A DNA stretch of 64,000 nt from Myxococcota bacterium (GTDB lineage: Bacteria > Myxococcota_A > UBA9160 > UBA6930). Under the pieces are notes generated by a model that did no database searches, had not been told where the DNA came from, and saw only the letters and a list, made by a program, of their open reading frames with translations. The stretch lies in contig OZ245002.1 in assembly GCA_965223415.1 (NCBI GenBank), positions 1,312,001-1,376,000 of the forward strand, given 5' to 3'. Below, piece after piece: positions 1-64,000 of this stretch (position 1 is the first letter of the stretch; each line of letters starts with the position of its first letter). Position numbers and translations under genes: made by a program.

Positions 1-410
1 TCCTCGTCATCGTCACCCAGCTCGTCCTCGATCTCCCGCGTTGGTACGAGCCGAGCTTCGTCGTGCCGTTGGCGGGCATGATCTTCGCCAACGCCATGAA
101 CACGGTGAGCCTCGCAGCGGAGCGCTTCGAGGCGGAACGGGCACGGGGCTTGGACCTCGCCCAGGCGAAGCGGACGGCGCTCGAGGCCTCGTTGATCCCG
201 CAGATCAACAGCCTGCTCGCGGTAGGGCTGGTCGCGCTGCCGGGCATGATGACCGGCCAGATCCTGTCCGGCGTCGAACCGCTGGTCGCCGTCCGCTACC
301 AGATCATGGTGATGTGCATGATCTTCGGGTCGGGCGGCCTGGGCGCGGCACTCTACCTCGTGCTCAGGGTGTGCCGAACTCCAGGTGCAGCTCCAGCGTC
401 CCGAGCATGA
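1..410 (+). CDS. ABC transporter permease, FetB/YbbM (UPF0014) family, 5'-truncated by window edge
   Basis: Frame open from position 3. Motifs PLAGMIFANAMN and GLVALPGMMTGQILSGVEPLVAVRYQI. Confidence 0.85.
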   Translation, partial: LVIVTQLVLDLPRWYEPSFVVPLAGMIFANAMNTVSLAAERFEAERARGLDLAQAKRTALEASLIPQINSLLAVGLVALPGMMTGQILSGVEPLVAVRYQIMVMCMIFGSGGLGAALYLVLRVCRTPGAAPASRA

Positions 411-1671
411 TCCCCGGCTGGTGCTGGAACGAGTTGCCCGGCGCGTAGGCCAGGCGGTCGATGCGATCGAGCAGGCGATCCCAGGCGATTTGCTGCTCGA
501 GCCGGGAGATCCCGGCACCCGGACAGGTGCGCGGCCCCTGGGAGAAGGCGAGATGCCCCGCGACGCGCTTGCGGTCGAGCTGCACGTCCTTGGGGCAGGC
601 GTACTCCTCGGGATCGACGTTGCCCGCTCCGAAGCGCAGGTGGAGGAGCGATCCCGCCGGAACGCGCACGCCCTGGAACTCCTCCTCCCGGGTCGTGATC
701 CGTGTGGAGAGGCCCTGCGTCGGCGCCCGCACGCGCATGGCCTCCTCGGTGAAGGCCCGCAGCTTCGAGCGATCTGTGCGGATCTCGTCGAAGAGGGCAG
801 GATCGTCGCACAGAAGCTGGGCCTCCTCCTCGAGGGCGTACTGGGTGGTCTCGAACCCGCCGAGCAGCATGGCGTAGACGATGCCTTCGATCTCGGCGTC
901 GGTGAGCTTGCGACCGAGGGCCTGGTAGGTAATGCCGGTGAGGAAGCTGATCATGTCGTCACCGGGGTGCGCGCGTTTCTGCGCCACCTGCTCGGCCAGG
1001 TAGACGTGGAAGCCCTCGAGAACCTCCGCCTGCTCGGCCAGCTGCTCGCGGCTCAGCAGGTTGCGGTGGGTGCGACCGTGGACGAAGGGGAGCACCATCG
1101 CGGTTCCCCAGGCCCAGAGGCGGGGAAGGTCTTCGTGGGGCAGACCGAGCACGCTGGCCATCACCCGTTGGGGAAGCGGCCGCGCGAACTCCGCGACGAA
1201 CTCCACCCGACCGCGTCCGATCCAGTCGTCGATCAGCGCGTCGACGGTGCGGGTGATCATCTCGCGGTGGCGGGTGGCGCCCGGGCCGACCCACGGATCC
1301 GTGAGCTCTTGCTTGTGGGCGCGGTAGAGCTCCTGGGTCGGCCGCAGCGTAGCCATCGAGACGATCATGGCGTTCATCTGGGGCGCCAGGGCGGGATCCG
1401 CCGCCAGGGCCTCGACGGCCAGACCGAGGGTCGGCGTGAAGCGCGCCGGATCCTTCACGACGCGCGCGATGTCCTCGTAGCGGGTCAGGACGTAGGCATC
1501 CGCGTCCCGCGTGAAGCCCTCGCCCGGAAGCACGAACACCGGCGCCTCGGCGTGGAGGATTTCGTAGGCTTCGTACCAGTGCTCCTGGGCGCCCTCGCCG
1601 AAGAGGTCGACGTCTGCGAGGGACGCCGGGCAGGCCATGGGGCTCAGGTCGTGGTTCGGGGGCTTCGGCAC
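364..1671 (-). CDS. Cytochrome P450
   Basis: I-helix GGFETT, EAMR (ExxR), heme motif FSQGPRTCPG. Start may instead be ATG 1638. Confidence 0.93.
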   Translation of the reverse strand: MPKPPNHDLSPMACPASLADVDLFGEGAQEHWYEAYEILHAEAPVFVLPGEGFTRDADAYVLTRYEDIARVVKDPARFTPTLGLAVEALAADPALAPQMNAMIVSMATLRPTQELYRAHKQELTDPWVGPGATRHREMITRTVDALIDDWIGRGRVEFVAEFARPLPQRVMASVLGLPHEDLPRLWAWGTAMVLPFVHGRTHRNLLSREQLAEQAEVLEGFHVYLAEQVAQKRAHPGDDMISFLTGITYQALGRKLTDAEIEGIVYAMLLGGFETTQYALEEEAQLLCDDPALFDEIRTDRSKLRAFTEEAMRVRAPTQGLSTRITTREEEFQGVRVPAGSLLHLRFGAGNVDPEEYACPKDVQLDRKRVAGHLAFSQGPRTCPGAGISRLEQQIAWDRLLDRIDRLAYAPGNSFQHQPGIMLGTLELHLEFGTP

Positions 1672-1711
1672 CGGGGGGTCCTCAGCGGGGCTTCGGTGAA
1701 TCGGGCCCAGC

Positions 1712-2872
1712 CTACTCCCCCGAGAGCTCCGGGGGCAAGGTGAGCGTCACCGGAATGGGACGGTAGAGGCCGAGGTCGTCGGCGAGGCGCCCGAGCACGG
1801 AGCGGACGTCGCCTCCGGGCCCCGCGAACAGGTTGCATACGTAGGTGAGCGTGATCGTGCGATCCCCCGAGAGCTGCGGATGCGCCTTCGCCGCATAGCA
1901 GGCCGTGCCCGGGACAAAGCCTCCCACGTAGCGCGAATCCAGCTCCGGGATCCGGTAGAGCGATCGTCGCGCCGACCAGGGCCCCTCGAGCGCCGGCGCC
2001 GTTCGCACCCACACCCGGTCGCCCTCTTCCGCGGCGGGGTACGCGTAGATCGCGAGCCAGGCGCCGAGGCCGGCGTGGAAGTGCACGCTCATCTCGGTGG
2101 CATCGTCGTCCATCACGATCGCCGCGCCCAGCGGCCGGAAGCCGGGCTGCCAGCTGCCGTCGGTGGTGAAGGTCTCGAGGAAGGGCTCCAGGTCGGTGTC
2201 GCCGGGGCCGAGCCGATCCAACGGGAGCCGCACGAGGGTGCGGGGATGGGCGCTGGCCTCCCGGTCCAGGAAGGCGAAGAGGTAGACGTAGCCCTCGTGG
2301 ACCACCATCGCGCTGGCGGGGAGCGCCCGGGAGCTGCGGCTCAGGCGGCGGCGCTCCATCTGCCAGGCCGCGGGCGGCTCCTCGGGATTCGCGATCCGGC
2401 CCAGCTCGACCCCGCGGAAGGCGAACGGCAGGGCGAGGGGACCGCGGGGCTGCGCCGGCTCCACCTCGAGCAGGCCCAGGTAGAGATCGCCGCCGTGGAC
2501 GAAGCCGTCGAAGAGCCACCACCAGCCCAGCTCACCCGGGCGGTCGAAGAAGTCGGCCGGCCCCTCCGCGCCCGGACTCCAGTGGTACTCGATCGACCAA
2601 CGCCCCGCCTCGCAGCGCGAGACCCCGATCGAGTTGTGGATGAAGTGCGCGCCCCGTCGCGTCGCTTGGCCCGATCGCCCGACGAAGGTATCCCCGAAGA
2701 GCCACAGGCTGCGGCCGCCCGAGAGCGGCACGGAGAAGGCCGAGTCGCCGCCGAGCCAGCCGCCCTCGTAGGGAAAGGCAGGCGTGCACGCCGGCGCGCC
2801 GGCGGGCGGCGCCTGGGAGACACAGCCGAGGAGAGCCAGCCCGAGGAGAGCTAGAAGGGGCGGTCGCCGCAC
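1712..2872 (-). CDS. DUF4185/DUF5005-type beta-propeller lipoprotein (possible glycoside hydrolase)
   Basis: GTG start gives lipoprotein signal RRPPLLALLGLALLGC. Motifs GGDSAFSVPL, LWLFGDTF, YAAKAHP. Confidence 0.75.
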   Translation of the reverse strand: MRRPPLLALLGLALLGCVSQAPPAGAPACTPAFPYEGGWLGGDSAFSVPLSGGRSLWLFGDTFVGRSGQATRRGAHFIHNSIGVSRCEAGRWSIEYHWSPGAEGPADFFDRPGELGWWWLFDGFVHGGDLYLGLLEVEPAQPRGPLALPFAFRGVELGRIANPEEPPAAWQMERRRLSRSSRALPASAMVVHEGYVYLFAFLDREASAHPRTLVRLPLDRLGPGDTDLEPFLETFTTDGSWQPGFRPLGAAIVMDDDATEMSVHFHAGLGAWLAIYAYPAAEEGDRVWVRTAPALEGPWSARRSLYRIPELDSRYVGGFVPGTACYAAKAHPQLSGDRTITLTYVCNLFAGPGGDVRSVLGRLADDLGLYRPIPVTLTLPPELSGE

Positions 2873-3663
2873 AGGGTCACACGGTAGCCGTGGCGCACCT
2901 GTGGGTAGTAGTCCCAGGTGGCGAAGTGCTGCACGCAGCGGTTGTCCCACATGGCGATCGAATGGGGCCGCCACTGGAATCGGCACTGGAAGTCCGGCTG
3001 CTCCATGTGACGGAAGAGGAAGTCGAGCGTGGCCTGGCTCTCCTGCGGCTTCATCCCGCGGATCCGCGTCGTGAAGCCCGCATTCACGAAGAGCGCCTTG
3101 CGCCCCGTCTCGGGATGGGTCCGCACGACCGGATGCTCCGCCTGGGGAAACTCCTCCGCCGGCTTCTCGATCCCGTAGCCTCGCCCGTGGACGTGCGCGG
3201 ACTCGTGCACCGCCGTGAGCCCCGAGAGGAAGTGCTGCCAGTGATCCGACAGCGCCTCCCAGGCCGCATACATGCTCGAGAAGAGCGTGTCGCCTCCGGA
3301 GCTCGGCACCCGTTCCAGCCGCAGGATGCTCCCCATGGGCGGCGCCGCCTCGAAGCTCACGTCCGAGTGCCATCCATGGCCCGCGACGAACTTCGAACCC
3401 TCGTCCGCGTGGATCACCAGCACCTCGGGGTGCTCTGGATGATGCGGCACGTTGGGGTGGACGTGCAGCTCGCCGAACCGTTGGCCGAAGGCCTTGTGCT
3501 CGTCCAGGCTGAGCTCCTGATCCCGGAAGAAGACGACCTGGTGGGCGAGCCAGGCCTCGTGGACGGCCTTCCGGGTATCTTCGGAGAGGGGGGCGCGCAG
3601 GTCGACGCCCTGGATCTCGGCGCCGATCACCGGGTTCAGGGGGTGGACGGTGGGGTCTTCCAT
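2851..3663 (-). CDS. TauD/TfdA family Fe(II)/2-oxoglutarate dioxygenase
   Basis: WHSDVSF (HxD), HPVVRTHPETGRK, WDNRCVQH. Confidence 0.93.
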   Translation of the reverse strand: MEDPTVHPLNPVIGAEIQGVDLRAPLSEDTRKAVHEAWLAHQVVFFRDQELSLDEHKAFGQRFGELHVHPNVPHHPEHPEVLVIHADEGSKFVAGHGWHSDVSFEAAPPMGSILRLERVPSSGGDTLFSSMYAAWEALSDHWQHFLSGLTAVHESAHVHGRGYGIEKPAEEFPQAEHPVVRTHPETGRKALFVNAGFTTRIRGMKPQESQATLDFLFRHMEQPDFQCRFQWRPHSIAMWDNRCVQHFATWDYYPQVRHGYRVTLCGDRPF

Positions 3664-3833
3664 GAGCTCTGAGGTTAGCGTGGGGGGAGTCGGGGGGGGG
3701 CGGAGTGGTGTCGAGGCTGGGCCGGCGTTCGAGCGCGCCACCGCCCAGGCCCACAGGCCAGAAGGCAGCCCGCACCTCCACGGGTGCCCCCAGTCCCGAT
3801 CGAACCCAAGCCCCACCCAGCTAGCATTCCCCG

Positions 3834-5177
3834 ATGCGGCTCTCCCCCGACCGCCTCGCCCGCCCCTTCGTCGCGTTCGTGGAGCGCTTCTACCCGGACG
3901 CCTTCGTCTTCGCGATCCTGCTGACCGGGCTCACCTTCCTCCTCGCCATCGGCCTCACCGACACGGGGGCCGTTCGCGCGCTCGAGATCTGGGGGGTGGG
4001 CCTGACGGGGCTCCTGCCCTTCATCACCCAGATCGCCCTCACCCTGCTATGCGCTCACGCCCTCGCCCACACCGACGGGGTTCACGGCGTCCTCACGCGT
4101 CTGGCCGGCTGGCCGCGCAACGAGCGTCAGGCGTATGCGTGGGTGGCGCTGATCGCGGGAATCGGGAGCCTCGTCGCGTGGTCGTTGGGCCTGGTGGTCG
4201 GCGCCTTGATGGCTCTCGGGGTAGCTCGAGCCGGGCGGGAGCGGGGCCTACTTCTGCACTTCCCGCTGCTCGTGGCGAGCGCGTACGGCGGCTTCGTGGT
4301 GTGGCACATGGGCTACTCGAGCTCGGCTGCGCTCTTCGTCGCCACGCCGGGGCACGCCCTGGAGGCGGCGACGGGGATCGTTCCGGTGACCGAGACGATC
4401 TTCGCGCCGTGGAACCTGGCCCTCGCCGCCCTGACCGTGGTGGTGGTGGCAGCGGTCTGTGCGGGGATGGCGCCGCGGGGCGAAGCGCCCATCGAGCTCG
4501 TCGAGGCGCCGCCGGAGCAGGCGCCCGGAGAGCCCGACCGCTCGACCTTCGGGCGCCGGCTCGAGCACGCGCGACCGATCTCGGCGGGCATGGGCGCGGT
4601 CCTGCTCGCCTATCTCTTCACCTGGTTCCGCAGCCGTGGCCTCGAGCTCACTCTCGACGTGGTCAACTGGTCCTTCCTGGGGCTGGGTCTGGTGCTCGCG
4701 CGCTCGCCCGTCCACTACGTCGCACTCGTCCGCAACGCCAGCCGCACCCTCGGACCGATCGTCCTCCAGTACCCGTTCTACGCCGGCATCATGGCGCTGA
4801 TGACGAATACCGACCTCGTCCACCTCTTCTCGGACGGCTTCGTCGCCCTCGCCTCGCCGGGCACCCTCGGCTTCTGGGCGTTCGTCTCCGGAGGGGTGCT
4901 GAACTTCTTCGTCCCTTCCGGCGGGGGCCAGTGGGCGGTGCAGGGGCCGATCTTCGTCGAGGCGGCCCGGAAGCTGGGCGTGGAGACGCCGGTGGTGGTG
5001 ATGGGCGTGGCCTACGGCGATCAATGGACCAACCTGGTCCAGCCGTTCTGGACCCTGCCCCTCCTGGCCATCGTGGGGCTCAGCGCCCGGGCCATCATGG
5101 GCTACTGCTTCGTCGTGCTCCTGGCGACCTTCCTGCTCTTTGCGGGCGGCCTTCTGTGGGTGGGCGCCGGCGGCTGA
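3834..5177 (+). CDS. atoE: Short-chain fatty acid transporter (AtoE family)
   Basis: Multi-TM protein with PDAFVFA, WHMGYSSSAAL, NFFVPSGGGQWAVQGP, AYGDQWTNLVQPFWTLP. Confidence 0.88.
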   Translation: MRLSPDRLARPFVAFVERFYPDAFVFAILLTGLTFLLAIGLTDTGAVRALEIWGVGLTGLLPFITQIALTLLCAHALAHTDGVHGVLTRLAGWPRNERQAYAWVALIAGIGSLVAWSLGLVVGALMALGVARAGRERGLLLHFPLLVASAYGGFVVWHMGYSSSAALFVATPGHALEAATGIVPVTETIFAPWNLALAALTVVVVAAVCAGMAPRGEAPIELVEAPPEQAPGEPDRSTFGRRLEHARPISAGMGAVLLAYLFTWFRSRGLELTLDVVNWSFLGLGLVLARSPVHYVALVRNASRTLGPIVLQYPFYAGIMALMTNTDLVHLFSDGFVALASPGTLGFWAFVSGGVLNFFVPSGGGQWAVQGPIFVEAARKLGVETPVVVMGVAYGDQWTNLVQPFWTLPLLAIVGLSARAIMGYCFVVLLATFLLFAGGLLWVGAGG

Positions 5178-5195
5178 GCGAGGTACAACCAGGGC

Positions 5196-6818
5196 ATGAG
5201 CTATCGAGGCACCGGAAGAGGCGGCCCCGTGCTGCGCACGGCCGAGGTTCTGAGCGTCCTTGGCGACGCGGGCTTCCTGAGCCCGCGGTACCTGGGGACC
5301 CTGCTTCCCACCATCCGGAGGTTCGGCTCCACCGCGGCCTCGGGCTTCATGGCCGCGGCCCAGCGCGATCCGGACGGGCTCGCGCTGATCGACGAAGCGG
5401 GCACGATGACCTTCCGGGAGCTGGACCAAGGGACGAACGCCATCTCGAGGGCGCTGCGAGAGGCGGGGGTCGGCCCCGGCGACGGGGTCGGGCTCTTCGC
5501 GCGAAACCACCGCGGCTTCGTGCAGGCCCAGATCGCGCTGGACAAGCTCGGTGCGAACACCCTACTGCTCAACACCGGCTTCGCCCCGCCCCAGCTGAAG
5601 GAGGTGTGCGCGCGGGAAGGCACGCGAGTGCTGCTCTACGACGAGGAGTTCCGCGAGATCGTCGAGGGCGGAGCCGCCGACCACGTGCGCTTCCTCACCT
5701 GGGCGGATTCCGACGCTCCTCCCGAGACGACCTTGGCCCAGCTCGCGGCGGCCCACGACACGGGACCGATCGATCCGCCCTCGAGCCCCGGCCGCACCAC
5801 GATCCTGACGTCGGGAACCACCGGGACGCCCAAGGGCGCCCAACGCACCATGAAGAGCCAGGGCATCGACAGCCTGGTCGGCCTCTTCGGCCGCATGCCG
5901 CTGCGCCGGGGCACCCGGAACCTGATCGTCGCCCCCACCTTCCATTCCTGGGGCGGCATGCACCTCCTCCTGGCCGCGACCCTCGGCTGCACGGCGGTGC
6001 TGCGCCGCCGCTTCGATCCGGAGGACACCCTCGCGGCGATCCAGGAGCATCGGCCCCAGATTCTGGCGGTCGTTCCGGTGATGATGCAGCGCATCCTCGC
6101 GCTCGGGGAAGACGTGATCGGCCGGTACGACACCTCCTCCCTCGAGGCGGTCTGCGCGAGTGGCTCCGCCCTCCCGGGCGAGCTGGCCCTGCGCTGGATG
6201 AACACCTTCGGCGACAACGTCTACAACCTCTATGGCTCGACGGAGGTCGCCCAGGCCTCCATCGCCATGCCCGACGAGCTGCGCTCCGCGCCGGGCACGG
6301 CCGGGCGCCCGCCCCGCGGCGTGACCGTGCGCATCCTCGACGGCGCCGGCAGCGAGGTTCCCCAGGGCGTCACCGGCCGCATCTTCGTCGCGAACGACAA
6401 CCAGTTCGAGGGCTACACGGGCGGGGGCAACAAGGAGATCATCGACGGACTGATGTCGAGTGGCGACGTGGGCCACTTCGACGAGAAGGGGCTCCTCTTC
6501 GTCGACGGCCGCGATGACGACATGATCATCTCCGGCGGCGAGAACGTCTTTCCCCGCGAGGTGGAGGACCTCCTCGCCGACCATGACGACGTGATCGAGG
6601 CCGCCGTCATCGGCGTGCCGGACGAGGAGTTCGGCCAGAGGCTGAAGGGCTTCATCGTCCTGCGGGACGGCGCCGAAGCGGACGAAGGCGCTCTGAAGGA
6701 CTACGTCAAGCGCCACCTGGCGCGCTACAAGGTGCCGCGCGACATCGTCTTCCTCGACGCCCTGCCGCGGAACCCGACGGGCAAGATCCTGAAGCGGGTG
6801 CTCGCCGAGGAGAGCTAG
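5196..6818 (+). CDS. Acyl-CoA synthetase (AMP-binding)
   Basis: TSGTTGTPKG, YGSTE, SGDVG, PRNPTGKILK. Confidence 0.93.
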   Translation: MSYRGTGRGGPVLRTAEVLSVLGDAGFLSPRYLGTLLPTIRRFGSTAASGFMAAAQRDPDGLALIDEAGTMTFRELDQGTNAISRALREAGVGPGDGVGLFARNHRGFVQAQIALDKLGANTLLLNTGFAPPQLKEVCAREGTRVLLYDEEFREIVEGGAADHVRFLTWADSDAPPETTLAQLAAAHDTGPIDPPSSPGRTTILTSGTTGTPKGAQRTMKSQGIDSLVGLFGRMPLRRGTRNLIVAPTFHSWGGMHLLLAATLGCTAVLRRRFDPEDTLAAIQEHRPQILAVVPVMMQRILALGEDVIGRYDTSSLEAVCASGSALPGELALRWMNTFGDNVYNLYGSTEVAQASIAMPDELRSAPGTAGRPPRGVTVRILDGAGSEVPQGVTGRIFVANDNQFEGYTGGGNKEIIDGLMSSGDVGHFDEKGLLFVDGRDDDMIISGGENVFPREVEDLLADHDDVIEAAVIGVPDEEFGQRLKGFIVLRDGAEADEGALKDYVKRHLARYKVPRDIVFLDALPRNPTGKILKRVLAEES

Positions 6819-6988
6819 GCGACGAGCCACCGTGCCGCGCGTCGAGACCCGGCCCCGAAACGGACCTCCGCCGAGCTGCTGCGCTTCCTGCGCCGGGCAG
6901 GCGGCCGGCTGGGGCATCGTTCCCCACCGTCAACCGCAGGTGCGCTTCGGCCGATAGACCGCTAGAGAATGGGACCGCAGGAGGACGC

Positions 6989-7891
6989 ATGGCCGAAGCA
7001 AAGACGACCCCCCAGCTGCGCGACGTGACCGAGAGCGGGAGTGAGTTCGCCCTCAGCGAGGACGAGCTCCGAACCGTCACCGGAGGCCGGGCCTTCCTCG
7101 ACCTCCTGGACCAGAAGCGCTTCTCCACGAAAAAGCTGCAGTCGACGTTGAACTACGAGCGGGAGCTCCGCAAGCTCCAGATCGAGATGGTCCAGCTCCA
7201 GCGGACCGTCCAGCTCACCGGCCGCCGTGTCGCGCTCATCTTCGAGGGGCGCGACGCTGCGGGCAAGGGCGGAACCATCCGGCGCTTCGTCGAGCACCTG
7301 AACCCGCGGACCGCGCGGGTCGTGGCGCTCCCGAAGCCCACGGAGGTGGAGCAGGGACAATGGTACTTCCAGCGCTACGTCTCCGCGCTGCCCAACCCCG
7401 GTGAGATCTGCTTCTTCGACCGCTCCTGGTACAACCGCGCCGTCGTCGAGCCGGTGATGAACTTCTGCTCCGAGGAGCAGTACAAGCAGTTCATGCAGCA
7501 AGTCCCGGAGTTCGAGCACATGCTCTACGAGGACGGTGTCGAGCTGATCAAGTTCTGGTTCTCGATCTCGAAGCGCGAGCAGAAGGAACGCTTCGATTCG
7601 CGCCGCGGCGACCCCCTGAAGCAGTGGAAGATCAGCCCGGTGGACGAGCGCGCCCAGGAGCACTGGGACCTGTACACGAAGTACAAGGAAGCCATGTTCA
7701 GCCGGACCCACACGACCTACAGCCCGTGGATCATCGTGCGCGCGAACTCGAAGAAGAAGGCTCGCCTGGAGAGCATGCGCTACGTGCTGAACAACGTCGA
7801 CTACGACCATCGGGACAAGGCCGGAACCTCCCTCCACCCCGATCCGGACATCGTGAAGCGGTTCCACCGAGCGACGTCTCAGATCGACTAG
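6989..7891 (+). CDS. ppk2: Polyphosphate kinase 2
   Basis: FEGRDAAGKGG, WYFQRY, FDRSWYNRA. SD AGGAGG upstream. Confidence 0.95.
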   Translation: MAEAKTTPQLRDVTESGSEFALSEDELRTVTGGRAFLDLLDQKRFSTKKLQSTLNYERELRKLQIEMVQLQRTVQLTGRRVALIFEGRDAAGKGGTIRRFVEHLNPRTARVVALPKPTEVEQGQWYFQRYVSALPNPGEICFFDRSWYNRAVVEPVMNFCSEEQYKQFMQQVPEFEHMLYEDGVELIKFWFSISKREQKERFDSRRGDPLKQWKISPVDERAQEHWDLYTKYKEAMFSRTHTTYSPWIIVRANSKKKARLESMRYVLNNVDYDHRDKAGTSLHPDPDIVKRFHRATSQID

Positions 7892-7915
7892 CGGGCTGCC
7901 ACCGGGTGGGCCGGC

Positions 7916-9151
7916 TCATCGCCGGGGCCGCGTCCCCCGCCGCCTCCTCCGCGCCGCCAGCTCGAGCCGCAAGCTCTTCGCGATGAACCGGGGCAGCCCG
8001 AGGGGGTTCCGGCGGAGCTTGCGGAGGATCAACCGGCGCATGTGGGGCATCGCGTCGTAGCTTCCCTCGCGCTGGCCGTGGCCGATGTGCATGGCGAGGG
8101 CGGGCACGTCGACGACGTCCATGGGAAGCTCCAGGTGGAGCGTCTCGGTCTTCGGCAGCAGACAGGTCTGTTCGTCGCAGGCCTGGTAGCGGACGTTCAC
8201 CTCGAGGCGCGCGGTCTCCGCGTCGAGGGGACGGAGCTCGCTGGCGAGCTCACCGGTCGGGTAGAAGGGCACGGCAATGTCCACGGTGCCGCTCCAGACT
8301 TGGAGCTCCAGGTCCATGCTCGCAAGGCACAGGGGCTCGGTGGGCGGAAGGATCGGGTCGAGCACCGTCAGGCCCGGGGGTCCCTCGACCTGCACCGTCG
8401 TCGGCACCATGCCCTCGGGCACGGGCTCGCCGTAGAGGTGGAGCCCCGGGCCCAGCTCGAAGCGGACGACGAGCTTGCGCATGATGCCCTGGCGGATGCT
8501 GCCGTCCCCGCCGTGGACCGCTGCGGTGACGTGGATCTGGTCGTCGCCAGCTTCCGCTCGGGGCGCCGCATCGGACAGCTCGATCCGGCCCAGGGCGGCG
8601 TCGATCAGCGTCTCCGGGCTGTCCCGCTTCTTGTAGGTGTCGTGGAAGAACTTCGCGACGACGATGCCGTCCTCGTCGGTGACGAAGACGCCGGGGAAGG
8701 CCACGCCGTACAAGAAGGCGTCGTCCTCGCCGACGGAGGTGTTCAGCACGCCGTAGCGCCGGATCACCTCCGACTCGACGTCCGATAGCAGCGGGAAGGA
8801 GACGTCCCGCTTCAGGGCAAACTCCCGCAGTGCGGGCTGGTCGTCGTAGGAGATGGCGTAGAGCTTGATGCCGGCCGCCTCGAACTTCTCGCGGGCGTCG
8901 CGCAGCTCGCCGAGCTGCGTCCAGCAGGGGGGTCACCAGACGGCGGAGCGGTAGAAGACCAGGGCGGCCTTCGAGCGGCCGCGGTCGGCGTGGAAGTCGA
9001 TCTCGCGACCGAAGGCGTCGGGAAGGCTGAAGTCCGGCAGCCGTTCGCCCACCTCGGGGCCCGTGACGTGGCCCTCGGGCAGACCGCTTCGGGCGGGGTG
9101 GCCCAGCGGTGCCGGTGCGTCGAAGCCGTGCTCGTCGCGCTCGACCGTCAT
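7916..9151 (-). CDS. Putative selenoprotein: AhpC/TSA redoxin domain (UxxC, Sec73) fused to DsbD N-terminal-like domain, 411 aa
   Basis: Track ORFs 8933-9328 and 7916-8767 are one frame joined through TGA 8933-8935: VFYRSAVW-U-PPCWTQLGEL...YAISYD...FPLLSD. C-terminal YQACDEQTCLLP. ATG overlaps the upstream stop (ATGA). Confidence 0.88.
8901..8919 (-). promoter_or_regulatory. Putative bacterial SECIS hairpin
   Basis: CGCAGCTC-GGC-GAGCTGCG perfect 8-bp stem starting 13 nt after the in-frame UGA, with G in the loop. Confidence 0.7.
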
Positions 9152-9924
9152 ACAGGAGATCTCTCGTGTCGGCGGGTGATCAGCTTGCGAGGGTGGCGAC
9201 CGTCCACGTAGCCGACGAAAGTGCCCGCGACGAGCTCGTAGCCCACCAGGGCCTGGATGCGCTCCGAGTAGCGGGCCGCGACGTCCGGCGGCACGGCCAG
9301 GAACTGGTTCTCGAGCTGGCGCAGCCACGGCTGGCAGTACTGGACCGTCAGCCCCAGGCGCTTGCCGCTCGAGCGGTTCGCGCCCGAGCGGTGATACAGC
9401 GTGCCCGGGAAGACCGCGACGCTCCCGGACGCCATCAACAGGGGGACGCCCATGCGTTCCATCTCCGCCTGGGGCGGGGCCGGCGTCTCCCAGAGATGAC
9501 TCCCGGGAATGACGTCCGTTGCGCCGTTCTCGGCGGTGAAGTCATCGAGGGCCCAGATGGTCGAAACCCCCTGCACCGGACGGGGCGGCGGGGGCGCGCC
9601 GAGCGCGTCGTCCTGGTGGAAGCCCTGGGGCGTCTCGCCTGGGTGCAGGTTCACCACCAGGGCCGCCGAGAGCAGGAAGCTCTCGCGGAGGAAGCGGCCG
9701 ACGAGCTCGAGGACGGCCGCGTGCTCGACCAGCGGCGCGACCGCGGGCACCTTGGCCAACAAACTGTAGACGCGCTCGGTCCTGAAACCCTCGAAGTCGT
9801 TGCGCCCCATCAGCTCGGACCGGAGGTACGGCCCGAGCTGCTCGCGGAGCGCCGCGACCTGGGAGGGGTCGATGGCGGAGGGGAGGACGACGTAGCCGTC
9901 GGTTTCGAGACTCGGAGAGGCCAC
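9148..9924 (-). CDS. Phytanoyl-CoA dioxygenase (PhyH) family protein
   Basis: HQDD, WALDDFTAENGATDVIPGSH, YHRSGAN, PWLRQLEN. Confidence 0.9.
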   Translation of the reverse strand: MASPSLETDGYVVLPSAIDPSQVAALREQLGPYLRSELMGRNDFEGFRTERVYSLLAKVPAVAPLVEHAAVLELVGRFLRESFLLSAALVVNLHPGETPQGFHQDDALGAPPPPRPVQGVSTIWALDDFTAENGATDVIPGSHLWETPAPPQAEMERMGVPLLMASGSVAVFPGTLYHRSGANRSSGKRLGLTVQYCQPWLRQLENQFLAVPPDVAARYSERIQALVGYELVAGTFVGYVDGRHPRKLITRRHERSPV

Positions 9925-9930
9925 ACCTCT

Positions 9931-9940
9931 ACGGTATCCT
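9931..9940. promoter_or_regulatory. Overlapping bidirectional -10 boxes (TACCGT minus, TATCCT plus)
   Basis: Each hexamer lies 6 nt from the start codon of a divergent gene (9924 and 9947) in a 22-bp intergenic gap. Confidence 0.6.
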
Positions 9941-9946
9941 GCCGCC

Positions 9947-10654
9947 ATGGCCGACGCCCCCACCCTCTACACCGCGCGAGCCTGCAACTTCTGCCACCGC
10001 AGCCGGATCGCCTTCGCCGCCAAGGGTGTCGAGCCGGAGCTCGTCGAGATCGATCTCGTGAAGCGCCCCTCCTGGTTCCGCGACAAGGCCTCGGGCGGCA
10101 GCGTGCCGCTGCTCGAGTGCAAGGACGGCGCCTTCCACGGCTCGGCCATCATCAACGAGTACGTCGAGGAGCGCTGGCCCGAGCCGACGCTGCTGCCGGG
10201 CTCGCCGGCGGAGCGCGCCGAGGCGCGCATGTGGATCCACTGGTGGAACCGCGCGCCGACGCCCCGCTACGAAGAGCTGCTGATGAACGTGCGGCCGAAG
10301 CGGGAAGACGAGCTGCGCGAGCGGCTGCTCTCGGCTCTCGTGGAGTGCGAGGAACGGCTGGTGGCGCGGGGCTACGGCGGCGGCTACTGGCATGGTGCGT
10401 CGCTGGGCCTGGTCGACGCCAGCGCCGCGCCGGTCTTCGATCGCTTCGTCGGGCTGCGGCACTTCCACGACGTTGACGTTCCGGAGGAGCTGGGCCGCGT
10501 GCGCGCCTGGCGGGACCACCTGCTCGCGGACGAAGTCGTGCAGCGGTGCTCGCCGGGAGAGGACGCACTGCTCGAGGTCTTCTCGGGCTACCGGGACGTC
10601 CTGGCCAAGGCGGCGGAGGCGGGCATCGAGGTCCCGGTGTCGGGCGGTGACTGA
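9947..10654 (+). CDS. Glutathione S-transferase family protein with N-terminal CxxC
   Basis: CNFCHRSR, SVPLL, SAIINEYVEERWP. Confidence 0.88.
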   Translation: MADAPTLYTARACNFCHRSRIAFAAKGVEPELVEIDLVKRPSWFRDKASGGSVPLLECKDGAFHGSAIINEYVEERWPEPTLLPGSPAERAEARMWIHWWNRAPTPRYEELLMNVRPKREDELRERLLSALVECEERLVARGYGGGYWHGASLGLVDASAAPVFDRFVGLRHFHDVDVPEELGRVRAWRDHLLADEVVQRCSPGEDALLEVFSGYRDVLAKAAEAGIEVPVSGGD

Positions 10655-11468
10655 TCTCCAGGGCCGCGTCGCGGTCGTCACGGGAGGGGCGCGGGGCATC
10701 GGCCGCGGCATCGCCGGCGAGCTTGCGCGAGCGGGCGCCGACGTGGCGATCGGCGATCTGCTCGGCGATCCGGCCGTCGCCGCCGACGCCGAGGAGACCC
10801 TCGCGGCGGTCCGCGCCGCGGGCCGCCGGGCCCTCGCCGTCGCCTGCGACGTGACCGATCCGGGTGGGCCCGAGCGCCTGATGAAGGAGGCGCTCGCGGA
10901 GCTGGGCGGCCTCGACATCGTCGTGTGCAACGCCGGCGTCCTCGGCGAGGGTGCGGTCCTCGACATGGAGCCGGAGGAGTGGCGCCGCGTCCTCGAGGTG
11001 AACGCCACCGGCACCTTCCTCACCTGCCGGGCGGCCCTGCCCCACCTGATAGAGCGGGGCGGCGGCGCGATCGTCAACATCGCATCGATCGTCGGCCTGC
11101 GGGGAGTCGCCAACCGCGCCCACTACAGCGCCAGCAAGTTCGCCGTGGTCGGCCTCACCCAGGCGCTCGCCGCCGAGGTGGCGGACGCGGGCGTGCGCGT
11201 GAACGCGGTCTGCCCCGCCGGCGTACGCAGCCACATGACCCTCTCCGAGGTGGGCCGCGCCACCGGCATCGACGATCCAGCGCAGCTCGACGCGATCTGG
11301 ACGAACGTCGCTGCCCAGCGCCTGCCCTTCGGCCGCTCCGTCGAGCCCGAGGACATCGGCCGCGCCGTCGCCTACCTGGCGGGCGCCGAGATGGTCTCCG
11401 GCGCCATCCTCCCCGTCGCGGGCGGCGAGGACCTGCGACGGCCGAGCGAGGCCTCCCAGAAGGGCTAG
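10647..11468 (+). CDS. SDR family oxidoreductase
   Basis: VTGGARGIG, NAG, YSASK. GTG start overlaps the GST stop. Confidence 0.9.
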   Translation: MTDLQGRVAVVTGGARGIGRGIAGELARAGADVAIGDLLGDPAVAADAEETLAAVRAAGRRALAVACDVTDPGGPERLMKEALAELGGLDIVVCNAGVLGEGAVLDMEPEEWRRVLEVNATGTFLTCRAALPHLIERGGGAIVNIASIVGLRGVANRAHYSASKFAVVGLTQALAAEVADAGVRVNAVCPAGVRSHMTLSEVGRATGIDDPAQLDAIWTNVAAQRLPFGRSVEPEDIGRAVAYLAGAEMVSGAILPVAGGEDLRRPSEASQKG

Positions 11469-12379
11469 TCGAGCCCGCCGTCGAAGTCCTTGCCATTCAT
11501 GCCGGCGTTCTTGCGCGCCTGCTTGACCATGTCGCGGACGACCGGGCCCAGGGTCGTGGGATCCTCGATGGGCGCCACGGTAGGGCCGCGGTGCCAGCCC
11601 TCGGCGATGGCGAGCACGCTGCCGGACGCCTCGAAGACACGACCGGTGACGTCGCGGGATTCCGCGCTGGCCAGCCAGGTGACGATCGGAGCGATCCAGC
11701 GCGGGCTCTGGGCCTCGCGCATCTCGTCGGTGATCTCGCCGGGCTGGAGATCCTCGGTTAGGCGAGTTAGCGCTCCGGGCGCGATGCAGTTCACGGTGAT
11801 GCCGTACCGCTGGAGCTCCCGCGCGGCGATGATCGTGAAGGCCGCGATGCCCGCCTTGGCGGCGCCGTAGTTCGTCTGCCCCGGATTGCCGTAGATGCCG
11901 GACACGGAGCTCGTGTTGATCAGGCGGGCGTCGACGGGCTGGCCGGCCTTGCTCTGCTCGCGCCAGTAGGCGGCGGCGTGGTGGGCCGGCGCGAAGGTGC
12001 CCTTCAGGTGCACCTGGATCACCGCGTCCCACTCGCTCTCCTGCATGTTCACGAGCATGCGATCCCGCAGGATGCCGGCGTTGTTGATCAGCGCGTCGAG
12101 ACGGCCGAAGGCATCGACGGCCTGTTGGATCATCTCCTTGGCCTGCCCGAAGTCGCTGACGTCCGAGCCGTTGGCCACGGCCTCGCCGCCCTTCGCCTTG
12201 ATCTCCTGCACCACCTCCTCGGCGGGGCCGAGATTCGAGCCGGTTCCGTCGCGGGAGCCGCCGAGATCGTTCACCACCACCTTGGCCCCGTGCTCCGCCA
12301 GCATCAGGGCGTACTCGCGGCCGATGCCGCGACCGGCGCCGGTCACGATGGCGACGCGGTCTTCGCAGAACGAGCTCAT
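11465..12379 (-). CDS. SDR family oxidoreductase (hydroxyacyl-CoA dehydrogenase-like)
   Basis: VTGAGRGIG, VVVNDLG, NNAGILRD, YGAAK. Confidence 0.92.
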   Translation of the reverse strand: MSSFCEDRVAIVTGAGRGIGREYALMLAEHGAKVVVNDLGGSRDGTGSNLGPAEEVVQEIKAKGGEAVANGSDVSDFGQAKEMIQQAVDAFGRLDALINNAGILRDRMLVNMQESEWDAVIQVHLKGTFAPAHHAAAYWREQSKAGQPVDARLINTSSVSGIYGNPGQTNYGAAKAGIAAFTIIAARELQRYGITVNCIAPGALTRLTEDLQPGEITDEMREAQSPRWIAPIVTWLASAESRDVTGRVFEASGSVLAIAEGWHRGPTVAPIEDPTTLGPVVRDMVKQARKNAGMNGKDFDGGLD

Positions 12380-13032
12380 GATCCTACCTCCATTCGAGGG
12401 CGCCACGTTAGCGCGCCTCGCCACACCAGGCCGTGGGACACGACCGCCAGCGCCGCACCGGGCACCAGATCCCACGCCCAGTGCTGCTTGGTCGCCAGGG
12501 TCGCGTAGAGAATCGCCGCACCCCACGCGAGGAGAACGCTTGCGAGGAGCGAGCGGCGCCCCGCCGGGAGACCGTCGCCGAGCACCCGCCAGCCGAACAG
12601 CAGACCGTAGACCGCCAGTGCGGCGTGGAGGGACGGAAAGGCGTTGGTCGAGCCGTCGATGCCGACGAGCCACGCGTAGGTGGCGTCTGCCGCCGGGGCG
12701 ACGGGCCTCGGCCCCGCGACGGGCAGCGCGGCGAAGGTGAGAAAGCTGGGCACACAGACCAGCACCAGCCCGCGCGCGAAGCCGAGCAGCTCCTCCCGGC
12801 GCGTGGCCAGCAGCGGGAACAGGGGGACGAGCAGGCAGACCGAGAGGTAGGGGTAGACCCAGCCGGACTGGAACTCGATCGCCCGGTCGAGCGCCGTCAC
12901 CGGGGGCGCCCAGAGCGGGGTGGGCTCGAGGGCGTGCAGCCCGAAGTACGGAATGCAAATACCGACGGCGAGCCCCAGGAGGACGGCGATCTTCAGACGC
13001 AGCTCGGCTTGCAGTCGGTGGGCCAGGGACAC
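12376..13032 (-). CDS. PAP2 family membrane phosphatase/phosphoesterase
   Basis: NAFPSLHAA and TLATKQHWAWD motifs, several TM segments. Confidence 0.82.
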   Translation of the reverse strand: MSLAHRLQAELRLKIAVLLGLAVGICIPYFGLHALEPTPLWAPPVTALDRAIEFQSGWVYPYLSVCLLVPLFPLLATRREELLGFARGLVLVCVPSFLTFAALPVAGPRPVAPAADATYAWLVGIDGSTNAFPSLHAALAVYGLLFGWRVLGDGLPAGRRSLLASVLLAWGAAILYATLATKQHWAWDLVPGAALAVVSHGLVWRGALTWRPRMEVGS

Positions 13033-13078
13033 GGCAGCAGTCTATCGCGACCCCCGCGCCGGGTCGGGCAGGTACCCA

Positions 13079-13293
13079 ATGGGCGACCTCCACGCCCGCT
13101 CCGGATCGTCCTGGGAACGGAGGCGTCCTCGCAGCTGCGCGCCGAATGCAACGACAACGGCTCCGGCTGCGAGGCTCTCGCGATCCCCCACAACTCCAAC
13201 GACTCGAGCGGCATGGCGTTCTCGGTGGCCGCGGCGGGCGGCGACGTGGCCGAGGCGGTGCGGCTCCGGGCCGCGCTCGAGCTCCTGGTCGAC
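13079..13293 (+). pseudogene. Remnant of a DUF3604-family gene
   Basis: GDLHARSGSSWE, then in another frame QLRAECNDNGSGCEALAIPHNSNDSSG...LRAALELLV. Both segments align with the intact paralog at 48338. Confidence 0.7.
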
Positions 13294-13358
13294 TGGCTGA
13301 GCAGGGCCGCCATCAGGACGACGAGGAGCCCGAGGATCCACCCCGCCCGGCGCATCCC

Positions 13359-14984
13359 CTAGGCGAGCGCCTCCTCGACGGCTTTCGCCGCCCACTTGTA
13401 GTCGGCCTTGCCGTTCGGCGCCCGGCGCACCTGGTCCACCACGAAGAGCTGCTTCGGCACCTTGTAGGCGGCGAGCTTGGTGCGGGTGAACTCGCGGAGG
13501 GCCTCGCCGTCGGCATCGGCCCCGGGGCGAAGCGAGGCCACACCCGTGACACGCTGCCCGAACTTCTCGTCCGAGACCCCGACGACCAGGCAGTCCAGGA
13601 CGTCCGGATGCTGCTTCACCGCCTCCTCCACCTCCTCCGGGTAGACCTTCTCGCCGGCGGTGTTGATGCAGTTCGAGCCGCGGCCCAGCAGCGTGAGCGT
13701 GCCGTCGGCCTCCACGGTCGCCCAGTCGCCGGGGAAGGAGTAGCGCACGCCTTCGAGAGTCCGGAAGGTGGCGCGGCTCTTGGCCTCGTCCTTGTAGTAG
13801 CCGATCGGCACGTTGCCGCCGGCCGCCACCATGCCCGCCTCGCCGGAGCCGGGCTTCACCTCGCGGCCGTCCTCGGTGAAGACCTTGGTGGTCGGGTTCA
13901 TCGCGAACTTCGCCGTCTGCCCCACGTTGCCGCGGGTGGTGATCTGGGTGCCCATGCTGCCCTCGGTGGAGCCCATGGCGTCGACCAGCACGAACTCGTG
14001 GTGATCCAGGAGCTGCTGCTTCACCTCGGCGGTCCACATCACGCCGGAGGAGATCATGAACTTCACGCTGGTCGGGTCATAGGGCTCGCCCTTCGCGTGG
14101 GCTTCGTCCAGGGCGCGGAGCATCGGCTTGGCGAACGCGTCGCCGACGATCACGAGCTGGCTCGCCTTCTCGCGCTGGGCGGTCGCCCACAGCTCGTGGG
14201 CGTCGAAAGAGCGCTCTGTGAGGGTGACGACCTGGGCGCCGGCGCACTGGGGGATCAGCGCGCCGAGCCACATGCCGGTGCCGTGCATCAGGGGACACGC
14301 GGGGACGGAGACGACGCCGTGGCCCTCCTCCCACATCTTCGCGGTGACCTCGGGGATCTCGGCCGGCTCGGGCGTCCCCAGACCGAGCAGCGGGAAGCCC
14401 AGGCCGATGAAGCCCTGGACCATGCCACCGATGTCGTACATCACGCCCTTGGGCATGCCCGTCGTGCCGCCGGTGTAGAGCATGTAGACGTCGTCGGGGG
14501 AGCGGTCGATACGCGGCGCCGGATCGTGGGCTGCTACGAGCTGCTCGAAGGGCACCGCTCCTTCGACCGATTCGCCTCCGTCGTCCACCTCCACCCAGAG
14601 CTTCACCTTCGGAACGCGGTCCTTCACCCGCGCCACCCGATCGCCCAGGCTGGTGTGGAAGACGAGTACCTCGGCGTCCGAGTTGTCGAGCAGGTAGAGG
14701 AGCTCGTCGTCGAGATAGCGGTAGTTGATGTTGATGGGAACGTGGCGGCCCTTGAAGGCGCCGAATTGGGCCTCCAGGTACTCGTTGCCGTTGTAGAGAT
14801 AGAGACCGACCTTCGAGTCCGGGCCGAGGCCGGCCCCGGCGTAGGCCGCGGCGAGCCGCGCCGCCCGCTGCTCGTACTCGGCCCAGGTCCTGCGCTGCGC
14901 GCCGGAGACGAGGGCGTCGCGATCGCCGATCCGGTCGGCGATCCCCTCCCACAGCGTTGCGTAGTGCATCTCCATCTCGCTCAC
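13359..14984 (-). CDS. Acyl-CoA synthetase (FadD19-like)
   Basis: YTGGTTGMPKG, MGSTEG, PGDWA, RAPNGKADY. Confidence 0.92.
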   Translation of the reverse strand: MSEMEMHYATLWEGIADRIGDRDALVSGAQRRTWAEYEQRAARLAAAYAGAGLGPDSKVGLYLYNGNEYLEAQFGAFKGRHVPININYRYLDDELLYLLDNSDAEVLVFHTSLGDRVARVKDRVPKVKLWVEVDDGGESVEGAVPFEQLVAAHDPAPRIDRSPDDVYMLYTGGTTGMPKGVMYDIGGMVQGFIGLGFPLLGLGTPEPAEIPEVTAKMWEEGHGVVSVPACPLMHGTGMWLGALIPQCAGAQVVTLTERSFDAHELWATAQREKASQLVIVGDAFAKPMLRALDEAHAKGEPYDPTSVKFMISSGVMWTAEVKQQLLDHHEFVLVDAMGSTEGSMGTQITTRGNVGQTAKFAMNPTTKVFTEDGREVKPGSGEAGMVAAGGNVPIGYYKDEAKSRATFRTLEGVRYSFPGDWATVEADGTLTLLGRGSNCINTAGEKVYPEEVEEAVKQHPDVLDCLVVGVSDEKFGQRVTGVASLRPGADADGEALREFTRTKLAAYKVPKQLFVVDQVRRAPNGKADYKWAAKAVEEALA

Positions 14985-15892
14985 GCCTCCTTCTTCTGCG
15001 TGCGGTAGTCGCCGAACTTCTCGTCCCGCTCCTGCAGGGCGCCGGTCAGCTTCCCCTTGCCCGGCCCGATCTTGGCGATGAACTCGTGGAAGCTCGGCTG
15101 GTGCGTGGCGAGCGTGCAGAGCTCGGTGCCCTGGCGGATGCCAGCGCGGAAGCCCATCGCGTCCATCTGCCGGTGCACGGCGCGCTTGTTCAGCTGCACG
15201 ATGTCCGGCGGGAGGGCTGCGATGCGCTCCGCCATCTCCAGGGCCTTCGCCTCGAGTTGGTCGGCGGGATACGCCCGGGTGGCCCAGCCGCGCTTCTCCG
15301 CCTCGACGCCGGAGATCGAGTCGCCGGTGAGCATCATCTCCATCCCGCGGCGCATGCCCACGAGCCAGGCGTGGAACTGCATGTCCGGCACGCCGAAGCG
15401 CACCGCCGGGTAGCCCATCTGCGCGTCCTCGGCCATGTAGACCAGGTCGCAGCCGGTGGCGAGCTCGCTTCCACCGGCGAGGCAGAAGCCGTGCACCTGG
15501 GCGATCACCGGCTTCGAGAGGTCCCAGATCGACATCCAGCCCTCGGTCACGTGCCGCGGCCACTGGCCTTCGCCACCGGCGGTGAAGAACGGATACTCCA
15601 TGCCTTCGTTGCCGCCCCCCAGGTCGTAGCCGGCGGAGAAGCTCGGCCCGGCCCCGCGGACGATCATCACGTGGACCTCCGGATCGACGTCGCCCTGCTG
15701 GAGGGCGTGGAGCAGCTGGCCGCGGAGGGCGTGGTTCAGCGCGTTGCGCTTCTCCGGCCGATTCAGGGTGATGCGCCGGACGTGGGGCGCCGGATCGTCG
15801 ACCAGGACCACCGTGTAGTCGGCTGCCGAGCTCGGCTGGCTCACGCTGGCGGCGCGGTCGGCGTAGGGATTGGCGTGGCTCTCGCTGCTCAT
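14981..15892 (-). CDS. Enoyl-CoA hydratase/isomerase family protein
   Basis: LNRPEKRNAL, FSAGYDL, AQVHGFCLAGG. Confidence 0.92.
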   Translation of the reverse strand: MSSESHANPYADRAASVSQPSSAADYTVVLVDDPAPHVRRITLNRPEKRNALNHALRGQLLHALQQGDVDPEVHVMIVRGAGPSFSAGYDLGGGNEGMEYPFFTAGGEGQWPRHVTEGWMSIWDLSKPVIAQVHGFCLAGGSELATGCDLVYMAEDAQMGYPAVRFGVPDMQFHAWLVGMRRGMEMMLTGDSISGVEAEKRGWATRAYPADQLEAKALEMAERIAALPPDIVQLNKRAVHRQMDAMGFRAGIRQGTELCTLATHQPSFHEFIAKIGPGKGKLTGALQERDEKFGDYRTQKKEA

Positions 15893-15931
15893 GGGGCGCC
15901 TCCAATGGGCCTTTCGGCCCGGGAGCGCTCG

Positions 15932-15960
15932 ATTGGACTGGACCCCTCCCGCCCTGTCAA
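15932..15960 (-). promoter_or_regulatory. Sigma70-type promoter for the hydratase/synthetase operon
   Basis: TTGACA-N17-TCCAAT on the minus strand upstream of ATG 15892. Confidence 0.55.
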
Positions 15961-15990
15961 GGAGCGCTCGCCGGGCGTACCCTGGGGTGG

Positions 15991-16611
15991 ATGCGCTCGG
16001 ATGCCGTCGACCAGCTGCTGAGCGGCTACCTCAAGCAGCCCGTCCGGCTGAGCTGGCGCGGCGCCGCCTCCGACGCCGTGCGGGGATCCTTCGAGCGCCC
16101 GCGCGTCGAGCTCGCGGGCCTGGCGACCGCCTGGGTGCCGCTGGAAGAGGTGGCACTCGAGGCGGACCACGTGGCATTGCACCCGGGCGTGCCCGCGCGG
16201 CTCGCGGTGCAGGGCCCCCGCGTCGAGGTGGCGGTCGGCCAGTCCGATCTCGATCGCTGGCTCAAGCGCTTCCAGCTCCCCTTCCGCCTCGAGCTCGAGG
16301 ACACCTCGCTCACGGTCCACACCGAGATCGCCGGCTTCCCCGTCGCGCGGCTCGACGCCCGCCTCGACGTGGTCCGCGGCTGGTTCGTCCTGAAGCCGAG
16401 GAGCGCCTCCCTGCTCGGCGTCCCCAACTACGTGGCGTCGCTCTTCCGGACCTACCTGCCCATCCCTCCGCTGCCCGAAGACGCGCGCGTGGTCGCCATC
16501 GACCACGAGCCGGAGATGCTGCGTCTCACCTTCGAAGCGGACGACTTCGAGGAGCGGGTCACTCCCGGCCTGGTCGATCGTCTGCGCCGACGGGTGCTGC
16601 CGATCGGCTAG
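15991..16611 (+). CDS. Hypothetical protein (possibly LmeA/DUF2993-like lipid-binding)
   Basis: 206-aa ORF with native codon bias and beta-rich pattern. Family call is weak. Confidence 0.6.
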   Translation: MRSDAVDQLLSGYLKQPVRLSWRGAASDAVRGSFERPRVELAGLATAWVPLEEVALEADHVALHPGVPARLAVQGPRVEVAVGQSDLDRWLKRFQLPFRLELEDTSLTVHTEIAGFPVARLDARLDVVRGWFVLKPRSASLLGVPNYVASLFRTYLPIPPLPEDARVVAIDHEPEMLRLTFEADDFEERVTPGLVDRLRRRVLPIG

Positions 16612-16735
16612 GAGCTGTGCGGGCGGGTCGCACACCTGGACCGATTCCGCCGGGCCTGGAGCGGCCGGACCGCCGCATCGCCTCAAGCCGGGCCCGAGGC
16701 CCTTCGATAGGGCCGGATGGGGATTCTGGCGGGCC

Positions 16736-17569
16736 ATGGCAGGGATGAGCGTTCGGGTCGCAGCAACGGGCGTGCTCCTGGTGGGCGCGGGCGCCCTCGT
16801 GGCGTTCACCGGCGTGAGCGCGGGATTTCTCGTGCTCGGCGCCCTCCCCCTCCTCCTGCTGCCCGCCGACGTGTCGAGGCTGCCGTGGATCCTGCTCTGG
16901 TGCCTGCTGGGCGGCATGCTGGGCTTCCTGGTCGCAGAGCGGATCCCCGGCAACACCGGCCTGCTCGTGGCGGTGGCCTGCTTCACGGCCGTCGGCATCG
17001 TCCACGGAGAGCTCCTCCGGCGTCGCGAGGCGCAGCGCCGGAAAGCCGCGGCAGAGCTCTACGAGCTCGCGACCCACGACGGCCTCACCGGCGCGCTCAA
17101 CCGCACCTGCTTCGAGGAGCTCGCCCGCCAGGAGACCCGACGCGCCGCCCGCTACGGCAACCCGCTCTCCCTCGCGATCATCGACCTGGACGACCTGAAG
17201 ACGATCAACGACCATGCGGGACACCGCGCCGGGGACGACGCCCTCCGCAAGCTCGGCGGCCTGCTCCGGGAGTCGGTGCGCGATTGCGACAGCGTCGGCC
17301 GGCTGGGCGGCGACGAGTTCGCCCTGCTCATGCCGGAGACCGGCCTGCTCGCCGCCGCCATCGCCTGCGAGCGTCTGCGCCTGGCCGTAGAGGGCCTTCC
17401 CGGGAACGGGGGTGCCGCGATCACGGCCAGCGTCGGGATCGCGGAGTGCGAGGGAGAAGCGTCCCGCTACGAGACGCTCTACGAGACGGCGGACCGCTGC
17501 CTCTACACGGCGAAGCGCGGCGGCCGCAACCGGGTCTCGACCCGGCCGGACCCGCCCGCCTCCGCCTGA
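16736..17569 (+). CDS. Membrane-anchored diguanylate cyclase
   Basis: N-terminal TM helices, DGLTGALNR, RDCD I-site (RxxD), GGDEF. Confidence 0.93.
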   Translation: MAGMSVRVAATGVLLVGAGALVAFTGVSAGFLVLGALPLLLLPADVSRLPWILLWCLLGGMLGFLVAERIPGNTGLLVAVACFTAVGIVHGELLRRREAQRRKAAAELYELATHDGLTGALNRTCFEELARQETRRAARYGNPLSLAIIDLDDLKTINDHAGHRAGDDALRKLGGLLRESVRDCDSVGRLGGDEFALLMPETGLLAAAIACERLRLAVEGLPGNGGAAITASVGIAECEGEASRYETLYETADRCLYTAKRGGRNRVSTRPDPPASA

Positions 17570-17620
17570 TCGATCGTCGCGGGGCTCGGAGCGGCAGGGG
17601 GCTGGGCTAGCCTCTGCGCC

Positions 17621-18451
17621 ATGTACGAAGAGATCCTGTACGACGTCGAAGAGCCGGTCGCGACCATCCGTTTCCACCGGCCGGACCGCCTCAACGCCTT
17701 CACCAATCGCATGGGCGACGAGCTGAAGCACGCCATCGCCGAGGCCGAGGCCGACGAGCGGGTGGTGGGCATCGTGCTCACCGGTTCCGGCCGCGGCTTC
17801 TGCTCCGGGGCCGACCTGAAGGGCCTGCAGGGCATCGGTGCCGGCGAGGAGGGCGCGATGGGGGGCGGCGCCGAGGGCCTCGACGCCCAGCCCGGCGATC
17901 CGGCGATGAAGGGATTCCACGGGCCCTACGCCTACATGATGGCGGTGCGCAAGCCGATCATCGCCGCCATCAACGGCCCGGCCGCCGGCCTGGGCTTCGC
18001 GATCCCGCTCTTCGCCGACATGCGCTTCGCCAGCGACCGCGCCGTGTTCACCACCGCCTTCTCGCGGCGCGGACTGATCGCCGAGTGGGGAATCGGCTGG
18101 ACCCTGCCACGCCTGGTCGGCCCGGCCCATGCCCTCGACCTCTTGCTCTCCGCCCGCAAGATCGATGCGACCGAGGCGTGTCGCATCGGTCTCGTGAACC
18201 GCACGCTGCCCCACGACGAGCTCCTCCCCTTCGTGACGAGCTACGTTCGCGACCTGGCGGAGAACGTGTCACCCACTTCGATGGCGGTGATGAAGCGTCA
18301 GGTGTGGCAGCGCCTGGAAGCCGAGCTCGATCCCTCCCTGCGCGAATCGATCGAGCTCATGGCCGAGAGCTTCGACCGACCCGACTTCAAGGAAGGGGTG
18401 CAGTCCTTCCTCGAGAGGCGTCCGCCGCGCTTCCCGCGCGTGAAGACCTGA
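17621..18451 (+). CDS. Enoyl-CoA hydratase/isomerase family protein
   Basis: RPDRLNAF, FCSGADL, AINGPAAGLG. Confidence 0.92.
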   Translation: MYEEILYDVEEPVATIRFHRPDRLNAFTNRMGDELKHAIAEAEADERVVGIVLTGSGRGFCSGADLKGLQGIGAGEEGAMGGGAEGLDAQPGDPAMKGFHGPYAYMMAVRKPIIAAINGPAAGLGFAIPLFADMRFASDRAVFTTAFSRRGLIAEWGIGWTLPRLVGPAHALDLLLSARKIDATEACRIGLVNRTLPHDELLPFVTSYVRDLAENVSPTSMAVMKRQVWQRLEAELDPSLRESIELMAESFDRPDFKEGVQSFLERRPPRFPRVKT

Positions 18452-18457
18452 GGGGGC

Positions 18458-19051
18458 TCAGGCGAGCAGCCGCCGGAGGGCCCCCTCGACCACTGCCGCC
18501 GCGCGGCTTCGGCTGAGGCGCTGCTCGGAGCGCAGCCGATCCCAGGCCTCGAAGGAGGTCGCCAGCTCGGCGGCGTCGAGGCGCTCGGGCTCTCCATCCT
18601 CCAGCTCCGGGAGCCAGCGAAGCAGATCCGCCCGCAACGTCCGGACGTCGGTCGAGTGGACGGACTGCAGGTAGTCGGAACGCCAGCGGTGCAGGGCTGC
18701 GGAGCGCTTGTAGGGCGTCGAACGCTCGAAGAGGTCGGCCCGACGCGCGGTGAGGGCGGAGATGCGTGCGGCGACGCTTCCGCTCGGCTGCCCTTCGGTC
18801 ACGAGCGGGCTGAGCTCTGCGACCAGGCGATCGTTCATCTCGGCGTAGAGCGTCTCCATGTCCGAGAAGTGGCGGAAGACGGTGCGGATGCCGACGCCGG
18901 CCCGCTCGGCCACCTGCTGGGCCGTCGGCCGCAGGCTGCCCTCGCCGATCAGCTCCATGAGCGCCTGCACGATGGCCTCGCGGCTGCGCTCGGAGCGGCG
19001 GGCGCGGCCGTCGGATCGGGCCTCCGGGGAGAGTGAGCTGGGTCGCGGCAT
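18458..19051 (-). CDS. TetR/AcrR family regulator
   Basis: HTH PTAQQVAERAGVGIRTVFRHF. Confidence 0.9.
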   Translation of the reverse strand: MPRPSSLSPEARSDGRARRSERSREAIVQALMELIGEGSLRPTAQQVAERAGVGIRTVFRHFSDMETLYAEMNDRLVAELSPLVTEGQPSGSVAARISALTARRADLFERSTPYKRSAALHRWRSDYLQSVHSTDVRTLRADLLRWLPELEDGEPERLDAAELATSFEAWDRLRSEQRLSRSRAAAVVEGALRRLLA

Positions 19052-19062
19052 GGGGAAAATGA

Positions 19063-19079
19063 TGGCAGAAACCATGCCA
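19063..19079. promoter_or_regulatory. Palindrome TGGCA-N7-TGCCA, candidate TetR auto-operator (also fits sigma54 GG-N10-GC spacing)
   Basis: Lies 12-28 bp upstream of the tetR ATG in an AT-richer gap. Confidence 0.4.
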
Positions 19080-19083
19080 AAAC

Positions 19084-19767
19084 TCACCCTAGGGAGCCGA
19101 GGAAGGCGTAGCCCTCCGCCAGGGCGGCGCGGGCGCCCTCCTCCACGACGTCGCCATGGGCCACGATCACCCGCTCGAAGGGCCAGGCGAAGATGCGTTC
19201 CAGGGATCCGCGGAAGGCGTCGCGATCGCGGATCGAGAGGCGCTCGAGCAGCGTCGGCGAGAGGACACCCTTCACCCCGGCCAGACGGAGCGAGAGGCGC
19301 GCCCAGCCGGAGAAGCGCGGCGAGAGGTTGAGGGCCAGATCGGTGGCGACGAGGGTGGCGCTCTCGGCGTGGAAGAACACGACCTCGTTGCCGAGCGGGA
19401 AGCCCCGCAGCGCCACCTGCGCGAGGCAGCCGGCCCAGGCCTCCGGCGCCTCGTCGCCCAGGACCTCCGCGGGAAGCAGCTCGGGCCGCTTCTCCTCGAG
19501 ACCCGGCGCCAGGTGGAGGGAGGCACCGGGAAAGGCGTCTCGCCAGTCCCCGGCGTACAGGTGGTGGAAGCGGTTCGGAGCCACCAGCGCCGCGGGCTCG
19601 CCCAGCCTGCGCAGCGCGTCGACCCGCCCGGGCGTGGGCTCGATCGGCGAGTGGATCCACAGGCCGCCGCCGGGCAGCCGGACGACGGTCATACGAGTGC
19701 CGATCTCCAGCCCGAAGAAGCGGAGCGGCTGCTCGTCGACCCACAAGTTCGCGTCGAGCTGACGCAT
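19084..19767 (-). CDS. DUF4336 family protein (MBL-like)
   Basis: TRMTVVRL, LWIHSP, VAPNRFHHLY, AWPFERVIVAHG. Confidence 0.85.
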   Translation of the reverse strand: MRQLDANLWVDEQPLRFFGLEIGTRMTVVRLPGGGLWIHSPIEPTPGRVDALRRLGEPAALVAPNRFHHLYAGDWRDAFPGASLHLAPGLEEKRPELLPAEVLGDEAPEAWAGCLAQVALRGFPLGNEVVFFHAESATLVATDLALNLSPRFSGWARLSLRLAGVKGVLSPTLLERLSIRDRDAFRGSLERIFAWPFERVIVAHGDVVEEGARAALAEGYAFLGSLG

Positions 19768-19894
19768 GCACGAGAGCTTCGGCAACCGGCAAGGGCGCCG
19801 TCAACCCGGCCCCGCGGCGGCGTGCCTGGCGCTGTGACGCCCGTCATGCGTAACACCCCGGGGCGGGCCGTTGGAGAAAGGGAGGAGGGACCCC

Positions 19895-20635
19895 ATGCTG
19901 AAGCGCTCCCGCCGCTCGGTGCTGCTCCTGGACGTTGGCCGGAACCCGCTGGCGATCCTGGCCGCCCGCATCGGCCGGCTCGACTTCCGGGCGGTGCGCG
20001 CCAAGACCCCGGAAGAGGCCGTGCCGCTGCTGGCCGACCCCCGCTTCGCGATCGAGGCGATGGTCGTGCCGCCGGACGTGCCGGTTCCCGACCTCAAGGC
20101 GACGCTCTCCGCCCTGCGCCTGGCCGCACCCCGCGAACGGCTGCCGATCCTGGCGAGCCTGCCCCGCCGCACCCCCCGGCCCGAGCGGAATCGGCTGATC
20201 CAGGCGGGTGTCGACCTTCCGCTCTTCGAGCCGATCGACGCCCACAGCCTGCGCTTCCAGCTGAACCGCTCCGTCGCCGGCGAGATCCCCGCCCGCCGCG
20301 CCCGCGCCGGCCGGCGTGCGCCCTCGAGCCACGAGGTGCGGCTGCGCGTGCGGCGCCGCAAGCGTCAGGCGCGCCTCTACACCTTCTCGGCCCGGGGCGC
20401 CTTCCTCGTCTGCGAAGCGCCTTCGTTGCGCGGCAGCCGCCTCGAGCTGGAGCTCGGCCTGCCGGGCCTCCCCCGTCGCATCGCCGGCGAGGTGGTGATG
20501 ACCAACGTCGCCGGCAACGTCGGCCGCTCGAACCTCCCGCACGGCATGGCAATCCGCTTCGACCGCCTCACCGCCGACCACGAAGCCACCCTCGAGCTCC
20601 TCGTCGACAAGGTCCTGCGCCGCCTCGACCTCTAG
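19895..20635 (+). CDS. Degenerate receiver-like domain plus C-terminal PilZ domain protein
   Basis: C-terminal FSARGAFL...GEVV...GMAIRF PilZ pattern. SD GGAGG. Confidence 0.7.
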   Translation: MLKRSRRSVLLLDVGRNPLAILAARIGRLDFRAVRAKTPEEAVPLLADPRFAIEAMVVPPDVPVPDLKATLSALRLAAPRERLPILASLPRRTPRPERNRLIQAGVDLPLFEPIDAHSLRFQLNRSVAGEIPARRARAGRRAPSSHEVRLRVRRRKRQARLYTFSARGAFLVCEAPSLRGSRLELELGLPGLPRRIAGEVVMTNVAGNVGRSNLPHGMAIRFDRLTADHEATLELLVDKVLRRLDL

Positions 20636-20644
20636 CCCGGAAAG

Positions 20645-20679
20645 ACGCAAGACCGGGGACGTTCCTTGCAACTTGCATT
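20645..20679. repeat. Single degenerate REP-like unit, family A
   Basis: ACGCAAGACCGGGGACGTTCCTTGCAACTTGC closely matches the arm of the 63474 palindrome. Confidence 0.75.
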
Positions 20680-20703
20680 CTCGGACCGGGCTAGCATGGG
20701 CGC

Positions 20704-21507
20704 GTGTCGATCCTCCGCTACGACGAGGCCTTGCAGGCGCTGCTCCTCCTGAAGGGCCATCCCTACGATCGCAAGGCTCTGTCCGGCCTGTTCGAGAGCG
20801 ACCCCTCCGTCGTCGTGACCGCCGTCGAGCATCCGGCCGCCCAGCACTTCCTGGCCCCCGAGGCAGCGCAGCCCTACGACGCCCTGGTCTTCTACGACAT
20901 GCCCGGCATCGACTTCGCCAAGGGGAGCCCGCCCGGCTTCGTCGAGCCCTCGCGCGCGGTCCGCGAGGGCTTCGAGGCCCTGTTGGAGCGGGGAAAGGGG
21001 ATGGTCTTCCTGCATCACGCCGTTGCGGGCTGGCCCAGCTGGGAACGTTATGCGGAGGTCATGGGGGCCCGGTTCCTCTACGCCCCCGCCGAGATCGGCA
21101 GGCGGTCCTGGCCGGACTCCGGCTACCGGCACGACGTGCGCCACCGGCTCACGCCGGTCGATCCCGGCCATCCGGTGGCGCAGGGCCTCGATCAGGGCTT
21201 CGAGCTCACGGACGAGCTCTACCTCTGTCCGATCTTCGAGGACCGCGTCGAACCGCTCTTCCGCAGCGATGCCCGGTTCGAAGACGAGGCCTTCTACTCG
21301 AGCGCCGAGGCCCTGCGCGGCCGCATGCACTCCCGCGAGGGCTGGAGCCATCCGCCCGGCAGCGACCTGGCCGTCTGGTGCCGGCAGGAAGGCCGCAGCC
21401 GGATCGTCACGATTCTCGGGGGGGACGGCCCGCCGGCCTTGTCGAGCCCGGCCTTCGGGCGACTGGTGATGAACGCGATCCGCTTCGTCGCCGAGCCTGC
21501 CGCCTAG
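20704..21507 (+). CDS. ThuA-like domain protein
   Basis: YDALVFYDMPG, GMVFLHH, HPVAQGL...DELY. Confidence 0.8.
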   Translation: MSILRYDEALQALLLLKGHPYDRKALSGLFESDPSVVVTAVEHPAAQHFLAPEAAQPYDALVFYDMPGIDFAKGSPPGFVEPSRAVREGFEALLERGKGMVFLHHAVAGWPSWERYAEVMGARFLYAPAEIGRRSWPDSGYRHDVRHRLTPVDPGHPVAQGLDQGFELTDELYLCPIFEDRVEPLFRSDARFEDEAFYSSAEALRGRMHSREGWSHPPGSDLAVWCRQEGRSRIVTILGGDGPPALSSPAFGRLVMNAIRFVAEPAA

Positions 21508-21708
21508 CTGCACGTCGGCTGCACATCGGCTGCCGATGGCGGCCGAGATGCGAGCACCGGTGTCGAGAAAGGGGTCGATTCCACCCGGCGAGCTGCCGAT
21601 AGGACCCTCGACCGCCACGCCTTTCGAGTTACCGCGCGTGCCGGCCCGGGGTGGAGACGAGGGACGTCGCCGGCCGGGCCCTGCGCTCGCGGACCGGGAA
21701 GGACCCCC

Positions 21709-22356
21709 ATGCGCAGCCTGCTCCTCGCGCTGGCTCTCGTCCTCGCGGCCGCGCCGGCGACGGCCGCGACCATGATCACCAACCCCCTCGATCCGGCCCT
21801 CGCGGGCGCGACGGTGATCGACTTCGACGGCGAGTCGGACGGTACGAGCTTCGCCACGGCGTCCGTCGGCGCGCTCTCGATCCTGAGCAACACGAACCTG
21901 CTCCAGTTCGACGACGATTGGGCCGCGCAGTTCGGCACCACCGGAATCGCCCTCGAGACGCGCCTCGGCCCGGCGAACGACGATCTCGTGCTGACCTTCG
22001 CGGCCCCGGTGGCAGCCTTCGGCTTCGCCATCAACGCGCTCGACATCGACTTGACGATGAACCTCTACGACGGGATCGGGAACCTGGTCGACAGCTTCAC
22101 CATCGCGAACCAGCCCGGGCAGGGGCTCAGCGGCTTCGCCCGGCGCGGCTACGCGGGCGCCAGCTCCGCGGTGCCGATCGCCCGCCTGCAGATCGTCAAC
22201 GCGAGCCAGCACGATTGGTTCCTGATCGACGACGTCGCCTTTGTCGCCGCCGTGCCCGAGGTCGCGAGCACGATGCTGCTCGGCGTCGGGCTGCTCGGCC
22301 TCGCGCTGGCCGGGGGCCACGGCCCCCTGGGCCTGCGACGCGAGCGGGAGGGCTGA
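21709..22356 (+). CDS. Secreted protein with PEP-CTERM-like sorting signal
   Basis: Signal peptide, then C-terminal VPEVASTMLLGVGLLGLAL with a basic tail. Confidence 0.78.
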   Translation: MRSLLLALALVLAAAPATAATMITNPLDPALAGATVIDFDGESDGTSFATASVGALSILSNTNLLQFDDDWAAQFGTTGIALETRLGPANDDLVLTFAAPVAAFGFAINALDIDLTMNLYDGIGNLVDSFTIANQPGQGLSGFARRGYAGASSAVPIARLQIVNASQHDWFLIDDVAFVAAVPEVASTMLLGVGLLGLALAGGHGPLGLRREREG

Positions 22357-22430
22357 GCGCCGAGGGCGGGTGCCTGCCCCGCGGCGCTCGCACGCCGTGA
22401 GCAGGATTCGGCCGCGCTACGCTCGCGGCC

Positions 22431-23291
22431 ATGAGCCTCGGACGCATCGCCTCCCTCCACCGCCACCCGGTCAAGAGCATGCTCGGCGAGGACCGCCGAT
22501 CGGTCTTCCTGGGGCCCAACGGCATCCCCGGCGATCGCTCCTGGGCCGTTCGCGACGAGCAGCGCGGCGGCATCCGGGGCGGGAAGAAGATCCCGGAGCT
22601 GATGGGCTGCTCCGCTCGCTTTCCCGAAGAGCCAGCAGAGGAGCGCGTCCCCGCGCCGGAGATCCGTCTGCCGCATGGTGATGCCTTTCCGTGTGACGCC
22701 CCGGACGCCGCCTCGCGCCTCTCGGCGTTCCTGGGCCGGGAGGTCACGCTCTGGCCCCTCGTCCCCGCCGAGGCCCTCGAGCACTACCGCCGCGGCGCCC
22801 CCGACGACCCGGACTTCGAGAAGGAGCTGCGCGCGATCTTCGGCCGCCTGCCCGGCGAGCCGCTCCCGGACCTCGGCCGCTTTCCTCCCGAGCTCCTCCA
22901 GTACGAGTCGCCGCCGGGCACCTACTTCGACGCCTTTCCGCTCCTCCTGATCACCCGCGCCTCCCTCGCCTCGATGCAGGCGGCGCGCCCCGACGCACGA
23001 TTCGACCCGCGCCGCTTCCGCCCGAACCTCGTGGTCGAGGACACGGGCGACGAGGCCTTCCCGGAGCTCGCCTGGTCCGGCCGCCGCCTGCGTGTCGGAG
23101 GCGCCGTGATTCGCGTCGAGATGGAGTGCCCGCGCTGCGTGATGACGACCCACGGCTTCGCCGACCTTCCGAAGGACCCGGGGATCATGCGGGCCCTCGT
23201 GAAGGAGACCGGCGGAAACCTCGGCGCCTACGCCAGCGTCGAGGAGCCCGGCGAAGTTGGGGTCGGCGACGAGCTCACCCTCGCCGACTGA
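22431..23291 (+). CDS. MOSC domain protein
   Basis: HPVKSMLGE, GDRSWAV, RRFRPNLVV, CPRC. Confidence 0.92.
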   Translation: MSLGRIASLHRHPVKSMLGEDRRSVFLGPNGIPGDRSWAVRDEQRGGIRGGKKIPELMGCSARFPEEPAEERVPAPEIRLPHGDAFPCDAPDAASRLSAFLGREVTLWPLVPAEALEHYRRGAPDDPDFEKELRAIFGRLPGEPLPDLGRFPPELLQYESPPGTYFDAFPLLLITRASLASMQAARPDARFDPRRFRPNLVVEDTGDEAFPELAWSGRRLRVGGAVIRVEMECPRCVMTTHGFADLPKDPGIMRALVKETGGNLGAYASVEEPGEVGVGDELTLAD

Positions 23292-23309
23292 CGCCCCTGA
23301 CAAGCGCGC

Positions 23310-23343
23310 CAACGCAAGGAACGGAACCGGCCCCCAACGCAAC
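23310..23343. repeat. 34-bp REP-like element, family B
   Basis: CAACGCAAGGAACGGAACCGGCCCCCAACGCAAC. Reverse complement nearly identical to 51445-51478. Confidence 0.8.
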
Positions 23344-23352
23344 GAGCTCCGC

Positions 23353-24600
23353 CTAGCGTTTGGCTTCCCGGCCGAAGAGGATGCCGGCCACCCGTCGGAT
23401 CTGGATCTCCTCGGAGCCCTCGGTGATCCGGTAGCGCCGATGGTGGCGGTAGATGTGCTCGAAGGGCTTGTGCCGCGTGTAGCCGATGCCGCCGTGCACC
23501 TGGATGGCCTGGTCCGCGGCGTTGCAGACGAGCCGGTTCGCCCGGTAGTTGCACATGGAGACCTTGTCGGTGACGTCCATGTGGTGCTCGCGGTCGAGCT
23601 GCCAGGCGGTCTTGTAGACCAGGTTGCGCACCATCTCGCACTCGGTCTGGAGCTCGGCCAGCGGGAACTGGATGGCCTGGTTCTGCCACAGGGGCTTGCC
23701 GAAGACCACCCGCTCGCGGGCGTAGGCCACGCTCTCGTCGATGCAGTACTGGGCCGCGCCCACCCCCGATGCCGCCTGCCGGATGCGGTTCTCGTGGACG
23801 AAGGTCTGGGCCAGGGCGAGGCCCCTGCCCTCCTCGCCGAAGATGGACGCGTCCGGCACGCGCACGTCGCTGAGCGTCACCTCCGGGTGGTCGCTCGGCA
23901 TGTTGAAGGTCCACCACATGAACTCGACCTTGAAGCCAGGCGTGTCCACCGGCACGAGGAAGCAGGTGATGCCGTTCGCCTGGCCCGGCTCGCCGGAGGT
24001 GCGAGCGAAGACCATGTCGTGGGTGGCGTGGTGCAGCCCCGAGTTGAAGCGCTTGGCGCCGTTGATCACCCACTCGTTCCCGTCGCGAACGCCGAGGGTC
24101 TCGAGCCAGGTGGCGTCGCTCCCGTGGTTCGGCTCGGTCAGGCCGAAGCCCACGCGCGCCTTGCCGGTGAATGAAGCCTCCAGGAACTCCGCCTTCTGCT
24201 CTTCGGTCCCGAAGCGATCCATCATGATCGCGAAGGGGAAGTTCCCGACGATCGACGACTCGTTCTGGAGGTCGTTGTGGAGCCCCAGGCCCTTGGCCGC
24301 CAGGTGCTCGCGGATCACCGCCATCGCGAGGTTCGAGCCGCCGCCGCCGCCCAGCTCCTTGGGCAGGCCGTAGCGGAGGTGGCCGGCGGCGTCGGCGCGG
24401 CGCCGCATCTCGGCGAGGAGCGCCTCCCACTCGGGCCGCGGCTGGCCATCGTTCTCGAAGTCGGTCCGCGCCCACTCGCGCCGGTGGTCGAAGAAGCGGA
24501 CGTTGTCGTCCTGCTCCTGGAGCGGCTCGATCTCGCGCTCGATGAACTCGTCCAGCTCGTCCAGCTTGCGCCGGATGTCCTCGGGAATTGCGAAGTCCAT
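23353..24600 (-). CDS. Acyl-CoA dehydrogenase
   Basis: FGLTEPNHGSDA, INGAKRF, QVHGGIGY, ITEGSEEIQ. Confidence 0.94.
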   Translation of the reverse strand: MDFAIPEDIRRKLDELDEFIEREIEPLQEQDDNVRFFDHRREWARTDFENDGQPRPEWEALLAEMRRRADAAGHLRYGLPKELGGGGGSNLAMAVIREHLAAKGLGLHNDLQNESSIVGNFPFAIMMDRFGTEEQKAEFLEASFTGKARVGFGLTEPNHGSDATWLETLGVRDGNEWVINGAKRFNSGLHHATHDMVFARTSGEPGQANGITCFLVPVDTPGFKVEFMWWTFNMPSDHPEVTLSDVRVPDASIFGEEGRGLALAQTFVHENRIRQAASGVGAAQYCIDESVAYARERVVFGKPLWQNQAIQFPLAELQTECEMVRNLVYKTAWQLDREHHMDVTDKVSMCNYRANRLVCNAADQAIQVHGGIGYTRHKPFEHIYRHHRRYRITEGSEEIQIRRVAGILFGREAKR

Positions 24601-24625
24601 GGGCGCGGATGCTACCGCGGATGGA

Positions 24626-25015
24626 TCACGTGTCCTTGAGCTCGATGAGGATCTCGCGGTAGGTCTTCTCGCCGACGTTCAGCGCCCACTCGGTACCGCC
24701 CTTGGGGACCGGCACAGTGTTGCCCTCGGCCGGAACGATGCCGACGAACGGCTCCATCGGGTTGCCCAGCGGCGGGATGCCGGCCACCAGGTCGCCGGAC
24801 CAGATCGCCAGGTAGTAGTCGTGCTCATGGTGGTGCAGGTCGCTGGCCTCGCCGGGCTCGAGGATCATCTCCCAGATCTTCACCCGGTCATCCTCGAACA
24901 GCACCTGGGTTCCGACGCCGCCGATCGGGTCGTCCTTGTGGTCCTCGCGGAACTTCTCGATCCGCTCCTTCATCTCGGGGGTGATCTCGGCGTACTGGGG
25001 CTCGCTGTACTTCAC
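24626..25015 (-). CDS. Cupin-fold protein
   Basis: LFEDDRVKIWEMILEPGEASDLHHHEHDY...EILIELK. Confidence 0.78.
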   Translation of the reverse strand: MKYSEPQYAEITPEMKERIEKFREDHKDDPIGGVGTQVLFEDDRVKIWEMILEPGEASDLHHHEHDYYLAIWSGDLVAGIPPLGNPMEPFVGIVPAEGNTVPVPKGGTEWALNVGEKTYREILIELKDT

Positions 25016-25075
25016 GGCACTCTCCTGCGATGCGTGGAAACCGGGCCGGCATGGTAGCCGCCTGCGCCCGGGCTC

Positions 25076-25510
25076 CTAGGGCCGGTCGCCGTCCGCCTCC
25101 AGGATCTCGAGCTCCGGGCCGGCGCGCTCGATCGGCCGGGTGTGGCTGCAGGAGTCGGTGCGCCAGCGCCCGTCCTCACTCCGGTAGGCGAGCAGCAGGT
25201 AGCGCCGGCGCCGCTCGAAGACCACGCCGCAGGCCGCGGGCACGGTGCCGGCCCGGACCGAGAGCTCCCGACCCGGGGCGACCCCGCCCTTCCAGACGCG
25301 GACGAGCAGCATCGACGTGGTCGCGGCCTGGGCCTCGACCTCCGGGGCCACCGGCGACGCGTCCCCGGCCTCGACCTCGGCCACGAGCTCGGCCCGCTCG
25401 ATGGCCTCGGCGGGGCTCATCTCGGCACAGGAGCAGGCGCGGCCGGGCGAAGGCGGGGCCCAGGCGCAGAGGGCGAGCCCGAGGGCCAGGAGGGGAAGGT
25501 GTCGGGTCAT
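25076..25510 (-). CDS. Secreted TIMP/NTR-like small protein
   Basis: Signal peptide then ACSC, VWKG, AACG, YLL, C-terminal CSHT. Confidence 0.65.
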   Translation of the reverse strand: MTRHLPLLALGLALCAWAPPSPGRACSCAEMSPAEAIERAELVAEVEAGDASPVAPEVEAQAATTSMLLVRVWKGGVAPGRELSVRAGTVPAACGVVFERRRRYLLLAYRSEDGRWRTDSCSHTRPIERAGPELEILEADGDRP

Positions 25511-25730
25511 GGGGGCACTCTACGGGGCGGGGCACGGATGCGGTGGAAAGGGAACGGCCGTTCCCACGCGACGGAAGAGCTTTCCGCCGGCCGTCCCTGT
25601 GCCCCCTTGAGACGCCCCGTACTCGTCTGCCTGCTCGTCCTCGGACTGGCCCCCCGCGGGGGCCGGCCAGTCCCCTGGACGCCATCACCCCAGGCGACTT
25701 CAACACCTGGATCGGCGCGCTCGCGTCGGT

Positions 25731-25964
25731 GAAGACGAGCGGGTTGTCACCGAAGTCGTCGAAGGTGACGAGGGGCGCCGGCGAGGTGAGGGCGTCCTTC
25801 GCCTCCTGCACGCCGAGCATCAGCTCCTCCACCCGATCGGGATCGGTGCCGTAGATCACGCCCACGGTCATGTTCGCGCGGATCACCTCGTCGGTGAGGG
25901 TCCAGTTCACCACCGGGTGCTCCACCAGGTGGGTGTTCGGCACCAGCATGTCGATGCCGTCGTC
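25731..25964 (-). pseudogene. Internal fragment of an MscS-family mechanosensitive channel gene
   Basis: DGIDMLVPNTHLVEHPVVNWTLTD...VGVIYGTDPDRV...PAPLVTFDDFGDNPLVF. No TM domain and no proper start. Confidence 0.8.
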
Positions 25965-26199
25965 GAGACGTTTCTCCGCCGGCCGCTGCCAGGGGAGCGG
26001 GAGCCAACAGCCCCAACGCCCACCCCGACGCGAGGAGCAGTGCCACCGCGCGTGTTCCGATTCCCGCCCGCTTCCATGCGATCGTGCGACTCGACTCCCG
26101 GGCCCAAGATACGCGCGCCGCCGCAGCGCTGCGAAGTAGGCCGCAGCAGGGCGTTCGTTGGGCCGTGGTACTATGCACAGCCCGCCGGAGGTGCTGGAG

Positions 26200-27423
26200 A
26201 TGCAAGGCGATCGATGGAGCGACGCCATGCTGGACCGGATGCGCGAGATCGGCGACGGCCCGGCGGACGAGGTCGTGCGCAAGGCCTTCGAGAGCGGCCA
26301 GATCCAGCGCATCCAGGACCTGCTCGGCGAGCTGGTCGACAACGACGACCATCCCGAGGGCTCCATTCCCGCCGCGCTCTACCAGATGCTGGACGACAGC
26401 GACGCACCCCTCGAAGGCGTTCCCCAGGAGCTTCTGGAGCGCGGCCAGCAGGTCTTCGTGGAGTACGGACCCGAGATCCTGCTGGTGCTGCTCTGCTACT
26501 CCCTGCCGGCCTCCTACGCGGCCCGCAAGGGCGTTCAGGTGCTCCACCGCACCGGTTACCTCCGGGGCCGGCCGAACCGACGCATCTACGAGACAGCGCA
26601 GATGATCATCGACGTCATGTCGCCCGGCGGCCTCGGCCCCGACGGACGCGGCGTCCGCTCGGCCCTGAAGGTGCGGCTGATGCATGCCGCCGTACGCCAC
26701 CTGATCCTCCACGACGAAGAGAACCCGTGGGATCCGTCGCTAGGCGTTCCGATCAACCAGGAGGACCTCGCCGGCACCCTCAGCACCTTCACCTACGTGA
26801 TCATGGAAGGCCTGGCCAAGCTCGAGATCGAGGTGCCGCCGGAGGCGCAGCAGTCCTACCTCGATACCTGGGGTGTGGTCGGTCGCATGATGGGCGTCCT
26901 TCCCGAGCTGATTCCCAGCGACATGGCGGAGGCGAAGGAGCTCACAGAGCGGATCCAGGACCGCCAGATCCAGACCTGCACCGAAGGAAAGGAGATGACC
27001 GACGCGCTGCTGACGATGCTGGAAGGGAACATCCCGGGGCGCGCCTTCGACGGCTTCGCCGCGGGCCTGATCCGGCACTTCCTGCCGGCCCAGGTCGCCG
27101 ACGGCCTCGGCGTGCCGGAGCATCGCATGGCCGAGCGCATGGCGGACGCCTTCGCCCATCTCGCGGGCGAGATCGACGAGTTCGTCCACGCCTCCGAGAA
27201 GCGCCTCCACGCCTTCCGCCGCTTCAGCCTCCACCTGATCGAGTGGCTCCTGGCCGTCGAGCGGGGCGGGAAGCGCGCCAGCTTCCAGCTCCCCGTCGAG
27301 CTCCGCGAGTCCTGGGAGCTCTCGGATCCGGCCCAGGAGGACACCTTCTGGGAGCTCCTGGCCGATTTTGGCAGGCGCTGGATGCGGCGACTCTTCGGCC
27401 GCTGGCGCGGAGCGGCGAGCTGA
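26200..27423 (+). CDS. Oxygenase MpaB/DUF2236 (Lcp-like) family protein
   Basis: YSLPASYAA, RRIYET, VRLMHAAVR, GVPINQEDLAGT. Start at ATG 26200 (SD GGAGG) or 26173. Confidence 0.85.
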   Translation: MQGDRWSDAMLDRMREIGDGPADEVVRKAFESGQIQRIQDLLGELVDNDDHPEGSIPAALYQMLDDSDAPLEGVPQELLERGQQVFVEYGPEILLVLLCYSLPASYAARKGVQVLHRTGYLRGRPNRRIYETAQMIIDVMSPGGLGPDGRGVRSALKVRLMHAAVRHLILHDEENPWDPSLGVPINQEDLAGTLSTFTYVIMEGLAKLEIEVPPEAQQSYLDTWGVVGRMMGVLPELIPSDMAEAKELTERIQDRQIQTCTEGKEMTDALLTMLEGNIPGRAFDGFAAGLIRHFLPAQVADGLGVPEHRMAERMADAFAHLAGEIDEFVHASEKRLHAFRRFSLHLIEWLLAVERGGKRASFQLPVELRESWELSDPAQEDTFWELLADFGRRWMRRLFGRWRGAAS

Positions 27424-27434
27424 GCCCGGATCGT

Positions 27435-27680
27435 GTGAAGGTCGTCGACCAGCTCGCCGACGGCCTCGACACCCTCCCCCAGGACCTGGAGACGCTCCAT
27501 CAGGTACGCGACGGCCACCTGAAGCGCCTGCTGTGGGACCACATGCGCAAGTCGATCCACGACTACGTGCCGGGGACACCGCGGCGGAGCGAATGCGCGG
27601 CGTGATCGACTACATCGCCGAGAACCTGATCGGCGACGACGAGCTGGCCGAACGCATCCGACGGAGGAGAGCTGATGTGA
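27435..27680 (+). pseudogene. Frameshifted coding fragment of unknown family
   Basis: VKVVDQLADGLDTL...SIHDYVPG continues as DTAAERMRGVIDYIAENLIGDDELAERIRR after a one-base shift in a G4 run. Native codon bias. Confidence 0.5.
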
Positions 27681-27681
27681 T

Positions 27682-28518
27682 TCAGGCGGGCTTCGCCGCC
27701 TGGGCCTTGAGCTTGTCGACGCAGGGCTCGCACAGCCCGTGGGTGAACTGGGCGTCGGAGTGCTTCTCGACGTAGAGCTCGAGCTGGTTCCAGTAGCCGC
27801 CGTCGTCGCGGATGCTCTTGCAGCTGGCGCAGATCGGCAGCAGGCCCGACAGCGAGTTGATGCGCGAGACCAGCTGCATCGCACGGAACACCACCGCGGC
27901 ACCGGCGAGCAGCCCGCCGGTCGTGAGCAGGGCAACGAGCAGGATCGCCCGCCGCTGGTCCGCGTCGAGACGCAGGCGCTCGGAAGCCGCGCGCTCGGAG
28001 GCTCCGGCCAGCACCGCGCGGAGCGCCTCTTCGAAACCGGCGCTGGCGTGCTCGGCGGCGGCGGTGCGCGCCCGCGCCTCCTTCCGGCGCCCGGCCGCGA
28101 GCGCCGCGAACACCTCGCGCCCTCGCTCCGCGTAGGCGTTGTGGGCCAGGTCGAGCTCGGCGACCGGCGCCAGCAGGTCGGTGGGAGCGTCCGCCAGCGA
28201 GAGCTCGGTCCGCACCTCCCGGAGCCCCTCCCAGATGCGCGCCGCGCGCTCCTCGAAGCGTTGCTCGGCCGGGGACGCCCCCTGCGTCGCGCGGGCCTCC
28301 CAGAGCGCCCGCTCCAGGGCCGCGACCTGGGCCAGGTGCCCCGCTGCCACCTGGCTCAGGGTCTCGCTCACCTCGAGCTCAAGCCGGGTGGCGTCCTGAC
28401 CGCGCCGGGCGACGCGATCGAGGGCCCAGATCGAGACCGCCGAGGAGGCGCCACCGAGCACGATGGCGCCGACCAGCAGGGTGAAGATCCGGTCGCGGAG
28501 GGACAGCTGACTCAGCAT
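27682..28518 (-). CDS. Membrane sensor-like protein: TM, helical periplasmic domain, TM, Cys-rich C-terminal domain
   Basis: Two TM helices. C-terminus LPICASCKSIRDDGGYWNQLE...FTHGLCEPC. Confidence 0.8.
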   Translation of the reverse strand: MLSQLSLRDRIFTLLVGAIVLGGASSAVSIWALDRVARRGQDATRLELEVSETLSQVAAGHLAQVAALERALWEARATQGASPAEQRFEERAARIWEGLREVRTELSLADAPTDLLAPVAELDLAHNAYAERGREVFAALAAGRRKEARARTAAAEHASAGFEEALRAVLAGASERAASERLRLDADQRRAILLVALLTTGGLLAGAAVVFRAMQLVSRINSLSGLLPICASCKSIRDDGGYWNQLELYVEKHSDAQFTHGLCEPCVDKLKAQAAKPA

Positions 28519-28525
28519 GGACCTA

Positions 28526-28553
28526 GGGATAGACGCAATGCGTCAAAAGTCAA
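28526..28553 (-). promoter_or_regulatory. Candidate promoter TTGACT-N16-TATCCC with palindrome GACGCA-A-TGCGTC in the spacer
   Basis: AT-richer intergenic region. The -10-like box lies 7 nt from ATG 28518. Confidence 0.4.
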
Positions 28554-28667
28554 CCGGGATGTTTCCCTTTAGAAATCTGATGCTTATGATCGCCTTGGGG
28601 ACGGAGGGTTCACCGGGTGCGTCACCAGATCCCCCGGGGACCTGGGCGGGCGGGGTATCGTCGGGCC

Positions 28668-29765
28668 ATGGGACGATTCGGGCGGCGGGTGATCGATGCG
28701 GACGGCCACGGCGGCGAGCCCCTGGATTGGCGCCGGCGCATCCCCGACGCCTTCCTGCCCCAGATGCGCGCCTACGTCGCCGCCATGAAGGCCCGCTACG
28801 CCGACCTGCCCGGCGGCGGCCACCAGGTCAGTGAGCGCAACCCGCGGCGAGCGGCCCGACCCGACGACGACCTCACCTTCGACACGCCCATGCGCGAGGG
28901 CATGAGCGACCCGGCCCGGCGCCTCGAGGACATGGACCTGGAAGGCATCGACGTCTCGGTGCTGTTCCCGCCCGGCTCCGGCGAGGAGTGGGCGATGGAC
29001 GACCCGAAGTTCGCCGCCGCGCTGTGCCGCACCCTGAACGACGCGCGGGCCGAGTACGCGAGCTTCGCGCCGGATCGGCTGAGGCCCGTCGCCAAGCTGC
29101 CGATGATCGAGCCGACCCTCGCCGCCGAGGAGCTCGAGCGCTGCGTGCGCGAGCACGGCTTCGTCGGCATGGTCACCGCCACCCACATCCGCGAGAAGAA
29201 CCTCGATCATCCGGGCTTCGACGTCGTGTGGGAGACGGCGGAGCGGCTGGGCGTTCCCGTGTGCACCCACGGCGGAGGTCAGGCGCCGGGCCAGGTGCCG
29301 GTGATGATCGAACGCTTCGACACGCGGCTCGGCGTCCACGCGATCACCCATCCGGTGGGCGCCATGCAGGCGCTCTTCCACTTCACGGTGGACGGCGTCC
29401 TGGAGCGCTTCCCGCGATTGCGGGTCGGCTTCATGGAGGCGGGCGCGGGCTGGCTCCCCTTCTGGCTGGAGCGCCTCGACGAGCACGTGGAGCTGATGCC
29501 CGAGCAGGCCCCGGGGCTCTCGAAGCCGCCGTCCGCCTACGTGCTCGAACGCGGCTTCGTCACCGCCGAGCCCGAGGAGCGCACGATCCCCTACGTGCTC
29601 GAGAGCCTCTCCCCAGGCCTGGTCTGCTACGCGTCCGACTACTGCCACTGGGACTGCGCCTTCCCCGACTCGGTCCGCCTGATGGAGGAGCGCGACGACC
29701 TGGACGACGACCAGCGCGACGCCCTCTTCCACCGCAACGCCGCCCGCCTCTACGGCCTCGACTAG
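28668..29765 (+). CDS. Amidohydrolase family (Amidohydro_2) protein
   Basis: IDADGH, DMDLEGID, EAGAGW, ASDYCHWD. Confidence 0.88.
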   Translation: MGRFGRRVIDADGHGGEPLDWRRRIPDAFLPQMRAYVAAMKARYADLPGGGHQVSERNPRRAARPDDDLTFDTPMREGMSDPARRLEDMDLEGIDVSVLFPPGSGEEWAMDDPKFAAALCRTLNDARAEYASFAPDRLRPVAKLPMIEPTLAAEELERCVREHGFVGMVTATHIREKNLDHPGFDVVWETAERLGVPVCTHGGGQAPGQVPVMIERFDTRLGVHAITHPVGAMQALFHFTVDGVLERFPRLRVGFMEAGAGWLPFWLERLDEHVELMPEQAPGLSKPPSAYVLERGFVTAEPEERTIPYVLESLSPGLVCYASDYCHWDCAFPDSVRLMEERDDLDDDQRDALFHRNAARLYGLD

Positions 29766-30341
29766 GTGGCCTGCCTCGGACTCCGCGCGAAGACCGGCCG
29801 GGCGATCGCCGTCGTGCTGGCCGAGGGCGACGACCTTCCCGAGGTCCTCCATCGGGGAGAGCTCGCCCTGTGGGATCCGACCGAACCCGATTCGCACCAG
29901 CCTCACCACGCCGGGCTCGAGCTCCGCGCCGACGAGGCGGCCCGGGTCGTCGCCGCCGCGGAGGCCGTCGCGGCCCGGGCGGCCGAAGCGTCGCTGGCGG
30001 CCTTCCTGGAGGAGATCGGGAGGCAGGAGGTGACGGCGGTGGGAGTCGCCGGCCCTCCGCCCGGGGACGTCTCGCGCATCGGCAACCCGCACGTGCGCGC
30101 CCACGCGGCCGAGGGTCAGCTGTTCCGGCGCGTGCTGGAAGAGGCCGCCGAAGCGCGCGGACTACCCTGGGCGCGACTCGCCGATCGCCAACCCTTCGAC
30201 GCCGCCGGCGAGGCGTTGGCCTGTGATCCGGAGGACCTGAAGCGTCAGGTCGGTCGGCTCGGCGCGGCCATCGGCCCTCCCTGGCGCGCCGACGAGAAGC
30301 TCGCATGCCTGGCCGCCTGGTGCGTGCTGTACGGGTCGTGA
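29766..30341 (+). CDS. Hypothetical protein
   Basis: 191-aa ORF abutting both neighbours, native codon bias. Confidence 0.7.
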   Translation: MACLGLRAKTGRAIAVVLAEGDDLPEVLHRGELALWDPTEPDSHQPHHAGLELRADEAARVVAAAEAVAARAAEASLAAFLEEIGRQEVTAVGVAGPPPGDVSRIGNPHVRAHAAEGQLFRRVLEEAAEARGLPWARLADRQPFDAAGEALACDPEDLKRQVGRLGAAIGPPWRADEKLACLAAWCVLYGS

Positions 30342-31339
30342 TGTGCGTACGCGCCGCACTCCCGTGGCTGCTCGTGCTGGCGTTCGCGGGCTGCGACGCG
30401 ATCGTCGACCGGGCCACGCTCCGCTTCTGGGACTGGGCGGACGAGGCCCCGCTCGACGACGGGAGCCTGCACGTGGTGCTCGTCGGCACCGGTGTGCCGA
30501 TTCCGGATCCGGAGCGACTGAACGCCAGCACCGCCATCATGGCCGCCGGGGAGCTGCTGCTGGTCGACGCGGGCGCCGGCACGATCCGGCAGGCGGACGT
30601 GATGGGGCTGCCGATCCGACGTCTGACCACGGTGCTCGTCACCCACTTCCACTCCGACCACATCGGCGGGCTCGGCGAGACGGTCGCGCATACCTGGTTC
30701 CGGGGTCGCTCCGGACGGCTCGCGATCCACGGCCCGCCGGGCCTGGCCCGGGTGGTCCGCGGCTTCCAGGAGGCGTACGCCTTCGACACCGCCTATCGGG
30801 CGCTGCCCGGCGGCGACGAGCTGGATCCCTCGCTGCAGACCTCCGACGTGCACGAGGTGACGGTCGGCGCGGGCGACGAGAGCGTCGTCCTGGAGCGCAA
30901 CGGGCTCCGGGTCGTGGCCTTCGCCGTCGATCACCGGCCCGTCGCCCCGGCGTACGGCTACCGTATCGAGTATGCCGGACGCAGCGTGGTCTTGAGCGGC
31001 GATACGCGCGCCTACCCACAGCTCGCACTGCACGCGCGGGGCGCGGACCTGCTGATCCACTCGGCGGGCGTCCTCCCCCCGGACTTCGCGGTCGAGAGCT
31101 TCCGCCGCCTGCAGGATCGCCATCGCGTCCCGCGCGCCGATCTCGACCTGTTCGCCACGCCGACGGAGGTGGCCCGGGTCGCCGCCGACGCCGGCGTCGC
31201 GAAGCTCGTATTCTCCCACATCCCGCCGCTGCCCGACGCGGCCCGCCCCCTGTGGCTCCGCGGCGTCGCCGACCTCTACGCCGGCCCCGTGGTCGTCGGC
31301 GAAGATGGCCTGCACTTCGAGCTTCCCCCGAAGAACTGA
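30341..31339 (+). CDS. MBL-fold metallohydrolase (RNase Z/arylsulfatase-like), probable lipoprotein
   Basis: LAFAGC lipobox, THFHSDH, SGDT, SHI. Confidence 0.87.
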   Translation: MCVRAALPWLLVLAFAGCDAIVDRATLRFWDWADEAPLDDGSLHVVLVGTGVPIPDPERLNASTAIMAAGELLLVDAGAGTIRQADVMGLPIRRLTTVLVTHFHSDHIGGLGETVAHTWFRGRSGRLAIHGPPGLARVVRGFQEAYAFDTAYRALPGGDELDPSLQTSDVHEVTVGAGDESVVLERNGLRVVAFAVDHRPVAPAYGYRIEYAGRSVVLSGDTRAYPQLALHARGADLLIHSAGVLPPDFAVESFRRLQDRHRVPRADLDLFATPTEVARVAADAGVAKLVFSHIPPLPDAARPLWLRGVADLYAGPVVVGEDGLHFELPPKN

Positions 31340-31367
31340 ATCTTCGACCCCTCCTCCCTCTGGAGAC

Positions 31368-34300
31368 TCACCAGGTGTCGATGCAGGGGCGCTTCTTGCC
31401 GGTGCGGGGAGGCGGCGGGGGGGCAGCACGCAGGGCGCGCAGGATCCAGGTGCGGGAGTCGGCGGGGTCGATGACGTCGTCGATCTCGAAGGTCGAGGCG
31501 GTGTTGAGGGCCTTCCCGTGCTCGTACATGCGGGCGACCATCTGCTCGTAGAGCTCGCGGCGGCGCTCCGGGTCCTGCTCGGCGGCCAGCTCGTTCCGGT
31601 AGCCGAGCTTGACGGCGCCCTCGAGGCCCATGCCGCCGAACTCGCCGGTGGGCCAGGCGACGGTGAAGATGCCGGCCTTGAAGCTTCCGCCGGCCATGGC
31701 CTGAGCGCCCAGCCCGTAGCCCTTGCGCAGCACGATGGTGAAGAAGGGCACGCTCAGGCTGCCGCCGGTCACGAACATGCGCGAGGCGTGGCGCACGAGG
31801 GCCGTCTTCTCGGCCTCGGGGCCGACCATGATGCCCGGCGTGTCGCAGAGGAAGAGGATCGGCAGGTCGAAGGCGTCGCAGAGCTGGAGGAAGCGTGTGG
31901 CCTTGTCGGCCCCCTCGCTGTCGATGGCGCCGGCGAGATGGGTGGGGTTGTTGGCGACGATGCCGAGGGGCCGGCCCTCGATGCGCGCCAGGGCGGTGAC
32001 CATGCCCGGACCGAAGGCGCGGCGTAGCTCGAGCACGGAGCCGGTATCGGCGAGCAGCTCGATCACCTGCCGCACGTCGTAGATGCGCAGCCGGTTCTCG
32101 GGGATCGCGGCCCGCAGCAGCCGCGGGTCGCCGCAGGCCCAGTCGTCCGTCGGCCCCTGGAAGTAGGACAGGTACTGCTTCGCCACCTGCACCGCCTCCG
32201 CCTCGTCGGTGACCGGCACGTCCACGACGCCGTTCGGCACCTGCACGTCCATCGGCCCGACTTCCTCGGGCCGGAACACGCCGAGGCCGCCCCCCTCGAT
32301 CATGGCCGGTCCGCCCATGCCGATGTTCGAGCCCTCGGTCGCGATCACCACGTCGCAGCAGCCGAGCAGCGCCGCGTTGCCGGCGAAGCAACGGCCGGAG
32401 TTGATGCCGACCAGCGGGACCAGCCCAGAGAGGCGCCCGAAATAGTGGAAGGCCATGCAGTCCAGGCCGGCCACGCCGATGCCGTCGGTGTCACCGGGCC
32501 GCCCGCCCCCGCCCTCGGTGAAGAACACCAGCGGGATGCGAAGACTCTCGGCGATCTCGAACATGCGATCCTTCTTGCGGTGGTTCTGCTGCCCTTGGGT
32601 GCCGGCGAGGACCGTGTAGTCGTACGACATCACGACGCAGCGTGAGGCTTCGTCGCCGAAGCGCTCGCCGTTCACGCTGCCGATGCCCGCGATCATGCCG
32701 TCGGCCGGCGTGCGCTGGATCAGGTCGTCGAGGCTGCGCCGGCGCCGCTGGGCGGCGATCACCACCGGGCCGTACTCGACGAAGGACCCCGGATCGCACA
32801 GGTCCTCCACGTTCTCCCGTGCCGTTCGCTGGCCGGTCTTGCGCCGGCGGGCGACGGATTCGGGCCGTGCGGCGTCGAGCCCGATCTCGTGACGCTCGTG
32901 GACCTCCGCGAGGTCCGGCCGCAGGTGGTCCGGGTCCACCGCGTCGTCGCCGCCTTCGGCGCGACCCTCGACCTCCGCCTCCTCCAGGAAGAGCAGCGGA
33001 TGGCCCTCGAAGAGCGTATCGCCGGGCGCCACGGCCAGGGCCCGCACGATCCCGCTGCGATCGGCGACGACGACGTGCTCCATCTTCATCGCTTCCATCA
33101 CCAGGAGCGCCTCGCCCCGGGCCACGGCGTCGCCCACGGCCACGTCGATGCCGACGATGGTGCCCTGAACCGGCGCGGCGACGGCCACGGTGCCGGGGGG
33201 TCCCGCCGTCCGCGCCGGAGCCGCCACCTCCGATACCGCAGGCGACGCCGCCGGCGCATCGGCGCCGCTCTTGCCATGATCGAGTACCGCCAGCGGATCG
33301 TCGCTGTCGAGGCGGGCCCCGGCACGCCCTTCCGCCTCGCCGGCCGGCGCCCGGGCCGGCTCGCTCTCGGCGGCCCGCGCGAGAAGCTCCGGCAGGTGCT
33401 CGGCGAGGAAGCTCGTCGTCACCCGGTTCTCCCGCACGGAGGGATGGGCGAGCAGGCTCTCGAGCAGGGGAAGGTTCGTCTCCACCCCCTCGATGCGGAA
33501 CTCACGCAATGCGCGCCGGGCCCGGGCGACCACGTCGGCATAGGCCGGCGACGTCGAGTGGACGATCACCTTCGCGAGGAGCGAGTCGAAATGGGGGCTC
33601 GTCGCGTAGCCCGGGTAGCCGCAGCCATCCACGCGCACGCCCGGACCTGTGGGCGGCTCGTAGCCCACCAGGACGCCACCCGAAGGACGCACGCTCCCGT
33701 CCGCGCCCAGCACCTCCATGTTGACCCGCGCCTGCAGCGCGAAGCCGCGCGCGCGCGGCGCCTCCGCACCCGCGAGGCCCAGGCTCTCCAGGGACGCGCC
33801 ACCGGCGATCTTCAGCTGGGCCGCCACCAGGTCGACGCCGGTCACCTCCTCGGTGACCGTGTGCTCCACCTGCAGCCGCGGGTTCGCCTCGATGAACGCC
33901 CAGCCGCCCTCGGCATCCAGCAGGAACTCGAAGGTGCCGAGGCTGCGGTAGCCGACCTCGTGGGCCATGCGCACGGCCGCGTCGCAGAGGGCCTCGCGGA
34001 GGGTGTGGGGAAGGGTCGGGCTGGGCGCGATCTCGACCAGCTTCTGGTGGCGTCGTTGCAGGCTGCACTCGCGCTCGCCCAGGTGCGCGATCCGGCCCTG
34101 GCCGTCGCCGACGATCTGCACCTCGACATGCCGCGCCTCGGGCACGAGCCGCTCCACGTAGAGCGCGTCGTTGCCGAAGGCGGCGCCGGCCTCGGAGGCG
34201 CAGCGCGGCCAGGCGGCTTCCAGCTCGGCGGCACTCGCAGCGGGCCGCATCCCCCGGCCGCCGCCTCCGCCGACGGCCTTGATCATCACCCTGGCCCCGG

Positions 34301-34745
34301 CGCCGAGAGAGGCGAGGAAGTCGCGAGCCTCCGGGAGCGAGGTCGGCCCGCCAGTACCGGGCAGCACGGGCACGCCGCAACGCTCGGCCAGCGCGCGGGC
34401 GCGTGTCTTGTCGCCGAGGGTGCGCAGGGTCTCGGGACGCGGCCCGACCCAGGTGATGCCCGCGTCCTCGCAGGCGTGGGCCAGCTCCGGGCTCTCGCTC
34501 AGGAAGCCGTAGCCGGGATGGAGGGCGTCGCATCCGCCCTCCCGGGCCGCGGCGACCAGGGCCTCCGCGTGGAGGTACGCCGCTGCGCCCCGTCCCGGGA
34601 GCGTGCGCGCCTCGTCGGCCACGCGCACGTGCAGGCTCGCCGCATCGTCGGCGGAGGCCACCGCCAGCGCCTCCAGGGCGAGATCGCTCGCGGCCCGCAG
34701 CACCCGCACCGCGACTTCCCCGCGGTTCGCGACCAGGAGCCTCAT
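31368..34745 (-). CDS. Single-chain biotin-dependent acyl-CoA carboxylase (BC-BCCP-CT)
   Basis: ANRGEVA, HPGYGFLSE, RECSLQRRHQK, EAMKMEH (biotinyl Lys), CT motifs EGGGGRPGD and DTPGIMVG. Confidence 0.93.
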   Translation of the reverse strand: MRLLVANRGEVAVRVLRAASDLALEALAVASADDAASLHVRVADEARTLPGRGAAAYLHAEALVAAAREGGCDALHPGYGFLSESPELAHACEDAGITWVGPRPETLRTLGDKTRARALAERCGVPVLPGTGGPTSLPEARDFLASLGAGARVMIKAVGGGGGRGMRPAASAAELEAAWPRCASEAGAAFGNDALYVERLVPEARHVEVQIVGDGQGRIAHLGERECSLQRRHQKLVEIAPSPTLPHTLREALCDAAVRMAHEVGYRSLGTFEFLLDAEGGWAFIEANPRLQVEHTVTEEVTGVDLVAAQLKIAGGASLESLGLAGAEAPRARGFALQARVNMEVLGADGSVRPSGGVLVGYEPPTGPGVRVDGCGYPGYATSPHFDSLLAKVIVHSTSPAYADVVARARRALREFRIEGVETNLPLLESLLAHPSVRENRVTTSFLAEHLPELLARAAESEPARAPAGEAEGRAGARLDSDDPLAVLDHGKSGADAPAASPAVSEVAAPARTAGPPGTVAVAAPVQGTIVGIDVAVGDAVARGEALLVMEAMKMEHVVVADRSGIVRALAVAPGDTLFEGHPLLFLEEAEVEGRAEGGDDAVDPDHLRPDLAEVHERHEIGLDAARPESVARRRKTGQRTARENVEDLCDPGSFVEYGPVVIAAQRRRRSLDDLIQRTPADGMIAGIGSVNGERFGDEASRCVVMSYDYTVLAGTQGQQNHRKKDRMFEIAESLRIPLVFFTEGGGGRPGDTDGIGVAGLDCMAFHYFGRLSGLVPLVGINSGRCFAGNAALLGCCDVVIATEGSNIGMGGPAMIEGGGLGVFRPEEVGPMDVQVPNGVVDVPVTDEAEAVQVAKQYLSYFQGPTDDWACGDPRLLRAAIPENRLRIYDVRQVIELLADTGSVLELRRAFGPGMVTALARIEGRPLGIVANNPTHLAGAIDSEGADKATRFLQLCDAFDLPILFLCDTPGIMVGPEAEKTALVRHASRMFVTGGSLSVPFFTIVLRKGYGLGAQAMAGGSFKAGIFTVAWPTGEFGGMGLEGAVKLGYRNELAAEQDPERRRELYEQMVARMYEHGKALNTASTFEIDDVIDPADSRTWILRALRAAPPPPPRTGKKRPCIDTW

Positions 34746-35491
34746 GCGCCGCGGGCGGCCCCGTCGAAGAAGGCGCGGAGCCCGGCGCTGGATGCGGCGG
34801 AGGACTCGAAGACCGACGTGATGTGGTCACCTGGGACACTCAGGAAGGACAGGCCGTGCTTGCCGGCCCAGATCTGCATCGGATCGTGGTAGGGATCCTG
34901 TGCTCCGTTCCAGAGCAGGACGGGCCGGCCGAGCCCGATCACGGCGGCCTCGGCGCCTTCGAGCTGGAAGAGGGCGTCCCAGCAGGCGCGCAACCCCGGC
35001 TCCACCTCCGGCGTGATCCACGCCACCAGCTCCGGCGCCATGGCCTTCGCACCTGCGAGCAGGCCCTCGAAGTCGAGCTGGCCGCCGAGGGACGCGGCCG
35101 CGGTCGCTGCGCCGTGGACCAGATCCCAGCCGCCGATCACCAACGAGGCCAGTCGATCTGGATGGTGCAGGGCCACGCCCGTCGCGATCCAGCCGCCCAT
35201 CGAGTAGCCGGTGAGATGGACGCGCTCGGCGCCGACGGCGTCGAGCACGGCGACGACGTCGCCGGCGCGCTGGTCGCGTACATAGCAAGCCGGATCGTCG
35301 GGCTTGTCGCTCTCGCCGTGGCCGAGGGAGTCGATGCACACGACCCGATAGGCGTCGGAAAGGGCCGCCACGTAACCCCGCTCGGCCCAGCTCACGGCGC
35401 TGCTCAGCAGGCCGTGCTGGAACACGACCGTCGGCCCCTCCCCCTCCACCGTGTAGTGGAGGCGCTGGCCGCGGTTCGAGGCGAAGGGCAT
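34742..35491 (-). CDS. Alpha/beta hydrolase
   Basis: QHG, DSLGHGES, GYSMGG nucleophile elbow. Confidence 0.9.
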   Translation of the reverse strand: MPFASNRGQRLHYTVEGEGPTVVFQHGLLSSAVSWAERGYVAALSDAYRVVCIDSLGHGESDKPDDPACYVRDQRAGDVVAVLDAVGAERVHLTGYSMGGWIATGVALHHPDRLASLVIGGWDLVHGAATAAASLGGQLDFEGLLAGAKAMAPELVAWITPEVEPGLRACWDALFQLEGAEAAVIGLGRPVLLWNGAQDPYHDPMQIWAGKHGLSFLSVPGDHITSVFESSAASSAGLRAFFDGAARGA

Positions 35492-36354
35492 CAGCTGCCC
35501 CGGCGCTTCTTCATCAGCGCGATGATCGGAGACGGCTCCGGCGGGTGCCACTTCGTCTCCTTCGGGTCCTCGTGCCAGCGGAAGGGCAGGTGCTCCACGT
35601 GGCCGGGTTCCCGAGCCTTGCCGAAGACGGCGAGGGCCGCCCGAAGCACGGCGCCCTGGGTCGCCGCGTCTCCCACGTCGCCGAAGGGCCGCCCGAAGGG
35701 ATGCTCGATCGCCGCCACTCGTGCCATGCCGATGCCCCGCTGCAGGGGCCACAGCATGTTCAGGGTGACGGTGGGGATGCCCCCCTCCTCGATCACGCGT
35801 CCGACCAGTCCCACGGACCGGCAGCAGTCCGGTCAGACCGGTGCGAGGAGCGCCAGGTCGACCTCCTCGCTCCTCATGGCGTCGGCGATCTCCGGCGCGC
35901 TCGTCCCGACGAGCGTGCTGGAGTCGTTGCCCTGGTAGCCCATGATCGAGTAGTGGCTCTCGGCCAGGGAGCCCACCACACCCTCGCCGACGAGCTCCCG
36001 CAGGCGATCGAGCGGCAGCGCGACGTTCAGGTCGCGGAGGACGTAGCCGGTATCGATGTGGAGGTGGTTCGCCTCGATGTCCGCGGCGGTCGCGTCCGCC
36101 CGCAGCTTCCGCCAACTCGGATCGCCCCGGGTCGGGCGCTGGCGCTCGAACTCCATGTCGAAGGGCGTGTCGCCCTTCATCGAGAGACCGGCGGTCGAGA
36201 GCAGCGCCACCTTCGCTTCGGCGAGTGGCTTCTCCACCGGCGTCCACGGGATCGGCGGGTGGTTGGGCTCGTCCGGAATCCCTCCGGAGAGGGCGTTCTT
36301 CAGGAAGCCCCCGGTGAAGCGCCAGGGATCCACTTTGCGTGTGGTGTCTGCCAT
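35491..36354 (-). CDS. Putative selenoprotein, PrdB/GrdB-like (proline/glycine reductase selenoprotein B family), UxxC with Sec174, 287 aa
   Basis: Track ORFs 35833-36354 and 35491-35814 join in frame through TGA: VDLALLAPV-U-PDCCRSVGLVGRVIEEGGIPTV. Also PLAEAKVALLSTAG, DLNVALPLDRLREL, PFGRPFG. Confidence 0.9.
35805..35821 (-). promoter_or_regulatory. Putative bacterial SECIS hairpin
   Basis: CCGGTCC-GTG-GGACTGG, a 7-bp stem with one G-U pair, starting 11 nt after the UGA. Confidence 0.65.
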
Positions 36355-36382
36355 GGCGGGAGGCTACCACGGCGGCCGTGGA

Positions 36383-37186
36383 TCAGTCCTGGAAGTCCGG
36401 CTTGCGTCCTTCCTTCCTCGCCCGGGTGGCCTCCTCGAAGTTCTGGGTCGTGAGCCGCACGTAGAGCTGGGTGTGTGACTCCATCTCGATGGCCGCGGCG
36501 AGGCTCCCGGTCTCCAGGCCGGACCAGATCATCCGCTTCGTCAGCTGGACGCCCTGGGTGCTCCAGCCGTTGATCTGGTCGGCCAGGTCGAGGGCGGCGT
36601 CCATCAGCTCCGCGTCGGGAACGGTCCGCGAGACCAACCCGATTTCGGCGGCCTCCCGGGCCGGGACGTCGCGGCCCGAAAGCATGATCTCGAAGGCGCG
36701 GCTGCTCCCGATGGCGCGGGGCAGCAGGAACGAGAGGCCGAGCTCGGTGGCCGTGAGGCCGTTGTTGATGCCGGCGGCGCGGAAGTAGGCGGACTCGGCA
36801 GCGATGCGCACGTCGCCGCCCAGGCTGAGGCACATCCCGCCGCCGATCGCGGCGCCGTTGATCGCGCAGATCACCGGCTGCGGCATGCGACGCATCGCCG
36901 GCACCAGATCGGCGAGGATGCTCATCGAACGAGTGGCGATGCGGGTGAGGGTCATTCCTTCGATGCCCGGAGGCGGCTCGGTGCCCTGGGTGTCGGCACC
37001 GGAGCAGAACCCGCGGCCGGTGCCCGTCAGCACGACGCACCAGGTGTCGTTGTCCCCCGCCACCGCCTCGATGGCCTCGTGCAGGGGCACCGCCAGCTCG
37101 AACGCCATGGAGTTCATCCGCTCCGGGCGGTCCATGACGATCACGCTGGTGTGGGGGCGCGGCTTCTCGATGCGGACGTAGCTCAT
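36383..37186 (-). CDS. Enoyl-CoA hydratase/isomerase family protein
   Basis: DRPERMNSM, FCSGAD, AINGAAIGGG. Confidence 0.92.
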   Translation of the reverse strand: MSYVRIEKPRPHTSVIVMDRPERMNSMAFELAVPLHEAIEAVAGDNDTWCVVLTGTGRGFCSGADTQGTEPPPGIEGMTLTRIATRSMSILADLVPAMRRMPQPVICAINGAAIGGGMCLSLGGDVRIAAESAYFRAAGINNGLTATELGLSFLLPRAIGSSRAFEIMLSGRDVPAREAAEIGLVSRTVPDAELMDAALDLADQINGWSTQGVQLTKRMIWSGLETGSLAAAIEMESHTQLYVRLTTQNFEEATRARKEGRKPDFQD

Positions 37187-37194
37187 CGCCGTGC

Positions 37195-37641
37195 CTAGAA
37201 GAGGAGGTGGACCAGGGATGCGATCGCCATCCAGACGGTGACGAGGAAGCCGACCATCCAGGTGATCGTGCGATGGGGCATCAGCCCCTTCTGGTAGGTC
37301 ACCATGTGGAAGATGCGTCCGAGGGGGAAGCCCAGGAAGCAGATCCAGAGCATCAGCGTGCTCGGCTGGGTGAGCGCATAGACGAAGCCCACCAGGGCGA
37401 AGGGCAGGCCGGCCTCGAGATCGTTCTGGTGGATGCGCCGGGCGCGCTCCACCTCCTCGTCGGGGACGGTCTTCGGCTCGAGATCCTGGAGGGTGTAGTC
37501 CTCGGGCGAAGCGAAGACGTTCTTCCGGATACGGATCGAGCTCACGACCATCCCGGTGGCCAGGGTCTTCAGAGCGACCACGATGCACGAGAGGGCCCAG
37601 GCCCGGATGGCGGCGTTCTCGAGCAGCTGCTCCCAGAGCAT
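37195..37641 (-). CDS. MAPEG family protein (MGST1/PTGES-like)
   Basis: FASPED, VERARRIHQNDLE, RIFH, four TM segments. Confidence 0.88.
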   Translation of the reverse strand: MLWEQLLENAAIRAWALSCIVVALKTLATGMVVSSIRIRKNVFASPEDYTLQDLEPKTVPDEEVERARRIHQNDLEAGLPFALVGFVYALTQPSTLMLWICFLGFPLGRIFHMVTYQKGLMPHRTITWMVGFLVTVWMAIASLVHLLF

Positions 37642-37688
37642 GGCGGTCCTCCCCGCGAGATGGCGGCCACGCTAGCACGGGAGCGGCG

Positions 37689-38468
37689 TCAGACGTCGCG
37701 CTCGCGGCCTTCGGTGATCCTGCGCGTCACCGGGTCGCGCTTGCGGGGAAGCTCCGGACGCTCGCAATCGGCCGAGGCGTAGTGCGCCGAGATGGCGCGG
37801 CGGAAGCCCTCGGTCCGATTGTGACCGCTGCCGTGGAGGAGCAGGGGATGGAAGAGGAGCGTGTCGCCCGGCTCCATCTCCACGTGCACGCGATCCGCCA
37901 CGTCGACGTCGGCCGCGGCGAAGAAGCCGAAGTTCACGTGCTCCCAGTCCGGGTCGGCGTGCTTCCGGAGCTCGCCCCGATGGCTCCCGGGAAGCACGGC
38001 CAGGCAGCCGTTTTCCCGGGTACAGGGAACCAGGGCCGTCCACGTCCCGACGATCTTCCCGGCGGGCCGCAGGGCGAAATAGCGGAGGTCCTGGTGGATC
38101 GGATGGCGCGCGTCCACCCCTGGCGGCTTGTTGAAGACGTTCGTGGAGATCGTCATCAGCGAAGGGCCGATCAGCGAACGCACCGCGGCCAGGAGCCCCG
38201 GATCCTCCGCGTAGGCGAAGAGCTCCGGATCCTCCTCGAAGCTCAGGATCTTGTTGATCCCGTGCAGCGGCGTCTCCGGGACGACGACGCCCTTCGCGAC
38301 CATCACGTCCTGCATGAAGACCATGCGCGCGGGGCGGGGCACCCGGCCGAGGACCAGGTCCTCGAAGCGTTCCCCCCAGCGCGCCAGCCGCTCGGGAGCG
38401 AAGAAGCCGCGCAGCAGCAGGAAGCCGTCGCGTTCGTACTCCGCGACCTGCCCTGCGCCGAGACCCAT
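37689..38468 (-). CDS. Phytanoyl-CoA dioxygenase family protein
   Basis: NKPPG..RHPIHQDLRYF, NGCLAVLPGSH, FHPLLLHGSG. Confidence 0.92.
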   Translation of the reverse strand: MGLGAGQVAEYERDGFLLLRGFFAPERLARWGERFEDLVLGRVPRPARMVFMQDVMVAKGVVVPETPLHGINKILSFEEDPELFAYAEDPGLLAAVRSLIGPSLMTISTNVFNKPPGVDARHPIHQDLRYFALRPAGKIVGTWTALVPCTRENGCLAVLPGSHRGELRKHADPDWEHVNFGFFAAADVDVADRVHVEMEPGDTLLFHPLLLHGSGHNRTEGFRRAISAHYASADCERPELPRKRDPVTRRITEGRERDV

Positions 38469-38511
38469 GGGCGCGAGGATAGGCCGGCTTGTGCCATGCT
38501 CGCCCCCTCAC

Positions 38512-39870
38512 ATGCCGGGACCCCGCGACTCCCTCGAGCCCGCCCGCCTCGAGCCGGCCCTGGTCGCCGCCTACTGCGTGCCGACCCTCGGGGTGAACTT
38601 CTCCCTGGTGCTCACCTTCGCCTACGTGGCGAAGTACGCGACGGACGTGCTGCTGATCGCGCCGGCGACCATGGGCCTGATCTTCGGGCTCTCGCGCATC
38701 TGGGACGCCGTGACGGACCCGGTCGTCGGGTTCTGGAGCGACGCGACGCGCAGCGCCCTGGGGCGCCGCCGGCCCTGGATCCTGGCCTCCGGGGTGCCGC
38801 TGGCGGTCTTCGGCCTGGCCCTGTGGGCGCCGCCGCGGAGCCTCGCCGGGGGAGCGCTCACCACCTGGTTCGCCGTGGCCTTCGTCGCCTACATGACGGC
38901 GACGACGGTCTTCAACGTCCCGCACATGGCGCTGGGCGCCGAGCTCAGCGACGCCCAACACCTTCGCACCCGTCTGTTCGGGCTGCGTCACGCCACCGCC
39001 ACCCTGGGCTCGGCACTGGCCCTCGTGCTCGGCACCACCCTCCTCGTGCGCGCGAGCGATCCGCGGGAGACAGCGCTCTGGCTCTTCTCGCTGATCGGCG
39101 CCCTGTGCATTGCAACCACAGCGCTGGCGGCGTGGCGGCTGCGGGAGCGCCCGGAGCACCGCGAGCGCGGCGGACGTCACCCATGGGCGGCGTTCCGCGA
39201 CGTCGTCCGCAACCCCCACGGACGCCTGCTCGTGACGATGTACTTCATCGAGCACATGGGCACCGGGGCGACCTCCGTGCTCTCGCCCTACATCCTGCAC
39301 TACGTGATCGGCGCTCCGGAGGCGCTGGGCCTGGTGTACGCGTTCTACACGGGAGCCCTGCTTCTCTCGATCCCGGTGTGGGTCGGTCTCGCTCGGCGGC
39401 TCGGAAAGAAGACCACCTGGCTGCTCGGCATGGCCACGGCCATGGTGGGCTACGCGAGCCTCTTCTTCGTCGGCGAGGGCACGCTCGCGCTGATGTGCGG
39501 CGTGGTCTGCCTCACCGGCTCGGCGGCGAGCTGCGGAACCGTCGTCGGCCCCTCGGTGCAGGCCGACGTGATCGACTGGGACGAGCACGCCACCGGCGAG
39601 CGCAAAGAAGGCTCCTACTACTCGACCTTCACCTTCCTGCAGAAGGCCTCGGCGGGCGTGATGGCCATGCTGACCGGCCTGGCGCTCCAGCAGGTTGGCT
39701 TCGAGCCGAACGTCGAGCAGGGAGACACGACCAAGCTGGTCATGCGCAGCCTGATCGCCCTGGTGCCGCTGGGCTGTTTCGTCGTCGGGGCGGCGATCTT
39801 CTCCCGCTTCCGTCTCACCGAGGACGTCCACGCCGCCATTCGCGCCGAGCTGGACGCCCGGAGAGGCTGA
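38512..39870 (+). CDS. GPH/MelB-type MFS transporter
   Basis: RIWDAVTDPVVGFWSD, GRRRPW, ADVIDWDE..GERKEG. Confidence 0.88.
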   Translation: MPGPRDSLEPARLEPALVAAYCVPTLGVNFSLVLTFAYVAKYATDVLLIAPATMGLIFGLSRIWDAVTDPVVGFWSDATRSALGRRRPWILASGVPLAVFGLALWAPPRSLAGGALTTWFAVAFVAYMTATTVFNVPHMALGAELSDAQHLRTRLFGLRHATATLGSALALVLGTTLLVRASDPRETALWLFSLIGALCIATTALAAWRLRERPEHRERGGRHPWAAFRDVVRNPHGRLLVTMYFIEHMGTGATSVLSPYILHYVIGAPEALGLVYAFYTGALLLSIPVWVGLARRLGKKTTWLLGMATAMVGYASLFFVGEGTLALMCGVVCLTGSAASCGTVVGPSVQADVIDWDEHATGERKEGSYYSTFTFLQKASAGVMAMLTGLALQQVGFEPNVEQGDTTKLVMRSLIALVPLGCFVVGAAIFSRFRLTEDVHAAIRAELDARRG

Positions 39871-39911
39871 ATCCCGTCAACTCGGGGGGCCGAACGGCCG
39901 ATCCAGCCCCC

Positions 39912-40634
39912 ATGGTGGGGCCCCCGGAGCGAAGGCAGACCCAGCGCGTCGCGCTGGCGGAGCCGATCTGGCTGCTCAGCTGGCGGGGGATCCAGCGGGC
40001 GACGCTGCGGGACGGAACCGCGGTTTCCCTGGGGCTGGCGGTCCGCGGGCGGTCCCCGGCGGCGGGGAGCCGGGCGATCGTGCTACTGCCGGGCGGCCCG
40101 GACCAGCTCCTCCCGGCGCCGGTCTTCGCCCGGATCGTGCGCGGCGCCGGCTCGGCAGGCCTGATCTTCACCTCGATTCCCCGCTCGTCGCGCCTCGCCC
40201 TGCAGGCGCTGCTCGACCGGGAGGCAACGGACACCCCGGCGGGCGAGTCCCAGGGCGGACCGCGTCGTCGCGCCGTGCGACGCCACTACAGCGTTCGGCT
40301 TGCGGCCCGGTCGGTCTGGCTCCCCCATGTGCTGGTCGCCCGGGATCTCTCGACGGAAGGGGTCCGGGTGCACGCCCTCCCCTGGGCCGCCGTGGGCAGC
40401 GAGCTGCGCATCTCGTTCCCGGTGCCCGGCGCGCCCTCGCCGATCTCCATCTCCGCCCGGGTCGCCCGCCACGACGGAGACGCGGGAACGATCCTCCGCT
40501 TCCATTCGGTCACACCGGAGGAGCGGGAGGGCCTGGACGGCCTGCTCGCCCTGTTGCCCGAGCTCCCGGACGGCCGTCGCGAGGGCGTCGCCTTGGCGGC
40601 CGTCGAGAACGACTACGACAGCGGCGCTGCCTGA
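39912..40634 (+). CDS. PilZ domain protein (degenerate N-terminal plus intact C-terminal PilZ)
   Basis: ERRQTQR, RRAVRR and DLSTEG motifs. Confidence 0.68.
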   Translation: MVGPPERRQTQRVALAEPIWLLSWRGIQRATLRDGTAVSLGLAVRGRSPAAGSRAIVLLPGGPDQLLPAPVFARIVRGAGSAGLIFTSIPRSSRLALQALLDREATDTPAGESQGGPRRRAVRRHYSVRLAARSVWLPHVLVARDLSTEGVRVHALPWAAVGSELRISFPVPGAPSPISISARVARHDGDAGTILRFHSVTPEEREGLDGLLALLPELPDGRREGVALAAVENDYDSGAA

Positions 40635-42328
40635 GGCCCGCGAACCAGGCCCCCGGGCAGGGCCCCGGTGGGCTCGCCGTCCTCGTAGATGACCTCGCCG
40701 TTCTTGATCGTGTAGCGGTAGCCGTCGACCTTCTGGATCAGGCGCCGTCCGCCACCCGGGAGGTCGTAGACCATCTCGGGCGCGTGGATGTGCAGGCCGT
40801 CGAAGTCGATCACGTTCAGGTCGGCGCGCATGCCCGGCGCCAGGACGCCGCGATCCTCCATGCCGTAGAACGCGGCGGTGCGGCGGGTCTGCTGCTCGAC
40901 CAGGACCTCGAGGGGAATGCGATCGCCGCGATCGCGATCGCGCACCCAGTGGGTGAGCAGGAAGCTCGGCATGCTGGCGTCGCAGACGAGGCCGCAGTGG
41001 GCGCCGCCGTCGGAGAGACCGAAGACCGAGCGCTCGTGGAGCATCATCTCGCGGATCGGCTCCAGGTGGCCGTTCGCGTAGCCGAGCAGCGGCAGGTAGA
41101 GGAAGTCGCCGGCCAGCATCCGGTCGTAGGCGACCTCGGCGCCTTCGCGCCCCTCGCGCTCGGCGATGGCGGCGATGCTCTTCTCCGGGCCCGGCTCGTA
41201 GTCCGGCGGGTCGCCAAGGGGGAACATCATGTTCCAGGCGCTCGCGATGATCGCCGTCACGCCCGGGCGGCCCCGGAGATCCGGCTCGTCGGCCAGGATC
41301 GCCGCCCGCACCTCCGGCTCCGCCAGCTTCCGCCGCTTCTCCTCCCGCGGCAGGTTCCAGTAGGGATGGAACGCGGGCCGCAGCATGAAGGGGTGGAAGC
41401 TGCTCTCGAAGCCGAGCAGCAGCCCCGCCGGGCGCTGGGCCACCTGCGGGGTGAGGCAGCCGCCCTCGGCGGCGTCCTCGTCCACCACGGCCAGGAGCCG
41501 CTTCCACTGGTCGGGATCGGTCGGGTTCTGCAGGCAGGCGAAGGTGACGGGCCGGCCGGTCTCCTTGCCGAGCTGCCGCATCCAGCGAAGCTCCTCGCCC
41601 TCGGGCGCCAGATCGCTCGCCACCTCGAACACTCCGTGGCCCACCTCGCCTAGCGTGCGACCGATGCCGAGCACCTCTTCGTCCTCGGCGGTGGTGCCGG
41701 GCACGAGCTCGCCGTCCTTCGCCCGGTGCAGGATGGTGCGCGAAGTGGAGAAGCCCAGCGCGCCGGCCTGGAGGCCTTCCTTCACGATCGCCGCCATCTG
41801 CTCGATCTCTTCCGGCGTGGCCTTCTCGTTCTTCGCGCCGCGCTCGCCCATCACGTAGGCGCGCACCGCGCCGTGGGGGATCTGGGCCGCGACGTCGATC
41901 GCGCGGGGCATCTTCTCCACCGCGTCCAGGTATTCCGGGAAGCTCTCCCACTCCCAGTGGATGCCCTCGGCGAGCGCCGTGCCGGGGATGTCTTCGACGC
42001 CCTCCATGAGCTGGATCAGGAAGTCTTCCTGGCCCGGGTGCACCGGCGCGAAGCCCACGCCGCAGTTGCCCATCACCAGGGTGGTGACGCCATTCCAGCC
42101 GGAGGGCGTCAGGTAGGGATCCCAGGTGACCTGGCCGTCGTAGTGGGTGTGGATGTCGACCCAGCCGGGCGTGACGAGCTGGCCTTCGGCGTCGACCTCG
42201 CGACGGCCCGGGCCCACATCCTCACCGACGGCGACGATGCGATCACCGTCCATCGCCACGTCGGCGCGGCGCGCCGGCGCGCCGGTGCCGTCCACCACGA
42301 TTCCGCCACGGATCACGAGATCGTGCAT
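40613..42328 (-). CDS. N-acyl-D-amino-acid deacylase family amidohydrolase
   Basis: [27 protein letters not shown]. Confidence 0.92.
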
Positions 42329-42379
42329 CGGATGCTCCTCTCCCAAGGGGAAGTGGGGCAGAACGTAGCACTCCCCGGA

Positions 42380-44530
42380 TCAGTCGACGGGCTCGATCGT
42401 CACCGGCACGCCGTTGAAAACGGCGTTGCCGACGACGGGCTCGAGCACCGCGTCGTCCACGAGGTCGTTGCAGGAAACGCCCGGATGGGCTTCGGCGAGG
42501 GCCATCCGCAGGCCGGGCCCCCGGTGCCCCCAGCCGTGGGGCAGGCTCACGACGCCCGGCCGCAGATCCGTGGAAAGCTCGAGGGGGGCCTCCACCGCGC
42601 CCACCCGGCTGACGATGCGCACGACCTTCCGATCCAGGAGACCGCGCTCCGCCGCATCGTCGGGGTGCATCTGGAGGGTGCAGCGCTCGCGTCCCTTGGT
42701 GCCGACCCGTGTGTTGTGGAGCCAGGAGTTGCACGTGCGCACGTCGCGGCGGCCGATCAGCCGCAGGCCCGGCGGCGAGATGGGGGCGGCCGGGAGCTCC
42801 GCCGCGAGCCGCGCCAGCTCGGCGCGCATGGGCTCGGGGGCGAGGTCGATGCGCTGGTCCGGCGTACACAGGACGCGGTCCAGGCCCGGCTCGAGGGGCC
42901 CGAGGTCGATGCCGCTGGGCTGCGCCTCCAGGTCCCGCAGCCGCAGCCCACGGCGCCACGGGCGGAAGCCGTCGCCATGGGGGCCCATGCGCAGACCCAG
43001 ATCGAGGAGCGTACGCAGCTTGGGGACGCGCCGGCGCAGGAGGTTCAGGGCCCGGCGCCGGAGGGGCCCGCCCTTCCTCGCGCCGAGCCGCAGCGCCAGG
43101 TCGACGAGCATCTCGTAATCGTCGGGCTGGCCCGGCGCCGGCTCGAGGGCGGCGGGCGAGAGTTTCGCCGTGTTGCGGATGGCGAAGCCGTGGAAGAGTG
43201 CCTCGTAGTTGTCGTGTTCGAGGGACCAGCTCGGCGGCAGCACGAGGTCGGCGTGGCGGGTCGTCTCGTTCAGGTAGAAGTCGACCGCAGCCTGGAAGTC
43301 GAGGCCCTCCATCGCTCGGGCGAGGGCCGGGCCGTTCGGTGCGCTCAGCACGGGGTTGCCGGCGACGGTGAGGAGACCGCGCACCTGGCCCGGTCCGGGC
43401 GTCGCGATCTCCTCGGCCAGGCAGGCGGTCGGCGCGTCCCCGTTGAAGATGGGCGCACCGCGCACACGCGTGCGGCCGGTGTGCAGCTGGCCCGTGTCGC
43501 CGCGCAGCGTGATCAGCCCCGCGAGGTCCAGGGCCGGCCGCGGGAACATCGCGCCGCCGGGACGGTCGAGGTTGCCGGTGAGCAGGTTCAGGACGTCGAC
43601 GAGCCAGCTGTTCAGCGTCCCGAACGGGTGCTGGCAGGTGCCGACCCGCCCGTAGCAGACGGCGCGGGGCGCCGCGGCGAAGGCGCGAGCGAGCTCGCGG
43701 ATCCGGGCCGCCGGAAGGCCGATGGCGGGATGGACGGCTTCCGGCGTGAAGGGCGCCACCGCCGCGGCCAGGGCAGCGCGGCCGTGGGCGCGCTCGGCGG
43801 CCGGGCTCCCGCGCCCGAGCTTCTCCTCGAGGACCGTGTGCACCAGCGCCGCGAGCAGCCACCCGTCGGCGCCCGGCGGAAGAGACCAATGCTCGTCGGC
43901 CATCCGCGCGGTCTCGCTGCGGCGGGGATCCACGACCACGAGTCGTCCACCCCGGGCGTGCAGCCGGCGGATCGTGTCGTCGAAGCGCGGCGCCGACATC
44001 AGGCTGCCGCCGGAGACCACCGGGTTCGCACCGAGCATCAGCAGGAAGTCGGTGCGCTCGACGTCGGGGATCGGCAGGTGCAGCCAGTGGCCGAAGAGCA
44101 TCAGGGAGGACGCGTGCTTGGGGTTCTGGTCGAGGGAGCTGGCCGAGTAGCGGCTGCGACTCCCGAGGGCCATGCCGAACGGCGTGAGGCCGAAGAGGAT
44201 GCCGAGGCTGTGGGCGCTCGGGTTGCCGATGTAGAGGGCGACGGCGTCGTCGCCGTGGCGGCGTTGCAGGCCGGCGACGCGCTCCGCCGTCTCGCCCAGC
44301 GCGTCCTCCCAGCCGATCTCCTCCCAGTCCCCGCCGCGCTTGCGCAGGGGACGGGTGAGCCGGTCCGGATCGTGCTGGATCTCGCCGAGGGCCACCGCTT
44401 TGGGGCACAGCGCGCCGTGGCTGTAGGGATCCTCCGGATCCCCCTCGATCCGCCCGACCTCCCGCCCCTTCACCTCGATGCGCAGCCCGCACATCGCCTC
44501 GCACAGGTTGCAGGTCTTGTGGACGATCAC
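42380..44530 (-). CDS. Molybdopterin-dependent oxidoreductase
   Basis: CNLCEAMCG...CPK 4Fe-4S site, VDPRRSETA, NSWLHN, SLPHGWG. Confidence 0.9.
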   Translation of the reverse strand: MIVHKTCNLCEAMCGLRIEVKGREVGRIEGDPEDPYSHGALCPKAVALGEIQHDPDRLTRPLRKRGGDWEEIGWEDALGETAERVAGLQRRHGDDAVALYIGNPSAHSLGILFGLTPFGMALGSRSRYSASSLDQNPKHASSLMLFGHWLHLPIPDVERTDFLLMLGANPVVSGGSLMSAPRFDDTIRRLHARGGRLVVVDPRRSETARMADEHWSLPPGADGWLLAALVHTVLEEKLGRGSPAAERAHGRAALAAAVAPFTPEAVHPAIGLPAARIRELARAFAAAPRAVCYGRVGTCQHPFGTLNSWLVDVLNLLTGNLDRPGGAMFPRPALDLAGLITLRGDTGQLHTGRTRVRGAPIFNGDAPTACLAEEIATPGPGQVRGLLTVAGNPVLSAPNGPALARAMEGLDFQAAVDFYLNETTRHADLVLPPSWSLEHDNYEALFHGFAIRNTAKLSPAALEPAPGQPDDYEMLVDLALRLGARKGGPLRRRALNLLRRRVPKLRTLLDLGLRMGPHGDGFRPWRRGLRLRDLEAQPSGIDLGPLEPGLDRVLCTPDQRIDLAPEPMRAELARLAAELPAAPISPPGLRLIGRRDVRTCNSWLHNTRVGTKGRERCTLQMHPDDAAERGLLDRKVVRIVSRVGAVEAPLELSTDLRPGVVSLPHGWGHRGPGLRMALAEAHPGVSCNDLVDDAVLEPVVGNAVFNGVPVTIEPVD

Positions 44531-44543
44531 CGGGCCAGGGTAC

Positions 44544-44622
44544 ACCGTGAGACAAGGGGACGTTCCTTTCTGTCTCACGGCAAAGCCGTGAGACAGAAAG
44601 GAACGTCCCCTTGTCTCACGGT
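44544..44622. repeat. REPIN-like doublet, family A: 38-bp perfect inverted arms with 3-nt loop
   Basis: ACCGTGAGACAAGGGGACGTTCCTTTCTGTCTCACGGC-AAA-reverse complement. Confidence 0.92.
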
Positions 44623-44651
44623 ATGCTCGGGGGCTGGAGGAACCCCACGCC

Positions 44652-45788
44652 ATGGCCGACATCCAGCCCTTCCAGATCGCCGCGACCGACGAGCAGCTCG
44701 ACGACCTGCGCCGGCGCCTGCAGCACACCCGCTGGCCCGAAGCGGAGACGCCGGACGACTGGTCCCAGGGGATTCCGCTCGCCTACACCCAGGAGGTCTG
44801 CGCCTACTGGGCGGAGAAGTACGACTGGCGCGCGCGGGAGGCGAGCCTCAACCGCTTCGACCAGTTCCGCACCGAGGTGGACGGCCTCGGCATCCACTTC
44901 ATCCACGTGCGCTCGCCCCACGAGGACGCCCTGCCCCTTGTGATCACCCACGGCTGGCCCGGCTCGGTGGTGGAGTTCCACAAGGTGATCGAGCCGCTCA
45001 CGAATCCGACCGCCCACGGCGGCGACGCGGCGGACGCCTTCCACGTCGTCTGCCCCTCGCTCCCGGGCTACGGCTTCTCCGACAAGCCCACCGCGCCGGG
45101 TTGGGGCGTCCAGAAGATCGCCGACGCCTGGGCGAAGCTGATGCCGAAGATCGGCTACCCGAGCTACGTCGCGCAGGGCGGCGACTGGGGCGCCATGGTC
45201 ACGACCTGCATCGGCATGCAGGACCCGAAGAACTGCCGCGGCATCCACCTCAACATGCCGATCGTCCCGCCGGACCCGGAGACGATGAACGATCTCACCG
45301 AACGCGAGCAGCAGGCCATGGCCGCCATGCAGCACTACCAGCAGTGGGACTCGGGCTACTCGAAGCAGCAGAGCACGCGCCCCCAGACCCTGGGCTACGG
45401 GCTCACGGACTCGCCGGCGGGCCAGGCGGCCTGGATCCTGGAGAAGTTCTGGTCCTGGACCGACTGCAGCGGGCACCCGGAGAACGTGCTCACCCGCGAC
45501 GAGCTGCTGGACAACGTGATGCTCTACTGGCTGCCCGGCAACGCCGCCTCCTCGGCGCGGCTCTACTGGGAGAGCTTCAACCAGCCGCCGATGGGCAAGG
45601 TCGCCACACCGGTCGGCTGCAGCATCTTCCCCAAGGAGATCTTCCGCAGCTCGCGCCGCTGGGCGGAGAAGCACTTCGACGACCTCATCCACTGGAATGA
45701 GCCCGCCCAGGGCGGCCACTTCGCAGCCTTCGAGCAGCCGGAGGTCTTCGTGGACGAGGTGCGCACCTGCTTCCGCCAGCTTCGGTAG
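44652..45788 (+). CDS. Epoxide hydrolase (EHN plus alpha/beta hydrolase)
   Basis: HGWPGS, PSLPGYGFS, QGGDWG, GGHFAAFEQP. Confidence 0.94.
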   Translation: MADIQPFQIAATDEQLDDLRRRLQHTRWPEAETPDDWSQGIPLAYTQEVCAYWAEKYDWRAREASLNRFDQFRTEVDGLGIHFIHVRSPHEDALPLVITHGWPGSVVEFHKVIEPLTNPTAHGGDAADAFHVVCPSLPGYGFSDKPTAPGWGVQKIADAWAKLMPKIGYPSYVAQGGDWGAMVTTCIGMQDPKNCRGIHLNMPIVPPDPETMNDLTEREQQAMAAMQHYQQWDSGYSKQQSTRPQTLGYGLTDSPAGQAAWILEKFWSWTDCSGHPENVLTRDELLDNVMLYWLPGNAASSARLYWESFNQPPMGKVATPVGCSIFPKEIFRSSRRWAEKHFDDLIHWNEPAQGGHFAAFEQPEVFVDEVRTCFRQLR

Positions 45789-45828
45789 CGCCCTCCAGCG
45801 GAGCGCGGGGCCGGCCGATGCAACGCTC

Positions 45829-46305
45829 ATGGCCTGTCTCCGCCGAGTCCTCTGCGGGTCGACCGCTCTCCTCATCGCCTGTGCCACGGCGGGGCCGCCC
45901 CTCGACGGCGCCTGGCGCTCGGACCGGGAACTCACGCTGGCACGGCTGGACGGGATTCTCGACACCTCGCCGGGCGCCAGGTGGGAGTTCCTCCGCGATG
46001 CGGAGTTCTTCGGCCACACGGTGGTCCTCTATCGCGGCAACGACGTCGCCCACGTCTACGAAGGGCGCTGCAGCCGGATGCCGCCCGTGAAGGTCGTGGC
46101 GAGTGAGCCGAGCGCCATCACCTACCGCTACTTCGACGTCCTCCACCAGCGGGCCGACACGTCTCGGATCGAGGTGGACGGCGACGTGCTCTGGGTCGAC
46201 GTCCCGCTGCTCGGCGAGGGCGCCCGCGAGGCCTTCCGGCGCATCCCCGTCGAGGAGGCTGTCGCCGACCACCCCTGTCTGGCCGAGGTGATGTCGCTCT
46301 GGTAG
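45829..46305 (+). CDS. Hypothetical lipoprotein
   Basis: LLIAC lipobox-like signal, native codon bias. Confidence 0.6.
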   Translation: MACLRRVLCGSTALLIACATAGPPLDGAWRSDRELTLARLDGILDTSPGARWEFLRDAEFFGHTVVLYRGNDVAHVYEGRCSRMPPVKVVASEPSAITYRYFDVLHQRADTSRIEVDGDVLWVDVPLLGEGAREAFRRIPVEEAVADHPCLAEVMSLW

Positions 46306-46338
46306 CTGCAGCACCGCCGGAGTGAGGCGCCGCACCCG

Positions 46339-48240
46339 CTAGTCCGCAGGCCCGTCCTCCGACGCCCCCGCGACCACCTCGAGCAGCCCCTTGCCGAAGC
46401 GGTCGGCCTTGGCGGGGCCGATGCCGTGGGCGAGCAGGAGCTCCTCGCGGTTGCGGGGACGCAGCAGGGCGATGTCCCGAAGCGTCCGGTCGCTGGCGAC
46501 GACGTAGGGCGGGACGGCGGCGGCGCGGGCCACTTCGAGGCGGTGGTGGCGCAGCGTCTCGAAGAGTGCCTCGCCGGCCTCGTCCAGGGCATCGGCGACG
46601 GCCTCCGCCCGCGCGGAAGGAGTGCGGGCCACGGTGCCGGCGGCCGGGCGCGCGGGCCGGGCCGGGCCCTCGGGCGGAAGCGTGAGGCGCGCGGGGAGCT
46701 CGGCGCGCATCACCCGCGCGCCTTCCTCGGTGAGCACGACGACGGGGCGATCGCCGCCGATGAAGTCGACCCAGCCAGCGGTGACGCAGCGGCGCAGGAG
46801 CTTCGTGATCCACAGGTCCGAGCGGTCGGAGAGCACTCCGAAGGTCGGGGTCCGGTCCAGGCGCGTGCTCGCCAGCCGCTCGTCATCGGCGCCGCGCAGG
46901 AGCTTCGCGGCCATCTGCAGGCCGAAGCGCCCGTGCACGCGTGCCACGCCCGAGAGCGCCTTGCGCACCACCAGGGTGACGGTTTCAGCGTCCGTGTCGC
47001 TCCGCGCCACCAGATCGCGGCACACGTCGCAACGGCCGCAGCCAGCGAGGGTCTCCTCCTCGTCGCCGAAGTAGCGCAGGATGGCGTCGTGGCGGCAGCT
47101 CCCGCCCTCGGCCCAGCGCATCAGCTCGAGGAAGAGGTTCCACTTGTGGCGCGCGATTTCCGGATCCGTCGCGTCGCCCTCGATCAGGTGACGGCGCAGC
47201 GGGAGATCGCCGGCGGAGACCAGCAGCAGGCCCTGGGCGGGCTCACCGTCCCGCCCGGCGCGGCCCACCTCCTGGTAGTAGGCCTCGATGGAGCTCGGCG
47301 GCGCCAGGTGGACGACGGCGCGGACGTCCGCGCGATCGATGCCCATGCCAAAGGCGTTGGTCGCGACGACCACCTCGGTGCCGCCGCCGGAGAAGCGGCC
47401 GTGGACCGTCTCGCGCACGGCGCCGCCCATGCCGGCGTGGTAGGCGTCGGTTCGGTAGCCCGCCCGGCCGAGCCGGGCGGCCTCCTGCTCCGTCGCCTTG
47501 CGGGTCGGCGAATAGACGATCGCGCAGCCCCGGACCGAGCCCGGCGTGCCGATCGCCTCGCGCAGCACGGCGTCCACGGACGCATCGCGATCGCGCTTCG
47601 AGGCGACCTCCCGGGCTGCCAGCGCGAGATTCGGGCGGGCGAAGCCGCGCACGAGCTGGGGCGTGTCGGCCGGGAGCCCGAGACGCTCGAGGATCTCGTC
47701 GCGCACCACCGGCGTGGCCGTCGCCGTGCACGCCAACACCTGCGCATCGGGAAGCGCCGCGACCACCTCGCTGATCTGCATGTACTCGGGGCGGAAGTCG
47801 TGGCCCCACTCGCTGATGCAGTGGGCCTCGTCGACGGCCACGAGCGGACACGCGAGATCGGCGAGCAGCGACCGGAAGCCGTCGAAGGCGAGGCGCTCCG
47901 GGGCCACGTAGGCGAGCTTGTAGCTACCGCGGCCGAGCTCCCGCATGCGCCGGCGCAGCTCGCCCCCGTCGAGCGTGGCGGCGAGGAAGGTGGCGGGCAC
48001 ACCGATCGCTTCGAGGGCCGACACCTGGTCCTGCATCAGCGAGACCAGTGGCGAGACCACCAGACTCGTTCCGGGCAGCTCCGAGGCGGGGAGCTGATAG
48101 ACCAGGCTCTTGCCGCCGCCGGTGGGGGCCACGAGCAGCAGGCGGCCGACGCGCAGCAGCGTCTCCACGGCCTCCCGTTGGCCGGAGCGGAACTTCTCGA
48201 GGCCGAAGCGCTCGAGCGCTCCATCCAGATCGATCGACAC
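46339..48240 (-). CDS. recQ: ATP-dependent DNA helicase RecQ with RQC and HRDC domains
   Basis: PTGGGKS, DEAHCISEWGHDFRP, AFGMGID, QEVGRAGRDG, C-terminal VPPYVVASD. Confidence 0.93.
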   Translation of the reverse strand: MSIDLDGALERFGLEKFRSGQREAVETLLRVGRLLLVAPTGGGKSLVYQLPASELPGTSLVVSPLVSLMQDQVSALEAIGVPATFLAATLDGGELRRRMRELGRGSYKLAYVAPERLAFDGFRSLLADLACPLVAVDEAHCISEWGHDFRPEYMQISEVVAALPDAQVLACTATATPVVRDEILERLGLPADTPQLVRGFARPNLALAAREVASKRDRDASVDAVLREAIGTPGSVRGCAIVYSPTRKATEQEAARLGRAGYRTDAYHAGMGGAVRETVHGRFSGGGTEVVVATNAFGMGIDRADVRAVVHLAPPSSIEAYYQEVGRAGRDGEPAQGLLLVSAGDLPLRRHLIEGDATDPEIARHKWNLFLELMRWAEGGSCRHDAILRYFGDEEETLAGCGRCDVCRDLVARSDTDAETVTLVVRKALSGVARVHGRFGLQMAAKLLRGADDERLASTRLDRTPTFGVLSDRSDLWITKLLRRCVTAGWVDFIGGDRPVVVLTEEGARVMRAELPARLTLPPEGPARPARPAAGTVARTPSARAEAVADALDEAGEALFETLRHHRLEVARAAAVPPYVVASDRTLRDIALLRPRNREELLLAHGIGPAKADRFGKGLLEVVAGASEDGPAD

Positions 48241-48337
48241 GAACGTTCCTCGGAGGAGACCGGGGCCGCGAAGGTAGCGGTTTCGTGGCGATTCCGGGCG
48301 CCCTACCATCGGCGCCCCACGTCCGACCGGAGTGCCC

Positions 48338-50251
48338 ATGCGAACCCTCACGACCGTCCTGTCCCTTCCCTTTCTGGCCGCGGCCCTCGCCGCGGCGGCT
48401 ACCGAGGCCCCCTTCGAGCGCACCGAGGAACGGGAGACCTGCGTCGCCTACGACGAGAACCGCCGGCCCTTCTTCGGCGATAGCCACGTCCACACCGCCT
48501 ACTCCTTCGACGCCGGGAGTCAGGATACGCGCAACACGCCCCGGGACGCCTATCGCTTCGCCAAGGGCGGGGAGGTGGGGCTCCAGCCCTTCGCCCCGGA
48601 CGGCACCCCGACCCGCACCGCCCGGCTCGACCGGCCCCTCGACTGGACCGTGGTCACCGATCACGCGGAGGTCCTCGGCGAGGTCCGGGTCTGCCGCGAT
48701 CCGAGCGCCCCGGGCTACGACTCCGACTTCTGCTGGATCTACCGCGGCTTCGGGCCCCTGGCCATGAACCTGGTGGCCCTGCGGACCATCGTGGGCAAGG
48801 AGCGCTTCCAGTTCTGCGGCGAGGACGACGTGAGCTGCCTGAAGCAGGCCGCGGTGGTGTGGGGCGACATCCAGGCGGCGGCGGAAGAGGCCTACGATCG
48901 CAGCTCGGCGTGCTCCTTCACGAGCTTCGTCGGCTACGAGTGGACGGGCTCCCTCTCGGGCGGGCAGAACCTCCATCGCAACGTCGTCTTCCGCAACGAG
49001 AAGGTGCCGGACGTGGCGCCGAGCTGGGTCGACACGCCCTCGGCCTTCGCCCACTGGCAGCGGCTCGAGGCGGACTGCGTCCAGGGCAAGCCCGGCTGCG
49101 ACGCCATCACGATCCCCCACAACTCCAACCTGAGCGGACCGGGCCTGATGTTCGCATCGGCAAAGATCGAGAAGCCCGTGGACCTCGGGATTCCGGTGGA
49201 CGCGGAGGAAGCCACGCTGCGCCAGCGCTGGGAGCCGCTGATCGAGATCATGCAGCACAAGGGCGATTCCGAGTGCCTGATGAGCGGAGACACCAGCGAC
49301 GAGGCCTGCGGCTTCGAGAAGCTCCCCTACAACAGCTTCGCCGGCGTCGGGCGCTTCCGTCAGCTGAACCTCGGCGTGGATCTCGAACCCGACGCGCGCG
49401 GCATGGTGCGCGACGCGCTGAAGAAGGGGATCGCCCTGGAGGGGAAGCTCGGGGTGAACCCGCTCAAGTACGGGATCATCGCCAGCACCGACACCCATCT
49501 CGGCACGCCGGGGCTGGTCTCCGAGGCGAACTCGAAGGGCCACGGCGGCGCGGGGCTGCGCGCCCTGGCCGGCCTCCCCGACGACCTGGAGTTCAACCCG
49601 GGCGGCCTGGCGGTGCTCTGGGCCGAGGAGAACAGCCGCGACGCGCTGTTCGCCGCCATGCAGCGGCGCGAGGCCTACGGAACCAGCGGCACGCGTCCGG
49701 TAGTGCGCTTCTTCGGCGGCTGGGGATACGAAGCGGCCCTGTGCGAGGCCGAGGACTTCGCCGCCCGAGGCTACGCCGGCGGCGTGCCGATGGGTGGCGA
49801 CCTGCCGACGGCCCCGGAAGGCGCCAGCGCGCCGGCCTTCGCAGTGTGGGCGCTGCGCGACGCGGGAGCCGAGGCCTCCCCGCTCCAGCGCATCCAGGTG
49901 GTGAAGGGCTGGGTCGAGAACGGCGAGGTGCGCGAGCAGGTCTTCGACGTGGCGGGCGGGCCGAACGAGGCGAGCGTGGACACGTCCACCTGCGAGACGA
50001 AGGGCAGCGGCGCCGAGCAGCTCTGCTCGGTCTGGCGGGATCCGGGCTTCGATGCGGACCAGGCCGCTTTCTACTACGCGCGGGTGCTCGAGAACCCGAC
50101 CTGCCGCTGGAGCCAGGCCCTGTGCGTCGCAGCGAAGGTCGATTGCAGCGACCCGAAGCCCGGCTACGAGGCCTGCTGTGCCCCGGACCACGTGAAGACG
50201 CTGCAGGAGCGGGCCTGGACCTCGCCCATCTGGTACACGCCGGGCTCGTGA
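48338..50251 (+). CDS. Secreted DUF3604 (PHP-like) protein
   Basis: Signal peptide, GDSHVHTAYSFDA, VTDHAE, NLHRNV, PHNSN, QERAWTSPIWY. Confidence 0.9.
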   Translation: MRTLTTVLSLPFLAAALAAAATEAPFERTEERETCVAYDENRRPFFGDSHVHTAYSFDAGSQDTRNTPRDAYRFAKGGEVGLQPFAPDGTPTRTARLDRPLDWTVVTDHAEVLGEVRVCRDPSAPGYDSDFCWIYRGFGPLAMNLVALRTIVGKERFQFCGEDDVSCLKQAAVVWGDIQAAAEEAYDRSSACSFTSFVGYEWTGSLSGGQNLHRNVVFRNEKVPDVAPSWVDTPSAFAHWQRLEADCVQGKPGCDAITIPHNSNLSGPGLMFASAKIEKPVDLGIPVDAEEATLRQRWEPLIEIMQHKGDSECLMSGDTSDEACGFEKLPYNSFAGVGRFRQLNLGVDLEPDARGMVRDALKKGIALEGKLGVNPLKYGIIASTDTHLGTPGLVSEANSKGHGGAGLRALAGLPDDLEFNPGGLAVLWAEENSRDALFAAMQRREAYGTSGTRPVVRFFGGWGYEAALCEAEDFAARGYAGGVPMGGDLPTAPEGASAPAFAVWALRDAGAEASPLQRIQVVKGWVENGEVREQVFDVAGGPNEASVDTSTCETKGSGAEQLCSVWRDPGFDADQAAFYYARVLENPTCRWSQALCVAAKVDCSDPKPGYEACCAPDHVKTLQERAWTSPIWYTPGS

Positions 50252-50255
50252 GCTG

Positions 50256-51416
50256 GTGAGCGGCGCCTTCGTTCCCGAGACCCTGCTCGCGGAGGCCCGC
50301 GAGCAGACGCGCCTGCAGGACTTCGGCGATCCCTCCTTCCGCGAGCCGATGGAGCGGCTCTGCCGTGCGCTCGCGGAGGAAGCACGGCTCAACCAGGTGG
50401 GCACGGCGACCCAGCGCCAGCGGGTGCTCGACATTCTCGTCACGCGGCTGCGGGTCGAGGACTTCTTCGCGCGGCACCCGGAGATCGCCGACGAGGAGAT
50501 CGGCGCGCCGCTGGTGGTCTGTGGGCTCCCCCGCACGGGCACGACCATGCTCCACCGCGTGATCGCCGAGGATCCGACCTTCGACGCGGCGCTCTGGTAC
50601 GAGGTGCGCTACCCGGCGCCCTTCGACGGCTGGAAACCCGGCGAGCCCGACGCACGCATCGCCGCCGCCGAGGAAGAGGTGCGGATGACCCTCGAGCTCG
50701 CGCCGGAGCTGATGGCGATCCATCCTTTCGAAGCCACCAGTCCGGACGAGGAGATCATGCTCCTCGAGCAGTCCTTCTTCAGCCGCACGCCCGAGTCCTA
50801 TTGCCACCTGCCGCGCTTCTCCGCCTGGCTCGAGGAGCAGGACCAGCTGCCGGGCTACCGCTACCTCCGGCGGCTGCTCCAGCTCCTGCAGTGGCAGCAC
50901 CGGCTCGAGGGACGGGCGCGGGAACGCTGGGTGCTGAAATCGCCCCACCACCTGGGCTTCCTGCCGGAGCTGTTCACGGTCTTCCCCGACGCGACGGTGA
51001 TCCAGACCCACCGCGACCCGGTGGACTCGATCCCATCCATCTGCAGCCTGTGCTTCCACCTGGAGACGATGGGCTGCGACGACCCGGACCCGAAGGCCAC
51101 CGGCGCCCACTGGAGCGCCGGCTGGGCCCGCTTCCTTGAGCGCGCCATGGCCTACCGGGACGCCGGCCACGAGGACCGCTTCCTCGACATCGACTACCTC
51201 CACTCGGTGAAGGACCCGGTCGCCACCGTCGCCCGGATCTACGCCTTCCTCGGCCGCGAGCTCACCCCGATCGCCGAGGACAAGATGCGCGCCTGGACCG
51301 AGGCCAACGCCCGCGACAAGCGCGCCGCCCACGCCTACACCCCCGCCCAGTTCGGCCTCACCGAAGCCACCCTCGCCCGCGACTTCGCCCCCTACCGCAC
51401 CCGCTTCGTCAAGTAG
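50256..51416 (+). CDS. Sulfotransferase family protein
   Basis: GLPRTGTT, WVLKSPHH, THRDP. Confidence 0.92.
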   Translation: MSGAFVPETLLAEAREQTRLQDFGDPSFREPMERLCRALAEEARLNQVGTATQRQRVLDILVTRLRVEDFFARHPEIADEEIGAPLVVCGLPRTGTTMLHRVIAEDPTFDAALWYEVRYPAPFDGWKPGEPDARIAAAEEEVRMTLELAPELMAIHPFEATSPDEEIMLLEQSFFSRTPESYCHLPRFSAWLEEQDQLPGYRYLRRLLQLLQWQHRLEGRARERWVLKSPHHLGFLPELFTVFPDATVIQTHRDPVDSIPSICSLCFHLETMGCDDPDPKATGAHWSAGWARFLERAMAYRDAGHEDRFLDIDYLHSVKDPVATVARIYAFLGRELTPIAEDKMRAWTEANARDKRAAHAYTPAQFGLTEATLARDFAPYRTRFVK

Positions 51417-51444
51417 AGAACCGCCGTCCGTTTATTGAGCCGTT

Positions 51445-51478
51445 GTTGCGTTAGGGGCCGGTTCCGTTTGTTGCGTTG
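51445..51478. repeat. 34-bp REP-like element, family B
   Basis: GTTGCGTT-AGGGGCCGGTTCCGTTT-GTTGCGTTG between convergent genes. Confidence 0.8.
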
Positions 51479-53935
51479 CTAGGTGAGGGCGCCGGATTCG
51501 GCGAGGCGGGCCACGTCGTCGTCGGTGTAGCCCAGGTGCTCGGTGAGGACTTCGAAGGTGTGCTGGCCGATGGTGGGGCCGGCGTGGGTGGGGCGTGAGG
51601 GCGTGGCGGAGAAGCGCGTCACGGGGCCATCGAAGCGGATGCGGCCCATGCGCGGGTGGTCGAGCTCGACGAAGAAGTCCCGGGCCAGGAGCTGCGGATC
51701 CTCGTGGAGGTCGGTGGCGCGCATGACCACGTAGGAGGGGACCCCCTGCTCCCGGAGAGAGCGGGCGAGCGCGAAGGGCTCACGCTCAGCGCACCAGGCG
51801 GCGAGCGGCGCCTCGAGCTCGGCCTTCCGGGCGATGCGCGCCGGGAGCGCATCGAGGTCCGGCGTCGCGAGCGCGGCCAGGTCGGGAACCGCTCCGCACA
51901 GGGCACGCCATTGTTCCGGCGTCTCGGTGGCGATCGCCAGGTATCGCTCCGTGCCCTCGGCGGCAAAGACGCCGTGCGGGCAGGCTCGCGCCGAATCGTG
52001 TCCCGGCCGCTCCTGCACGCGTCCGTTCACCGTGTAGTCGAGCACCATCGGCTCGAGGAAGTGGATCGCCCCCTCGATCTGGGCAAAGTCGATGTATTGG
52101 CCCTCGCCGGTGCGGTCGCGGTGGTGGAGCGCCGCCCCCAGGGCCGCCAGGGAGTAGCGGGGTGCGATGAAGTCGGTGTAGGCGCCCCAGGGCCCCGAGG
52201 GCACGCGATCCGGCCAGCCCGTCACCGCGACGAAGCCCGCCAGACCCGCGCCCTGCAGGCCGAAGCCCGTGTAGGCGGCCTCCGGCCCGGTCTGGCCGCG
52301 CATGCACGAGGAGATCATCACCAGCTCCGGCTTGCGGCGCCGCAGGGTCTCGTAGTCGAGCCCGAGCTTCGCGGCGGAGCCGGGTGTGAAGCTCTCGGTG
52401 ACCACGTCCGCCCAGTCCACCAGCCGAAGCGCCACCTCGCGCCCTTCCGCGGTGGAGAGATCGAGGGCGAGGCCCAGCTTGGATTGATTGAAGTTCGCCA
52501 TGGCGTAGCCGGTGCTGACGTTCGGCACGCCGTCCTTCCAGGGCGGGATCATGCGAAGCGGGTCGACATGCTTCTCGCTCTCGACCCGAAGCACGGTGGC
52601 GCCGAGGTTCGCCAGGTCCTTCGACACCAGCGGGAGCGCACCGACCCAGGAGAAGTCGGCCACCTTGAGCCCTTCGAAGATCGAGGCGCGCGGCGCCGCC
52701 GAAACCCGGGCGGGAACCAGCGGAGGTCGATTCGCGCTCTCCACCAGCGCCTGGTGCTGGCCGAGGGCCGGCGCCTCCGCGCGGTACACGACCGGCGTCG
52801 CGGACAGCCGGGCGAAAGGCCCCGGGTGGGTCGTTCCCGCGACGTCGACCCAGTAGTCCCGGGAGGCGAGCTGCGGATCGCCCAGCAGGTCGGCGGCGCT
52901 CCAGGCGGGCCCGATCAACCACTTGCCGTCGTGCGCGCGCTGCTGGATCTCGGCCTTGGTGCAGGTGCCGAGGAACGCCACGAGCTGGTCGAAGGCCCTT
53001 GCGATGGCCGGCGGCGTGATCTTGCCCTGGCCGAGCAGCTCGAACATCACGCTCCAGTCGTGATCGGCGAGGTCGTCGTCGATGGCGCCGCTCTCTGCCG
53101 CCCAGCGCATCATCGAGCCGAAGCTGCGCGCGCCGACCTCGGCGAGCACGAGCGTCATTACGACGAAGCCGTCCTTGCAGGCGGCCCTGTCCGGCACCAC
53201 GACGCCGGGCAGGAGCTCCTGGGGTTGGCGACGGTTCTCGCCCGAGCCCGGCTGGTTGTCGCCCATCAGCACCGGGTAGCCCTCTGCGAAGAGCAGCGTC
53301 CACAGCACCGCGGCCTGGCAGGAGACGTCCAGGTGTTGGCCGCGTCCGTCGCGGTGACGACCGTAGAGGGCGAGGATCGCGTCGGCGGCGGCCTGGACGC
53401 CGGCGTGGTGGGAGGTCTCCGGGTGCCCGATCGGAACCGGCGGCCGGTCCCGGTCGCCCTGCAGGTTCACGAGCCCACCGGCGCACGCGAGGGTGAGGTC
53501 CGTGGCGGGGCTCTCCGCCTCGGGTCCGGTGCGTCCGAACGGGGTGACGGAGACGTAGAGGAGAGCGGGGTTCAGCGCGTGCAGCGCGTCGAAGCCGAGG
53601 CCCAGGCGGTCGAGGGAGCCCGGCGCGGAGGACTCGATCAGGATGTCGGCGCCCCGGACCAGCTCGAGGAGGCGATCGCGGTCGGCTTCGTCCTCGATGT
53701 CGAGCACGACGCTCTTCTTGCCGAGCCCCCACGCCCGCCAGAAGAGCGAGCCGTCCGGATCGCCTTCGCGCCCGTCCTCGAAGGGAGCCAGGAAGCGGGC
53801 CTCGCAGCCACTCGGCGGCTCGACCTTGATGACCTCGGCGCCGAGGTCCGCCAGCACGCGGCCGGTGGCTTCCGCCAGGGGGGTGGCGAGATCGATCACG
53901 CGAAGGCCCGCGAGGGCGCCGGCAGTGTCGGGCAT
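51479..53935 (-). CDS. Class III CoA transferase with two fused CaiB/BaiF domains
   Basis: Two repeats: LADLGAEVIKVE and LANLGATVLRVE. SD GGAGGG. Confidence 0.92.
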   Translation of the reverse strand: MPDTAGALAGLRVIDLATPLAEATGRVLADLGAEVIKVEPPSGCEARFLAPFEDGREGDPDGSLFWRAWGLGKKSVVLDIEDEADRDRLLELVRGADILIESSAPGSLDRLGLGFDALHALNPALLYVSVTPFGRTGPEAESPATDLTLACAGGLVNLQGDRDRPPVPIGHPETSHHAGVQAAADAILALYGRHRDGRGQHLDVSCQAAVLWTLLFAEGYPVLMGDNQPGSGENRRQPQELLPGVVVPDRAACKDGFVVMTLVLAEVGARSFGSMMRWAAESGAIDDDLADHDWSVMFELLGQGKITPPAIARAFDQLVAFLGTCTKAEIQQRAHDGKWLIGPAWSAADLLGDPQLASRDYWVDVAGTTHPGPFARLSATPVVYRAEAPALGQHQALVESANRPPLVPARVSAAPRASIFEGLKVADFSWVGALPLVSKDLANLGATVLRVESEKHVDPLRMIPPWKDGVPNVSTGYAMANFNQSKLGLALDLSTAEGREVALRLVDWADVVTESFTPGSAAKLGLDYETLRRRKPELVMISSCMRGQTGPEAAYTGFGLQGAGLAGFVAVTGWPDRVPSGPWGAYTDFIAPRYSLAALGAALHHRDRTGEGQYIDFAQIEGAIHFLEPMVLDYTVNGRVQERPGHDSARACPHGVFAAEGTERYLAIATETPEQWRALCGAVPDLAALATPDLDALPARIARKAELEAPLAAWCAEREPFALARSLREQGVPSYVVMRATDLHEDPQLLARDFFVELDHPRMGRIRFDGPVTRFSATPSRPTHAGPTIGQHTFEVLTEHLGYTDDDVARLAESGALT

Positions 53936-53963
53936 GGTCCCTCCCTGCTCCAGGAGCCTGGGC

Positions 53964-53971
53964 AGTATAAT
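53964..53971. promoter_or_regulatory. Overlapping bidirectional -10 boxes (TATAAT plus, TATACT minus)
   Basis: AGTATAAT between divergent genes. TATAAT lies 8 nt before ATG 53980. Confidence 0.7.
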
Positions 53972-53979
53972 CCGGCGCG

Positions 53980-55077
53980 ATGTCCGAACCGAACCCCGGA
54001 AAAGCGGTCCGCGATCCCCAGAGCTACCAGCAGGCCCTGAACGGCTGGATGGCCCGGGCCCAGCCCGAACGCGAGGGCCTGCGGGTGCACGACGTGGACA
54101 TGCCCCGGGCCACCGGCTTCTCGAACGAGACCGTCTTCTTCTCCGCCAGCTGGCGGGAGGGCGGGCGCGAGCGCAGCCAGCCCTACGTGGCGCGCATCGA
54201 GCCCGAGAGCGGCGGCCTGTTCCCGGTGCAGAACCCCGCCTGCGCTGTCTCGGTCGGCCTCCAGCACCGCGTGATGGAGGCGGTGCGGAGCGCCGGCCTC
54301 GCGCCGGTGCCGCCCACACTCCCCTACGAAGCCGACGCCTCGGTCCTCGGCAGCCCCTTCTTCGTGATGGAGTTCGTGCCGGGCGAGATCCCCGCGGACG
54401 TGCCGCGCTACTCCACCGACGGCTTCCTGGTCGACCGGGCCATCCCGGCCGAGCGCGAGCGCATGATCACGAGCGGCATCGAGACCATGGCTTCCCTTCA
54501 CGCTCTCGATTGGCGGGAAGCGGGGCTCGGCTGGCTCGACGCCTCCGGCACCGGCGCACCGACGATGGCCGACCAGCTGCGCATCTACCGCGACACGATC
54601 GAGCGTCAGCTGGGCGACCGCGAGCACCCGGTGCTGTTGCGAAGCCTCGGCTGGCTCGACGCCCATGTCCCGAACGCCGAGCCCGGCCTCTCCTGGGGCG
54701 ACGCCCGCCTCGGCAACATGATCTGGCAGGACTACCGCTGCGCCGCCGTCGTCGACTGGGAGGCCGCCTCCCTCTGCCCCCCGGAGGCCGACATCGGCTG
54801 GTGGGTGATGTTCGACCGCATGTCCTTCGACGACATGGACGCCCCACGCCTCGAGGGCTTCCCGACCCGCGAGGAGATGGTCGCCCTCTGGGAGGAGAAG
54901 ACCGGTCGAAAGGTCGCCGCCGATATCCACTACTGGGAGATCTTCGGCGTCATGCGCTTCTGCCAGGTCATGATCGGCCTCGGCGACCGCATGACCGCCG
55001 CCGGCCTCGCCCCCCCCGAAGCCAACATGTCCATCAACAACGGCGTCACCGAAGCCCTCGCCAGGCTGTTAAGCTAG
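53980..55077 (+). CDS. APH-like phosphotransferase family protein
   Basis: GFSNET, FFVMEFVPG, WGDARLGN, VVDWE. Confidence 0.9.
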   Translation: MSEPNPGKAVRDPQSYQQALNGWMARAQPEREGLRVHDVDMPRATGFSNETVFFSASWREGGRERSQPYVARIEPESGGLFPVQNPACAVSVGLQHRVMEAVRSAGLAPVPPTLPYEADASVLGSPFFVMEFVPGEIPADVPRYSTDGFLVDRAIPAERERMITSGIETMASLHALDWREAGLGWLDASGTGAPTMADQLRIYRDTIERQLGDREHPVLLRSLGWLDAHVPNAEPGLSWGDARLGNMIWQDYRCAAVVDWEAASLCPPEADIGWWVMFDRMSFDDMDAPRLEGFPTREEMVALWEEKTGRKVAADIHYWEIFGVMRFCQVMIGLGDRMTAAGLAPPEANMSINNGVTEALARLLS

Positions 55078-55101
55078 GGGCCGGTTCCGTTTGTTAAGTT
55101 G
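55068..55101. repeat. 34-bp REP-like element, family B, overlapping both convergent stop codons
   Basis: GTTAAGCT-AGGGGCCGGTTCCGTTT-GTTAAGTTG. Confidence 0.8.
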
Positions 55102-56084
55102 TAGATGCGCTCGGCGGTGTCGTGGAAGAGCAGGCGCTTCTCGTTCGGCGAGAAGGAAGCGGCGACGCGCTTGAAGGCGTTCCAGAGCACCCGGTAGGAG
55201 CAGGAGAGCTTGTCGACCGGGAAGTTGCTCTCGAAGAGGCACCGCTCCGGGCCGAAGGCCTCGATGGCGGCCAGGGTGTAGGGACGGATCGCAGCGGCCA
55301 GCTCCTCGCTTCCCGGCGGACGATCGCGCTCGTGCCAGCCGAAGCCGTTGATGCGCATCTGGAGGCCGCCGATCTTGACGACGACGTTCGGGCAGGTCGC
55401 CAGCTCTCCGATTGCACGGCGCCAATCGGCGAAGACCTCCCCCCGGCGCCCTGCGTAGGGCCCGACGCCGAGCGGCCCGCCGAAGTGGTCGAGCACGATC
55501 GTCGTGTGCGGGAAGGCCCTCGCAAGAGCGGTGAGCTCGGAGATCTGCGGGTGGTAGAGCCAGGCGTCGAAGCTGAGACCCAGCTCGCCGAGGAGCGCGA
55601 AGCCCCGCCGAAAGGTGGCGTCGCCCAGGAGCCCCGGCGGCGGCGAGGCGCGCCCGATGCCCAGGTGGCCGCTCGGGTCCCAACGCGTCGAATGCCGGAT
55701 GCCTCGGAAGCGATCCGGACTCGCCGCCCGATGCGCCTCCAGCACGGACCGCACGCCGTCGCCGAGGGTGAGATCCGCGTGGCTCACGATCCCCGCGGCG
55801 ACGCGCGGCGCCCCGCGAGGCACGACCACGCCGTCCACGAACTCCGTCTCGCCCACCGGCCGCAACGCCTCGGGTCCTTCCGGCCGGTACATCGCCCCGC
55901 ACTCGACGAAGACGCTGCTCACGACGCGGTGCCCGCCGCGCTCTACGTCCGCGAGCAGCTCCCCCTGCAGGTAGCGCCCCCGCCCGGGCTTGCCCTCCCA
56001 CAGGTGGTGGTGCGCGTCGCAGATCTCGAGCTCGGGCTCGAGCACCTCCTCTTCTGCCTGGGCCAGCCAGGCTTCGCGCTCCAT
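55074..56084 (-). CDS. Amidohydrolase family protein (lactonase-like)
   Basis: DAHHHLW, IVLDHFG, FESNFPVD. Confidence 0.9.
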   Translation of the reverse strand: MEREAWLAQAEEEVLEPELEICDAHHHLWEGKPGRGRYLQGELLADVERGGHRVVSSVFVECGAMYRPEGPEALRPVGETEFVDGVVVPRGAPRVAAGIVSHADLTLGDGVRSVLEAHRAASPDRFRGIRHSTRWDPSGHLGIGRASPPPGLLGDATFRRGFALLGELGLSFDAWLYHPQISELTALARAFPHTTIVLDHFGGPLGVGPYAGRRGEVFADWRRAIGELATCPNVVVKIGGLQMRINGFGWHERDRPPGSEELAAAIRPYTLAAIEAFGPERCLFESNFPVDKLSCSYRVLWNAFKRVAASFSPNEKRLLFHDTAERIYNLTNGTGP

Positions 56085-56125
56085 CCGGCGATGCTAGCCT
56101 GACCCGTCTTCCCCAAGGAGATCCC

Positions 56126-57361
56126 ATGATCGAATGGAGCGAGCAGCACGAGATGATCCGCGACGCGGTGCGCCGCTTCATCGACGAGGAGATCGTCCCC
56201 CACCTGGACGACCTGGAGCACGGCGACCTTCCGCCCTACGACATCCTGCGCAAGATGTACGCGACCTTCGGCATGGACGAGATGGCGCGCACGCGTTTCC
56301 GCCGCCAGATCGAGCGGGCCAAGGCGGGCGGGGCCAAGGAGAAGAAGGCCCGCGAAGGCGACGGCAGCGGCGACGGCGCCGCCATGCAGCTCATCCCCAT
56401 CATCGAGCTGTGCCGCTACTGCCCGGGCATGGTCACGGCGATGGGCGTCTCCGTCGGGCTGACCGGAGCCGCGGTGATGGGCAAGGGCACCACCCCGCAG
56501 AAGGAACGCTGGGGCGAGGATCTCCTCACCCTGGCCAAGGTCGGCGCCTGGGCGATCACCGAGCCGGGCTCCGGCTCCGACGCCTTCGGCGGCATGAAAG
56601 CCTCCGCGCGGCGCGAAGGCGACGAGTTCGTGCTGAACGGCAGCAAGACCTTCATCACGAACGGCCCCTACGCCGACACGATCGTCTTCATCTGCAAGCT
56701 CGAGGAAGAAGGCGTCGACCCCCGTGACCGCAAGATCCTGAACTTCGTGCTCGATCGCGGCATGCCGGGCCTCGAGCAGAGCAAGCCCCTGCGCAAGATG
56801 GGCCTGCACTCGTCGCCCACCGGCGAGCTGTATCTCTCCGACGTGCGCTGCGGCATCGACCGACTGCTTGGCGGGGAGGAGGCGCTGGCCAGGAGCCGCG
56901 GCGCCGGCCGCGAGGGCGCCAAGGACACCTTCCAGACCGAGCGCACCGGCGTCGCCGCCATGGCCCTCGGCATCGTCTCCCGGTGCGTCGAGCTCTCCGT
57001 GGCCTACGCCAAGGAGCGCGTGCAGTGGGACCGGCCGATCGGCGAGTACCAGCTGATCCAGGAGAAGCTGGCGCGCATGGAGGTGGCGCGGATGAACCTC
57101 CAGAACCTCGTCTTCCGCACCATCGAGCTCTCGGCGAAGGGAAAGGGAATGGGCCTCGCCGAGGCCTCGGCGATGAAGCTCTACGCCGCCCGCGCCGCCG
57201 TCGAGGTGGCGATGGAGGCGGTGCAGGTCTTCGGCGGCAACGGCTACATGGCCGAGTACCGCGTCGAGCAGCTCGCCCGCGACGCCAAGGTGCTGCAGAT
57301 CTACGCCGGCACCGACGAGATCCAGATCCGCGCCATCGCCCGCGATCTCCTGACCGGCTGA
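56126..57361 (+). CDS. Acyl-CoA dehydrogenase
   Basis: AITEPGSGSDA, NGSKTFITNG, QVFGGNGY, IYAGTDEIQ. Confidence 0.94.
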   Translation: MIEWSEQHEMIRDAVRRFIDEEIVPHLDDLEHGDLPPYDILRKMYATFGMDEMARTRFRRQIERAKAGGAKEKKAREGDGSGDGAAMQLIPIIELCRYCPGMVTAMGVSVGLTGAAVMGKGTTPQKERWGEDLLTLAKVGAWAITEPGSGSDAFGGMKASARREGDEFVLNGSKTFITNGPYADTIVFICKLEEEGVDPRDRKILNFVLDRGMPGLEQSKPLRKMGLHSSPTGELYLSDVRCGIDRLLGGEEALARSRGAGREGAKDTFQTERTGVAAMALGIVSRCVELSVAYAKERVQWDRPIGEYQLIQEKLARMEVARMNLQNLVFRTIELSAKGKGMGLAEASAMKLYAARAAVEVAMEAVQVFGGNGYMAEYRVEQLARDAKVLQIYAGTDEIQIRAIARDLLTG

Positions 57362-57368
57362 CGCGTCC

Positions 57369-58643
57369 TTGTCCGACGCCGCCGGGTCGAGAGACGCCGG
57401 AGGATCGCGCCAGGCCGTCCTCCTGCTCGCGGGACTGATGGCCTACTGGGGCTTCGCGGACGGCCTGAACGGCGCCGCGGCACCCTTCCTCGCCCGCGAG
57501 TTCGGCCTCGACGACGTCGGCATCAGCCGCTCCTTCGGCTGGATCTCGATCGGCGCGCTGGGCACCTACGGACTCGCGCGCTGGGCCGACCGCACCGGCC
57601 GCCGCCGCGTACTGCTGTGGACGATGCTCCTGATGGCGCCGCTCTGCATCGGTACCGCGCTGGCCTCGGGGCTCACGGCCTTCATCGTCGTGCAGGTGTT
57701 CGTGCAGGCCCTGAAGGGCCTGCTCGCAATCCTGGTGCCGGTGATGGTCACCGAGACCCTCTCCACCGAGGCGCGCGCCCGTGGCCAGGGCTGGGTCGGG
57801 CTCGCCGGCTCCCTCGGCGGCGGCGGCGGCCTGCTGCTGATGGCGGGCTCCGAGAACCTGCCGGGCACCTGGCGCTGGGTGTGGGGCGCCGCCGCGCTCG
57901 TCGTGATCGCGGTGCCATTCCTGCGCCGCGTCCTTCCCGAGAGCCGGCACTTCGAGCGCGCCGCCGCGGCCGGCGAGACCGAGAGCGCGAAGGTCCGCCA
58001 CCTGGTGAGCCCTCGCTATCGCCGACGCACCCTCGCCGTCCTGGCGGTCTCCGGGCTCTTCCCCATGGTCATCGCCGCGACCCAGTCGTGGCTGATCTAC
58101 TTCCCCGTGCAGCACCTGGGCCTGCCGCCCCTGGCCGCCACCGCCGTGGTGATCGTCGGCGGCGCCATGGCGCTGCCGGGCTTTCCGATCGGCGGGCATC
58201 TCTCGGAGGTGTGGGGCCGGCGGCCGACCTTCCTCGTCACGAGCGTCCTGTACTTCGGCGCCACCTGGGGCTTCTACCACGTGACGCAGGACTTCCCCGT
58301 GCACCCGGCCCTCGGGCTGGTGCCGGGCATGGCGGCGATGAGCTTCTGCTCCTCGGCGGCCGCCGTGCCGATGCGCGCCGCGGCCACGGAGCTCTTCCCC
58401 ACCGCCCTTCGCGCCACCCTCAGCGGCGGCGCGGCGATCGCCGTGGCCGTGGGCCAGATCTCCGCCTACTTCGCCACCTCGGCCCTGAGCGCGTGGCTCG
58501 GTGGCCTGCCCACCGCCGCCAGCCTGCTCGCCCTGGGCATGCCGACGGCCGGCCTGATCTTCTTCCTCGCGCTCCCCGAGACGCGCGGCCGACCGATCGA
58601 GGACGAGGACGCCGCGCACCGTGAGACAAGGGGACGTTCCTGA
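57369..58643 (+). CDS. MFS transporter
   Basis: ADRTGRR, TELFPTALRAT, LPETRG. Stop codon lies inside the repeat. Confidence 0.87.
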   Translation: MSDAAGSRDAGGSRQAVLLLAGLMAYWGFADGLNGAAAPFLAREFGLDDVGISRSFGWISIGALGTYGLARWADRTGRRRVLLWTMLLMAPLCIGTALASGLTAFIVVQVFVQALKGLLAILVPVMVTETLSTEARARGQGWVGLAGSLGGGGGLLLMAGSENLPGTWRWVWGAAALVVIAVPFLRRVLPESRHFERAAAAGETESAKVRHLVSPRYRRRTLAVLAVSGLFPMVIAATQSWLIYFPVQHLGLPPLAATAVVIVGGAMALPGFPIGGHLSEVWGRRPTFLVTSVLYFGATWGFYHVTQDFPVHPALGLVPGMAAMSFCSSAAAVPMRAAATELFPTALRATLSGGAAIAVAVGQISAYFATSALSAWLGGLPTAASLLALGMPTAGLIFFLALPETRGRPIEDEDAAHRETRGRS

Positions 58644-58717
58644 CTGTCTCACTCCTCGGGCTGGAGATGGGCACCTGCGGCGGGAGTGAGACAGTCAGGA
58701 ACGTCCCCTTGTCTCAC
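58621..58717. repeat. REPIN-like doublet, family A: 35-bp perfect inverted arms with 27-nt spacer
   Basis: GTGAGACAAGGGGACGTTCCTGACTGTCTCACTCC and its reverse complement. Confidence 0.92.
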
Positions 58718-59509
58718 CTACGCGTCCTCCAGGGGACGATGCCCCGAGAGGTTGATGAAGGCCGTGGCGCCGCCGTCGACCACCATGGCGTGGCCGGTGA
58801 CGGCGGAGGCATCCTCGCTGCATAGGAAGGCGACCACCGACGCGATCTCCTCGGGCTGGATCAGGCGCCCGATGGCGTGGAGATCCTCGACCTCCTCGCG
58901 GGTGCGGCGCGACGCCTGCTGGAACTGGTCGTAGAGCGGCGTCTCGACCACGCCGGGGCAGACCGCGTTGGCGCGGATCCCGCGCCGCCCGTACTCGATG
59001 GCGACGTTGCGCGTGAAGTTCACGACGCCGGCCTTGGCGGTGGTGTAGGGCGACGCGAACATCTCGCCGCCGAAGGCCTCGATCGAGGCGGTATTCACGA
59101 TCGAGCCGCCGCCGCGCTCGATCATCTCCGGCAGGGCCGCCCGGCAGCCGTAGAAGACCGCCGTGAGCATGATGCGCAGGCTCTTCTCCCAGCCGTCCGG
59201 GTCGAGGGCGTGCACCGGCCCGCCGCTCGACCACACCGCGTTGTTCATCATGATGTCGAGGCCGCCGAACTCGCGTACGGTGGCCGCGACGCAGTCCTCG
59301 AGCTGTGACAGCTCGCCCACGTCGCATGCGATGAAGCGCGCGCGTCCGCCGGCTTTGGCGATCTCCTGGGCGAGCTCGCCGCCCTTGGCCGCGTCGATGT
59401 CCGCACACACCACGGCGGCGCCCTCGGAGACGAGCCGGCGCAGCGTCGCGGCGCCGATCCCCGACGCTCCGCCCGTCACGATCGCCACCTTGCCGTCGAA
59501 TCGACCCAT
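58718..59509 (-). CDS. SDR family oxidoreductase
   Basis: VTGGASGIG, NNA, YTTAK, NAVCPG. Confidence 0.92.
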   Translation of the reverse strand: MGRFDGKVAIVTGGASGIGAATLRRLVSEGAAVVCADIDAAKGGELAQEIAKAGGRARFIACDVGELSQLEDCVAATVREFGGLDIMMNNAVWSSGGPVHALDPDGWEKSLRIMLTAVFYGCRAALPEMIERGGGSIVNTASIEAFGGEMFASPYTTAKAGVVNFTRNVAIEYGRRGIRANAVCPGVVETPLYDQFQQASRRTREEVEDLHAIGRLIQPEEIASVVAFLCSEDASAVTGHAMVVDGGATAFINLSGHRPLEDA

Positions 59510-59541
59510 CCCGCCCTCCTGGCCCGTCGCCCGCCGCGATC

Positions 59542-59840
59542 CTACCCCAGCTCTCCGGCGCGAAGCGCCGCTCCGACGTAGGCGGTGGCGAGGATGGCGA
59601 AGATGCAGGCCTGCAGGAGCCCGATCAGTACGTCGAGGGCCATCAGCGGCAAGGGCACCGGGAAGCCGGTGAGCGCGACGAGCCGAGCCAGGCGCCCAGG
59701 GTCGCGGGCAGTGCGATCGACCAGCCCAGCGTTCCGAGGACCGAGGGCGAGCGCCAGGAGTGGGCGCCGGAGGGGTCGCGCCGCCGGAGCCGCTCCACGT
59801 CGCGCTCCAGGGAGGGGAACCCTTCGCGCTCGACCCCGTC
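59542..59840 (-). pseudogene. Fused remnants of ATP synthase genes: AtpZ/AtpQ-like N-terminus and subunit a (AtpB) C-terminus
   Basis: ERDVERLRRRDPSG..WRSPSVLGTLGWSIALPATLGAWLG joined out of frame to LVALTGFPVPLPLMALDVLIGLLQACIFAILATAYVGAA. Confidence 0.75.
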
Positions 59841-60090
59841 GGCCTGCTCGGGGAGACGCAAGGGCGAGGCCAGCTCGGAGGCCGGCCGACGGCGGTCCCA
59901 TCCGCAGCGGGCACGAGGGCCTGGGACACTTGGCCCCGAGCGATCCCGGGTAGTCTCTGCCCGTGGCGCGGAGGTCCATGCTCGCGGCCCCGGGGAGGCT
60001 CCCCGGGCTGGCCCTCTCCTTCTCGGTGGCGATGCTCCGGGGCATGCCCGCCCCGTCCCCGTCCCCCGCACCCACCGAAGAGGAGGCCGT

Positions 60091-61194
60091 GTGGAGCCGC
60101 TGACCCAGGCCCTGCTCGGTGCGTCCGTCGCCCGGGTCGCGAGCCCGGAGCTCGGGCGGCGCGCCCTCGTGTGGGGAGCGCTCGTCGGCATGGCGCCGGA
60201 CCTCGATGTGCTCCTCGCCCCGCTCCACGGCGGCTACGGCGAGCTGCTCTACCACCGGGGCACGACCCACTCACTCTGGTTCGGTCCGGCGGTGGGGCCG
60301 CTGGTCGCCTGGCTACTGTGGCGATGGCGGGATCCGGAGCGGACGACGGCGCTCCGCGCCTGGGTGAAGGTGTGCGTGCTGGCGCTCTTCACCCATCCGC
60401 TGCTCGATCTGTTCACGCCCTACGGCACGCAGCTGCTGGCGCCTTTCTCGCGGGCGCGCTTCGCCGTGCACGGCGTCGGCATCATCGATCCGTTCTACAC
60501 GGGCATCCTCGCGTTCGGCCTGCTGGCGCCGCGGGGCTTCGGCTTCGTCCAGGCGGCGCCTCGGCGGGTCGCCTGGGCACTCGCGCTCGGGGCGATCTAC
60601 CTGATGGGAGGCGTGGCGCTCAACGAGCTGGCGCGCAGCGACGCGGCACGCGCCCTCGGTGCACGGCGCGCGGAGGTTCGCGTCTATCCCACCCTGCTCC
60701 AGCCGCTGATGCGGAGGGTGGTCGCGCGTCAGGACGGCACGGTCTGGGTCGGCTGGCACACGACGCTCGCGATGGGCTGCCCCTTCGGCGAGCGCTTCCC
60801 CGAGCCGCCCTCGAGTGCGGAGGCGGGCGAGCTCCGGGACACCTGGGAAGGCCGGCTGATGCGCTGGTTCGCCTTGGACGACGTCGTCGTCCACACCACC
60901 CGCCTGCCCGACGGGAGCGCCCTCGTGGAGATGGAGGACCTCCGCTACGGGATGCCCGGCCAGCCGCCGTCGCGCAGCATGTGGGGCGTGCGAGCGCGCT
61001 ACGACGCGGCGGGCCGGCGCACCGGCCCGGTCGAGCGCTTCCGGCGTCCGCGGGCCGAAGGGACGAGCCTCGCCGTGCTGGGCGAGCTCACCCTCGGCCG
61101 CTTCGCCCGCAGCGGGCTCACTGGACAGCTCGCCGGCAGCTGCGCCGGCACCGTGGAAGCGGACGCCTTGCCTGTGCCACCCTCGCGCTCATGA
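60091..61194 (+). CDS. Membrane-bound metal-dependent hydrolase (YdjM family)
   Basis: MEPLTQALLG, APDLD, HRGTTHS, THPLLDLFTPYG, IIDP. Confidence 0.87.
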   Translation: MEPLTQALLGASVARVASPELGRRALVWGALVGMAPDLDVLLAPLHGGYGELLYHRGTTHSLWFGPAVGPLVAWLLWRWRDPERTTALRAWVKVCVLALFTHPLLDLFTPYGTQLLAPFSRARFAVHGVGIIDPFYTGILAFGLLAPRGFGFVQAAPRRVAWALALGAIYLMGGVALNELARSDAARALGARRAEVRVYPTLLQPLMRRVVARQDGTVWVGWHTTLAMGCPFGERFPEPPSSAEAGELRDTWEGRLMRWFALDDVVVHTTRLPDGSALVEMEDLRYGMPGQPPSRSMWGVRARYDAAGRRTGPVERFRRPRAEGTSLAVLGELTLGRFARSGLTGQLAGSCAGTVEADALPVPPSRS

Positions 61195-62420
61195 CGCGAA
61201 CGGGCGAGCGCGACCGGGCGCTCCGGGAGCGTGCGCGACGGGTGATCCCCGGCGGCATGTACGGCCACCAGTCGACGGGTCCCCTGCCCGACGGGTTCCC
61301 CCAGTTCTTCTCCCGCGCCGAGGGCTGCCGGCTGTGGGACGCGGACGGCAACGAGCTCGTCGACCTGATGTGCGCCTACGGTCCGATGCTGCTCGGCTAC
61401 GGCCACCCGAAGGTCGAGGCCGCGGCGGCCGAGCAGGCCCGGCTCGGCGACACCATGACCGGGCCCCACGAGATCCTGGTCGACCTGGCGGAGCGCTTCG
61501 TCGCGACGGTCGAGCACGCCGACTGGGCGGTGTTTTGCAAGAACGGCACGGACGCGACCAGTGCCTGCGTCGCGATCGCGCGGGCGGCGACGGGACGGCG
61601 GGTGCTGCTCGTGGCCGAGGGCGCCTACCACGGCGCCGCGCCCTGGTGCACGCCCTTCCCCGCCGGCACCGTGGAGGAGGCGCGCGCTCACCAGATCGAG
61701 TTCACCTACGGCGACGCGGAGAGCCTCGCCGGGGCCGTCGATCAGGCGGGAGACGATCTGGCCGCGGTGCTCGTGAGCCCGTTCCGCCACGACGCCCTGC
61801 ACGACCAGAGCGAGCCGGACGCGGCCTTCGCCCGGCAGGTGCGCGCCGTGTGCGACGAGCGCGACGCCCTGCTGATCCTCGACGACGTGCGCGCCGGCCT
61901 GCGGCTCTCCTTCGGCGGCAGCTGGACGCCGCTCGGCGTGGAGCCGGACCTCAGCGCCTGGGGAAAGGCCATCGCGAACGGGCATGCGCTCTCGGCGCTC
62001 ACCGGCGGCGAGCGCTGTCGCGAGGCGGCGCGCAAGGTCTACCTGACGGGCTCCTTCTGGTTCCAGGCGGTACCGATGGCCGCGGCCCTGGCGACCCTGG
62101 ACGAGCTCTCCCGCGAGCCCTACGTGGAGCATCTGGTGGCGATGGGCACGAAGCTGCGCCGCGGCTGGGCCGTGCAGGCGGAGCGCCACGGCGTCGGCAT
62201 TCGCCAGACCGGGCCCGTCCAGATGCCGATGGTGCTGTTCGACGAAGACCGGCGCTTCCGCAAGGGCTACCGCTGGGTGAGCGAGGCGCTGAACCGTGGC
62301 GCCTATCTCCACCCCTGGCACAACATGTTCCTCAGCACGGCCCATCGGGAGCAGGACATCGAGCGCGTGCTCGCGGCCACCGAGCCGGCCTTCGCTGCAG
62401 TGGCGAGGGAGGAGCCGTGA
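61191..62420 (+). CDS. Class III aminotransferase (GSA-aminomutase-like)
   Basis: IPGG, KNGTDAT, AYHG, DDVRAG, WGKAIANG. Confidence 0.9.
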   Translation: MTRTGERDRALRERARRVIPGGMYGHQSTGPLPDGFPQFFSRAEGCRLWDADGNELVDLMCAYGPMLLGYGHPKVEAAAAEQARLGDTMTGPHEILVDLAERFVATVEHADWAVFCKNGTDATSACVAIARAATGRRVLLVAEGAYHGAAPWCTPFPAGTVEEARAHQIEFTYGDAESLAGAVDQAGDDLAAVLVSPFRHDALHDQSEPDAAFARQVRAVCDERDALLILDDVRAGLRLSFGGSWTPLGVEPDLSAWGKAIANGHALSALTGGERCREAARKVYLTGSFWFQAVPMAAALATLDELSREPYVEHLVAMGTKLRRGWAVQAERHGVGIRQTGPVQMPMVLFDEDRRFRKGYRWVSEALNRGAYLHPWHNMFLSTAHREQDIERVLAATEPAFAAVAREEP

Positions 62421-63472
62421 GCGGCCTGCGCGATCGACTGCTGGGTGCCTGGCAGGGGCGCATCTCCGGCTGTCAGCTCGGCAAGCCGGTGGAGCTCCTG
62501 GTGCACGTCGAGGGACAGGAGGGCCTGACTTCCTATCTCGAGGGCGCCGGCGCCCTGCCCCTGCGCGACTACGTGCCACTCGTCGAGGACAGCGTGGTCG
62601 ACCGGACCGCGCGCGCTTCGTGCAAGGGCCAGCTCACCCGCAGCGAGCCCGACGACGACATCAACTACACCGTGCTCGCCCTGCTCCTGCTCGAAGAGCA
62701 CGGGCTCGCGCTGGACACCACCGCGGTCGGGCGCGCCTGGCTCCGCCTGCTGCCGGTCGGCGCCACCTTCACGGCCGAGCGCGCGGCCTACCGGACCCTT
62801 CTGGAGCGCGGCCACGAGTACTTCGCCCTCGGCGCGCCGCCGGGCTTCGACCTGGCGGAGTGCTCCGACCACGAGTGGAACGACTGGATCGGCGCGCAGA
62901 TTCGCGCGGACCTCTACGGCTGGGTGTGCCCGGGCCGGCCGGAGCTGGCGGCGGACCTCGCGCGCCGCGACGCCGCGCTCTCCCATCGCGGCGACGGCAT
63001 CCACGGTGCGGCCTTCGTCGCGGCAGCGGGTGCGGCGATTCCGGCGGCGGCGTCTCTCGAAGCGGCCGTCGAGCGCGCGCTGGCGGAGATCCCCGCCGAT
63101 TCCCGCGCGGCGGAGGCCGTGCGTCTCGGCCGCGAGCTGGCCGGGCACGGCGACGGCGGCGGCCGCATCCGCGAGCGCTACGCGGACCTCCCGGTGGTCC
63201 ACACCGTGAACAACCTCGCCCTCGTCGTGTGGTCGCTCCTGGGCCACCCCGACGATTTCGGCGCCGCCATCGGTGACGTGGTGGCCGCCGGCCTCGACAC
63301 CGACTGCAACGGCGCCACCGTCGGAGGCCTCTGGGGCCTCCAGGGCAAGCCCATCCCCGAGGCCTGGACGGCCCCCTGGGCCGGCCGTGTCGCCGTCCAG
63401 CTCGCCGGCCACGGCGAGCTCACCGTGGGCGACCTCGTCGCCCGCACCACCCACCTCGCCGAGACCCTCTGA
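62417..63472 (+). CDS. ADP-ribosylglycohydrolase family protein
   Basis: PDDDINY, WIGAQIRAD, SH, DTDCNGAT. Confidence 0.88.
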   Translation: MSGLRDRLLGAWQGRISGCQLGKPVELLVHVEGQEGLTSYLEGAGALPLRDYVPLVEDSVVDRTARASCKGQLTRSEPDDDINYTVLALLLLEEHGLALDTTAVGRAWLRLLPVGATFTAERAAYRTLLERGHEYFALGAPPGFDLAECSDHEWNDWIGAQIRADLYGWVCPGRPELAADLARRDAALSHRGDGIHGAAFVAAAGAAIPAAASLEAAVERALAEIPADSRAAEAVRLGRELAGHGDGGGRIRERYADLPVVHTVNNLALVVWSLLGHPDDFGAAIGDVVAAGLDTDCNGATVGGLWGLQGKPIPEAWTAPWAGRVAVQLAGHGELTVGDLVARTTHLAETL

Positions 63473-63473
63473 A

Positions 63474-63551
63474 AACGCAAGAGTGGGGACGTTCCTTGCA
63501 TCTTGCGCTCTTAAGAGCGCAAGATGCAAGGAACGTCCCCACTCTTGCGTT
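63474..63551. repeat. REPIN-like doublet, family A variant: 78-bp perfect palindrome
   Basis: AACGCAAGAGTGGGGACGTTCCTTGCATCTTGCGCTCTT and its reverse complement, centred on TTAA. Confidence 0.92.
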
Positions 63552-64000
63552 CAGCGGTTGGCGAGGGTGGAGTCCTTGAGCTGGCGGCGGGTGAGGTCGC
63601 CCATGCCCTTGGTGTCGAGGAGATCGGGGCGGACGGCGGCGATGGGATCGCGGGTGTCGTCGATGTAGCCCAGGGCGTAGGCGCCGCGGGCGTAGCCCAT
63701 CAGCCGGAGGAGATCCTTTGGGAGGGTGGCGGCGATCTCGCGGGGCACCGTCAGGTACTGGTTCTCCTCCTGGCGGAGGAAGCCCACGACGTAGGTGAGG
63801 TTGACGCCGATGCGCACGTCCTGGCTGCGGTTGGGGCCGCCGCCGTGGTAGACCGAGCCGGTGTAGAAGAGGACCGAGCCCGCCTCCATCTCCGCCGGCT
63901 CCGTGTCCTCGAGCCGGTAGCGGAGCTTGTCCTCGTGGAGGTGCGAGCCCGGGATCACGCGGGTGGCGCCGTTCTCCTCGTTGAAGTCGGTGAGTGCCCA
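63551..64000 (-). CDS. PhyH family dioxygenase, 5'-truncated by window edge
   Basis: WALTDFNEENGATRVIPGSH, YHGGGPN, LRQEENQY. Confidence 0.88.
   Translation of the reverse strand, partial: WALTDFNEENGATRVIPGSHLHEDKLRYRLEDTEPAEMEAGSVLFYTGSVYHGGGPNRSQDVRIGVNLTYVVGFLRQEENQYLTVPREIAATLPKDLLRLMGYARGAYALGYIDDTRDPIAAVRPDLLDTKGMGDLTRRQLKDSTLANR

Follow-up and report, generated by a model that had tools for sequence, protein, structure and literature searches.

The window analysed here, a stretch of 64,000 nucleotides to whose positions all coordinates refer, carries on its minus strand a gene of 411 codons (9151..7919) closed by a terminal TGA stop (7918..7916) and interrupted by a single internal TGA at codon 73, in the context VFYRSAVW-U-PPC-WTQLGEL when TGA is translated as U. 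Under translation table 11 the frame is cut into an ORF of 131 amino acids (8933..9328) and one of 283 (7916..8767). The preliminary description had taken these two ORFs for one frame that standard pipelines would split, and this is borne out by the public records as well. The entry for this genome in the public protein collection is the 283-residue piece (P0002), a 72-residue fragment is called separately (P0246), and the best 120 of 639 database relatives all have 283-334 residues and start downstream of the UGA; the active site is missing from public records because the gene calls begin after that codon. The names on these records are only "redoxin domain-containing" or "hypothetical". The features of the gene are listed in Table 1.

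Table 1. Features of the selenoprotein gene and its upstream overlap (positions in the window)
Feature	Positions	Strand	Basis or remark
Whole selenoprotein gene, 411 codons + terminal TGA stop	7916..9151	-	Translation with TGA=U
ATGA overlap of selenoprotein start and upstream PhyH stop (PhyH 9148..9963, -)	9148..9151	-	Sequence
Polar N-terminal extension, residues 1-28, M-T-[IV]-E-R-D-x-x-G-F-D-A-P-A-P-L-G-H-P	9068..9151	-	Conserved in orthologues, pLDDT 90-94
Peroxiredoxin-fold redoxin domain, residues 29-191	8579..9067	-	Pfam AhpC-TSA; AhpE 5id2_A
UGA codon 73, predicted selenocysteine U73, first position of the U-P-P-C centre	8933..8935	-	TGA in 72/72 covering loci
Cys76, second residue of the U-x-x-C centre	8924..8926	-	Invariant in 63-row alignment A1; BCP 2cx3 alignment
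SECIS-type hairpin, 8-bp stem, GGC loop, starting 13 nt after the UGA	8901..8919	-	Fold, pairing, synonymous sites
DsbD-alpha/ScsB-alpha-type immunoglobulin-like domain, residues 195-345	8117..8569	-	Pfam DsbD_N; 6c29_A, 1jpe_A
Cys325-D-E-Q-T-Cys330 pair, Y-Q-A-C-x4-C-x-x-P	8162..8179	-	Invariant in 63-row alignment A1
H-x-G-H-G-Q-R-E motif, residues 355-362, start of the Sec-clade-specific C-terminal extension	8066..8089	-	Nearly invariant in alignment A3
Two basic amphipathic helices, residues 368-381 and 385-406	7934..8050	-	DSSP on model, pLDDT 94-96

Among 77 related loci fetched, 72 cover the UGA site, the other five being one without N-terminus, two cut by contig ends and two true DsbD loci (L108, L109). 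All 72 carry TGA at the site and none a cysteine codon (TGC or TGT), coding conservation runs through the UGA in one frame in every one of them, and the N-terminal 72 residues are conserved in orthologues, which are single frames between 404 and 418 codons long, the U falling at codon 73-75 in most of the loci. Likewise, in a set of 41 related genomes, the 13 matches with E <= 1e-99 each carry one in-frame TGA. More remotely, the position of U73 is occupied by Cys in 21 of 25 full-length homologues, by Ser in three and by Trp in one. The genome encodes selA (497 bits), selB (267 bits) and selD (253 bits), each above its curated cut-off, and a tRNA-Sec with anticodon TCA (69.4 bits, called tRNA-SeC by ARAGORN). 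It is thus by the genome's own SelA/SelB/SelD/tRNA-Sec system that UGA 73 is predicted, on sequence grounds, to be decoded as selenocysteine. The contrary reading, whereby the locus is a pseudogene with a nonsense mutation, a pair of genes, a sequencing error or a case of UGA read as some other residue, might draw on the two ORFs of table 11 and on the truncated public calls; yet it must contend with a TGA kept at all covering loci, with both flanks conserved as a single frame, with the sel genes of the genome, and with contigs from three public runs and two samples, one at depth ~186, that have identical letters at the codon. Genome-wide recoding of TGA was also considered and rejected because TGA ends both PhyH and the selenoprotein gene itself, in the same operon. 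That the gene does not encode a selenoprotein is therefore scarcely credible, and this reading stands close to refuted. In this way the points on which the preliminary description had made its case depend, namely sel machinery, Cys or TGA in homologues, one gene rather than two and a correctly read TGA, all turned out in its favour.

The perfect 8-bp hairpin that had been noticed 13 nt past the TGA, CGCAGCUC-GGC-GAGCUGCG, is indeed present and under selection. Folded alone it reaches -12.5 kcal/mol (z -3.09), a value that none of 200 shuffles equalled; segments of 44-76 nt around it, in this G+C-rich DNA, have ordinary fold energies (z +0.71 and -0.02), and the evidence for the hairpin is therefore conservation, not energy alone. 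All 53 codons at T78 are ACG and all 53 at E82 are GAG, so that third-position entropy is 0.00 at both; it lies at 0.45-0.58 for Q79, L80, L83 and R84, as against 1.1-1.96 at other conserved four- or sixfold sites and 0.95-1.0 at other Glu codons of the same genes; synonymous change is suppressed across the hairpin, whose sites are nearly frozen. RNAalifold, given an alignment of 81 columns, preferred another, weak lower helix (-5.78 kcal/mol), after which pairing was tallied explicitly over 70 sequences: 95.2% of the cells in the hairpin columns are paired, and pair 36-46 is GC in 52, GU in 10, AU in 5 and AC in 3, with five compensatory G-C to A-U changes, a thin covariation confined to this pair; conservation extends to the peptide encoded there, T-Q-L-G-E-L-R. 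The apical loop varies as GGY or GKB, so that an in-ORF stem-loop with a G in its loop, as expected of a SECIS, lies just past the UGA; an Rfam scan of 8700..9100 at E <= 10 returned two chance miRNA matches and no SECIS family. The data support a role of this in-ORF hairpin in directing selenocysteine insertion at UGA 73, as far as can be judged from the letters.

The first of the two domains has the fold, but not the catalytic residues, of a peroxiredoxin. Pfam AhpC-TSA matches at residues 34-166 (E 2.7e-28), and structural comparison places the domain closer to peroxiredoxins (Z 16-17) than to ResA and CcmG (Z 9-13), as illustrated by AhpE 5id2_A (Z 16.9, rmsd 2.2 Å over 152 residues), BcpB 5epf_A (Z 16.7), ResA 2f9s_A (Z 12.8) and CcmG (Z 9.3); Foldseek against the PDB with the model returned peroxiredoxins only. 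AhpE/BCP-type peroxiredoxins (5id2, 5epf, 2cx3) are the best fold matches overall (Z 14.3-16.9). In a profile alignment to BCP 2cx3, the best PDB sequence match (E 1.5e-21), C76 is matched to the peroxidatic Cys, and U73 to the residue that is Ser or Thr in peroxiredoxins. S69, U73 and P153 take the places of the peroxiredoxin Pro, Thr and catalytic Arg, the P-x-x-x-T/S-x-x-C plus Arg signature being thus absent; unlike those enzymes, the selenoprotein has an extra invariant Arg68 and a fused second redox domain. TlpA/ResA/CcmG proteins are marked by a W-C-x-x-C centre with a cis-Pro loop opposite; here the centre reads W-U-P-P-C, within R-S-A-V-W-U73-P-P-C76, and P153-G154, nearly invariant at the expected strand, may supply such a loop. 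Their extracytoplasmic location is not shared, signal peptide and anchor both being absent. By its residues, the active site is probably of the thiol:disulfide-oxidoreductase type, devoid of the peroxiredoxin Pro/Thr/Arg.

The second domain is of the DsbD-alpha/ScsB-alpha type, as had been supposed from its CDEQTC string. Pfam DsbD_N (PF11412) matches at residues 225-340 (E 1.7e-8; 34.9 bits, gathering score 25), and the fold agrees with ScsB-alpha 6c29_A (Z 12.0, rmsd 2.6 Å over 126 residues), DsbD-alpha 1jpe_A (Z 10.6, rmsd 2.6 Å over 109 residues) and 2k0r (Z 10.2), the DsbD-alpha match having surfaced only in the structure search not relying on Foldseek. C325 and C330, together with Q323 and P333, are invariant in the 63 rows of alignment A1, that is, in Sec and Cys forms, exported or not, and the two true DsbD loci share the cysteine-pair string YQACDEQTCLPP; in 1jpe and 6c29 the pair sits in a like Y-Q-x-C...C-x-x-P hairpin. 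The spacing here is C-x4-C, whereas that of E. coli DsbD-alpha is C-x5-C. Whereas the alpha domains of DsbD and ScsB are electron donors in the periplasm, the selenoprotein is without signal peptide and has its DsbD-alpha-type domain fused downstream of the presumed partner; the membrane-spanning beta domain and periplasmic gamma domain of the transporter architecture are absent, the protein ending at residue 411 with no such Pfam match. The natural partners of DsbD-alpha and ScsB-alpha, according to PMC3322552, are thioredoxin-fold proteins of the TlpA, CcmG or peroxiredoxin kind.

Beyond the second domain lies an extension found only in Sec forms, its basic helices being absent from the 19 Cys-type rows of A1. 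The tail is very basic, as previously stated, Arg accounting for 15 and Lys for 2 of the final 45 residues. The full-length model is of high quality (pLDDT 95.0, pTM 0.92), a pTM that speaks for confident placement of the domains and not for contact of the two centres. When residues 197-411 are folded alone pTM drops from 0.92 to 0.72, and without the redoxin domain residues 347-366 fall from pLDDT 88-90 to 66-68. Also correct was the remark that no signal peptide is visible: Kyte-Doolittle means over 12 residues peak at -0.03 within residues 1-45, as compared with at least 1.99 (1.99-3.16) in 15 of 15 exported homologues, and hydropathy over the whole protein, with a highest 19-residue mean of 1.13, reveals neither signal peptide nor membrane segment. 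These values support the prediction of a cytoplasmic and soluble protein.

A close known architecture is that of exported Cys-type AhpC-TSA + DsbD_N fusions (e.g. P0160, P0162, P0174), which have the same domain order and 26-32% identity over both domains, with the centres W-C-P-Y-C and Y-Q-A-C-D-D-K-x-C-Y-L-P. They differ by their signal peptides (hydropathy 1.99-3.16), by Cys in place of Sec and by lacking the C-terminal extension; a tree branch of length 1.29 separates them from the Sec forms. Another case in point is the hybrid Prx5-glutaredoxin of Haemophilus influenzae (1nm3), in which a Prx fold and a reducing partner share one chain and the fused Grx recycles the Prx. The model is matched by the Prx portion only (Z 12.9), and the hybrid differs in having a glutaredoxin as reductant where the selenoprotein has a DsbD-alpha-type domain, and no selenocysteine.

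As to the neighbourhood, the upstream ORF is PhyH by Pfam (E 1.4e-28). The preliminary description had proposed translational coupling to it, and the ATGA overlap is real; the adjacency, however, is peculiar to this genome and the PhyH link incidental. PhyH is absent from the orthologue loci of ten relatives (L022-L031) and from the weak-match locus L032, and among 74 genome-contig loci (L033-L106) only a distant, non-adjacent match occurs, in two (L104/L105); it was accordingly rejected as a conserved partner. So were the window copies of PPK2, GST and acyl-CoA synthetase, with one, two and three loci of the 74, respectively, and none in L022-L032. All-against-all clustering of 931 neighbour ORFs yielded no conserved operon partner, the commonest family reaching 11 of 72 loci. 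GST-like genes of whatever kind nonetheless recur: 15 of the 72 loci have one no more than 2.5 kb away, against about three expected by chance from the 36 GST_N_3 matches per 5.83 Mb of this genome, a single background, and in six of the 15 it stands immediately upstream in the same orientation. The genomes compared are related, not independent, and the GST types differ among loci. At one locus, L040, the frame runs stop-free into a YghU-type glutathione-dependent disulfide-bond oxidoreductase (482.7 bits, cut-off 325), a single case that could be a lost stop or an assembly error. Such recurrent neighbours hint at a glutathione link.

The reading favoured here, which I hold to be probable by a modest measure, is that one gene encodes a soluble cytoplasmic selenoprotein of 411 residues and ~45 kDa, with UGA 73 read as selenocysteine and two redox centres working as a relay. 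In such a cycle the U73 selenolate would attack an oxidised substrate (a disulfide, a sulfenic acid or a peroxide), C76 would resolve the U73 adduct into a selenenylsulfide, and the C325/C330 pair would reduce the latter, as DsbD-alpha and ScsB-alpha do for their periplasmic thioredoxin-fold partners. A cytoplasmic reductant, be it thioredoxin or, given the neighbours, a glutathione/GST-type system, would then re-reduce C325/C330. Contact between the centres, direction of the electrons, substrate and reductant are all conjectural parts of this scheme.

The electrons may also run the other way, from a cytoplasmic donor through the Sec redoxin to the DsbD-alpha-like domain, which would serve as an output module reducing client proteins. 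The invariance of its cysteine pair would suit this, as would the greater exposure of Ig-like modules in 6c29 and 1jpe, the relatives with solved structures. In the described cases, though, the flow goes from the alpha domain to a TlpA/CcmG/Prx-type partner and is not known to run in reverse. PMC3322552 describes that same direction, while also presenting DsbD-alpha and ScsB-alpha as promiscuous donors to several thioredoxin-fold partners, a promiscuity in keeping with an output role. Selenocysteine, moreover, is normally placed where the substrate is met, and homologues with Ser or Trp at position 73 would be incapable of CxxC donation, so that reversed wiring is on the whole unlikely, albeit the most probable of the alternatives. 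The same homologues, by keeping C76, fit a C76-centred peroxiredoxin-like mechanism better than CxxC exchange, and thereby lend something to the idea of a selenium peroxidase, in which U73 or C76 would reduce hydroperoxides in the manner of GPx or Prx and the second domain and tail would recycle the enzyme or place it, for instance at a membrane surface. The peroxiredoxins at the head of the structural matches, the alignment of C76 with the peroxidatic Cys, the likeness of S-x-x-C in remote homologues to the peroxiredoxin T/S-x-x-C motif, and basic amphipathic helices that could bind acidic lipids all tell for it; the replacement of the peroxiredoxin Pro and Arg by S69 and P153 tells against it, and it overlaps with the relay, whose substrate is left open. 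As a separate account it appears improbable.

Still less can be expected of a second domain devoid of redox activity, an Ig-like binding or scaffold module with structural cysteines beside a Sec redoxin that works alone. Ig-like folds are often binding modules, but these cysteines are invariant across Sec and Cys forms regardless of export, their string equals that of true DsbD, and the cytoplasm is a place where a structural disulfide would hardly last, all of which makes this account very improbable. A bolder extension of the relay deserves mention as a long shot: the Sec forms may be a distinct cytoplasmic machine, a DsbD-alpha-to-redoxin couple moved from the periplasm, with Cys exchanged for Sec once and a new C-terminal module gained that rests against the selenol site and tethers the enzyme to the membrane's inner face, glutathione being fed in via GST/YghU-type partners. 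If true, bacteria would have in it their equivalent of GPx4, which reduces membrane-lipid hydroperoxides, and the strict retention of Sec forms in marine aerobes from several phyla would be accounted for.

The gene was described beforehand as a hidden selenoprotein, which is apt for its annotation only, for the family was already among selenoproteins in the GOS data of 2008. "Prx-like 1" and "Prx-like thiol:disulfide oxidoreductase" are predicted selenoproteins of Zhang & Gladyshev 2008 (PMC2398784), also tabulated in the review PMC13188914. Under the header "#Prx-like 1" of Dataset S1 in PMC2398784 there are ten sequences with the identical SAVWUPPCWTQ, one of which, JCVI_READ_1947008, extends into the second domain, and the present protein has both marks of that class, PF00578 (E 2.7e-28) and U-x-x-C (as U-P-P-C). 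The published class is heterogeneous, with many Prx-like proteins unrelated to one another (225 Sec and 2,740 Cys sequences; Table 2 of PMC2398784), unlike the present orthologue group, which is Sec-only in the sampled genomes. A printed description of the fused domain was not found: the fusions of PMC2398784 (Figure S1) are named in its text as other domains, "DsbD" is absent from its main text, its supplements having been searched by motif and headers only, as well as from PMC12013277 and PMC13326102, and the one mention in PMC13188914 concerns an unrelated fusion of rhodanese and DsbD. No literature joining PF11412, DsbD_N or nDsbD with selenocysteine came to light either.

The selenoprotein unites two modules that are known elsewhere as distinct partners in the periplasm. 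A working relay would make it a compact system, open to experiment, in which a cytoplasmic selenol centre is regenerated by a DsbD-alpha-type dithiol on the same chain, and would give a starting point for asking why Sec persists here when close Cys forms are absent. Sec-form orthologues span Myxococcota, Gamma- and Alphaproteobacteria and Acidimicrobiia, with Sec forms only in every sampled genome, and a family model that reads through the UGA would repair hundreds of marine gene calls.

The selenoprotein gene is real and correctly read: translated with TGA as selenocysteine (U), its frame runs through 411 residues to a terminal TGA, with a single internal TGA within V-F-Y-R-S-A-V-W-U-P-P-C-W-T-Q-L-G-E-L. 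Re-derivation of the frame, TGA, motif, domains, hairpin and ATGA overlap agreed with the preliminary description throughout. Under translation table 11 the frame splits into ORFs of 131 and 283 aa, the two fragments foreseen for standard pipelines; the 283-aa piece (P0002) is the sole product from the locus in the public protein collection. Pfam recognises AhpC-TSA (E 2.7e-28) and DsbD_N (34.9 bits, cut-off 25), and no NCBIfam profile scored above its own cut-off against the 411-residue product.

Features of the selenoprotein, its surroundings and related loci (window positions unless residues or a locus are named)
Feature	Position	Strand	Remark
Selenoprotein gene	9151..7916	-	
Internal TGA	8935..8933	-	codon 73 (U73)
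U-P-P-C-W-T-Q/SECIS region	8928-8959		
PPK2 gene	6989..7891	+	convergent with selenoprotein gene; 24 nt separate the stops (7889-7918)
GST-like gene	9947..10654	+	
AhpC-TSA (Pfam)	residues 34-166		
Redoxin domain	residues 29-191		
DsbD_N (Pfam)	residues 225-340		
Second domain	residues 195-345		
H-x-G-H-G-Q-R-E	residues 355-362		nearly invariant in Sec forms
Two helices	residues 368-381, 385-406		after a short strand; structure model
Joined frame, Halieaceae MAG	L040:3001-5175		
L110, own genome	G000:C1:2980163-2981233	-	F-Y-R-G-D-W-U-P-F-C
L111, own genome	C1:4270506-4271609	-	F-R-G-H-W-U-P-Y-C
L112, own genome	C1:1621066-1622139	-	F-R-A-H-W-U-P-Y-C

UGA at codon 73 is almost certainly a selenocysteine codon. 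The genome, one contig of 5.83 Mb, holds selA (497 bits), selB (267 bits; the C-terminal end of its model matched once more in that frame), selD (253 bits) and one tRNA-Sec (69.4 bits; called tRNA-SeC, anticodon TCA, by ARAGORN). From 11 of 41 related genomes came 13 matches at E <= 1e-99, all with one in-frame TGA, and a wider scan of one genome per species yielded 77 loci. The 72 covering the site (63 scored by pattern, nine by eye) all have TGA, within [SG]-[AVT]-x-W-U-P-P-C, and none has TGC or TGT; the other five are L093, without the N-terminal part, L098 and L107, cut by contig ends, and L108 and L109, which are true DsbD. The 72 residues upstream of the TGA are conserved and in frame with the remainder (M-T-[IV]-E-R-D-x-x-G-F-D-A-P-A-P-L-G-H-P...). 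Full-length remote relatives, at 26-44% identity, emerged when the cluster representatives were searched exhaustively; among the 25 fetched, the U73 position is Cys in 21, Ser in three and Trp in one. In P0135, a metagenome protein of 616 aa that duplicates the whole two-domain module in tandem, the complete copy has W-S-S-Y-C where others have W-C-x-x-C; like it, P0192 and P0255 have Ser at the U73 position, and P0170 has Trp. Such Ser and Trp forms can use only the cysteine equivalent to C76, the second residue of the U-P-P-C centre.

Two other explanations of the codon were rejected. A sequencing error for TGC is contradicted by three public runs, drawn from two samples, whose contigs carry the same letters at all three positions (one contig at a depth of ~186). 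Among these, X1 and X2 come from one sample, and the assembly may derive from them. Genome-wide recoding fails because TGA is the ordinary stop of both the PhyH gene and the selenoprotein gene itself.

The perfect 8-bp hairpin reported downstream, CGCAGCUC-GGC-GAGCUGCG, has its first base 13 nt past the TGA. In 70 of 73 sequences (two with N and one duplicate were left out), 95.2% of stem cells form standard pairs, against 20-48% when the partner is slid by 1-3 columns. Covariation is thin (one stem pair is G-C in 52 sequences, G-U in 10, A-U in 5 and A-C in 3), and in 12 sequences the closing pair does not form, which widens the loop to 5 nt. Codon usage is the stronger argument. Across 53 full-length genes (20 loci were set aside for unusual starts, frameshifts, N's or strong divergence), Thr78 is ACG and Glu82 GAG in 53/53, and third-position entropy is 0.45-0.58 at Q79, L80, L83 and R84, as against 1.1-1.96 at other conserved 4- and 6-fold codons, 0.95-1.0 at other Glu codons and 1.6 at the two Pro codons between UGA and stem. 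Since third positions are near-frozen in the stem codons, the hairpin RNA is selected beyond the peptide that it encodes. The apical loop begins with GG, 21 nt from the UGA, a geometry presumably fitting the bacterial SECIS model; no Rfam family matched the hairpin region. Logan contigs of all runs break or fork in the U-P-P-C-W-T-Q/SECIS region, and in short contigs from other organisms it recurs with 0-4 differences; it is so conserved across species that metagenome assembly graphs treat it as a repeat.

The full-length model, based on a 63-row alignment of Sec and Cys forms, is a confident one (pLDDT 95.0, pTM 0.92). Its redoxin domain superposes on AhpE at Z 16.9 (rmsd 2.2 A, 152 residues) and on BcpB at Z 16.7, ahead of ResA (Z 12.8) and CcmG (Z 9.3). 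The fold is alike but the catalytic signature differs from that of peroxiredoxins: profile alignment to BCP 2cx3 pairs U73 with the Ser/Thr of peroxiredoxins and C76 with their peroxidatic Cys, and S69 and the nearly invariant P153 replace the active-site Pro and the catalytic Arg. The redoxin centre reads as a putative W-C-x-x-C type with Sec in first place.

The second domain resembles ScsB-alpha (6c29_A, Z 12.0, rmsd 2.6 A over 126 residues) and DsbD-alpha (1jpe_A, Z 10.6; 2k0r, Z 10.2), bearing out, together with the Pfam match, the DsbD N-terminal-like half described beforehand. Its cysteine pair, C325 and C330, is invariant in 63/63 rows, as are Q323 and P333, and the true DsbD of L108/L109 has the identical string YQACDEQTCLPP. 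Past residue 345 lies an extension confined to Sec forms; 15 Arg and 2 Lys among the last 45 residues make up the very basic tail noted earlier. When residues 197-411 are folded alone, pTM is 0.72, and pLDDT at residues 347-366 falls from 88-90 to 66-68 while the helices stay at 85-92, an indirect indication that the H-x-G-H-G-Q-R-E segment may pack against the redoxin domain. Proteins of a Rhodospirillaceae-type subclade (L052, L060, L063, L085, L099; 354-421 codons in mechanical calls) end ~20-25 residues early, keeping this segment and the first basic helix and lacking the second.

As had been claimed, there is no signal peptide: within the first 45 residues, 12-residue hydropathy peaks at -0.03, versus 1.99-3.16 in 15 exported homologues. 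Hydropathy indicated no membrane segment in the 411-residue product. Conservation of the N-terminal extension, and its pLDDT > 90 in the model, make it part of the mature protein.

A cytoplasmic two-centre reductase is most likely, being the best-supported reading. What the data establish is the gene, its Sec codon, the constraint on the RNA, the two folds, the invariant residues and the absence of export signals; that the centres touch, which way electrons flow, and what the substrate and the reductant would be is inferred. The U73 selenolate would attack an oxidised substrate and C76 would resolve the adduct to a selenenylsulfide; the fused DsbD-alpha-type dithiol would reduce the latter and be reset by a cytoplasmic reductant. 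This cycle would mirror periplasmic couples, described as running from DsbD-alpha/ScsB-alpha to CcmG, TlpA or an envelope peroxiredoxin (PMC3322552); flow between the two centres could also be the reverse of that in these couples. A true selenoperoxidase would suit the AhpE-like fold, less so S69 and P153, and a second domain that is inert would have to be squared with its invariant cysteines. The mechanism of such a Sec redoxin/DsbD-alpha-type protein is amenable to simple tests.

The family is already catalogued as selenoprotein, and the gene adds to it a new member that had no annotation. Table 2 of the GOS survey lists 'Prx-like 1, pfam00578, UxxC' with 225 sequences, and its Dataset S1 has, under '#Prx-like 1', ten sequences with SAVWUPPCWTQ, one reaching the second domain (PMC2398784); the selenoprotein was therefore catalogued in 2008. 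A 'Prx-like thiol:disulfide oxidoreductase, PF00578, UxxC' is likewise listed among predicted selenoproteins (PMC13188914). 'DsbD' is absent from the main texts of the GOS (PMC2398784), deep-Sep (PMC12013277) and BSepDB (PMC13326102) papers. No literature linking DsbD_N/PF11412/nDsbD with selenocysteine was found in a search whose coverage excluded most subscription journals, which is not proof of absence; as far as searched, no printed description covers a cytoplasmic DsbD-alpha-type domain with a basic extension specific to the Sec clade.

The proposed coupling to PhyH stands in so far as the start ATG and the stop of the upstream PhyH gene share ATGA; the arrangement is private to this genome. 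No neighbour family exceeds 11/72 loci. GST-like genes, found within 2.5 kb in 15/72, are the sole recurrent theme: they are of several types, all 12 scanned have Pfam GST domains (10 of them from those 15 loci), and at six loci (L038, L043, L047, L048, L058, L088) they immediately precede the selenoprotein gene on its own strand, the gaps being -4 to 116 nt. At the own-genome density of 36 GST_N_3 matches per 5.83 Mb, ~3/72 would be expected by chance; the roughly fivefold excess comes from loci that are related, not independent, and for this reason is a lead, not a test. In a Halieaceae MAG (L040) no stop closes the orthologue's frame over 725 codons, and beyond a 27-codon spacer it continues as a YghU-type glutathione-dependent disulfide-bond oxidoreductase (NF008731, 482.7 bits, cut-off 325); this single case may be a natural fusion, or a lost stop or assembly error.

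A quick maximum-likelihood tree built from the 63 rows puts the 44 Sec forms all to one side of a branch (SH-aLRT 93). Their sister is three Cys forms, likewise without signal peptide, and a branch of 1.29 separates this whole group (support 99) from the exported Cys forms. A single Cys/Sec switch would suffice, in a direction that the midpoint root does not fix. Myxococcota, Gamma- and Alphaproteobacteria are intermingled in the Sec clade, which points to probable transfer among marine lineages; some of its Spirochaetaceae, Bacteroidia and Gemmatimonadota MAG labels may be binning errors. Degenerate or second copies occur as well: L093 lacks its first ~79 codons and has unrelated low-G+C sequence upstream, and L083 (a second copy within the L040 MAG), L102 and L103 have frameshifts or early stops. 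Outside the window, the own genome has three more single-domain Prx-like genes, L110-L112, with an in-frame TGA at the same place, so that it is likely to encode several selenoproteins of this kind; L111 and L112 are similar to other 'Prx-like 1' entries in the GOS data.
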